Below, in pieces: positions 1 through 41,825 of a DNA stretch of 41,825 nt. The notes beneath the pieces were generated by a model. The model saw nothing but the letters and a program-made list of their open reading frames with translations, did no database searches and was not told where the DNA came from. This stretch comes from an uncultured Verrucomicrobiae bacterium (GTDB taxonomy: Bacteria; Verrucomicrobiota; Verrucomicrobiia; Limisphaerales; JAFGQR01). The stretch's first letter is position 1. Each line of letters opens with the position of its first letter. The position numbers and the translations under genes are program-made. Location of the stretch: contig CAWBHS010000097.1 of NCBI GenBank assembly GCA_963788655.1, positions 1 through 41,825 of the forward strand, written 5' to 3'.

Positions 1-267
1 TGGGCACGACGGCGTTACGAAAAGCACTTCGTCAGCAAGCTTACGGATGCGGACGGGGAACAGCAGGAAACCCAACCCTGGATCCACACCGCGGCAGATT
101 GTGGTTACCTGACCGAGGAAGCGGCCAGGAGCCTGAACGGCGCCCTGGCTGAACTTGGCCGCAGGTTGAACTCGATGATCGAAAAAGCCGCCTCCTTTTG
201 TGGCGAACCTTCCTTTACGCTGAGCAAATCCACCGTTTCATACTTCAACACCACTGATGACCGATGA
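1..267 (+). CDS. Four helix bundle protein (23S rRNA IVP / Avd-like family), 5'-truncated by the window edge
   Basis: Not in the ORF track. Frame +1 reads WARRRYEKHFVSKLTDADGEQQETQPWIHTAADCGYLTEEAARSLNGALAELGRRLNSMIEKAASFC...DDR*. The RRY-x-HFVSKL-D-x-GE-x-ETQ-W...CGY pattern is typical of four-helix-bundle proteins. Confidence 0.8.
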   Translation, partial: WARRRYEKHFVSKLTDADGEQQETQPWIHTAADCGYLTEEAARSLNGALAELGRRLNSMIEKAASFCGEPSFTLSKSTVSYFNTTDDR

Positions 268-514
268 CCGATGACCGATGACCGATGACCGATGACCGAT
301 GACCGATGACCGATGACCGATGACCGATGACCGATGACCGATGACCGATGACCGATGACCGATGACCGATGACCGATGACCGATGACCGATGACCGATGA
401 CCGATGACCGATGACCGATGACCGATGACCGATGACCGATGACCGATGACTGATCACTGATGACCGATGACTGATGACTGATGACTGATCACTGATCACT
501 GATCACTGATCACT
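256..514. repeat. Heptamer tandem repeat: 27 perfect GATGACC units, then 10 more units (mostly GATGACT/GATCACT)
   Basis: Counted directly: 256-444 perfect, 445-514 mostly variant units; 37 units in total. Confidence 0.97.
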
Positions 515-532
515 TCCAGAAAAGACCGCGCT

Positions 533-1858
533 ATGAATCGTAAACCAAAGACCTCCGTCGCCCCCGCCGAGTTGCGCCGCCGCGCCGAAGCCCAGTTGCG
601 GAAGCGACAGAGGAACCAGCAGTCAGAGGTCAACAAGCAGAGGTCGGCTCCCGACACCCAGCGATTGCTTCATGAGCTGCAAGTCCACCAGATTGAGTTG
701 GAGATGCAGAACGAGGAACTGATCCGGGCCCACGCCCAGGCGCAGGCGAGCGCCGAAAAATTCTCGGACCTGTACGACTTCGCGCCGATCGGCTATGTGA
801 GTTTGGATGACCGCGGCCAGATCCGGGAGCTGAACTTTGCCGCCGCCAAACTGCTGGGCAAACCGCGGGGGAAACTGGCCGGCACGCTCCTGCTGGAGAG
901 CGTGGCCCCGTCGCACCGGGCTACGTTTCGGCAGCACCTGCTGGCCGCGGCCGCCGCGGAAGCCAACGTAACCGCCGAGGTGGACCTGGCGGTGGCCGAC
1001 GGTCGCGTGGTGCCCATCCAGCTTTGCACCAATTATCGCCGGGATACCTCCAGCCTAACCGCGCAGTACCTGATGGCGCTCACCAATATCACCGAGCGCA
1101 AGCAAGCGGTGAAAATCCGCGAGCGGAATGTCGAACTGGAAGCGCGGGTCCGTGAACGCACGGCGATCATTCAGCAGATGGCCATCGAACTGACCCTGGC
1201 CGAGCAGCGGGAGAAGATCCGACTGGCCCAACACCTCCACGATCATCTGCAACAACTGCTGGCGGGTGCCCGGTATCTCCTCGATGTGGCCCGCCAGGAC
1301 GCCTCGGCCCAGGCGCAGGGGACGCTCCGGAAATTGGACGCTGCCCTCTCGCAGTCCATCGACGCCTCCCGGACGCTGGCCGTGGAACTCTGCCCGCCCA
1401 TTCTGGCCCAGGAGGGCTTGGCGGCGGCGTTGACCTGGCTCGGCCGTTGGATGCGGGAAAAATATGGCCTCAGTGTGCGCGTAACGGCCCGGCCGATCCC
1501 GGCTTCGCTGCCGGAGGAGTTGGAGATCCTAATGTACCACGCCGCGCGGGAATTGCTGCTCAACGTCGTCAAGCACGCCCAGGTGAAGTCCGCGCGGGTG
1601 GACCTGGCTTGGGAGGACATGCAGGCGAAACTCGTGATCAGCGACCAAGGGAAGGGCTTCGATCCCGCCAACCTGCCGACGATCGCCTCATCCGCAAGCC
1701 AGTTTGGCCTGTTCGCATTGCGCGAGCGTCTCCGCCTCTTGGGCGGCCAAGTGGAGATTGAAAGCGCGCCGGGCCGGGGCAGCCGTTTCACGCTACGGGC
1801 GCCACTGGAGCCGACCGTTAAACCCTCAAAACGAGGAAAGACCAAAACAACCTCATGA
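533..1858 (+). CDS. PAS-domain sensor histidine kinase (HisKA_3/NarX-UhpB type), cytoplasmic
   Basis: N-terminal coiled coil HELQVHQIELEMQNEEL; PAS (LYDFAPIGY...); H-box EQREKIRLAQHLHDHLQQ; HATPase motifs ELLLNVVKHA, DQGKGF, FGLFALRER, ESAPGRGS. Confidence 0.92.
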   Translation: MNRKPKTSVAPAELRRRAEAQLRKRQRNQQSEVNKQRSAPDTQRLLHELQVHQIELEMQNEELIRAHAQAQASAEKFSDLYDFAPIGYVSLDDRGQIRELNFAAAKLLGKPRGKLAGTLLLESVAPSHRATFRQHLLAAAAAEANVTAEVDLAVADGRVVPIQLCTNYRRDTSSLTAQYLMALTNITERKQAVKIRERNVELEARVRERTAIIQQMAIELTLAEQREKIRLAQHLHDHLQQLLAGARYLLDVARQDASAQAQGTLRKLDAALSQSIDASRTLAVELCPPILAQEGLAAALTWLGRWMREKYGLSVRVTARPIPASLPEELEILMYHAARELLLNVVKHAQVKSARVDLAWEDMQAKLVISDQGKGFDPANLPTIASSASQFGLFALRERLRLLGGQVEIESAPGRGSRFTLRAPLEPTVKPSKRGKTKTTS

Positions 1859-3270
1859 AATTGCCAAAGTCCAGGGTTTCCCCCGCCGAGTTGCGCCGTC
1901 GCGCGGAAACCCGGTTGCGCGACCGGCGGAGGAACCAGGGAGAAACGGTTGCCGACGAGCGGTCGGCGACCGACTCCCACCGCCTGGTCCATGAATTGCA
2001 GGTTCACCAGGTGGAAATGGAGATGCAGAACACGGAGCTGCAGGAAGCCCGGGACCGGATGGAGGTGCTGCTCGATAAATACACCGATCTCTACGACTTC
2101 GCCCCGGTGGGCTATTTTTCCCTGGATGAACAGGGCCGGATCCTGGAAGTGAACCTGACCGGCGCCGCCTTGCTGGGCGTCGAACGATCCCGGCTCATTA
2201 ACCGGTCCTTCCCGCGCTTTGTGGTCCCGACGAGCCGGCCGGCCTGGCGGGCCTTTCTGGACCACGTCTTCGCCGGGGCTGGCAAACAAGTCTGCGAGGC
2301 GGAACTGCGGAAGGAAGACGGCGGCACGTGTTGGGCCGATTTCCACGCCGCGTCCGCCGTCTCGCTCAGCAGTCCGCGCCAATGGTGCCGGGTGGCGGTG
2401 TCGGACATTACCGTCCTCAAGCGGGCGAAGGAAGTGCAACGCCGCATGGAGGCGCTGGCGGTCGCGAACCGGGAACTGCGGCGGGAGATCGTCCGGCGCC
2501 AGGCGGTGGAGGCCGCCCTCAAGAAGAGCGAACAACACCAGAGCCAGATGTTGGAACAAGCGCACCAGATGCAGGCGCAGTTACGGCATTTGTCCCATCG
2601 CATTCTGCAAGCACAGGAGGAAGAGCGGAAGCGCATCAGCCGGGAGCTGCACGATGACATCACGCAAACCCTGGTGGGCATCAACGTTCACCTCGAAACC
2701 CTGGCCCGGGCCGGCGCGATCAATCCCCGGGGGCTCAAACAGAAGATCGTCCGCACGCAACGGCTGGTGGAGAAGTCGGTGAACATCGTGCATCGGTTCG
2801 CCCGGGAGTTGCGCCCGACCGCGTTGGACGACTTGGGATTGATTCCCGCGCTCCACACGTTCATGAAAGAGTTCACCAAGCGGACGGGCATTGGCGTTCA
2901 TTTCACGACGTGCGCTTCCGGCCGGATTGACGAATTGGACAATGCCACGCGCACGGTGCTTTATCGCGTCGCCCAGGAAGCGCTGACCAACGTCGCCCAA
3001 CACGCGCACGCCAGCCGGGTGCAAGTGAACCTTCGGAAATTATCGACCGCGCTGCACCTGGATATTACGGACAACGGCAGATCCTTCGCGGTGGAACGGG
3101 TGCTGCACCCCAAAAAGAATCAACGCCTGGGCCTGCTCGGGATGCGGGAGCGGATTGAAATGGTCGGCGGCAACCTGAGCATCGAATCCACCCCCGGCCA
3201 GGGCACCACCATCCGGGCGCAGATTCCTTTCGGAACCAACCCGGCGCGGAAGAGCCGATCAAGCCGCTGA
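1855..3270 (+). CDS. PAS-domain sensor histidine kinase (HisKA_3 type), paralog of the upstream kinase
   Basis: Same N-terminus (ELRRRAE, HELQVHQVEMEMQN); PAS; H-box EEERKRISRELHDD; EALTNVAQHA, DNGRSF, LGLLGMRER. ATGA overlap with the previous gene. Confidence 0.93.
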   Translation: MKLPKSRVSPAELRRRAETRLRDRRRNQGETVADERSATDSHRLVHELQVHQVEMEMQNTELQEARDRMEVLLDKYTDLYDFAPVGYFSLDEQGRILEVNLTGAALLGVERSRLINRSFPRFVVPTSRPAWRAFLDHVFAGAGKQVCEAELRKEDGGTCWADFHAASAVSLSSPRQWCRVAVSDITVLKRAKEVQRRMEALAVANRELRREIVRRQAVEAALKKSEQHQSQMLEQAHQMQAQLRHLSHRILQAQEEERKRISRELHDDITQTLVGINVHLETLARAGAINPRGLKQKIVRTQRLVEKSVNIVHRFARELRPTALDDLGLIPALHTFMKEFTKRTGIGVHFTTCASGRIDELDNATRTVLYRVAQEALTNVAQHAHASRVQVNLRKLSTALHLDITDNGRSFAVERVLHPKKNQRLGLLGMRERIEMVGGNLSIESTPGQGTTIRAQIPFGTNPARKSRSSR

Positions 3271-3289
3271 CGCCAGACATTGATAATCT

Positions 3290-3985
3290 ATGAAACAGAC
3301 CACGCCCATAGAACGCATCACGGTTCTGCTGGCGGATGACCACACGGTGGTCCGCGAAGGCCTCCGGACCTTGTTGGAAGCCGAAGGGGACATCACGGTC
3401 ATCGGCCAAGCGGAAACCGGCCGCCAGGCGGTGGACCTGGCCCGAAAACTTCGTCCCGCCGTGGTGGTGATGGACATCGCGATGCCGGTGCTCAACGGAC
3501 TGGAAGCCACCCGGCAACTCCTCAAAGCCGTTCCCGGCACGAAGGTGCTGATTCTCTCGGCCCACAGTGATGACGCCTACGTCGAGCAAGTGATGGCGTT
3601 GGGCGCGGCGGGTTACCTGCTCAAACAAACCTCCGCCCATATTCTGGCCCGCGCGGTCCGGGAAGTTCAAAAAGGGAACCATTTCTTCAGCCCTTCGATA
3701 GCCCGGCGGCTACCCAATCAAAACGCGTCGGCACCGGACCAGGAGAAATCGGGCAAGCATAAGGGCGTCCGGCTGAGTTCGCGCGAAGTGGAAGTGATCC
3801 AACTGATCGCCGAGGGCCAGGCCAACAAACAGGTCGCGGCGGAATTGGGCATCAGCGTGAAAACCGTCGAGAAACACCGGCAGCGGCTCATGGAAAAGCT
3901 CAACATCCACGACACCGCCGGCCTCACCCGCTACGCCATCGCCGTGGGCATCATCGAAAGCAGTGTCCAGTTGACCATTCTGTAG
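3290..3985 (+). CDS. NarL/FixJ (LuxR-HTH) family response regulator
   Basis: REC motifs LADDH, VMDIAMP, GYLLK; C-terminal LuxR HTH LSSREVEVIQLIAEGQANKQVAAELGISVKTVEKHR. Confidence 0.95.
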   Translation: MKQTTPIERITVLLADDHTVVREGLRTLLEAEGDITVIGQAETGRQAVDLARKLRPAVVVMDIAMPVLNGLEATRQLLKAVPGTKVLILSAHSDDAYVEQVMALGAAGYLLKQTSAHILARAVREVQKGNHFFSPSIARRLPNQNASAPDQEKSGKHKGVRLSSREVEVIQLIAEGQANKQVAAELGISVKTVEKHRQRLMEKLNIHDTAGLTRYAIAVGIIESSVQLTIL

Positions 3986-4055
3986 CCCCTGCCCGTTGGG
4001 TCAGGGGGGGCACGGCCTCGGCCGGTTCTTGGTGTTTGGTCATTGAAACGCTTTA

Positions 4056-4327
4056 GAGCCTGTTTTAAAATTGGGCGAGGTTCTGCGGTGAGAGATTTTG
4101 GACGCGGGCGAGGCGGCGAGGTCCGCGCATCCCCGCAGTGGGCTGTAAGGATCGAGCCAACGAAGCCCACGTTCAAAAGACCCGCCGCCCTGCGGGTTTT
4201 CGCGGAAAAGGCCGGCTGGCTTCGTTGCTCCTCAGTCACAGACCGCTGCGGGTATGCTCCTTCGTCGCGCCTCGCCAGCCGGCCTTTTCCGCGAAAACAG
4301 GACCGCGCCGAATTTTAAAACAGGCTC
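4056..4327. mobile_element. MITE-like element with 17-bp perfect TIRs (GAGCCTGTTTTAAAATT) and TTA flanks
   Basis: TIRs at 4056-4072 and 4311-4327; TTA at 4053-4055 and 4328-4330; internal perfect 25-bp inverted repeat (4196-4220 / 4274-4298); no credible transposase. Confidence 0.75.
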
Positions 4328-4330
4328 TTA

Positions 4331-4524
4331 GCCGTATCAATTCAGTAGCTGGTGCTGCGATGAGGCAGTTCGGCGTGGTAGGACAGGCGTCTCGCCTGTC
4401 TCGAATAGCCCAAGGCATCCTCACCGTTTGATGACATAGAAATACTCGCGGCGCCGTGATACAAGTTGTTGGTTTGCACTCGTTCGGGACAGGCGGGACG
4501 CCTGTCCTACTGAATAGTCACGGC
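4331..4524. mobile_element. Second MITE/REPIN-like element containing a GTAG-type REP pair
   Basis: Imperfect TIRs GCCGTatcaATTCAGTAG / CTACTGAATagtcACGGC with TTA on both sides. Inverted REP pair GTAGGACAGGCGTCTCGCCTGTC (4378-4400) and GACAGGCGGGACGCCTGTCCTAC (4488-4510). Confidence 0.6.
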
Positions 4525-4743
4525 TTAGGCGAGAAACCTTACCCAGCCAATAGGACCAAGAACCAGGGACCAGGGTGCAGCAAATGACCAGCCCCGGATG
4601 CCCGGCTTCCCAGAACCACGGAAGGCCGGCCCACTACGCCCTTGTCCCGGCACTGGCGGGCTGGATTCTGGCCATGCTTTGGTCATTCGAGATTGGATCC
4701 GGGTTAACACTCCAGCGACCCTTTTTGGAATACACACCAATTT

Positions 4744-4810
4744 GCCGGGTGAGGGCACCCGGCCTACAGGAAAAAACCGCGTAGTTTTGTAGGCCGGTGC
4801 CCCCCCCGGC
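4744..4810. repeat. GTAG-type REP inverted pair
   Basis: GCCGGGTGAGGGCACCCGGCCTAC (4744-4767) and GTAGGCCGGTGCCCCCCCCGGC (4789-4810), just downstream of the DUF4139 gene. Confidence 0.6.
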
Positions 4811-4843
4811 GGATTTTTCGAAAGGGTCGCTGTAGGGTTAAGC

Positions 4844-6196
4844 TCACCGTCGCACGTTGGTGCCGTGGCGAGTGGTCAGTTCATAGCTAAACTCTTGTTT
4901 CTCGCGCGGTTTGAGCGGCACGACAAACTTCACGGTGTCGGCATCCACCTTGTCATAGTTGGCCGCAGTGACCATGTCCCAGTCGCCCGGAAAATTGCGG
5001 CGGATATCCAGCATCACCGGAATTTCCCGTGAGTTCTGCACTTCAATCATCCAGTTTTCCCGGGTGGTCCAACCCTTCACGTTGCCCTCCGCATCAAACG
5101 CAATGTCCGTCTTCTCCCAATTCATGAGCGTGGGTTTGACCAGCACTTCCTCGTCGGCCCCCAATTCCATTTCAACATATTCGTCGATGGGAATGTATTT
5201 GACGCGGGTGCTGCCCACATAAGCGTAGAGTTGGTCGTCGCTCACCAGGCGGAACGCTTTGACGGCGCCATCGGGCAACGGTTCCTGGCCCAGTTTGCTG
5301 GCGACGGAATTGGTGAACTGGTAAAAGCGGATGACCTGGTCGCCCCAACGTTCCTTTTCGAATTTGTAGTAGCTGGTGATGGGCACTTCGCTGGCTTTGA
5401 ACGAGGGCAGCCGTTTGGACCAACCGTTGGGAATGGTGTCGCGCCCCTCGACCGTGTAGAGGAAGTACTCGGACACCCCTTCTTTAACGATTTTTTTGGG
5501 GCGCCTCGAGGCGGCTGAATCCGCTTTCGCAAAAGCAGCCAGAGTCGCCGTCTCGATACGAATCCCCGCCGCTTCAGCCGCAGGTTCCTCGGTGCGCGGC
5601 GGTTGGCCGGGTCGTCCTTGTTGGGCCAGCTTTTTGATTTCCTCCACCAGGCGGATCACCCCGACCACCAGCCGTATCTGGGCCTTATCGTAGTCTTCGC
5701 CGCTGTGGTTGGTCACGCGCACATGACCCGCCAGGGCCATGGTTTTCTCGTTGCGGGCGGCTTCCGCCACGTAATCGGCGGACCAATTGATCCCGCTGGT
5801 GAAGTAACGAATTTCCACCAGCACTTCCCCGGCAAACTCGCTCCGGATTCGCCATTCCAGGGTGTTGTTGACGCGCGGAGGGAAGCTGACATCCAACACC
5901 TCCACTGCGTCGGCATGACTCAACGCGTGGAACTCGACGCTGGTTGGATCAATGAGCGTGTTCGCCCAGGAAAACTCGAGGCGATTCAGGCCCTGGCGAA
6001 AGGTCAACACGCGCGTTTCCTTGACCAGGGTCAGGTCCGCCGAATTGTAAATGGTCAACTGCACTGAATCCCGCTCGGGCAAGGTAACCACGTTGATCCG
6101 GGCGGGAACAGAAACTGGCAGGAGAACGCCCAGGAGCACCCCGCTCCACAGCCGCAGGGCCGGGAGCCGAGGAATTGATCGGAGCAATCGTTTCAT
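4844..6196 (-). CDS. DUF4139 domain-containing secreted protein (start probably at MKRLL; ORF extends to 6304)
   Basis: Signal-peptide-like N-terminus, then VQLTIYNSADLTLVKETR...GLNRLEF...IDPTSV, YFTSGINWSADY, VTNHSGEDY, LGQEPLPDGAVK. Confidence 0.8.
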   Translation of the reverse strand: MKRLLRSIPRLPALRLWSGVLLGVLLPVSVPARINVVTLPERDSVQLTIYNSADLTLVKETRVLTFRQGLNRLEFSWANTLIDPTSVEFHALSHADAVEVLDVSFPPRVNNTLEWRIRSEFAGEVLVEIRYFTSGINWSADYVAEAARNEKTMALAGHVRVTNHSGEDYDKAQIRLVVGVIRLVEEIKKLAQQGRPGQPPRTEEPAAEAAGIRIETATLAAFAKADSAASRRPKKIVKEGVSEYFLYTVEGRDTIPNGWSKRLPSFKASEVPITSYYKFEKERWGDQVIRFYQFTNSVASKLGQEPLPDGAVKAFRLVSDDQLYAYVGSTRVKYIPIDEYVEMELGADEEVLVKPTLMNWEKTDIAFDAEGNVKGWTTRENWMIEVQNSREIPVMLDIRRNFPGDWDMVTAANYDKVDADTVKFVVPLKPREKQEFSYELTTRHGTNVRR

Positions 6197-6522
6197 CACA
6201 ATTGGGTTAGACGCTGTCATTGACAAAGTGCTCCCGATTTGAAGCAGATTCTTTTCGTCAACACCACGTTGCAGGAAGACTGATTTGCTCCGGCCAATCT
6301 TCATCCTGATCTCCGGTTTAGCCGTCCTTGGTTGGATACGGATCGCCTTGGTTCACGGCATTGACAGTGATGGCGATGAGAAAGGCTTTGAACGGGACCG
6401 GTGCCAGCCCCTTGCTGCGAAGTTGAGGGAGCGAATTGCCAGGTCAATGTTGGGGCGTAGCGCCGCGGCGCGGTCCCACGATCCTGATCAGCGCAAACCG
6501 TCAAGAGTGTGGACGGCTCCAC

Positions 6523-6596
6523 TTCACCGCCAAGGCACGAAGAGCGCAAAGGCTGCTGGCAAATACCCTTTGCGCTCTTCGTGCCTTGGCGGTGAA
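6523..6596. repeat. Perfect 30-bp inverted repeat (palindromic intergenic element)
   Basis: TTCACCGCCAAGGCACGAAGAGCGCAAAGG (6523-6552) and its exact reverse complement (6567-6596). Confidence 0.9.
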
Positions 6597-6747
6597 TCAG
6601 CTTCTCCACTCGCCTACGATGTTGGAAGTCGATATTCGCGCCATTTGGTTTACGACTACGCGTCCTTCAGCCATCGCCGTGACAGTGGCGAAGTGATCCA
6701 AGCCTTCGGAATTGAAGCTGAAGAATGGATGAAGCGTCATAACAAAC

Positions 6748-7185
6748 ATGTCTTTCACTGCATTCAGAAAATGGTTGGCCGGCCTGCTGGCTGGCGGCTT
6801 GCTCTTGGGCGGGGCGTATTCTGCTTGGGCCGTCGAACGGTGGGGCCTTTACGAAGCGGCCTTCCCAGGCCCGACAACCGGCAAACCTTATCTCGAAGTC
6901 CAATTGTCCGCCACGTTCAACCAAGGCCTCCGGCACCTTACTGTGCCCGGCTTCTGGGATGGAGGTGGCAACTACAAGCTCCGCTTCATGCCGCCAACGA
7001 CAGGTGAGTGGCGCTATGGAACCGGCAATTTTAGTGCCACGATGAGCAGCTACGGGCTGGATCGACAGTTCCGCGGCGAAATCCGCGGGCTGCAAATCTA
7101 CGGCAGTCGCATGTCTGCGCGGGGGGCGCTAGTGGCGAAAGAGTTCACTCAACAAACCGGTGATTCGGCGGGATCACAGAGATGA
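6748..7185 (+). pseudogene. DUF5060-like N-terminal fragment fused to an unrelated tail (probable internally deleted secreted glycan-active protein)
   Basis: Signal peptide followed by VERWGLYEAAFPGP...V.LSATF...VPGFWDGGGNYKLRFMPPTTGEWRY (DUF5060 pattern). The catalytic domain that normally follows is absent. Confidence 0.6.
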
Positions 7186-7220
7186 AGCCAGAATCGCCGA
7201 TCCTTTTCGGGCTTCGGATT

Positions 7221-7922
7221 CTAGCCGCGTAGCCTTCGCTGGATGCGCTGCCAATGGGTGCCGTGCCAGAAGAGCTTGCCGCAGGCCTCGCACACGAAAT
7301 AGTCATCCAGCCAGCGAAACGTGCGGGGCGGAATCCGTTCGCGCATGGCTTCCTTGCTCACGGGATTCAGTTTGCCGCCGCAGGCCATGCAACGGGTTTC
7401 CCGCAAGGGTAGCTTCAGTTCTTCGAGGATGGCAGTCAGTTGGTCGAACGGTTTCATGGTCGGCGGCACAAAGACCGCCGGCACGATGGCGTCACGGAGA
7501 AGACGGCGCTCCATCAACATGCTGTCCGTGGTCAGAATGGTTTCGTTTCCTTCTTGGGCTTCGCGCACCAGATCATCGTCGTCGATGTCGGGAATCCAGC
7601 GCGCCTCATAACCCGCGGCGCGAATCCAGCGTGCCAAGCCGCCCAAGCCCGCATCGCATAGAAAACGCGGTGGTTGTGCGGGTGGGCAGGGTGCGTCGCC
7701 CAAAACCACCGTCGAGTTCTCCGCTCGTTGCCATTGCCCCAGGCGTCCGCGGGCGCGTCTCCAAACCTGTTCCAGCGCCTGCGCCTCGGAAAGGTGGTGA
7801 TATGCCTGGGCGAGTTCCGTCTGCCGCGCGAACCAGTCCATGCCCTGATCAAGCTGACGCGCGCCCAGATGCCGCAGCAGTTGGCGGAACTTCGCTTCGT
7901 AGGCTTTTCGAATGCGGCCCAT
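7221..7922 (-). CDS. Mut7-C RNase domain (PIN fold + Zn ribbon) protein
   Basis: PRFLCDAGLGGLARWIRAAGY, ILTTD, RCMACGGKL, CEACGKLFWHGTHWQRI. Confidence 0.88.
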   Translation of the reverse strand: MGRIRKAYEAKFRQLLRHLGARQLDQGMDWFARQTELAQAYHHLSEAQALEQVWRRARGRLGQWQRAENSTVVLGDAPCPPAQPPRFLCDAGLGGLARWIRAAGYEARWIPDIDDDDLVREAQEGNETILTTDSMLMERRLLRDAIVPAVFVPPTMKPFDQLTAILEELKLPLRETRCMACGGKLNPVSKEAMRERIPPRTFRWLDDYFVCEACGKLFWHGTHWQRIQRRLRG

Positions 7923-7937
7923 GGGGCAATCGTTTCG

Positions 7938-10208
7938 CTACCACCCTGCCATTGCCGCCAGTCGGCTGAAGGCTTCTTTCTGCGTCTCCGGCGAAAAATG
8001 GTTGTAATCGTCCAGCACTTGGAAGTGCAGGTGATCGGGGGCGCTCAGCAGTTCAAACACTTTGGCCGCTTCGTCCACGCACGTTTCCACATCGGCCAAC
8101 GTGGCCTGGTAATCGATCCGCGGCGCAATCACCGCGACTTTGCGCGGCGCGATCATGGCCAGCACTTCGTGGTAGTCGTACGGAATGCGAGCTTCATGGC
8201 CGACAAACGCGGCCAGGCATGGTTCCAACGGCAGCCAGCGCGACCAGCGCGCCACGCCGCCGGTCCCCTTGTCCAATGTATCCAGGCGCATCGGCGTAAA
8301 ACCGGCCACCGACACGACCCCGGCAATTCGATCATCCAATGCCGCCGCGTGCAACGCCGTCATGCCGCCGGTCCCATAGCCCAACAGGTAAATGCGCTGG
8401 CGGTCGATGAACGGGAGTTTTCGCAATGCTTCCTCCGCCGCCAGCGTGTCTTCAACCATCTTCCCCAACAGCGACCAATATGGGTAGCGGAAATAAAAAT
8501 GCCGCACTTCCTCAAGGCGGGAACCGTTGCCGATCTGGTCGAAAGCAAACACGGCAAAGCCGCGCTGGGCCAGGGCGATGTGCGGCAGTTCGCCGCGCCG
8601 GTAGCCGGGCACATAACCGTTCGACACGGAAATCGGGTGCAACCAGATGACCGCCGGCAGCTTGCGGTTGGCCTGGTCAGCATTGGTTGGGAAATACAAA
8701 TCCCCCGCGATGTAATTGCCGAAATTCAAACTCCGTTTCTCCAGCGACGGCGGCACTCGATCACGGCCGAGCAACTTCGCCAGGGGCGGCTTTTCCGCGC
8801 CGTAAGTGCCGGCGCCCGTTTCGACAAACGGCGGCGCCTGGCCGAGGGCCCAGAGGATGCGCCCGCGGACTTCGCGGCGTTTATCGAGCCACTGTGCCGG
8901 GAACATGATCTTCGTCGCGTTGGTTCCGACCAGCAGGTTCTTCAAATCGTTGGTCGGAAAGGTCAAGGGATCGAGCTTCACGTCACTGACCTTTTGCCAC
9001 AGGTCATACGTGGGAAAGATGGCCACGTCCGGCAATGTGTAGGGCGCCCGGCCAAACACCGCGTCCAACCAGTCCAGATAGCTCTCGATGTCCTCGGCGC
9101 GTGTTTCATGGCCGCCGGGACGGTAGCGCAAATTGAGCAGTCCGCCCTTGCCGAGCAACGCATAGACCCGCAGGGCGGAATAAAAGGTTTGTTCGATGGC
9201 CCAAATACTTTCCACGCTGTCATTGAGCGCCGAGGAAATCAGGCAGGGCCGCGGCGCAATGCAGGCGATGAGTTCCGGCTGATCAATGGGCAGCTTGTTT
9301 TCGCGTCCGGTGAAGAACCGCAGACGCGGATGAAACCAGTCGGGAAAAACGCGCGTAATCATTTCAATGCCTTCGCCGAATTGGGCTTCGGAGAAGAACC
9401 GCCAGGAACACGCGCCACCCGCGCCCGAGCTACTGGCGATGACTGCGTTGATCCGCTGATCCATGGCCGCCGCAATGAGGGAGGTCTTGCCGTTGCGCGA
9501 ATGGCCGGCCAGCGCGATCTGGTTCGTGAGCACCATGGGCAAGTGATACAGGTAATCGATACATCGACTGGCGGCCCAGGCGCGACGGGTCAGCTTGGTC
9601 CAGTCCTCGTTCGGCCAAAGGGGCGGCCAAGCGGCGGTATCATCGCGCGAATCAGCCCCCGCGTACACACAACCAATGTAACCGCGGCTCACTGCGACCA
9701 GGGCCCAACTGCGGTGCGTGTCCTGCGTGATGAACACCGGGAACGGACCGGGCCCTTTCGGGATCATCACTTCCAGGTGCAACTTCGCGGCGTGATTTGT
9801 GCCGAATTCGAGCGTCACGTCATCAATGAAGGCGCCGGGCTCGGCCCGCGATTTGATGTCCGCCGGACGGACGTTCATGGGCGAAGGCGGGAACGAGCCG
9901 GTCACATAGTATTGAAATAACTTGAGCAGTTCCTGGCGGCGCCGGGGCCAATCGTCTTTCTTGACTTCATAACCGTTAGCAAATCGCAACGGGTCCGGCA
10001 GAAACGGCACGCTCGGCATTGCGTCGAAGTCCGGGGGGAGTTCCTTCGTTTGGTCGAGCCATTTTTCCCACGGCGGGCTGGGAGGGAGCATCGCGCGCAA
10101 TTGCACGAGCCGCTCCTGGCCCGTAAGGTTCGTCTGCGTTTGGACGCCCACCGGAGCCAAAGCCGACGCCTGCAATACCACCAATGCAAAAAGAAAAGTC
10201 CGCTGCAT
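7938..10208 (-). CDS. Secreted tandem alpha/beta hydrolase: CE15 glucuronoyl-esterase-like domain plus a dienelactone hydrolase/acetyl esterase-like domain
   Basis: Start probably MQRTFLFALVV (signal peptide). LPDPL..., AWAASRCIDYL, GHSRNGK, LPIDQPELIACIAPRP (CE15-like). Second domain: PAVIWLH, GFAVFAFDQIGNGSR, IYLLGYGTGG, ALDDRI, IAPR, HFS. Confidence 0.8.
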   Translation of the reverse strand: MQRTFLFALVVLQASALAPVGVQTQTNLTGQERLVQLRAMLPPSPPWEKWLDQTKELPPDFDAMPSVPFLPDPLRFANGYEVKKDDWPRRRQELLKLFQYYVTGSFPPSPMNVRPADIKSRAEPGAFIDDVTLEFGTNHAAKLHLEVMIPKGPGPFPVFITQDTHRSWALVAVSRGYIGCVYAGADSRDDTAAWPPLWPNEDWTKLTRRAWAASRCIDYLYHLPMVLTNQIALAGHSRNGKTSLIAAAMDQRINAVIASSSGAGGACSWRFFSEAQFGEGIEMITRVFPDWFHPRLRFFTGRENKLPIDQPELIACIAPRPCLISSALNDSVESIWAIEQTFYSALRVYALLGKGGLLNLRYRPGGHETRAEDIESYLDWLDAVFGRAPYTLPDVAIFPTYDLWQKVSDVKLDPLTFPTNDLKNLLVGTNATKIMFPAQWLDKRREVRGRILWALGQAPPFVETGAGTYGAEKPPLAKLLGRDRVPPSLEKRSLNFGNYIAGDLYFPTNADQANRKLPAVIWLHPISVSNGYVPGYRRGELPHIALAQRGFAVFAFDQIGNGSRLEEVRHFYFRYPYWSLLGKMVEDTLAAEEALRKLPFIDRQRIYLLGYGTGGMTALHAAALDDRIAGVVSVAGFTPMRLDTLDKGTGGVARWSRWLPLEPCLAAFVGHEARIPYDYHEVLAMIAPRKVAVIAPRIDYQATLADVETCVDEAAKVFELLSAPDHLHFQVLDDYNHFSPETQKEAFSRLAAMAGW

Positions 10209-10523
10209 GTAACCGATTCGCGTTTGAAGTCGTTTGCGCTGTTTGTTTCGGACAGTCATAGCAGGCGACGTTGGGGACTGCAACGGCGAGCATTTCCCGC
10301 CACGAAGAGCTGCGTGCCGGGCGACTTTATGGTGGAGGTGGACTGCCCATGGTTGGCGGTCAAGAAACTTCCTACGCATGAAGAACAGGCGAGCCCCCTC
10401 CGCCGTGTCTCTTCAATTGAATTTGACCTCGTTAATTCAACCACCCTTGATTCTCCGCTTTTTCGCCCGATGCGGCGCCGCAGTCTTACGCCCTTTTCCC
10501 ACAGAATCTGCATTTCTGCATCG

Positions 10524-10709
10524 CTACCAACGAGGTAAAGTCAACACCAACGATGCCACCACCACTGAGGTGAATAATACGAGCAACATGACGCTCCCCA
10601 AACCAAACCCCACTCCCTGCCGCAGTGACAAAACCGCATCGACCAACAACACGTCAACCAGGCCGACCAACGCCACCAGTCGCAGTTTATGGACGATTAG
10701 TTTTGTCAT
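10524..10709 (-). CDS. Small hydrophobic (2-TM) hypothetical protein
   Basis: 61-aa ORF with two hydrophobic segments, co-oriented with its neighbours. Confidence 0.4.
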   Translation of the reverse strand: MTKLIVHKLRLVALVGLVDVLLVDAVLSLRQGVGFGLGSVMLLVLFTSVVVASLVLTLPRW

Positions 10710-10806
10710 GAATACGTTCCAATAATTTCAAGGCCGGTTCGTCTGCACGGGGGTGAGAATGCGATGGCGGTGACAGGCACACTCTCTCTCGCTTGGTCGT
10801 TCTGCC

Positions 10807-11445
10807 TCATTCGGTCCCGTCGGTTTCCCGGGCATCTTTAACTTCAGAATCCAGGTCGGCGTCTTTGGTAATCTTGCTGATGAAATTCGGCACCAAACCT
10901 TCCGAGAAACCGGCGATGAACGCCCACACGAGTGCCTTCGCCATGTCCGCGTAGGTGGCCGGCATGGAGTTCGCCGCAAAATCTCCAAAAGTCGTGAACG
11001 GTTGCGGTTGCACCGCCGGCTGACGGAAGGTTGGCGCGGCGTTCGTAGTCAGGTCCGCGGTAGCAGTCAAGGATAGCGAGGGCTGCGCTGACTGGCTGAA
11101 GGCAGGAAACAACGATCCCTGCACCAACCCGGCCATGAAGATCACATACAACACCATGGCGAACACCCCACCGACGAAGGGCGAGACATAAATCTGGATC
11201 GTCACCAACCGCTCGGCCATGTCGGTGGAAGCTTTTAACTTGGCCGACGATAACTTCTGAATCCGGCGGAAATTATTGACCACGCCGCCGACCGTGCCGG
11301 CCAGAAAAATCAACGTCGTCCACGGCACCAAATCTGCCGTGGCAAGAAACGCCGCCGTCGTCATCGCTGCCACCACCAGCACAATGGCAATGGCGATGTG
11401 GGTCGCCGGATTAGGCTGTGACGGAGATTTGCTTATGTCGCTCAT
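10807..11445 (-). CDS. Hypothetical 4-TM membrane protein (G-x-x-GG ... P-x-x-GG-x-FA ... FIAGFSE pattern)
   Basis: Four hydrophobic segments: AGTVGGVVN, SPFVGGVFAMVLY, WAFIAGFSEGLVP. Start probably MSDISK. Confidence 0.7.
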   Translation of the reverse strand: MSDISKSPSQPNPATHIAIAIVLVVAAMTTAAFLATADLVPWTTLIFLAGTVGGVVNNFRRIQKLSSAKLKASTDMAERLVTIQIYVSPFVGGVFAMVLYVIFMAGLVQGSLFPAFSQSAQPSLSLTATADLTTNAAPTFRQPAVQPQPFTTFGDFAANSMPATYADMAKALVWAFIAGFSEGLVPNFISKITKDADLDSEVKDARETDGTE

Positions 11446-11535
11446 CAGCAGCTTCTTAATGGACAACCAGTCGTAGCACAACCCCTTTGTGTTGATTAAC
11501 CGCCGATGACACGGTCAAACATGGTTGCCGCGCTC

Positions 11536-11731
11536 CCGTCAGGACCGCCTGAACTTGGCCCACGGTTTCAACCGTGGGACTCGGTATCCGAACGAGTCCA
11601 AGCTCCGAGGGGCGAAAGAACGTTTCTGGGGAATCATATCCCTTCTGCCGTCTCTGACGGGACTCCATTATGGTTCGCACGGCAAACCCAGCGATGAATC
11701 GCTGGACTATTTTCAAGCGTTCCGGCGGGAC
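11536..11731. repeat. About 200-bp palindromic REPIN/MITE-like element (copy 1)
   Basis: Hairpins CCCACGGTTTCAACCGTGGG and CCAGCGATGAATCGCTGG; internal GGGGCGAAAGAA and CTGACGGGACTC blocks shared with 13241-13441. Confidence 0.7.
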
Positions 11732-12110
11732 TTCGAATTGGATTTCGCACGAATCCGTTCCGACAATTTCTCGGCGGGTTCGTCGGTGGGGTCTTGAGGG
11801 ACGAGTTTGCCGGCGAAGGCGCGGGCGAGGAGGGATGGCGTCAACTTGTCCACTTGCCCGCGCGCCTTGGTCAAGCGTGCCTCAAGCTGGTCGGCCAGGG
11901 CAAACAAGCCCTCCACTCGCCGCACGAATTACTGTTGCTCGGGGAATGGGGGCACTGGAATTACGAATTGCGAAATCGTTGTCGCGTTCACGTTAGGTTG
12001 TGCGACGGCATCGAGCCGCCAATCAAAAGATGCCGGCCCGCCGGCGACATGAAGAATCGAAGCACACACTTCGAATCAACAAGGCCTTGCTTGAAACGGA
12101 ATCGGATTGA
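11713..12110 (-). pseudogene. hsdS: Type I restriction specificity subunit C-terminal remnant
   Basis: IRFRFKQGLVDSKCVLRFFMSPAGRHLLIGGS / AQPNVNATTISQFVIPVPPFPEQQ* / FVRRVEGLFALADQLEARL...SLLARAFAGKLVPQDPTDEPAEKL. Contains a frameshift and an in-frame stop; 5' part missing. Confidence 0.85.
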
Positions 12111-12125
12111 ACATCGCTCACGGGG

Positions 12126-12485
12126 TCACGGTAGCGGCCGTAAACGAATCGAGTGTTCGTCCACCACGGCGTAATGGCCCTCCCATTCGGCGGTGGACTC
12201 AAGGATTTGCGCCACGCGCCTGGCCACAAAGTCCGGTGAGGGTTTACGCAATCGGAACAGGACGATGCCGCGCGCAGCCGCCTTGCCGCGCCGGAAGACC
12301 AGTTCACCGAAGTCCTTGTCAAAGGTAATGAGCAACCGCGCCTCGGATTGTGCTTTGGCGAGCACCGCATCGTCCCGGCTGCCACGCGCGACTTCCCGAA
12401 TCCAGAGGACATCGTGGCCGCGCTGGCGAAGGACACCCACGCAATCGCCCGGCACGTTTTCGTTGGCGCAGAGTCGCATCGCCAC
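12126..12485 (-). CDS. DUF5615 family PIN-like toxin
   Basis: MRLCANENVP...LRQRGHDV...DDAVLAKAQSEARLLITFDKDFGELVF...GIVLFRL. Confidence 0.88.
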   Translation of the reverse strand: MAMRLCANENVPGDCVGVLRQRGHDVLWIREVARGSRDDAVLAKAQSEARLLITFDKDFGELVFRRGKAAARGIVLFRLRKPSPDFVARRVAQILESTAEWEGHYAVVDEHSIRLRPLP

Positions 12486-12494
12486 GGGCGTCCT

Positions 12495-12725
12495 TCAGGC
12501 GGGCATGGCGAGCAGCTTTTCGTCGCTGAGGCGGTCCTTGGCGTAGGCAACGCAGGCAAGAATCTGTTCGCGCGTGAGGCCGGGATAGTTGCGAAGCATG
12601 TCGGCCTCCGACCAACCCTCGGCGATCAATTCCAGAATGAATTCAACCGCGAGCCGCGTTCCCTTGATGACGGGTTTGCCCACCAGGACGGCGGGGTCGG
12701 CGCTGATGTGTTCTTGCCAGTTCAT
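12495..12725 (-). CDS. DUF433 family antitoxin
   Basis: ISADPAVLVGKPVIKGTRLAVEFILELIAEGWSEADMLRNYPGLTREQILACVAYA. Confidence 0.92.
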   Translation of the reverse strand: MNWQEHISADPAVLVGKPVIKGTRLAVEFILELIAEGWSEADMLRNYPGLTREQILACVAYAKDRLSDEKLLAMPA

Positions 12726-12803
12726 GTCATTATTCTAACCACGGATCGCACTTATTTCACGGATATTCTTTTCCCTGTTTTCTTCCTTGTGATCCATCGC
12801 TCA

Positions 12804-13235
12804 TTACTCCACGCCTTCTTCCTTTTCCACGAGTGCGACGATTTCCCGAAGGCCGTCCACCACGGCTTCCAGTTCGGTGATGGCTTCGGCGGCGAGGTCC
12901 TGCGAGAAAGCCGCCCGTGCCGCACGCCGGGTCGCAGATGCGGAAGTCGGGTTTGTCGCGCGGCTCGGGTTTCATCACGCGGCCGACAGCCTGGATGAGC
13001 GGGCGGGGCGTGAAGTATTGGCCCGCGCCTTTCTTACCTTCGCTGGCGGCCTTTTCGAGCAGGCCCTCGAACGCCGCGCCCTTCACGTCCACATCCATCG
13101 CCAACCAATCTTCCTCGTCAATCATGGCGACGACGCGCTTGAGTTTGACGGGATTGTTAGAGCGCGGCGTGGCTTGGGCGAAGATGTCGGCGAGCAGCCC
13201 GCCGCCTTCGCGGAGCTTGCGGAGGATGTCGGTAA
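12804..13235 (-). pseudogene. hsdM: Type I R-M methyltransferase remnant (5'-truncated, internally deleted)
   Basis: DVKGAAFEGLLEKAASEGKKGAGQYFTPRPLI...ICDPACGTGGFL joined directly, in another frame, to the C-terminal QDLAAEAITELEAVVDGLREIVALVEKEEGVE*. The NPPF catalytic motif is missing. Confidence 0.88.
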
Positions 13236-13240
13236 AAAAA

Positions 13241-13441
13241 AGTCCCATCGGGACGACCGACAATAGCCCAGCGATTTATCGCTGGGATAACGGCAAACAA
13301 ATCCGTCCAAGCCCCGCAGGGGCGAAAGAAACTGTGTGGCAATGCGTTCGTGTTCTTTCGTCCCTGACGGGACTCGTTCACTCTCCGCCCGGACACCCAG
13401 CGATAAATCGCTGGGCTATTTTCTTTCGCCCTGCCGGGCTG
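13241..13441. repeat. About 200-bp palindromic REPIN/MITE-like element (copy 2)
   Basis: AATAGCCCAGCGATTTATCGCTGGG ... CCCAGCGATAAATCGCTGGGCTATT arms; same internal blocks as copy 1. Confidence 0.75.
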
Positions 13442-13683
13442 GAAACAACATCCACGGTTTCCGGCCAAACGACCGACTTGGTGCTCATTGGGCTGTTTGC
13501 TGCACCCTGGCCTCCATTGCTCGAACCGGAGGCGGGCTGGGCGGTTGAATCGCCGGCGAACTTATTCTTCCTTTGCCAGGATGGTCGTAATCCACGCAAC
13601 TTTGTTCGCCCTGCCTGCCTGGAAACGAACTCGGCCGGCCTTGGGCGCGGTTATCTCGGGGACTTGCGCGGAATCCTCTGGAC

Positions 13684-13711
13684 TTGACTAGCATTAGGGT
13701 TTATCAATAAT
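13684..13711 (+). promoter_or_regulatory. Candidate sigma70 promoter for the cytochrome gene
   Basis: TTGACT-N16-AATAAT in an AT-rich patch directly upstream of 13719. Confidence 0.35.
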
Positions 13712-13718
13712 AACCAGA

Positions 13719-15689
13719 ATGAGCAGTAGATCAGCTTTACTTAAACACACTATTGATTTAGGTCGGGAAGCCGGGCGCAATTGGCGGGGCTCTGGGACCG
13801 CCAGAACCACGGCTTTTCCGACACCACCTCCCGCGGAACCAGGTCACGGCAAGTCAGCCACCCTTGGGCCATGGCGGCTGGCCCTGGCCGTCGCGCTGTG
13901 GACGATGGGGTCCACCCCCACGGTCCTGGCGGCGGAAACCATTCCGAACGAGGATTGCATGATCTGCCATTCCGACAAGGAGCTCTACAAAACCAATTCT
14001 GCCGGCGAAGGCATTTCGATGTTTGTGGATGAGGCGCAATTTGCCAAATCGGTCCACAGCACCAATGCGTGCGTGAATTGCCACAGCGATCTAACGGAGG
14101 AGCATCCGGATAACGAGGTGGCGGCCAAACCGGTCCATTGCGCGAGCTGCCATGCCAGACAGTCGGAGAGTTACAACGCCAGTGCCCACGGTTTGGCGCT
14201 GGCCGGCGGAGATGTCAGCGCGGCCACGTGCGTGGATTGCCATGGGAACCATAGTATTCACCGCCCCAATTCACCCGAATCCCGGCTCTATTTCACAAAA
14301 CTGGCCGAGACGTGCGGCGAGTGTCATCCGGTCGTGGCGGAGGAGGTCGAGCAAAGCGTCCATGGCAAATCTGTGGCGGAAGGAAACCGCGATGCGGCCA
14401 CTTGTACGGACTGTCACTCGGAACACAAAATTGAAGATCTGCGGAAGATGTCGCCCATCAAGGTGGCCCAACTGATTTGCAGCAAATGCCATGCATCCGA
14501 ACGGCTCAGCAGCAAGTATCGCCTGCCGTCCGACCGCGTGAAAACCTTCATGGAGAGCTATCACGGCTTGGCGTCAAAGTATGGTTCGACGCGCGCGGCC
14601 AATTGTGCCAGTTGCCATGGAGTGCATCTCATTCTGCCCTCCTGGGATGCACGATCCACCATCAACACCAACAACCTGATGGCGACCTGCGGGAAATGTC
14701 ATCCGGGCGCCTCGGAGAATTTCGTGCAGGGCAAGATTCACGTGGATGAGGCCACGGGCATGGATATCTCCAGCCGGGCCAGTTATTGGGTACGGCGATT
14801 GTACCTTGGCTTAATCGGCGTCACCATTGGCCTGATGCTGGCGCACAATGGCCTGGCTTGGCGGCGCAAAGCCATGGTTTCATTCCGGTCCAAGGACCGC
14901 ACGGTCCGGCGGATGAGCACTTCGCAACGCCTCCAGCATTTTATCCTGGCGCTCAGTTTCATAATCCTGGCAGCCACGGGCTTCGCATTGAAATATCCCG
15001 ATTCCTGGCTCGCGTGGCTGCTGGGTGCTGATGAAACCGTGCGGCGATGGGGGCACCGGATTTCCGGCGCCATCATGCTGGGGCTGGGCGTCTATCATCT
15101 CCTCTACGTCATCGTGACGCGGGATGGTCGGCAATTGCTCAAAGATTTTCTGCCGCGCGGAAAAGATCTCAGTGATGTCTCCCTGCAAGTGCGCCACTTG
15201 GCGGGCCATACCGACAAACGGCCCCTCTTTGGCCGGTTCAGTTACGCGGAGAAACTTGAATACTGGGCCGTGGTGTGGGGCACGATTATCATGGGCGTCA
15301 CCGGGCTGATGATTTGGTTCAAGATGGACGTGACGCAATTCCTGCCTCGCTGGGCGGTCGATGTGGCCACCACCGTTCATTTTTACGAGGCTATCCTGGC
15401 CTGCCTCGCCATCGTGGTATGGCACTTCTATCATGTCGTGTTTGATCCGCACGTCTATCCCATCAACTGGGCCTTCTGGGATGGCCGCGTGTCGGCGGAA
15501 TGGTATCGTCACGAACACCCGCTGGACACCGAAGCGCTGGCCAAAGCAGCGCCGCCAAAAGAGCAAAAACACGGCTCCCAGCCTGGGGGATCCGGCGGGC
15601 TCGGAAGTGCCGACGAAATAGACTGTTGCCCGGAGCGCGGTTGTGTTCATCCAAAACCGGTTGGCGGCATGACCACGCATTTCGGATGA
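13719..15689 (+). CDS. cbcL: Nonaheme cytochrome c fused to a di-heme cytochrome b (FdnI/HydC-like) membrane domain; CbcL-like
   Basis: Nine CxxCH motifs (CMICH, CVNCH, CASCH, CVDCH, CGECH, CTDCH, CSKCH, CASCH, CGKCH). Then TM helices with QRLQH, WGHR, GRFSYAEKLEYWA..WG...TG, VHFYEAILACLAIVVWHFY, W..HEHP. Confidence 0.85.
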   Translation: MSSRSALLKHTIDLGREAGRNWRGSGTARTTAFPTPPPAEPGHGKSATLGPWRLALAVALWTMGSTPTVLAAETIPNEDCMICHSDKELYKTNSAGEGISMFVDEAQFAKSVHSTNACVNCHSDLTEEHPDNEVAAKPVHCASCHARQSESYNASAHGLALAGGDVSAATCVDCHGNHSIHRPNSPESRLYFTKLAETCGECHPVVAEEVEQSVHGKSVAEGNRDAATCTDCHSEHKIEDLRKMSPIKVAQLICSKCHASERLSSKYRLPSDRVKTFMESYHGLASKYGSTRAANCASCHGVHLILPSWDARSTINTNNLMATCGKCHPGASENFVQGKIHVDEATGMDISSRASYWVRRLYLGLIGVTIGLMLAHNGLAWRRKAMVSFRSKDRTVRRMSTSQRLQHFILALSFIILAATGFALKYPDSWLAWLLGADETVRRWGHRISGAIMLGLGVYHLLYVIVTRDGRQLLKDFLPRGKDLSDVSLQVRHLAGHTDKRPLFGRFSYAEKLEYWAVVWGTIIMGVTGLMIWFKMDVTQFLPRWAVDVATTVHFYEAILACLAIVVWHFYHVVFDPHVYPINWAFWDGRVSAEWYRHEHPLDTEALAKAAPPKEQKHGSQPGGSGGLGSADEIDCCPERGCVHPKPVGGMTTHFG

Positions 15690-15721
15690 ACTCTGTGGGC
15701 GGAACGCCACGACCAATCCCC

Positions 15722-15893
15722 GGTAGGGCGAGACGCCGTCGAGCCCTGGTTTCCCCTCGGCGCGTTCAGTAGCAAGAATCCGGTCAAAGGAAAATCTTGT
15801 GATGTTCGAACACTATGGTCTTCCCGGTGTTGCCGCTTTCGGAAGTTCGGAAGCGCCTCGGAAAGTCAGGGCTCGACTGAGTCTCGCCCTACC
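15722..15893. repeat. GTAG-type REP inverted pair (REPIN)
   Basis: GGTAGGGCGAGACGCCGTCGAGCCCTG (15722-15748) and CAGGGCTCGACTGAGTCTCGCCCTACC (15867-15893). Confidence 0.7.
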
Positions 15894-15976
15894 TGGCCGG
15901 CACGTGGGACTGAAGAATCCGTGAAGATCCGTGCAATCCGCGGTCGATCCACTGCCGGCGATATATTAAACCTTCG

Positions 15977-16423
15977 ATGCCCAACACCCTGATCATCGGT
16001 TACGGCAATGAGATTCGCGGCGACGACGCGGTCGGGCCACGGATCGCGGCGTTGGTGAACGATTGGAAGCTTCCCGCGGTAACGGCGTTGGCTGTCCATC
16101 AACTGACTCCGGAACTGGCCGAACCGATCACTGCGGCGCAACGGGTGATCTTTGTCGATGCCAGCGCCGCCCCCAAAGTGCAGGAAGTCCAGTCGCGTCC
16201 GCTTGAATCGGCAACCCAGTGCAGTGGCGGCGGACACGTGAGCCATCCCGGTGATTTGCTGGCACTGGCGAAAGCCGTCTATGGGCATTGTCCGCCAGCC
16301 TGGCTGATCACCGTGCCCGGCGAACGCTTTGAATTCGGCGAATCGCCATCACCCCTGGCGGAACGAGGAATGGAGCAGGCGCTAACACTCTTGCGGCGAT
16401 TCTGCGAAAGACCCGATCAGTAA
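15977..16423 (+). CDS. [NiFe]-hydrogenase maturation protease (HycI/HoxW family)
   Basis: LIIGYGNEIRGDDAVG, HQLTPELAE, VIFVDAS, SH..PGDLL, FEFGE. Confidence 0.9.
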   Translation: MPNTLIIGYGNEIRGDDAVGPRIAALVNDWKLPAVTALAVHQLTPELAEPITAAQRVIFVDASAAPKVQEVQSRPLESATQCSGGGHVSHPGDLLALAKAVYGHCPPAWLITVPGERFEFGESPSPLAERGMEQALTLLRRFCERPDQ

Positions 16424-16581
16424 CCGTTCCTGTGCGAAAGAAACAGAGCCAGAAACCCGAGTTGACACTAATTGCACGAATGTTCAGGAATTCGTGCCAT
16501 TGGTGTCTTCCGAAAACTTGGCCTTTTACCGCTAAGTGTGCAGCCAAAGAATTCTAACCAGTAATTTAAAATGCGACGGTT

Positions 16582-17100
16582 TCACTCCGGCGCGCAGCAC
16601 AGGCCGCGGATGCCTTCAAGGTTCAGCCGGAAAAAGCGCATGGTGTTGGTGTTCGACACGGCGAAAACGTTCGTGCCGCCCGTGTCCACCGGGCGCCAGT
16701 CCGGCGCGCTGAGGCTGGGGGTGCTCTCCAGCACCAGGCCGGGCCAGGCGGGCGACCAGGAAACCAGCATGTTGGTGGGCGAATGCTGGAGGTTGAGTTT
16801 GGGTGGGATGGGGTCCAATCGGTAGGCCAAACCTTGGCCCTCAAAGACTCCCTGGCGCACAATCTGCCCGTGATCGTTAATCGCCGCGGCGGTGGTCAGC
16901 CACCAGCCGCTATCGTCCGGAATGAGCGAGTTCAGCCTCACAAGACCTTCGGACTCAGTCCACAGTAATCCTATATACTTGTGGTCCTCGTGAACTCCCA
17001 CGCCCACGGCAATATCATCATTATTTATGTCAGACTGACTCGTCCTGATCAGATAATTCGTATCCGTTGTTTGACCCAAAATCGTTCCTCCAGCGTGCCA
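16582..17100 (-). pseudogene. C-terminal fragment of a HAF-repeat extracellular protein with a Verrucomicrobia-type C-terminal domain
   Basis: INNDDIAVG, LNSLIPDDSGWWLTTAAAINDHGQIV..., then PKLNL...VSWS...LESTPSL...W...RFFRLNLEGIRGLCCAPE*. No signal peptide or N-terminal repeats. Confidence 0.7.
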
Positions 17101-17138
17101 TTGACGTCCTCCACGCAATGAAGCTCACTCAAAACAGT

Positions 17139-20100
17139 TCAATCGTCATCGTCGTCGTCTGGAATCCGCGTACGGGCGCGGTAAAACCGGTGCGTCGCGT
17201 TGGTGGCGTAGTTGTCCACCACCTCGATTTCCGCGCCCGCCGCAGGACTCCAGACTTGGGCCACATAATACCAAAGCACGAAGTCCCTCGAAGCCTCCAC
17301 CGTATAAATCAAGCCAGGCGCGCCTTCCAGTCTCAAACGCACGGAACCGTCTGTCGCGCGCCGCAACGAGTGCAGGCGTGCGGCTGCGTCTGTGGCCACA
17401 AAGCGCGCCGTCACGCGGTTAGCACCCTTGTGCGCGGTTGACGGACCAAAGTATCCGACCAGATACCCGCTTCCCGTGGCGGCGATCTGTGGGGCGTTCC
17501 TCCGAGAATGGCCCGGGTTCGATATGAACGCTCCGCGTTTGCAGCACCGTTCCGTCGCCCAGAACTGCCGTGCCGTATATGTCGCAGGGGTTGCGCGAGT
17601 TGGAGAGGTATTCATCCTGCCAGACCACGAAGTAATCGCTGCCGTTGGCGGCAAGGGTGGGATTCCTTTGGTCGCGCGGGCCAATGCCCACCGCAATACC
17701 GTGCGGGTCCAACACCGTTCCCTCGCGGGTCACGCGGGCGCCAAAGATATCAAATCCCGACCGGCCCCGTTCATCTTCCCAAACCACGAAGTACTCTTGG
17801 CCATTGCTGGCGACGCTGGGGTCTCGCTGGTCTTCGGGCGCGACGCTGATGGGAATGCCGGTCCGATCCAGAACGCGTCCGTCCAACATCACACGCGCTC
17901 CGTAAATGTCCCGCCCGGACACGGCGTCGTTTCGCCGGTCGTGCCAGACGACAAGATATTCTTGTCCGCTGGTCGCCACGTCGGGGTTTCGCTGGTCGGC
18001 TGGGAGTCTGGCAATCTCGATCTGGTCGCCCACTGGGCTTCCAGCAGGAGCTACGCGGATCGCGTAGATGTCCGTCTCCGAAAACCGCTCATCTTCCCAC
18101 ACGACCAAATAGCTGCTCGCGTGCCCGGCCACAACGGGATCGCGCTGGTCGCCGTACGAGGAGAGTGCATTGCCGATTGGCGAGACAATCGTTCCAGCGT
18201 CGGTCACGACGGTGCCGTAGATGTCGCGCTGGCTAATGGCTTCATTGCGAAAGTCCTCCCAGACCACCAGAAAGTCCTGGCCATCGCTGGCGACGGCGGG
18301 ACGCAGTTGGTCGGCGGAGCTCTGATTGATTTCGAGGCCATTCGGATCCATGATGGTGCCGTCAAAGGCAAGGCGCGTGCCCAGAATGTCGTATTCAACT
18401 TCGGAGGTGCTGAAACTGTGCCGGCTATCTTCCCACACCATGAGCAGCAGCCGGCCATTGCTCGCCAAGCGCGGCCGTTCCTGGCTGTTAGGCACGCGGC
18501 GCGAGGCAAGCCGTTCGTAGGTCAGCACGGTTTCTCCCTGGACGTTCAACAAGGCCACAGCAATGCTCACCGGTTCCCCCGGCTTTTCCCACGCGACTAA
18601 GGAATTCCCACCCACGCTGGCCGAGCGCGGTGCGCGGGATTCAGCGGCTGCCACACGCTGCTCTGTGTGGATCGGCAAACCCGACGACGATAACAGGCGA
18701 AAGTAAATATCGAAGCCGTCGCCGCTCCGTCGATCCAGCCAGCTTAAGAGATAATCCGTTCCATCAAAAGATAGGGCGGGGTGAAGTTGCTCTTCGGCTG
18801 CCTGCACCAGGGAAATGCTCTGGCCGTCCAGCACAACGCCATCCGCCGTCACGCGGGCCCCACGCAGATCTTCACGTTGGGATACCGGTTCATGCTCGGC
18901 CCAGGCGACGAAATAGTTTGTGCCGTCACACGCAATCGCCGGCCAGCTTTGATAACTGACCGCCGCGCGGATCAACACAGGTTCGGGGGTTAAGATCTCC
19001 CCCGCAGATATCTCACGCGGACACCATAAATGTTGTTTGTAAGCGATGAGGTGAGAGGGGATTCGGCCCAGATAACGAAGAACTCTCGGCCATTGCTGGA
19101 AATGGCCGGTTGCTTCTGCCAGGAGGAGTTGGAATGAAGCTGCTCCAGATTCGTCAGCACTGGTAATCCGTTGCTGAAACGAATGCCGCGCGCAACAATC
19201 TTGCTGGCCGAGAGCGAGCCGACGTAATAGCTGCCTTCCCATGCTACCAGGTAAGCGCCCCCGGCATTGGCAATGACCGGCTCACCCGCCGGAGGAGACG
19301 AAAAAGACAATTGGATCCCGTCCGGTTCCAACACCTCCCCTTCAGCAGTCACCCGGCTTCCTCGGAGGAACCTGATCGTCGAGCCGAATTGGTCCACGTC
19401 CCGCTGCCATACTACGAAGAAATCCTGCCCGTCGCTCGCCACAGCCGGCAGCGTGTCATCGGCGCCCGGAGAACTGATCCTCAATCCGGTTGGATCGAGG
19501 ATCTGTCCCGAGGAACCAACGCGGGTGCCGACGATGCTACGGAAGAATTGTAACCCGTCGGACCACACGACGAGGAAATCCGTACCGCTGGCAGCGATCG
19601 CCGGCTGCCGTTGTTCCCAGGGCGATGGAACCAGCACCGGTTCGTCCATCCCAAACTCCACGCCGATGAACGGATCCACCGCCACGGGATAGTCCGCCTG
19701 TGCCAGAAAACGTTCGGGCACCAAAATCCGCAGGTGTCGCCCGTCCCAGCGTGTGATTAAGTCTTCTGTGCGGCCCGCCTTGTCCACAGCCACACTGGGT
19801 CCGAACCGAATCCGGGGCTGGCCATCCCGGTCTGCGAAATGATGACCTCCAGCGGACACGCCGGCAAAGTCCGCACCGGTCACTTCCATCGCAATCTCAA
19901 CCGAGCCCGAGCCGGCTGGCCGTCGTCCAATGACCCAGCTCAGTTCGACCCCGTCGCGCCGTGTTTCGTAGTGTTCCAGCAGGTTCAACTCGCTCACCAA
20001 GGGCGTCTGCGCCGTATTCCCGACGACGCGCCAATGCAGCGGCATGGTTTCTCTGGCCAGCCACTCGCGATCTCCCTGGCGCGCGGATACTGTCCGCAGC

Positions 20101-20681
20101 TCGGCGCTAAGCGGTGATACATCGGAAGCCCCGCCCGCTCCCGCAACGGCGCGGGCTGCTGGCGGGTGCGCCACAAAACGCAGACCGTGCGCCTGGAAAG
20201 TCGCGGTGTACGTCCGGGTTTCGAGTGTCGGTGCATCGGATTCGTTTCGCCGCGCGATGGCGCAGGAAACCCGCTCCATTACCTCCGCTACGTCAAGGCC
20301 GGCGACATCAGAAACTGTGGAATGCATCGATGAACGGGAGCCTCTGGCGGCCGGCGACTGTTGTGGCTTTGGCGGGTGAGGCCGCCAAAATTCTGCGCCA
20401 TACGGAATCGATTCGTCCTTGGTAGCTTCTTGCGCCGGCTCTCGACTCGAGTTCAAAGGCGGCGCCTGCCCTGAGACTAAGAGCGCAGGCGCAGGGTCTG
20501 GCTGTTCGGCTGCCCCTCCGGGATGGTCTGGCTGGGACGGCGCAATCTGGCCGACATCACCGGACCAAAGGGCGACCAGCAAGGCCAGCAGGAAGGCCGC
20601 ACAGGCCGCCCCCGCGGAGTATAACCCAAAACGGCCTTTCCCGCCGTTAGTAGCCTTGGGGTTAACGGTTTTTGGTTTCAT
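17139..20681 (-). CDS. Large secreted/surface protein with about 14 repeats (P-x-V-A-S-x-G-x-x-Y-L-V-V-W...DIYGARV) and a C-terminal RFYRA domain; split over three frames
   Basis: ORFs 18990-20681, 17419-19242 and 17139-17696 join at apparent frameshifts near 19015 and 17525. N-terminal hydrophobic segment; YPVAVDP motif precedes the repeats. Confidence 0.8.
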
Positions 20682-20790
20682 GATAGCTGTAAAGTAAAGG
20701 GGTCAGTAAAGGGGTCAGTCCTCACTATTGACACTTCCTTCTTCCTTTCCTGAGGTGGTCGGATCGGCAAACCAATTCGGGAAGGCAAGC

Positions 20791-21899
20791 TCATGGTGAA
20801 CCCGCTGAACCGGTTTGCGTTTGCGGCGCGCAGCACAGGCCGCGGATGCCTTCGAGGTTCAGCCGGAAAAAGCGCATCGTGTTCGTGCGCGACACGGCGA
20901 AAACGTTCGTGCCGCCCGTGTCCACCGGCTGCCAGTCCGCTGTTTTGAGGTTCGCCAAATTTCGGGTGAACCGATGATGCCGAGGATATCACGCCCAACC
21001 ACCACGTGGGAATTGTTGATCGCCGATGGTACGGTATCATTGCCACCTAGGTTGGGAAGTTCCACGGCGCTGTTGCTGAAAACGATAAAACCGCGCCGTG
21101 TCGGTGCTCCGGCCGCGCCGACGATCACTCCCTGGTTGTTCATTGCCGTTGGATAACCGGAGCTGGCTCCCCAGGCGAATAGTCCTCCCACATCCGTTAG
21201 CCCTGATGCGGCGGTGTAACGGAAGGTGTGCGAGGTGGTGTCGTCGGGCCAATCGTGAGTAACGCCGTTGGTTGTGTTTCCGCCGCCTGCCACCCAGCCC
21301 AGGTCGTTGATCGCAAAGCCTGAACTGTAAGTTCCCCCTGGGAGCGTGCCGAGCGCCTCGATACCCACCCCGGGGGTGTAACGGAATCCCATATTGGGCT
21401 CGTGGTAGTCAGCGGAATTGTCCGAAGTATCACTTTTGCCAGTGACTTGGCCTTGGTTGTTAAATGCAAACACGAAGGTGTTGGACCCACCGAGCGTCCC
21501 AATATCCACCAATCCCTCGTTGTCATTGTAAACAAAGCCATGCAAGTAGCGGTTCTCAAGGTCGTACCAGTACGTCCCAGCCACCTGGCCCTGATTATTG
21601 ATTAACTCCCCGTCGTCCCAACTGCAATAGATTCCCAGCCACTCGATCTTCTGGCCCGATTTCAGGCGGAACACTTCAGCCATGCCCAATTCGTCGATCC
21701 AAATCGTCCCCGCCATATCGCCGAAATCGTTGATCGAGATCTGGGCCGAATCACCGAGCAGCGGCGTGAGGTCTATCGCACTGTAGCGCGGTTGGGCCCA
21801 GGCCTGCCCTGCGGACAGCCAGCCGAGCAGAGAGAGAGAGAGAGAGAGAGAGAACGAATCCGTGGGTTTCTTTGAATTGTTTTCATAGGCGACCATCAC
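20791..21899 (-). pseudogene. HAF-repeat (DUF3466-like) secreted protein, frameshifted/internally deleted into the shared C-terminal tail
   Basis: Signal peptide; INDFGDMAG, INNQGQVAG, LVDIGTLGGS, LGTLPGGTYSSGFAINDLG repeats. Near 20950 it switches frame to ANLKTADWQPVDTGGTNVFAVSRTNTMRFFRLNLEGIRGLCCAPQ...*. Confidence 0.75.
21829..21852. repeat. (AG)12 dinucleotide tract within the signal-peptide coding region
   Basis: Counted directly; encodes SLSLSLSL on the minus strand. Confidence 0.9.
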
Positions 21900-22549
21900 A
21901 GCTATTTGTTAACCTTCCAACGTCCTAACCGCGATCTCAGCAGGAATGGCCATTGGTGTCAACATTATTTTTAAAAAATGTGATTTTTTATTTGGCCTTT
22001 AAATCCTGGATTAAAGAGCGCTGGGGCAGCGGCGTCAGCGCCAGTCGGATAATAAGTCGCTGCCGACGTGAGGAGGCTCATTCTTGCCGTGAAACGTGCG
22101 ATGTTCCAGGAATATCAGATCGTTACAGAAGGAAAGGAAGGGCACGAAGAGTTGAGGGGAAAACGGTGTGGACAGTAGTGGTCGCCGTGGTCACCCAATC
22201 GCGAACAGGTTACTGGTAAACCGAATCAATGTTTCACCTGGCCTGGCGCCTTCGTTCTCTTTGTTTCCTGCTGTTGAATTGAATTGTCACGGCTTGAGCC
22301 GTATCCATTCGTTTAAAGCACCACGGATTGCAGGTATGTGGTTTGTCAACGGGAATGTTTCGAAAAGGATTCTTTTTGCGGGTAGAGTGAACCTGCGGCT
22401 GGGAGGATAGGGCTCTGCAGGAGTGCAACCCGAGCGCCCAGTCGTCCGTGGATTGCGGATGCATCCACTCCCGGCGCTGCCTGGTGGTGGCGCCGGGAGA
22501 TTGCTTTAGGGGGATGCTTGAGCAAGCCACGGTCCGAAGCGATAAACTC

Positions 22550-23813
22550 ATCGTAGAGCATACGCTTAAGCCAAAGTGGCGGCGGGGTGGGAGTTGACGG
22601 GATATACTGTTTGTTTGGGTCCAGGACATAAGTACGGGTGGTTTTGAGCCTCTGATAGATTTCCTCCCGATAGGTCTCGCGGGGCTTGCCCAGAGATTGG
22701 AGTCCCTGCTGGCCCACCGAACCGATCATTTTGCGTGACTTTGCCGACCAGGCGCGCATCCATTTGCTCCAGCGGGGTCCAGCGGCCCATCATCAGATAC
22801 CAGACGGCGACGGTGAGTTTGCGGGCGATGGCGGCGACCGCCAGGTTGACGCTGCCCCTGGCGGCCAGCAGCTTCTTGCCCCAGCGGGCCAGGGGAGTTT
22901 TACCGGAGCGCAAGATGGCCTGGGCGCCCTCGATAAGCAGACGAGCGCAGGAGCTTGTGGCCGTGACCGCCGATGCCGCCGCTCCACTCCGAGTCTCCAC
23001 TGTCGTCAAAGGCGGGGTTGAGCCCGACATACTTGACGAGTTTCTTGGGGTGGGCGAAGCGCTGGATGTCCCCGACAAAAGCGCCCAGGGCGAAGGCGAC
23101 CACTTCCCGTATGCCGCACAGCCGCACGAGGCGAGAGCAGTTGGGGTTCGGCCAGCACTTCCTGGGCGATGAGGCTGCGCCAGTGCTGGCGTTGCTGGTC
23201 GGCATGGCGCAGTTCGGCCAGCAGGATCTCGATGACCTGCCACTGACGAGGGGACCACTCCCGTGCCTGGCGCAGTCGCCCGCTCGACCTCCCCGATTCG
23301 GGTCCAGCGAGTGCCCGGCTGGAGGCGCACGCCATTGTCGCTGAGATAGGAGCGCAGCCGCGCCTGGATCTGGGTGGTGCGTTTGGTGGCCTTGGTGTAA
23401 GCGTGGAACCAGTCACGCCATTCCTGGGTCTTGGGGTCGGGCACCCAGACCTCTTTGGCGGTGCCGGCCAGGTAGGCTTTGCCAATGCGCACGGCGCTGA
23501 GCTTGTCATTGTTGGCGTGCGCCTCCTTGAGCTTGCCCAACTGGCAACTCTCCAAGACCTTGGCCCGGCGCTCGACGGCCGCCAGGGTGCGGACCACCTG
23601 GAAGCTGTTGCCCGAAGCTTCCAGCGCGAACAGGTCTTGGGCCGTGGTGTGTTTCTTGGCCCAGCTGGTGAGCTGAGCCATCGGCACCTTGTTGAATACT
23701 TTTTCCACCACGGCGGCGGCCGGCGTAGCGCCGCACAGGACCGCCGCGGTGAAGCTGTCCGGGTGAGCGTCAAAACCAATCACCCGCTCGACAGAGTTTG
23801 CTTTGTCGTTCAT
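22550..23813 (-). CDS. IS110 family transposase/recombinase (several frameshifts; 3' end approximate)
   Basis: RuvC-like DEDD part VIGFDAH, ALEASGN, NNDKLSA. Tnp domain CGIREVVAFALGAFVGDIQRFAHPKKLVKYVGLNPAFDDSG, G-H-K-LLR..LIEGAQ, AVAAIARKLTVAVWYLM. Confidence 0.9.
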
Positions 23814-23831
23814 TCTATTTCCTATCGGTTA

Positions 23832-24032
23832 TGCAGACGGACGGAAACGGGTCAGGCGCTTACATGCACTCAGGTATGCGGGGCGGTCCCCATGTAGGTG
23901 CTTTGCGCCGGTGCTCATTCACGGAAACGGAGAGTGACTCCTAAGTTCATCCTCGAGCATCTCCCGTAAGCCCACCTGCGGGTTAGCTGACCAACAGGTC
24001 CTTAAGGTGACACCGCTTCCGTCCGTTCTGCA
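23832..24032 (-). ncRNA. Putative IS110 bridge-RNA-like structured non-coding RNA
   Basis: Long enclosing stem (23832-23854 with 24008-24032) and two stem/internal-loop/hairpin modules. One loop holds CATACCTGAG, matching the predicted donor junction; another holds TTTCCGTGA, resembling the target flank AATCCGCGA. Confidence 0.6.
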
Positions 24033-24299
24033 ACTGCGTCCTGAGTGTTCCAGGGCGCCCCGTTGACAAAACTCATACCCTCGCGGATTGACACGGATGG
24101 AAGAGGATTTAGCTGCAATAGGGAGCACCCATCCGTGCAATCCAGTAATCCGTGGTCAGTCCTTCGAGTTTTCTAGCGAACGTTTTCAGGGAACTGCCGA
24201 TGACCGTCAATAGCGAAGTTGTTTGGGGTTTCCTTGTGTTGTTCGGGTAACCGTTGCCGGGTGGCGGCGGGAGTTTTCCTGTACGCGCGAGGAGCCAAG

Positions 24300-24990
24300 C
24301 GAAAAAACAAGAAATCGAGTGTCCGCCGTGCTGGACGCGCATGGGTGCTGGTCCGCTCTGCCGGGGTTCATCACGGGAGTGACAGAGTTCCGGACGCACG
24401 TGGCGGCCATTGTCAAACAGGCCCAGGTGCAAAGCAGCAAGACCGGCGCGACTGCCGAGAAGGCGCTGGCGTTGCACAAGTTGGGCGACACGGCTTACGA
24501 GGTCGCCGCCGCGGTATATGCCTGTGCGGTGGCCACCGGCAATTCAGAACTGGCTGGGCGCATCAAGCACTCGTGGACTGAGGTTACCCAGGGCCGTGAT
24601 CCGGTGGTGGTGGCCCGTTGCCAGAACATTCACGCCGCCGCCACGGAGTATTTGGCGTCGTTAGGCAACTACGGCGTCACCGCGGCCAAGTTGACGGCGC
24701 TGGAAGAGCAGCTTGAGACGTTTCAGACGTTGCAGCCGAAGCCCCGCACCAACCGGACCGCGATGCACAGCGCGACGCAGGAGTTGCGAAAAGCCTTTGA
24801 CGCGGCGGATGGAGTGTTGGACCGGCAGTTGGACCGGTTGATAGTGCAGTTCAAAATCGCGGAGCCGGATTTTTGCAATCAATTCGCGGCGGCGCGGCGC
24901 CTGGTGAATCTGCCAGGGGTGCGGACAACTGCCCAAAACGTGGTGGCTGTGGACACGGCTCCGGCCGAAGAACTGCCGAAGGCGGCGTGA
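24300..24990 (+). CDS. Hypothetical all-helical protein (true start unclear, possibly damaged)
   Basis: Plausible coding body ...TGATAEK...GNSELA...YGVTAAKL...PR...AT..L...D..LDRQLD.LI..F....PDF...F.AAR; no clear ATG in frame. Confidence 0.65.
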
Positions 24991-25118
24991 GGAAGAGTTT
25001 AGTGGTGCAATTGCGTCGTTTCCGAAGGGGGAGGACGACGTGGGGAGAAGTGGATCCAAAGGCTCGGAACTCCTGATCTGGTGCTTTGGCGAGCTGACGG
25101 GCGTGGAATTGGTGTACG

Positions 25119-25285
25119 CCCCCCTCACCCCTCCCCTCCCCGCGGACCTCCTGGTGGGGGCGCTCGCGCTGCGAGCGCATGGCCTCGCAGCGCGCGGCCA
25201 TCCACCTCGACCGCGCTCCGGGTTCAGGGGCACAATGTGTGAGCTTGTTCGGGGTGTTCTCTCCCCCACATTGGGGAGAGGATGA
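25119..25285. repeat. CCCCTCACCCC...CTCTCCCC/GGGGAGAG palindromic intergenic repeat
   Basis: CCCCCTCACCCCTCCCCTCCCC at the left; hairpin CTCTCCCCCACATTGGGGAGAG at the right. Confidence 0.5.
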
Positions 25286-25446
25286 GGCTGGCGGTGGCGC
25301 GGGCGTCTTCGCCTGCGTGCATGCAGTGCCGCGCCCTACCGTGGCAATTGCGGTTAGGCGTGAGTTTCACAGAATACCCAACATCGAGTAAGCTCGTCGC
25401 AGTTTGTCGCTTGACCGTAGTGGGGGGAACCGTCTCTCATGGTTCG

Positions 25447-26772
25447 GTGGACAATCCCACGCCATTTGAACCAGGCAAACCGCCGTCGCAAGTTGCCAAC
25501 GTGCCGCAAGAGGTCACGGGGCAACCGCGCCGGGTGGTGGTGGGCCGCGTGCATTGGCGCGAAACCTTCGCCGCCTTGCGACATCGGAACTTCCGCTTGT
25601 TCTTTGTGGGGCAACTGATGTCGCTCACGGGAACGTGGATGCAAAACACGGCGCAGGGCTGGCTGGTCTATCAACTCACCGGATCCAAACTCATGCTGGG
25701 AGCGGTGGTGGCCGTCGGTTCCACGCCCATGATGTTGTTCTCCATGTGGGGCGGTTCGGTGGCGGACCGGCAGCCGAAACGCACCGTCGTCCTGTGTACG
25801 CAAAGCTGGATGATGCTGCTCGCGTTCGTGTTTGCCGCCATTGTGTGGACGGGCGTGGTGCAACCGTGGCACATCCTGGTGCTGGCGGCGTTCGGCGGTT
25901 CGGCCATGGCGTTTGACATGCCGGCCCGGCAGGCCTTCATGATGGAGATGACCAGCCGCGATGACTTGATGAACGCCGTCTCGCTGAACAGCTCCATCGT
26001 CAACGGCGCCCGCGTGATTGGCCCCGCGGTGGCCGGCATCGTGATGGCGCACGCCGGCATCGCCACCTGTTTCCTCCTCAACGGTCTGAGTTACGTGGCC
26101 GTGATCACCAGTCTCTTGCTCATGCGCTTGCCGAAGTTTAATCCACCCACCGCCGTCACATCCGCCTGGCAGCACGCGCTGGATGGGTTGGTGTATGCCG
26201 CCAAACACCGCCGGGTGCGCATCCTGTTGCTGCTCTTTGCGGTGGTGGGCGTGTTCGGCTGGTCGTATTCGGTGCTGATGCCGGCATTTGCCCAAGACAT
26301 TTTGCACATTGGCGAACGACAATACGGCACCTTGCTCAGCGCGAACGGTCTGGGCGCGCTGTTGGGCGCCTTGACGGTGGCCACGTTTGGCAACCGCGTC
26401 CGGCATCGCGTGCTGGTGCTGGGCGGTTTGTTGGTTTTTTCCAGCATGCTGCTGCTGCTGGCCATGACCCGCAATTTTTACATGGCGCTCGGTTGCATGG
26501 CGGTAGGCGGTTGGGGGTTGTTGCTGTATTTTTCGACGACCAACACGCTTATCCAAACCAGCGTAAGCGACGACATGCGCGGGCGGGTGATGGGAATCTG
26601 GGCCTTGGTATTCGGCGGCATGATGCCCATTGGCGGACTCGAAGCCGGCCTGCTCTCAAATGCGGTGGGCGTGCCGTGGACCATCGCGGTCGGCGCCATT
26701 GTGTGCGCTTCCGCGGCGTTTGCGACCTGGGGGCTGGTGCGACGCAATGCGGCAACGAGCAATAGGGAATGA
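25447..26772 (+). CDS. MFS transporter (MFS_3/DUF894-like)
   Basis: FAALRHRNFRLFFVGQLMSLTGTWMQ, GGSVADR..KR, FDMPARQAF, NAVSLNS..NGARVIGPAVAG, MRGRVMG. About 12 TM segments; start estimated at GTG 25447. Confidence 0.92.
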   Translation: MDNPTPFEPGKPPSQVANVPQEVTGQPRRVVVGRVHWRETFAALRHRNFRLFFVGQLMSLTGTWMQNTAQGWLVYQLTGSKLMLGAVVAVGSTPMMLFSMWGGSVADRQPKRTVVLCTQSWMMLLAFVFAAIVWTGVVQPWHILVLAAFGGSAMAFDMPARQAFMMEMTSRDDLMNAVSLNSSIVNGARVIGPAVAGIVMAHAGIATCFLLNGLSYVAVITSLLLMRLPKFNPPTAVTSAWQHALDGLVYAAKHRRVRILLLLFAVVGVFGWSYSVLMPAFAQDILHIGERQYGTLLSANGLGALLGALTVATFGNRVRHRVLVLGGLLVFSSMLLLLAMTRNFYMALGCMAVGGWGLLLYFSTTNTLIQTSVSDDMRGRVMGIWALVFGGMMPIGGLEAGLLSNAVGVPWTIAVGAIVCASAAFATWGLVRRNAATSNRE

Positions 26773-26775
26773 TTC

Positions 26776-28672
26776 ATGGCTGAGATTCTAACCGCAACCG
26801 ACATCCGGTTACGCTACAACGAACGCCTCATTCTCGAACAGGCGTCGCTGAGTATTGATGAACGGGCCTGCCTGGGCATGGTCGGCTACAATGGCTCGGG
26901 TAAATCAACGTTCCTCCGAATTCTGGCTGGCTTGCAGCAACCGGACGCCGGCGAGATCACGCAACGGCGCGACCTGCTAATCGGTTACCTGCCCCAGAAT
27001 TTCGCGTTGGATCCCGGGCTCTCCGTGGCGGAAAATATCCGTGCGGGAGCCCGGCATGTTCTGGATTTGGTCCACCAGTTCGAAACGCTGCCGGCGACTT
27101 CCCACCAGCACAGTGAACTGGAGCACCGCATTCTCGCCCTGGATGGCTGGGGCTTGGATTATCGCCTGGCGACCGCGATGTCTCATTTGAATTGTCCCGC
27201 GGGCGACCGACGCATCGACACCCTGTCCGGTGGCGAGCAACGCCGGGTGGCCCTTTGCCGGGCCATCATCGGGCGGCCCGATCTGTTGCTGTTGGACGAA
27301 CCCACGAATCATCTGGACACCGAGTCCATCGAGTGGCTGGGCGAGTTCCTGAAGAATTATCCGGGGGCATTTCTGGTGGTAACCCATGACCGTTATTTCC
27401 TGGATAACGTCACGAATACGATCGTCGAATTGGACCACGGCGAACTCTATTCCTACGCCGGCAACTACACCGAATACCTGGTGGCGCGCGCCGAACGTGA
27501 AGCGACGGTGGAAACAACCGAGCAAAAGCGTCAGGCCTTCCTGCGCCGCGAACTGGATTGGGTGCGGCGCGGCCCGCCAGCGCGCACGACCAAAGCCAAG
27601 AGCCGGCTCGACCGCTACTTTGAGGTGGCCGGCCAAACCGCGCCGGAAGCCATCGGGCAGGTTGATCTCGTCCTGCCGCCTCCCCCGCCATTGGGCAACC
27701 GCGTGGCCGAACTGGTGAACGTGGGCATGGAATTGGGCGGCCGACGGCTGTTTGGCGGACTCGACTGCAGTTTCACGGCCAGCCAGCGAGTCGGCATCAC
27801 GGGCCGCAATGGATTGGGTAAAACCACGTTGCTCAAGATCATTATGCAGCAACTTCTGCCGACGGAAGGGACGGTGAAACTCGGCCAACTCACCGTCTTC
27901 AATTACGTGGACCAGGGCCGGTTGCAGCTCGACGAGGAACGGACGGCGCTGGAAGAAGTCGGTGACGGCACGGAGTTTGTGTTGTTCGGCGAGCAACGGC
28001 TTTCCTTGCGCGGTTACCTCAAACGGTTCCTGTTCACCGATGAGCGCCTCGGCACCCAGATCAAGTATCTCAGCGGCGGCGAACGAAGCCGGTTGTTGCT
28101 GGCGCGCATTCTGAAGAACGGCGGCAATTTCCTGATCCTGGACGAACCGACCAATGATCTGGACCTGCCCACGCTGCGGGTGTTGGAAGAGGCGCTTGAT
28201 CGGGTTCCCCGGCGTGGTGGTGGCGGTGAGCCACGACCGCTATTTCCTGAATCGCGTCTGCACCGATGTCTTGGTGTTCGAAGGCGAGGGGCGCGTCGTT
28301 CACAGCGTGGGCGACTACGATTATTACATGGAAAAGAAGCAACGGGCGCAGGCGGCCGACAAGTTAAAACGCGTTGCCAGTGCGCCTTCCCCAAAACCTT
28401 CCGCAGCTTCCAGCGACACTCCAGCGAAACCAACTCGCCCGCGCAAACTCACCTGGAAAGAAGCGCGCGAGTTGGAAGGCATGGAAGCGGCGATCCAGGA
28501 AGCTGAGGAAAACGTCACGCGGATCGAAGGGCTGTTTGCGGACCCGGATTTTCATCGCCAACATGGCCAGCAGACGCGCGAGTTGACCGAAGAACTCGAA
28601 TCGGAAAAAGCCCGTGTCGCCCAGCTCTACGCCCGCTGGGAAGAATTGGAAGCCATCCGGGCGAACGCCTAA
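26776..28672 (+). CDS. uup: ABC-F family ATPase (Uup-like) with one apparent frameshift near 28198
   Basis: Two ABC cassettes (GYNGSGKST, LSGGE, LDEPTNHLD; GRNGLGKTT, LSGGERSR, LDEPTNDLD) and C-terminal KLTWKEARELE...LYARWEELE in a second frame. Confidence 0.88.
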
Positions 28673-28792
28673 TCGTAGGGGCATCTCGGTAAGTCGCCGC
28701 CGTAATATGCGACTTTCAGCGCCCTAGCGAGGGTTCTGAACGACTTTTCCTAATTGCCAAGCGCCGTCGCCGCCGGCATGGTATTGGTAGGT

Positions 28793-29011
28793 ATGAGCTA
28801 CATCGGAACAGTAACCAACGGCGTAGTGGTGCTCCCGGCCGATGCCCAACTGAAAGAAGGCACTCAGGTGAGAATTGAGGCACTCTCGGCATCCCCGGAA
28901 GCCCACACGCTGGGACAACGCTTGATGCGATTCGCTGGCACCGCGAAAGGGTTGCCCAGCGATATGGCCTGCAACCACGACCACTACTTGCACGGGCGTC
29001 CCAAGAAATGA
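28793..29011 (+). CDS. Small antitoxin-like protein (AbrB/DUF104-like; usually upstream of a PIN toxin)
   Basis: MSYIGTVTNGVVVLP....LKEGTQVRIE ... GLPSDMACNHDHYLHG.PKK. Confidence 0.75.
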   Translation: MSYIGTVTNGVVVLPADAQLKEGTQVRIEALSASPEAHTLGQRLMRFAGTAKGLPSDMACNHDHYLHGRPKK

Positions 29012-29046
29012 GCACCGTCTTTGCGGACACCAGACTATCCCACTGA
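29008..29046 (+). pseudogene. vapC: Stub of a VapC/PIN toxin
   Basis: ATGA overlap with the antitoxin; reads MSTVFADT (typical PIN first strand with the catalytic Asp), then runs into the convergent glgA end. Confidence 0.55.
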
Positions 29047-30201
29047 CCGCTTCGTTTCCGCCACCAAGTCCTGGTACATTTCCAGCGTCTTGCGGGCAAT
29101 CGACTTCCAAGCAAAATGTTCTTCCACGCGCTTCCGGCCGGCCTGGCCCATTTGGCGCGCTTTATTTTTGTCGCGCAAGACGGCGTTGATGGCCTCGGCC
29201 AGCGCTTGCGGATCGGCGGGAGGAACAAGGTAACCGGTTTCGCCGGGAAGCACGACTTCGCGAATGCCCCCGACGGCACTGGCGACCACCGGACGTTCAC
29301 AAGCCATGGCCTCGAGGTTGATGATGCCGAACGGTTCATAGACGGACGGGCACGCGAACAGCCGCGCGTGGCTGTACAATTCGATGTATTGTTCCTCGCG
29401 CAGGAGCGTGTTGATCCAGAGCACTCGCGGCTGTTCGGCGACCTTGGCAGCAATCTCCGCCTCGACTTCCGGCGTGTCCGGCGCGCTGGTGCAGCAGACC
29501 AATTGGACGCCCGGATCGACGTGTTGCATCGCGTCAATGAGGTGGACCATGCCTTTCTGCCGGCTGGTCCGGCCCACGAACAGGATGTAATCCTCCGCGA
29601 CTTCGAAAGCTTGCCGGGTGGCTTCACTGGGATTCGGACGCCAAACATCGAGGTCGATGCCGTTGTGGATCACCACGACGCGTTGCGGGTCCACTTGGAA
29701 CAGTTGGAGTATTTCCTCCCGCGAATTTTGGGACACGGCCACGATTCGGTCGGCGTTTTCCAAAGCCACTTTTTCCACCCAGGCGGTGAGATGGTAGGAC
29801 CGGCCCAATTGTTCTTCCTTCCAGGGCCGCAACGGTTCGAGACTGTGGACCGTGGCCACGTAGGGAATCTGGTAAAGCATTTTGGCCATGAAACCCGCCA
29901 GCGAACCATACCACGTGTGGGAGTGTACCACATCGGCGTCAAAGGCATCGCGGACCATCGAGAGGTTCGTCGAAAATGTTCCCAGCGCGCTGTTGAATTG
30001 TTTGTTGTCGCCCTCCCACATCCGGCTCCAGGCCTGGTAACCTTTGACGCGAAGCCGCTCCTGGTGGTGCTCCTGCTCGCCGATGCAACGCACTTCCACG
30101 TCGATCAATTCGGCAAGCTGACGCGACAAATTCTTGATGTGGACACCGGCGCCGCCATACACGTGGGGCGGATACTCGCGGGTAAGAAGCGTGACTTTCA
30201 T
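29035..30201 (-). CDS. glgA: Glycogen synthase, actinobacterial GlgA/GlgM type (GT4)
   Basis: LLTREYPPHVYGGAGVH, VHSHTWY, HSLEPLRPWKEEQLG, FVGR.SRQKG, APDTPE, CPSVYEPFGIINLEAMAC. Confidence 0.93.
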   Translation of the reverse strand: MKVTLLTREYPPHVYGGAGVHIKNLSRQLAELIDVEVRCIGEQEHHQERLRVKGYQAWSRMWEGDNKQFNSALGTFSTNLSMVRDAFDADVVHSHTWYGSLAGFMAKMLYQIPYVATVHSLEPLRPWKEEQLGRSYHLTAWVEKVALENADRIVAVSQNSREEILQLFQVDPQRVVVIHNGIDLDVWRPNPSEATRQAFEVAEDYILFVGRTSRQKGMVHLIDAMQHVDPGVQLVCCTSAPDTPEVEAEIAAKVAEQPRVLWINTLLREEQYIELYSHARLFACPSVYEPFGIINLEAMACERPVVASAVGGIREVVLPGETGYLVPPADPQALAEAINAVLRDKNKARQMGQAGRKRVEEHFAWKSIARKTLEMYQDLVAETKRSVG

Positions 30202-31487
30202 GGTTCCCCCTGGAATGGCGGCGTGGCCGAACGGAGGCTTTTCCCGGATGGCACTGGTGATTGCAGATCCTGCTCGCTGGCTCCGATGTGGATGATGCAG
30301 TTCCGGCCAATGCGCGCCCCCGCCGGCACTTGAACGTCCATGCCAATCACTGTGGCGCCGCAAGTAAGCGACTGCGGCATTTCCTCGGAAGGCACGGTTT
30401 CACCCTCGCCAACGCGGGCGTTGCCGCCGAAACGCACACGCTTGTCCGAGATGACGCGGTCCAAGTGCGCACCAGCTTCCACCACCACGTCGTCCCAAAG
30501 CACGGAGTCCACGACCGTCGCCCCGGCCTCGACGCGCACGCCGGGAGAAAGCACGCTGTTGCGCACCGTGCCGGCAATGACGCATCCCCCGCTCACCAGC
30601 GAATTCTCAAGTTGTGATCCAGGCAAATGCCGCGCGGGCGGCGGGGGGGTGCTGTGACGGCCCATGATGTTGGTTCGCAAATGCCAGTCGGCCAGATCAA
30701 TGGCTGGTTGGGGGCCGAGCAGCTCGCGATGAAACTCGTAGTATTCGTCCAGCGTGCGGGTGTAGTGCCAGGCGCCGTGGTAAATCCACCCGTAAGCGCG
30801 GCGGCGGGGAATCATGCGCCGGAGGATTTCATGAATCTGGAACGTGCTCTCTTCCCCACTGCCCGAGGCAGCCTGCTGCAGTTCATCGATGAGCACTTGG
30901 CGCCGGAACAGGCACACGCTCATCGAGGCCAAGTTGGTCCGTGGATGCGCGGGTTTTTCGGTGAAATTGACGATCTGGCCCGCCGCGTTCAATTCGCCGA
31001 TGCCGAAACGGGACGGATCGTTGTCCATGGGTGCGAAGGCCATGGTCAGATCCGCGCCGTGTTCGCGATGCGAATTCAGCAGCGCTTCATAATTTGTATG
31101 GTAAGCGTGATCGCCGGAAACCAGCAGCACGTCCGCCCCATCATAGCGTTGGATGAATTCAAGGTTCTGGTACAAGGCATCGGCCGGTCCGCGATACCAT
31201 TCGCGGCGATCCAGCCGAAGGTAGGGCGGCAGGAACCGCACCTGGCGCTCGGTGCCCACCAGATCCCAGGGGATGCCATTGCCCACATGATCCATCAGCG
31301 AGAACGGCCGGTATTGCGCCAGAATTCCCACCCGGCCAATCCCTGAATCCGCCAGACTGGTCAACGCAAAATCAATGGTGCGGTAGGCGCCGCCCATGAT
31401 AACCGCCGCTTTGGCCCGGCGCTCGGTGAGCGTGGAAAGTTCCTCCACGCGACCGCCGGCAAAAACCATGGCAATCGTGTTCTTCAT
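30198..31487 (-). CDS. glgC: Glucose-1-phosphate adenylyltransferase family protein (GlgC/GlgD-like, divergent motifs)
   Basis: AGG...LT.RRAK.AV..GG.YR.IDFAL, QY...SL..HVG.G.PWDL, WYRG.ADALYQN, SGDH, FTEKP, LASM; C-terminal beta-helix. Confidence 0.85.
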   Translation of the reverse strand: MKNTIAMVFAGGRVEELSTLTERRAKAAVIMGGAYRTIDFALTSLADSGIGRVGILAQYRPFSLMDHVGNGIPWDLVGTERQVRFLPPYLRLDRREWYRGPADALYQNLEFIQRYDGADVLLVSGDHAYHTNYEALLNSHREHGADLTMAFAPMDNDPSRFGIGELNAAGQIVNFTEKPAHPRTNLASMSVCLFRRQVLIDELQQAASGSGEESTFQIHEILRRMIPRRRAYGWIYHGAWHYTRTLDEYYEFHRELLGPQPAIDLADWHLRTNIMGRHSTPPPPARHLPGSQLENSLVSGGCVIAGTVRNSVLSPGVRVEAGATVVDSVLWDDVVVEAGAHLDRVISDKRVRFGGNARVGEGETVPSEEMPQSLTCGATVIGMDVQVPAGARIGRNCIIHIGASEQDLQSPVPSGKSLRSATPPFQGEP

Positions 31488-31646
31488 CGCAATGCGGTGC
31501 TTATACGAAGAAGGCGGAGTGAAGTCACTGAAAATATACAATTGCCCGCAACCACGAATTGACCAACGGCTCGCCGCATTGTTTTAAGAATGGCGTTTGA
31601 CAGCGTTTGCATCCCGACAACTGAAAACAACTCAACAAAAGGAAAC

Positions 31647-31864
31647 ATGAAAACTGCGATCCTCAGTCTATCCGCCTTCATCTATGCTGCATGGAGTTGT
31701 CCCCGATGCTACAACCCCTTTCCAGCGGCCTCCCAAACTCCAGCATGGCGATCAAAGAGCCCCCGCTGCTCGTTCTGCGCGATTATTCGGCCAACGTCCG
31801 GCGCATGCTCCACCTGATTGAACGGGTGGAAGCCGCCAAGCAGGCGCGGGCGGAGCGGGAGTAA
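31647..31864 (+). pseudogene. Remnant of a secretin N-domain-like protein
   Basis: RBS and MKTAILSLSAFI leader, then in another frame (31691-31864) ...LQPLSSGLPNSSMAIKEPPLLVLRDYSANVRRMLHLIERVE...*. Confidence 0.4.
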
Positions 31865-31901
31865 GCTTAGGAAGTTAGCCGCCGTCTCGATCAAGGGCAG
31901 C

Positions 31902-32219
31902 TCAGTCAGGACTGCCGAGAGTGCCAAACAGTTTCCTTTGAATGCTGCGCGGGTTCTGGCGAAGGTCCATGATCGCCGCAACGATGATGCGCGTAGGTTG
32001 GACCTCGTAGAAGATTCCATACGGAAAATCGCGGATCAACATTCGACGATAGGAGCCACCGTAGATGCGGGCAATTTCGGGATGATGGCGCATCAACGTC
32101 AACGCAGCGTCCACTTGGCGCAGGAATAAGTCTCCCCGCCCAGCCTGATGGTTTTCGTACCGCTCGAATGCAGTTTGAATATCGTGGTCAGCCTGGAGAA
32201 GGAGAATTAGCTCGATCAT
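31902..32219 (-). CDS. RelE/ParE family toxin
   Basis: A..DIQ.AF..YE....G.G..F...VD.AL..M...PE.....G.YRR.LIR.FPYGIFY......IVAAIMD.RQNP. Confidence 0.88.
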   Translation of the reverse strand: MIELILLLQADHDIQTAFERYENHQAGRGDLFLRQVDAALTLMRHHPEIARIYGGSYRRMLIRDFPYGIFYEVQPTRIIVAAIMDLRQNPRSIQRKLFGTLGSPD

Positions 32220-32440
32220 GAGCGCGAGCCAAGGATTCGCTCTTTAACGGCTTCCCAGGTCGTGAATTTTTCTGGATGTTGTCGAAAATCCTCCATCCGC
32301 CGATCCAATTCAGAAATTATCTCGCGAGAGACGGGCACCTCCGAGGGATGGGCTTCCAAATCATTCCACAACTCCGAGACAAACTGGAGCTTTTCCGCCG
32401 CCGAAAGCCGCTGGATCTCCGGAAACTGCTCTAAAATCAT
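32216..32440 (-). CDS. Addiction module antitoxin component
   Basis: LSAAEKLQFVSELWNDL...ELDRR...F...PE...TWEAVKERI; 4-nt overlap with the toxin. Confidence 0.88.
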   Translation of the reverse strand: MILEQFPEIQRLSAAEKLQFVSELWNDLEAHPSEVPVSREIISELDRRMEDFRQHPEKFTTWEAVKERILGSRS

Positions 32441-32603
32441 GGTTTCAGTATAATGAATCTCCAGACTTCCGCAATAGCCGGACCAAGCTTGGGGAATACC
32501 CGGTTGGCAATCCTCACCTTCAGCTCTCTCCTAAAACGATTTGATTCCTGCTTCGTCGGACTCAGCCCATTCATGACTCGACGACTTGCCTCATGCGAAA
32601 TCG

Positions 32604-33185
32604 CTATTTCCGCTGGTAAGTCCCCATCAATTGGCCCTCCGCCAGGATGTGTCCTTCCATGGCCTTGAGCAGTTCTTTCTGGGTAGCTTTCGGCGGGAGC
32701 GGCAAGGCGGTGTCCAACGCGTATAGCTTGAAACAATATCGATGCGCATTTCCCGGCGGCGGACAAGGACCGCCGTAGCCGACTCGCTTGAAATCATTGC
32801 TGCCCTGGCTGGCGCCGTTGGGCAACGTGTCAGTCGTCGGAACTTTCTCGGACAACTCCGTGACCGACGGCGGCAGGCCGTACAGCACCCAATGCACCCA
32901 CGTGCCCATCGGCGCATCCGGATCGTCGCAGATGAGGGCGAGGCTTTTGGCGCTGGGCGGCACGCCGCTCCATTTCAAGGGCGGCGAAATATCCTGGCCC
33001 TGGCAGGTGTATTTGGCGGGGATGGGTTGGCCTTCCGCAAAGGCCGAACTGCTTAGTTGAAGGCTCATACGTTTCCTTTCGGGAGCAGGTTTGCCCGAAT
33101 CATTGTGGTGGTTGGAACAGGCGCTGAACATCAACCCCAATCCCAGCGCCAACATGCCCGGCAAACCGATTGGTTTTGGTTTCAT
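32604..33185 (-). CDS. YbhB/YbcL family Raf kinase inhibitor-like (PEBP) lipoprotein
   Basis: Lipobox FSAC; LSSSAF..G..IP.KYTC.G.DISPPL.W, SLALICDDPDAP.GTWVHWV, GYGGPCPP..HRY.FKLYALD. Confidence 0.93.
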   Translation of the reverse strand: MKPKPIGLPGMLALGLGLMFSACSNHHNDSGKPAPERKRMSLQLSSSAFAEGQPIPAKYTCQGQDISPPLKWSGVPPSAKSLALICDDPDAPMGTWVHWVLYGLPPSVTELSEKVPTTDTLPNGASQGSNDFKRVGYGGPCPPPGNAHRYCFKLYALDTALPLPPKATQKELLKAMEGHILAEGQLMGTYQRK

Positions 33186-33325
33186 AATCAACTCGTTTGT
33201 TACCGCTGTCATATCACCACATCCCGCCCAACGGCGCAAACTGGAAAGCAGCGAATGTGAAATGTTGGGGGCAGGCTGTGGTTGTGCAAATGGAGAACTC
33301 GGTTTAAAACGGGAGTCATCGTTAT

Positions 33326-36300
33326 ATGAAACACCTGACACTGATCTGCTTCATCGCCCTCCAAACCTTGGTTCGCGCCTCCCTGCTGTGGAGTATCGGA
33401 CTCACCCTTGCCGTAGCCGATGACGCCACTCCCCGGTGGTCCTGGCAAAAACCACAGGCGCAGGTGCGGCCAACGGGCGACCTGGAATGGGCGCCGCTGC
33501 CCTTCGAGTTCAAGCCGGGCCGGTCGATCCGTTATATCGACTTCGAGTCCGGCAACGACGCCAATGACGGCCTCTCGAAGCAGACCCCCTGGAAGCATCA
33601 TCCCTGGGATTCCAACGCGACCGGCCAACCGAAGGTGTGCCAGGGCACGCATACGTATGTCTTCAAGCAGGGCGTGGTCTATCGCGGGGAATTGAACGTG
33701 AACGAATCAGGGACTGAAGCGGCACCCATTCTCCTGACGCGGGATCCGACGTGGGGCACGGGACCGGCCGTATTGTGCGGCTCGGAAGCGGTGACAGGTT
33801 GGAAACAGACGGCAGATAACACGCTCATTCCAGAGCCAAAGAAGGTCTGGCACGTGGACCTCGACTGGGCGCCGCGTAACGTCTGGATGGTGGGCCAGGA
33901 CGGCACCGTAACGCGCCTCATGCTGGCCCGCACGCCGAATTGGAAAATCACCGATCCAGACGACATCAAGAGCGAGTGGTGGACCTGGAAGAATCCCGAC
34001 AAGCCGTTTGACAATTACGCCACCATCAACGGCCAGCGGCGACATCTGGCGTTCGATAAAGAGCACATCAATACCGGCCAGCCGCAAGCGTACTACGAGG
34101 GTGCGATTGTCTGGACCACCAAGGGTTGGGTGATGGGCAGCCCGTTCCCGGCCCGCGTGCTGGCCGTGGATCGCGAGCACGGCTCGCTAACTTTTCCCGG
34201 ACAATGGGGCGGTGGACCTTCGTATAAAATCATTCGTGGGTGCCGTTACTACTTGGAAGACAAACCGCAGTATCTCGACAGCCCGGGCGAATTCTGGTTC
34301 GACAAAAAGGGCAACGGGGGCCGGCTCTATCTCCGTCTGCCCGGCGACCAGGATCCGAACACGGCCCACGTCGAGGTGGCCAAACGTATCCGCATGATCG
34401 ACAGCCGCGGCATGAGTCACGTGCATGTCCGCGGGCTCACGTTCCGGTTCGCCAACATTTATTGGAACCTGGTTGCCGCTCCCTATTGGGTTTCCCACGA
34501 GAGCATCGATGCGGAACCTGGCTGCGTGCGCTTGCTCGGTAGTGGCACGGACATCCAAGTGTCCCACTGCGTCTTCGAGCACGTCCACAAGGGCGTTCGC
34601 TTGAAGGCCATGGGCCGGCAAGACGCTATCGACCAGGTGCTGGTGGCGGACAACGTGTTTGCTGACGCGGACTCCGGCGGCGTGGAGCTGGCGGACAGCA
34701 CGACCTATGGGGACGTGGCCCCGCCGATGGGCCGGCTATACGACGTGCGCGTGTTACGGAACAAGTTTGACCACATCGGTCTGCGCCCCGATTTGTTCGG
34801 CCAGGGTGAAGCGCTGGAGATCGATTATGCCCAAACGGCAGAGGTGGCGGGGAACATTTTCGAACGGGTCTGTGCCCAAGGGATCGACGTTCACGGTGCC
34901 AAGGCGAGCGGCGCGGCCACGGATCGTCCTTTTACCCGCATTCTGGTTCACCACAACAAAGCCGTGGACACCCTGCTGAACGTCGATGACTTCGGCGGCA
35001 TTGAAACCTGGCAGGGCGGTCCGGCCTACGTCTATGACAACATCTCGGGTAATCCCGGTGGTTACCGCAATTGGGATCACGTGCTGAGCCCCGACACCGA
35101 AGATCGCTTCGGCCACGCCTACTATCTGGACGGCGCGTTCAAGAACTACTATTTCAACAACATCGCCTGGGGCAAGTCCAAGGGACCGTCGGGCCCGCTG
35201 GCCAATACCTCCGCATTCCAGGAGATCATCAGTTACCAAAACACCTTCTTCAACAACACCCTTTACAACTTTGTGCGCGGCTCGCGCCGGCAGGCGCCCC
35301 AGGCCGGTCGCGTGAAGTTTCTGGGCAACATCTGGCAGAGCATGGGGCGGCGCGTCTTCCGCGATGCCGATCCGGCGCGCACCGCGGCCGCGGGCAACGA
35401 AGGCGATGCGGGATCGCGGCGCAACCAGTTCGCCATCGACACGGACGCTTACGCGCGCAACGTTTTCTACGACATGGGTGAGGGCTTCGGTGTGTTTGAG
35501 CCCTCGGGCCGATGGCACCAGACGCTCGAGTCGTTCCGCGAGGCGCTGGAGAGTTACAAACCAATGGCCGCGACGGTCGGCACCCTGGCGGCGCAACCGC
35601 CGTTGCGCGATGCGGCGGCGCACGACTTCCGGCCCTCCACTGACTCGGCCGCCCGCGGGCAGGGGGCCAAGGTCTTCGTGCCGTGGAGCATTTACGAGAC
35701 GGTCGGTGAATGGAACTTCTGCCCGATCCCTGGTGATCCGACGCGCATTCTGGACGAACACTGGTGCATGCCTCCCTACTACACGGGCCGGGATGATTAC
35801 TACCAGTGGCCCATGTATCCGCTCAAAGGCATCAACCTCAAGTTGAACGACTACCAGCACGGCCCGTTGGAGAATTGGACCACCGGCGCGCTGCACTTCA
35901 ATGGAAACAATCAATACGCCGTGCTCGCGAATGCGGACATCAACCGCCCGGTCAGCTACCGCGTCAGCTACCCGGCACCGCAATGGCTGACTGCGACGTT
36001 TCCAACCGCGATGCAGCCGGGCGAGAGTTACTCGGTCAAGCTGGTCCTGCACGACGTGAAGGACGGTCTGAAGCTGAGCGCTGATTTGAACTGGAGCAAA
36101 AAGACCGGGGCCTTCGGCGGCGGCAACGCCTGGGGTGGTCCTGCGCAAGCAGTCCACGGCACCGGACCTTACACCTATACATTTAATCCCGTGGACAAGC
36201 CCGATCTGGGCAACTTCGTGTTGACGGTTTATCTTTCGCCCACCGGCGACTGGAGCGACCACACGCTCCTCGCCACGGAAGCGGTTCCCGTAGGCGATGC

Positions 36301-36917
36301 CCAGGGCAAGACCCGCACCACCACAACGGGCGGCGACCGGATCAACGAACAGCGCACGGTGTCCGGATCGGACCTGGCCACTCCGCAGATCCACAAGTCG
36401 AACTTCCTCCTCGAGGCTTATTTCAAGACGGCTCCGGGCCTGAAGGACGCGATCTTGATCCAAAAGATGGACGGCGTTGGCTGGGCTTTGGGCGTCAACC
36501 AAATCGGGAGGCGTGATCCTTGATGCGAAGTCGGTCAAGGCCACTGCCAGCCTGGCCAGCCGCAAGACCGTCAACGAAGGCAAGTGGCATCACGTCATCG
36601 CCGAGGCTGACCGCCAGGCAGGCACGTTCACCATCTACCTTGACGGCGAACAGGACGCCACCGGACCTGGCCTCGGCGCGGACGTTTCGTTGGCCAACGA
36701 CGCCGACCTCTACGTGGGCGGCACGCCGCAGGGGCACTTCCTGAACGGCGCCATCGACTTCTTGCGCCTTGCGCGTGGCACGCTGGCCGATTCGAAGACC
36801 ACCATCGAAGAACTTCACGCGTGGGAGTTCAACGGGCCATTCCTCGACGATTTCACGGGGCTTCGCCGGCCGGCTAACGGCGGATGTGCGGGGGCTATTG
36901 ACGAAGCTGCTCAGTAA
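33326..36917 (+). CDS. Large secreted right-handed beta-helix (pectin-lyase-fold) protein with a C-terminal LamG-like domain; apparent frameshift near 36510
   Basis: Signal peptide; YIDFESGNDANDGLSKQTPWK, YVFKQGVVYRG, LARTPN, YYLEDKPQYLDSPGEFWFD; Asn-ladder repeats; LamG GALHFNG..Y / KWHHVIA..DR....IYLDG...LYVGG...GAIDFLR. Confidence 0.82.
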
Positions 36918-37010
36918 TTGCTTGCGTTCTTAACAAACAACGCCAGACCGGCTTAGTCCAAGCCGCTTCCAATTTGAATGTCACCGCTCCCGGCGCGTCA
37001 AACCACCTGA

Positions 37011-38099
37011 ATGAAAATACCTGCGATGCTCTCTCCCTCGTCCCGGGCTTGGCGGCGTGGTGCCGTTCTGTTCATCTGCTGGATGGGTGTGCAATTCCTC
37101 GCGACCCTCCAAGCAGCCGACACTTGGACCGACATTTCCAGTTCTTTGCTGGAACGTTTGACCAATAGCGGCGTGAAACTGGCCTGGCCCGGAGGCTGTT
37201 CGGGCGTGGTGGTTAACCGGCTCACCAGCGACGTGACCATCAAGGTCGTTGGCTGCGGACTGTGGCGCAGTTCCGATCGCGGTCAGACGTGGCAACGCAT
37301 TGACGGGGACACCATCTCGGGCCGCGACGAAACCGGGTGGGCCACCAGCGTGGACCAACAAGCGCCGGAGCGAATGGCGAGTTTTTCCCTGGACGGCGGA
37401 GCGGGTTGGACGATTGACGGCACTACCTGGAAGCGTTTCACCAGTTTGGGTCGCAACTGGGATTTCGGGTCGGTGGATTGGGCGGCCGCGGTCCCTCAAA
37501 CCATCATCGCAGCCAAACACGAAACCAATCCGCCGGGAGAAGTCTATGCGACGACCGATGGGGGTATCACTTGGAAACAACTGTCGATCCACGTCAATGC
37601 CAACCGGGACCAAATTTCCATGGTGGGTGCTTTGGATGGCACGACCCTCATTTATAGCAAGGGCGACGGCATCTACCGCAGCACCGATACCGGCAGCACG
37701 TGGACCCGCGTTAGTGTCGCGAATCCGCAGACGCGGATACCCGCCTGGTTCAAGGACACGCACTACTTGGGGACGGCCACCGGCTTGCTCGTCAGCAAGG
37801 ACAAAGGTGCCAGTTGGCAGCCGCAGGGAGTGGCCGCTGATATCTGGCAGGGCCCCTTTTTCGGACGTGACGAGAAAGAAATGCTGGTGGTCGGCAAGAG
37901 CGGCGCCTTTAGCACCCAAGACGCGGGCGCCACCTGGATCCGGGTGGCGGGCCTCAAGGAGATGGAGGGCGGCTTCGTCTTCAGTCCAAACTGGTTTGGC
38001 TGTTACGCTTGGGATCCCGTGAACCATATTCTTTATACATCGTCCATGGGAAATCCCGTCTTTCGGATCAAAGTTGGTGCGGACCAGCATCCTCGCTAA
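37011..38099 (+). CDS. Secreted BNR/Asp-box beta-propeller protein
   Basis: Repeated S/T-x-D-x-G-x-T-W boxes: SSDRGQTW, TTDGGITW, STDTGSTW, SKDKGASW, TQDAGATW. Confidence 0.85.
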   Translation: MKIPAMLSPSSRAWRRGAVLFICWMGVQFLATLQAADTWTDISSSLLERLTNSGVKLAWPGGCSGVVVNRLTSDVTIKVVGCGLWRSSDRGQTWQRIDGDTISGRDETGWATSVDQQAPERMASFSLDGGAGWTIDGTTWKRFTSLGRNWDFGSVDWAAAVPQTIIAAKHETNPPGEVYATTDGGITWKQLSIHVNANRDQISMVGALDGTTLIYSKGDGIYRSTDTGSTWTRVSVANPQTRIPAWFKDTHYLGTATGLLVSKDKGASWQPQGVAADIWQGPFFGRDEKEMLVVGKSGAFSTQDAGATWIRVAGLKEMEGGFVFSPNWFGCYAWDPVNHILYTSSMGNPVFRIKVGADQHPR

Positions 38100-38308
38100 C
38101 CCCAATCCCGCGAATGACGATCCGCCGGAGCAGATGCTGACCTGTTGGTTTGGTGTTGTTCGTAACCTTGGCGGACGTTTCATCCGTCCATAAAAAAAGA
38201 TTCGGGCAACGGACGCCAAGGAGGTGGGGATGGGGAATCCCGCTGTGAGGTATTTCTATCCGTTACCCGAATCAAATCTTCAAAGAGCCGTATGCCGCCA
38301 CCGATGGC

Positions 38309-38539
38309 TCAATGTGCATGAGGACGGCCCGCCGCGCAAGCGCAACATCCACCACCGCCCGAATTCATTCCGCAAGCTGGAGCCGCACTGTCCGCAACGC
38401 TCGACGCAAACACCGACAATTTTTTATTCAATTGGGTCGATCCACAGTGGGGACAAGTAGTGCCTTGCCACTCGGTGGAGCGCACCAGCACTTCGCTATC
38501 TTTTTCGCATTCGCTACAATGAAATTCGTATATCGGCAC
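38309..38539 (-). CDS. FmdB family zinc-ribbon regulatory protein
   Basis: MPIYEFHCSEC...E.LV.......CPHCGS..L.K.LS plus a Cys/Gly-rich tail. Confidence 0.9.
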   Translation of the reverse strand: MPIYEFHCSECEKDSEVLVRSTEWQGTTCPHCGSTQLNKKLSVFASSVADSAAPACGMNSGGGGCCACAAGRPHAH

Positions 38540-38663
38540 GGGCTCAAATTATGCACCGGCCCAACTGAAATCAAGGTTCGTCGCATGAAAATGTTTGAAT
38601 TTCTTCGAGAGCAAATTGCTGGCCCTATTTTCGTGAGGCTCAAGAAATCAGCAAGTAACTCCT

Positions 38664-39420
38664 TCACAAGAGGTTGATTATCAAGAGCGGATTCGATGCA
38701 GATTTGGCCGCGGCTGGATGGCTCACGTCAATGACGCGCAACCCCGCCGGTCCATCCGCCCCGTACGCATACGGCCCGACCACCTGCACATCAAGGGCCT
38801 GACCCGTGGTATCGAGCTGCCCCACGAGAGTGGGCTGCTCTGGATTGCTCACGTCCAGCACCAACAATCCCGAGGTCCGCTCGGCGATGTAGGCATAATG
38901 GCCCGCCACGGCGATGCCCTCCGCCGATCCCGGCGTGTTGTATTGCCCAACGAGCGCGGGATTGGTTGGGTCCAGCAGATCCAGGATGATCACTCCGCCA
39001 CCGGTGATTGCCACGTACGCCAGGTCACCCACGACCTCGACGGCGTAAGCATTATCCCGCACGAAACCGGGCCACCGACTGACCGGCACCGTTCCCACCG
39101 CCGGGATTACTTCCAGGTTGGCCACCGCGCTGGTAATCGAGCCAGAGGGATTGCTCACCCCACCGTGTAGCCCCCGGCTTCGGCTGCCTGAACATTTGAC
39201 AGGCGCAACGTGGTGTTGGTTTGTCCGGACAAAACGTTGGTGCCATTGAAAAAACCATTGGTATAACAACGGCGCATCCCCCGTGGCCAGAACGCTGAAA
39301 ATGGTGCCACCCCCCCGCCACCACGCGTGCCCCGCGCGGCTGGGAAACAATGTTCGGTATGGCCGCATGCGCCATAGTTGCTCCGAAAACAAGCAGCCCA
39401 ATCCCAACGCCGAAAGCCAA
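38664..39420 (-). pseudogene. Ig-like + LVIVD-repeat surface protein fragment (frameshifted, truncated)
   Basis: PNIVSQP / FSV.ATGDAPLLYQWF / NGTN..GQTNTTL.LSNVQ...AG.Y.V / VSN..GS.TS..A.L.V (Ig domain across frames), then three LVIVD repeats (AYIA....GLLVLDVSNP). Confidence 0.72.
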
Positions 39421-39440
39421 GCGAAAGCGTGCAAGACCTC

Positions 39441-39548
39441 GTAGCCGCCGACGTAAGGAGGCGGACCGCGTTCCCAGACAATTATCCGCCTCGTCACCTC
39501 GGCGGCTACGGTTCATGCCACTCGGTAGCCGCCGATGTAACGAGGCGG
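39441..39548. repeat. GTAG-type REP cluster (three copies)
   Basis: GTAGCCGCCGACGTAAGGAGGCGGA (39441-39465), inverted copy (39485-39509), third copy (39525-39548). A degenerate copy lies at 22056-22079. Confidence 0.75.
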
Positions 39549-39671
39549 CATAAACGTCAACTTTGTAATCCTGGGAATGGAGGCTTAACCTGGTTCTCGA
39601 ACACGAAAAAGCCCTTGGTTATTACACAAAACTGTGATCACTCATCCTTAAATACTCGTCACGTAGTAGCG

Positions 39672-39757
<86 letters not shown>

Positions 39758-39902
39758 AACCAAAATCAGCCAAAGTGAGCCGGAATTTAGCCATCGTACT
39801 TCGGACATCTCAAGTCCAAAGTTATCGGGAAGTCGGTATTTTTACCAAACGCGCCAAAATTTTGCACTTTGAACGGCCCCGTCCGCCTTCTACCTTAGGC
39901 CG

Positions 39903-41261
39903 ATGTTCGATACTTTGAGCAGCAAACTCCAGAATGCGTTCAGGAACCTGCGCGGCCTCGGAAAAATCTCCGAGGAAAACATCGGGGAATCCCTGCGCGA
40001 AGTGCGCATGGCGCTGCTGGAAGCCGACGTGAATTTCAAGGTGGCCCGCGATTTCATCGAGCGCGTCAAAGCCAAGTCCCTGGGCCAGGAAGTCATTCAA
40101 AGCATCCAGCCCGGCCAGCAGATCATCAAAATCATCCACGACGAACTGGTCGAACTTGCTCGGCTCCGGCCAACGCCGGCGCTGCAATCTCGACCGGCAA
40201 TCCCGACCTGCCATCCTGATGGTCGGCTTGCACGGCTCGGGCAAAACCACCTCCTCCGGCAAACTCGCCCGGCTGCTTGCACAAGCAGGGCCGCGCGCCG
40301 TTGCTGGTCGCGGCGGACGTTTATCGTCCGGCGGCCATGGACCAGCTCGAAACGCTCGGCACAGCAACTCGAGCTGCCCGTGTTCGTGACGCAAAGGCGA
40401 AACGGACGTGCTGAAGATCGCCCGCGAGGCGCTCGAATTCGCCCGCGCCAACAATCGCAACGTGCTCATTTTCGACACCGCCGGCCGGCTGCAGATTGAC
40501 GAGCCGCTGGTGCAGGAACTGGTCCGGCTGCGCGACCTGGTCAAGCCCAGGAAATTCTGCTCGTGCTCGACGCCGCCACCGGCCAGGAAGCGGTGAATGT
40601 CGCCACGCATTTTGACCAGGCGCTGCAACATCACCGGCTCCATTCTCACCAAGCTCGACGGCGATGCCCGCGGCGGCGCGGCGCTCAGCATGAAGGCGGT
40701 GACGCGGCAAGCCGATCAAGTTCGTCGGCGTGGGCGAAAAGCTGGAGGACTTCGAGCCGTTTCATCCCGAGCGCATGGCCTCGCGCATTCTGGGCATGGG
40801 CGACGTCGTCAGCCTGGTCGAGAAGGCCGCCGAAGCGGTGGACCTGGACGACGCCAAGCGCCTCGAGGAGAAGATGCGCAAGGGCCAGTTCACGCTGGAG
40901 GATTTTCTGGATCAACTGCGGCAGATGAAAAAGCTCGGTCCGCTCGAAAGCATTGTCGGCATGCTGCCCGGCGGCGCCGAGATGCTCAAGGGCGCGGACA
41001 TGAGCAAGCAGGAGAAGGAATTCCGGCACATGGAAGCGATGATCTGCGGCATGACGCCGCAGGAACGACGCAGTCCAGCAGATCCTCAACGCCAGCCGCC
41101 GGCAACGGATTGCCAAAGGCAGCGGCGTGACCGTGACGGAGTTGAACACCATGCTGAACAAGTTCAACCAGATGCAGCAGATGATGAAGAAGATGGGCAA
41201 GTTCCAGCGCATGATGAGCAAGATGGGCGGCGGCCTGCCGGGAATGCTGCGACCGCGATAG
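39903..41261 (+). CDS. ffh: Signal recognition particle protein Ffh (multiple apparent frameshifts)
   Basis: [72 protein letters not shown], Met-rich M domain, spread over several frames. Confidence 0.95.
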
Positions 41262-41263
41262 GC

Positions 41264-41281
41264 GATAAAGATAAAGATAAA
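41264..41281. repeat. (GATAAA)3 short tandem repeat abutting the IS66 end
   Basis: Seen directly. Confidence 0.7.
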
Positions 41282-41342
41282 GTGTAAGCGTCAAGGGGAG
41301 CGCGCCTAGCGGGCCGCGGGCAACGTCGGCTACGCTGGCGGA

Positions 41343-41681
41343 ATGAAACGATCATCGAGTCGACGCGTTCGATATTCTCCCGAACAGCGAGCCGCATGGG
41401 TCAACGAGTTCCGTGGCAGCGGCGAGACGCAGCAAATCTTTGCGCGGCGTCGCGGCATCAAGTGGACCACCTTCCGCAACTGGCTCTACCGTCGCAGCAG
41501 CAAAATGCCCGCCCGTCCCAGCGCCGTTGACTTTCAAGAGATCCGGATCGCACCCCTGCACTCACCGGCGCCCTGGAGTGCTGAGATTGCTCTGGGGAGC
41601 GGGACCGTGGTGCGACTGCAGGCCGGCGCGGACCCGCAATGGGTGCACGCCCTCCTTCAATCTCTGCGCCAGCCATGTTGA
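41343..41681 (+). CDS. tnpA: IS66 accessory protein TnpA (HTH)
   Basis: RYSPEQRAAWV..F..SG.TQ..FARR.GI...TF.NW...F.EI...EI.L..G..VRL. Confidence 0.85.
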   Translation: MKRSSSRRVRYSPEQRAAWVNEFRGSGETQQIFARRRGIKWTTFRNWLYRRSSKMPARPSAVDFQEIRIAPLHSPAPWSAEIALGSGTVVRLQAGADPQWVHALLQSLRQPC

Positions 41682-41825
41682 GCCTCAGCGCGGCGACGCG
41701 CATCTTTGTCGCCCTGGAGCCGGTGGACCTGCGCCAGAGCTTTAACGGCCTGCTGGCACGCGTCCAGTCGGTGTTGAAGGAGGACCCGACGTCCGGGCAT
41801 TTGTTTGTCTTTACCAACCGACATC
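41675..41825 (+). CDS. tnpB: IS66 accessory protein TnpB (Orf2), 3'-truncated by the window edge
   Basis: MLSLSAATRIFVALEPVDLRQSFNGLLARVQSVLKEDPTSGHLFVFTNR. Confidence 0.9.
   Translation, partial: MLSLSAATRIFVALEPVDLRQSFNGLLARVQSVLKEDPTSGHLFVFTNRH

Follow-up and report, generated by a model that had tools for sequence, protein, structure and literature searches.

Most IS110-family elements are predicted to encode bridge or seek RNAs, a class known since 2024, so that the finding of a further one is in itself unsurprising. For IS621, the main texts of Durrant et al. 2024 (PMC11208160) and Hiraizumi et al. 2024 (PMC11208158) describe a CT core which is included in all four pairings. As regards the IS1111-type seekRNAs, the complement of the top strand comes first according to the main text of Siddiquee et al. 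2024 (PMC11187229), and this order is reversed in the IS110-type ISEc21. The same text places the non-coding region downstream in the IS1111 types and upstream in the IS110 types, with few exceptions such as ISMtsp17, and these upstream exceptions are mentioned there without a description of their RNAs; it also attributes subterminal inverted repeats and transposases of 330-350 aa to the IS1111 types (PMC11187229). Besides, promoters split across the two ends are described for both IS110 and IS1111 elements in the main texts of PMC11208160 and PMC11187229. Finally, ISPpu9 and ISPpu10 of Pseudomonas putida are presented in PMC12288879 as members of the IS110 family that lie within repetitive extragenic palindromes, ISPpu9 having in addition a separable small-RNA module (ssr9), downstream of its transposase gene, which is also found alone.

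The locus considered here belongs to the window, that is, the whole stretch of 41,825 nucleotides that was analysed, which is contig C97 of the source assembly G000 (8.96 Mb, 115 contigs, 86% complete). Within it, the region 23833-24031 very probably encodes the guide RNA of an insertion sequence of the IS110 family (DEDD/serine recombinase) found widely among Verrucomicrobiota. The features on which this reading is built are collected in Table 1.

Table 1. Positions of the insertion sequence, its RNA modules, its flanks and a second transposase copy (window coordinates unless a contig is named)
Feature	Position	Strand	Remarks
IS110-family insertion sequence	22332..24081	-	1750 bp; starts A-GGGTATG, ends CATACCT; ends repeated in 40 unique relatives
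Left terminal inverted repeat GGGTATGAGTTTTGTCAAC	24062..24080	-	16/19 complementary to the right end; -10-like TATGAG at 24077..24072
Right terminal inverted repeat GTTGACAAACCACATACCT	22332..22350	-	-35 hexamer TTGACA at 22349..22344
Bridge/seek RNA body	23833..24031	-	closing stem 24031..24015 with 23848..23833; first arm 24007..23974; target and donor modules inside
Target-binding module	23912..23959	-	outer stem TGCTCG/TGAGCA, inner hairpin GGAG/CTCC; flank covariation in relatives
Target-loop 5' strand (longer guide)	23953..23942	-	between the TGCTCG stem and the GGAG hairpin
Target-loop 3' strand GTTTCCGTGAA	23928..23918	-	same sense as the left flank plus G-A
Donor-binding module	23855..23909	-	outer stem GGCGC/GCGCC, inner stem GCACC/G-GTGC, hairpin TGGG..CCCG
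Donor-loop 5' strand (C)TACA(T)	23897..23892	-	invariant in homologues
Donor-loop 3' strand CATACCTGAG	23878..23869	-	equals right end + G + A-G of left end, 10/10
Transposase pseudogene	22580..23813	-	ATG at 23813; homology to a 411-aa relative ends at 22580; four frame changes
Conserved 37-nt hairpin motif, right non-coding end	22402..22438	-	GCTC..TGCA-CTCC-TGCA..GAGC, then CCTATCCTCC
Left flank, REP-like imperfect palindrome of ATCCGYG-type units	24082..24156	-	element within its 3' arm
Right flank, last unit of the REP-like palindrome (GCAATCCGTGGT)	22320..22331	-	read from the sequence
Second transposase copy	G000:C110 (L002 1311-2495)	minus strand of locus	80% identical; both ends truncated; ends near codon 345; upstream RNA absent

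The element, its ends and its relatives

Read on the minus strand, the element runs as A-GGGTATGAGTTTTGTCAAC from 24081 and finishes as GTTGACAAACCACATACCT at 22332. The left junction joins AATCCGCGA to GGGTATG (24089..24074) and the right junction joins CATACCT to GCAATCCGTGG (22338..22321), a single G, at 24082 and 22331, being common to the target and the element. The inverted repeats are conserved in the relatives and, with 16 complementary positions out of 19 bp, reach the 7-17 bp that characterise the IS1111 type. In total, 40 unique elements were parsed, 33 of them with both ends, after removal of six loci that represented the same place fetched twice. GA precedes the GGGTATG left end in 36 of the 40, and a G follows the CATACCY right end in 33 out of 33, the next base on the right side being T, C, A or G and changing along with the guide.

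How these ends meet the target can be read from genome G360, in which two copies each lie between ..CATCYGTG-A and G-TTCATCTGCGG. The uninterrupted repeats of the same genome all read ATCYGYG-TTCATCTGCGG (6/6), with neither the A nor any extra base, and a reversed-pattern control gave 0. Therefore, as far as the paralogous repeats of this one genome can stand for empty sites, the predicted crossover shares one G with the target, and the A is supplied by the element as its first base. The same pattern gave no match in genome G387, and no orthologous empty site was found for either flank in the same-genus genome G057. These data bear on the GA core that the initial annotation had put forward. 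An IS621-type bridge RNA with GA as the core dinucleotide of both target and donor would account for the GA in front of most left ends and for the GA found in the 3' strands of both loops, but it is made very improbable by the lack of the A in the uninterrupted repeats, by the right-side base after the G, which varies with the guide, and by the lack of covariation under the IS621-type strand assignment (see below). Only the G of this core is thus retained, together with the predicted circle junction (right end, G, A, left end), with which both the empty sites and the comparison of ends agree. In preference to a GA dinucleotide, the one-G crossover is used hereafter; it offers a clear case of one base shared between donor and target.

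Two other readings of the junctions were considered and rejected. A GY core dinucleotide was dropped, as both sides match in just 7 of 13 elements. The 7-bp CAATCCG present at both junctions was not kept as a duplication or long core either: uninterrupted hairpins on contigs C2 and C57 of the source assembly show the tandem-unit structure of the target, and the flank repeats are imperfect in the relatives. The left-flank palindrome consists of ACCACGGATT..CACGGATGG, a loop, and CCATCCGTG-TCAATCCGCG, and continues on the other side of the element as CAATCCGTGGT at 22330..22320. In the source assembly, CAATCCG occurs in 3835 copies versus 1164 expected from base composition; full hairpins like the flank of the element are rare, with three pattern matches, those on C2 and C57 being uninterrupted and of this type.

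The transposase gene is split into ORF pieces at 22566-23813, 23006-23779, 22900-23205 and 22346-22759. The IS116/IS110/IS902 transposase domain (PF02371) matches the third of them at 4.9e-12 and an intact 411-aa relative, P0089, at 6.9e-14, and this relative aligns to the window from 23813 to 22580 by tblastn. The Tnp domain can be aligned with the IS621 transposase (8wt6), weakly (E 8e-4) and over that domain exclusively. In the transposase alignment A1, which displays the motif GLNPAFDDSG, the serine of the SG pair is invariant together with its glycine (S271-G272) and is aligned to the ESG of 8wt6. For the N-terminal RuvC-like DEDD domain (PF01548), P0089 scores 19.4 bits (E 9.6e-4, residues 12-158) against a cut-off of 29, and a precomputed match exists for 4 of the best 120 homologues listed. 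In IS110-family enzymes, the second aspartate follows the first by three residues. Near the third acidic residue, alignment A1 has N101, D103, K104, S106 and A107 as invariant columns, and the place of the second aspartate seems, in this alignment, to hold an invariant serine.

Among 8000 scored candidates, 2809 transposase homologues were found with E<=0.001, and the best 120 are mostly 411-421 aa long. The 291-nt left end is matched in 26 of 401 same-order genomes, including the source genome, with 73-100% identity, and the named records bearing the transposase are mainly Verrucomicrobiota MAGs (Pedosphaera, Limisphaerales, Verrucomicrobiales). A tblastn search against plasmids gave 291 records, mostly named just 'IS110 family' and below 30% identity among the matches listed, and inspection of the best plasmid match for element ends revealed no clear ones. 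It can also be mentioned that a few transposase-bearing bins are labelled Acidobacteria or Proteobacteria. Five of these loci (L064, L070, L072, L088 and L092), with 70-85% protein identity, come from bins labelled beta- or alphaproteobacterium, Acidobacteriaceae or Candidatus Acidoferrum, labels which may reflect either inter-phylum transfer or mis-binned contigs.

The right non-coding end was searched for guide-like variation among the relatives, and none was detected. It harbours a nearly invariant 37-nt hairpin motif, which the 1.73-1.75-kb elements of one subgroup carry and the 1.54-kb elements lack. Its 29-nt core is found in 22 of the 401 genomes of the order (reversed control: 0), its TGCG..CGCA variants are compensatory, and an Rfam scan of 21800-24600 gave no match on it. 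This motif would be a passenger module. Separately, one copy of it was noticed outside any insertion sequence in the source genome (G000:C67, L003 1501-1537). In four metatranscriptome runs, the bin containing the motif reaches a summed contig depth of 43-1317, compared to tens elsewhere, with many unrelated loose ends.

A conserved predicted RNA with a target module and a donor module

The consensus fold of 32 distinct left ends (MAFFT/RNAalifold) contains 55 pairs in 10 helices. A closing stem of 15 pairs encloses a first arm and two modules, and in each module an internal loop separates the outer stem from an inner hairpin. Compensatory changes on both sides are seen in 19 of the 55 pairs. 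Paired cells amount to 96.4%, versus 92.8% in column shuffles (0 of 500 reach the observed value), and fall to 32-46% when the partners are slid by 1-3 columns. The transposase-sense strand is favoured, because G-U pairs (131 cells) make more cells canonical there: 1690 of 1754, against 1583 of 1754 in antisense. Folding energies alone leave the strand undecided, since the 267-nt leader folds better than shuffles on both strands (z -3.1 and -3.5), values that do not tell them apart; the single-sequence fold of the 203-nt window RNA reaches -88.7 kcal/mol (z -4.25). The Rfam scan of 21800-24600 (E<=1) returned no match on the RNA region, and a weak match to Xoo8 within the transposase gene, with 17 bits for 90 needed, was discarded.

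This comparative folding shows that the left non-coding end encodes, on the transposase strand, a conserved predicted RNA of about 200 nt, multi-branched and with two internal-loop modules. What the initial annotation had read from the letters is upheld in part. The strings that it quoted are all found where it had located them, its limits (23832-24032) lie just outside the closing stem, the covariation-supported fold includes the GGGG/CCCC and GGAG/CTCC hairpins together with the stems around them, the consensus has the target-binding module before the donor-binding module as proposed, and its choice of the minus strand is backed by the canonical cells.

In the target module, the 5' strand of the loop is the most variable segment of the entire left end, with 8-9 variable nt. 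Its reverse complement matches the right flank of its own element at a mean of 6.04/8 (27 distinct guide-flank pairs with 24 distinct guides), compared to 4.09/8 for 694 cross pairs, and none of 20000 permutations reaches this value, which holds equally when each guide contributes a single pair. The match is complete (8/8) in L036, L040, L043, L046 and L070, and reaches 7/8 in six others. In the same line, the 3' strand resembles its own left flank in the same sense at 6.41/9 versus 5.44/9 for cross pairs (0/20000 permutations), with 9/9 in L039 and 8/9 in L043 and L045. The test leaves out L006 and L094, which were unparsed by the pattern, and L044 has no left flank; since the relatives are kin, all permutation figures overstate independence. 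When the register is left free (n=28), the signals persist both for the 5' strand with the right flank (6.11 vs 4.51, 0/2000) and for the 3' strand with the left flank (6.32 vs 5.50, 0/2000). By contrast, the IS621-type assignment gives no signal in these 28 pairs, be it for the 5' strand in the same sense as the left flank (1464 of 2000 permutations reach the observed value) or for the 3' strand as complement of the right flank (1113 of 2000). Some cross-talk is detected between the 3' strand and the right flank (0/2000) and between the reverse complement of the 5' strand and the left flank (3/2000), because the two flanks are neighbouring tandem-repeat units and hence alike. Finally, the target module is kept in four distant relatives whose transposases are 37-44% identical, and their guides fit as follows: L093, 10/10 on the left and 6/8 on the right; L099, 7/9 on the right; L101, 7/7 on the left; L102, 7/8 on the left.

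These comparisons show the 5' strand as the putative complement of the top strand to the right of the element, from the invariant G onwards, and the 3' strand as a repeat of the ..TCYGYG left flank that ends with G-A. The initial annotation had rightly placed this loop as the target loop and had noted that its long matches fall 3' in each loop, which may depart from the layout of IS621, a remark with which the lack of signal for IS621-type pairing agrees; the longer guide on the 5' strand had been overlooked. It could be argued that guide and flanks are alike because the elements copied pieces of the surrounding repeat array, by gene conversion or sequence capture, rather than because an RNA selected the site, and the targets are indeed tandem repeats with similar left and right flanks. 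Nevertheless, the matching segments coincide exactly with both strands of a single internal loop within a conserved fold, one in sense and the other in antisense, both in register with the insertion point, and the main texts of PMC11208160 and PMC11187229 report that such an arrangement was experimentally shown to guide insertion in related elements. Copying is consequently considered as extremely improbable, and selection of the site by the RNA is retained as the explanation of the match.

The donor module follows the same geometry as the target module, with a same-sense match on its 3' strand. The 10-nt match of CATACCTGAG to the predicted junction, which had been pointed out from the letters, is confirmed as the sole copy in the window, versus 0.02 expected by chance, and this strand is near-invariant in 32 homologues. 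Single-copy substitutions in L052, L083 and L084 are unmatched in their ends. In the four distant relatives, taken in the order L093, L099, L101 and L102, the right ends are CATAACT, CATGCCA, CATGCCC and CATGCCT, and the corresponding donor strands of the RNA are AATAACT, AATGCCT, TATGCCT and AATGCCT; the left end stays GGTATG in all of them except L101, where it is GGGATG. Since the right end and the RNA change together in these distant relatives, the donor 3' strand appears to follow the right end, in the same sense. The alignments thus show it as a predicted repeat of the joined ends, that is, CATACCY followed by the shared G and by one or two initial left-end bases. As to the donor 5' strand, pairing with the left end, with the right end or via wobble pairs was searched for, and no convincing register was found. 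Its CUACAU resembles the right-end bases -10 to -5, and could pair with the left-end bases 5-10.

Taken together, the covariation of the structure, of the target loop and of the donor loop argues for the identification of a bridge or seek RNA of the IS110 family, as the initial annotation had suggested, and the variation it had proposed to look for among homologues is present, the loops covarying with ends and flanks in the relatives. The region sits immediately upstream of the ATG at 23813 and both of its strands outfold shuffles, two features that a cis-acting leader governing the translation or stability of the transposase, without any DNA guiding, would share. Of such a leader, though, one would expect neither a hypervariable loop that tracks the flanks of each element nor a second loop whose sequence is that of the joined ends and changes along with the right end, and only a very slight chance is given to this explanation in comparison with a guide RNA.

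State of this copy and proposed mechanism

The guides of this copy do not fit its present site. Its 5' strand predicts GTTCATCC, the actual right flank being GCAATCCG, which corresponds to 4/8 for a cross-pair mean of 4.1/8. Its 3' strand matches its own left flank at 6/9, as in unrelated pairs; the likeness that had been remarked between TTTCCGTGA (23927..23919) and this flank therefore falls at chance level, shuffled guide-flank pairs averaging 5.4/9, a figure this high because all targets share TCYGYGA. The 13-nt predicted target has two exact matches in the assembly, one of them in a repeat array on C95. DNA and protein searches for other copies in the source assembly revealed a single one, on C110, which is truncated and without RNA, and no intact copy. 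Both breakpoints of this C110 copy adjoin ATCCGYG-type units (..GCATCCGCGA upstream and AATCCGTGGATTGC downstream), as if it had been trimmed by recombination at target-like repeats.

Given the four frameshifts, the absence of an intact copy from the assembly and guides that fit the flanks at chance level, the copy under study is most likely inactive. The four frame changes of its transposase share one direction (codon phase 2>1>0>2>1), and systematic indel error would fit them as well as decay. The copy might still be mobile, with its ends and RNA intact, either because the transposase is provided in trans by a copy missing in the assembly or because the frameshifts are assembly errors. Several points go in this direction: copies in other genomes share 89-90% identity with the RNA region, whose fold is kept, neither inverted repeat is broken, the completeness of the genome is 86%, and the frame changes are of the kind that systematic errors produce. 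Against this, the neighbouring ORFs are intact and long (400-1065 aa), which would require the errors to cluster in the transposase gene, the sole other copy of the assembly is truncated and lacks the RNA, and the guides mismatch the present site, so that mobility is regarded as unlikely. With a dead copy as the preferred reading, the locus illustrates that a well-preserved guide RNA can outlast the decay of the transposase gene in one copy, and the region deserves to be labelled in annotation as the non-coding RNA of a defective insertion sequence.

Regarding expression, 30 of 33 elements have TTGACA (with at most one mismatch) at a fixed distance of 12 nt from the right end, and TATGAG or TATGTG occupies the corresponding place of the left end in 33 of 33. 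In the joined ends, TTGACA and TATGAG would be separated by 17 nt (12 right-end bases, G, A and GGG, counted from the sequence), the -10-like TATGAG scoring only 4/6. Of the words sampled from the element, at most 23% are found in any one public sequencing run. Assembled contigs of relatives span most of the element in four metatranscriptome runs. Three of these runs, from three different studies, contain contigs of 150-209 nt which map to 23862-24070 and carry 4-10 differences, and no circle junction was seen in the contigs. As assembled contigs of RNA libraries can show neither strand, ends nor RNA origin, they give a weak hint that the region is transcribed.

If it behaves like IS621, ISEc11 and ISEc21, the element would excise as a circle, whose joined ends would set TTGACA 17 nt from TATGAG and could thereby switch on the transcription of the RNA and the transposase. 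In the recombinase-bound RNA, the second module would then pair with the circle junction and the first one with a target ..TCYGYG^NNNNNNNN in tandem ATCCGYG repeats, insertion taking place by strand exchange at the single shared G.

Comparison with described IS110 and IS1111 elements

As described in PMC12288879, ISPpu9 and ISPpu10 share with the present element the insertion of an IS110-family sequence into palindromic repeats, in other hosts and with other sequences. The right-end hairpin motif also resembles the ssr9 module of ISPpu9 (PMC12288879).

With IS621, as presented in the main texts of PMC11208160 and PMC11208158, the verrucomicrobial elements have in common a left-end location of the RNA ahead of the recombinase gene, two internal loops in the order target then donor with one segment per DNA strand in each loop, REP-like repeats as targets, and a promoter split between the ends; a Tnp domain with the SG serine can be added to this list. 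They differ from the IS621 of these texts in the one shared G instead of the CT core, in terminal inverted repeats of 19 bp versus 2-3 bp, in the long closing stem that encloses the whole RNA, and in a transposase of 411-421 aa versus 326 (PMC11208160, PMC11208158).

According to the main text of PMC11187229, the IS1111-type seekRNAs of ISEc11, ISPa11 and ISKpn4 also carry the complement of the top strand 5' of the bottom-strand match, and long inverted repeats at the ends and a GL-P----SG motif in the transposase are further points shared with the IS1111 types. Thus, the predicted strand order is IS1111-like and not IS621-like. Unlike in the IS1111 types of that text, both RNA modules lie upstream of the transposase gene rather than downstream, and the transposase has 411-421 aa instead of 330-350 (PMC11187229). 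The upstream position of the non-coding region is shared with the IS110-type ISEc21, whose region yields a short transposase-bound RNA, whereas in ISEc21 the bottom-strand match comes first and long inverted repeats are lacking (PMC11187229). The IS110-type traits are therefore mixed here: the upstream region of 267 nt is present, yet the terminal inverted repeats extend over 19 bp (16/19).

Literature searches at the level of main texts returned no description of this verrucomicrobial lineage. It can tentatively be proposed, with rather less than even confidence, that these elements form an uncharacterised lineage that mixes both archetypes, with a left-end RNA, an IS1111-type order, a near-palindromic donor arising from the long terminal inverted repeats, a one-G crossover, and 3' strands that read into the first base of the element. 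If so, the 3' loop strands would be a built-in match to the product and not to the substrate, and at least 24 natural guide variants with their sites could provide a rule set for a new programmable recombinase. The roughly 40 elements, with 24 distinct target guides and six empty sites, constitute a natural data set in this respect. More broadly, an upstream-encoded RNA with the strand order so far reported for the downstream-encoded IS1111 RNAs bears on the kinship of the two groups.
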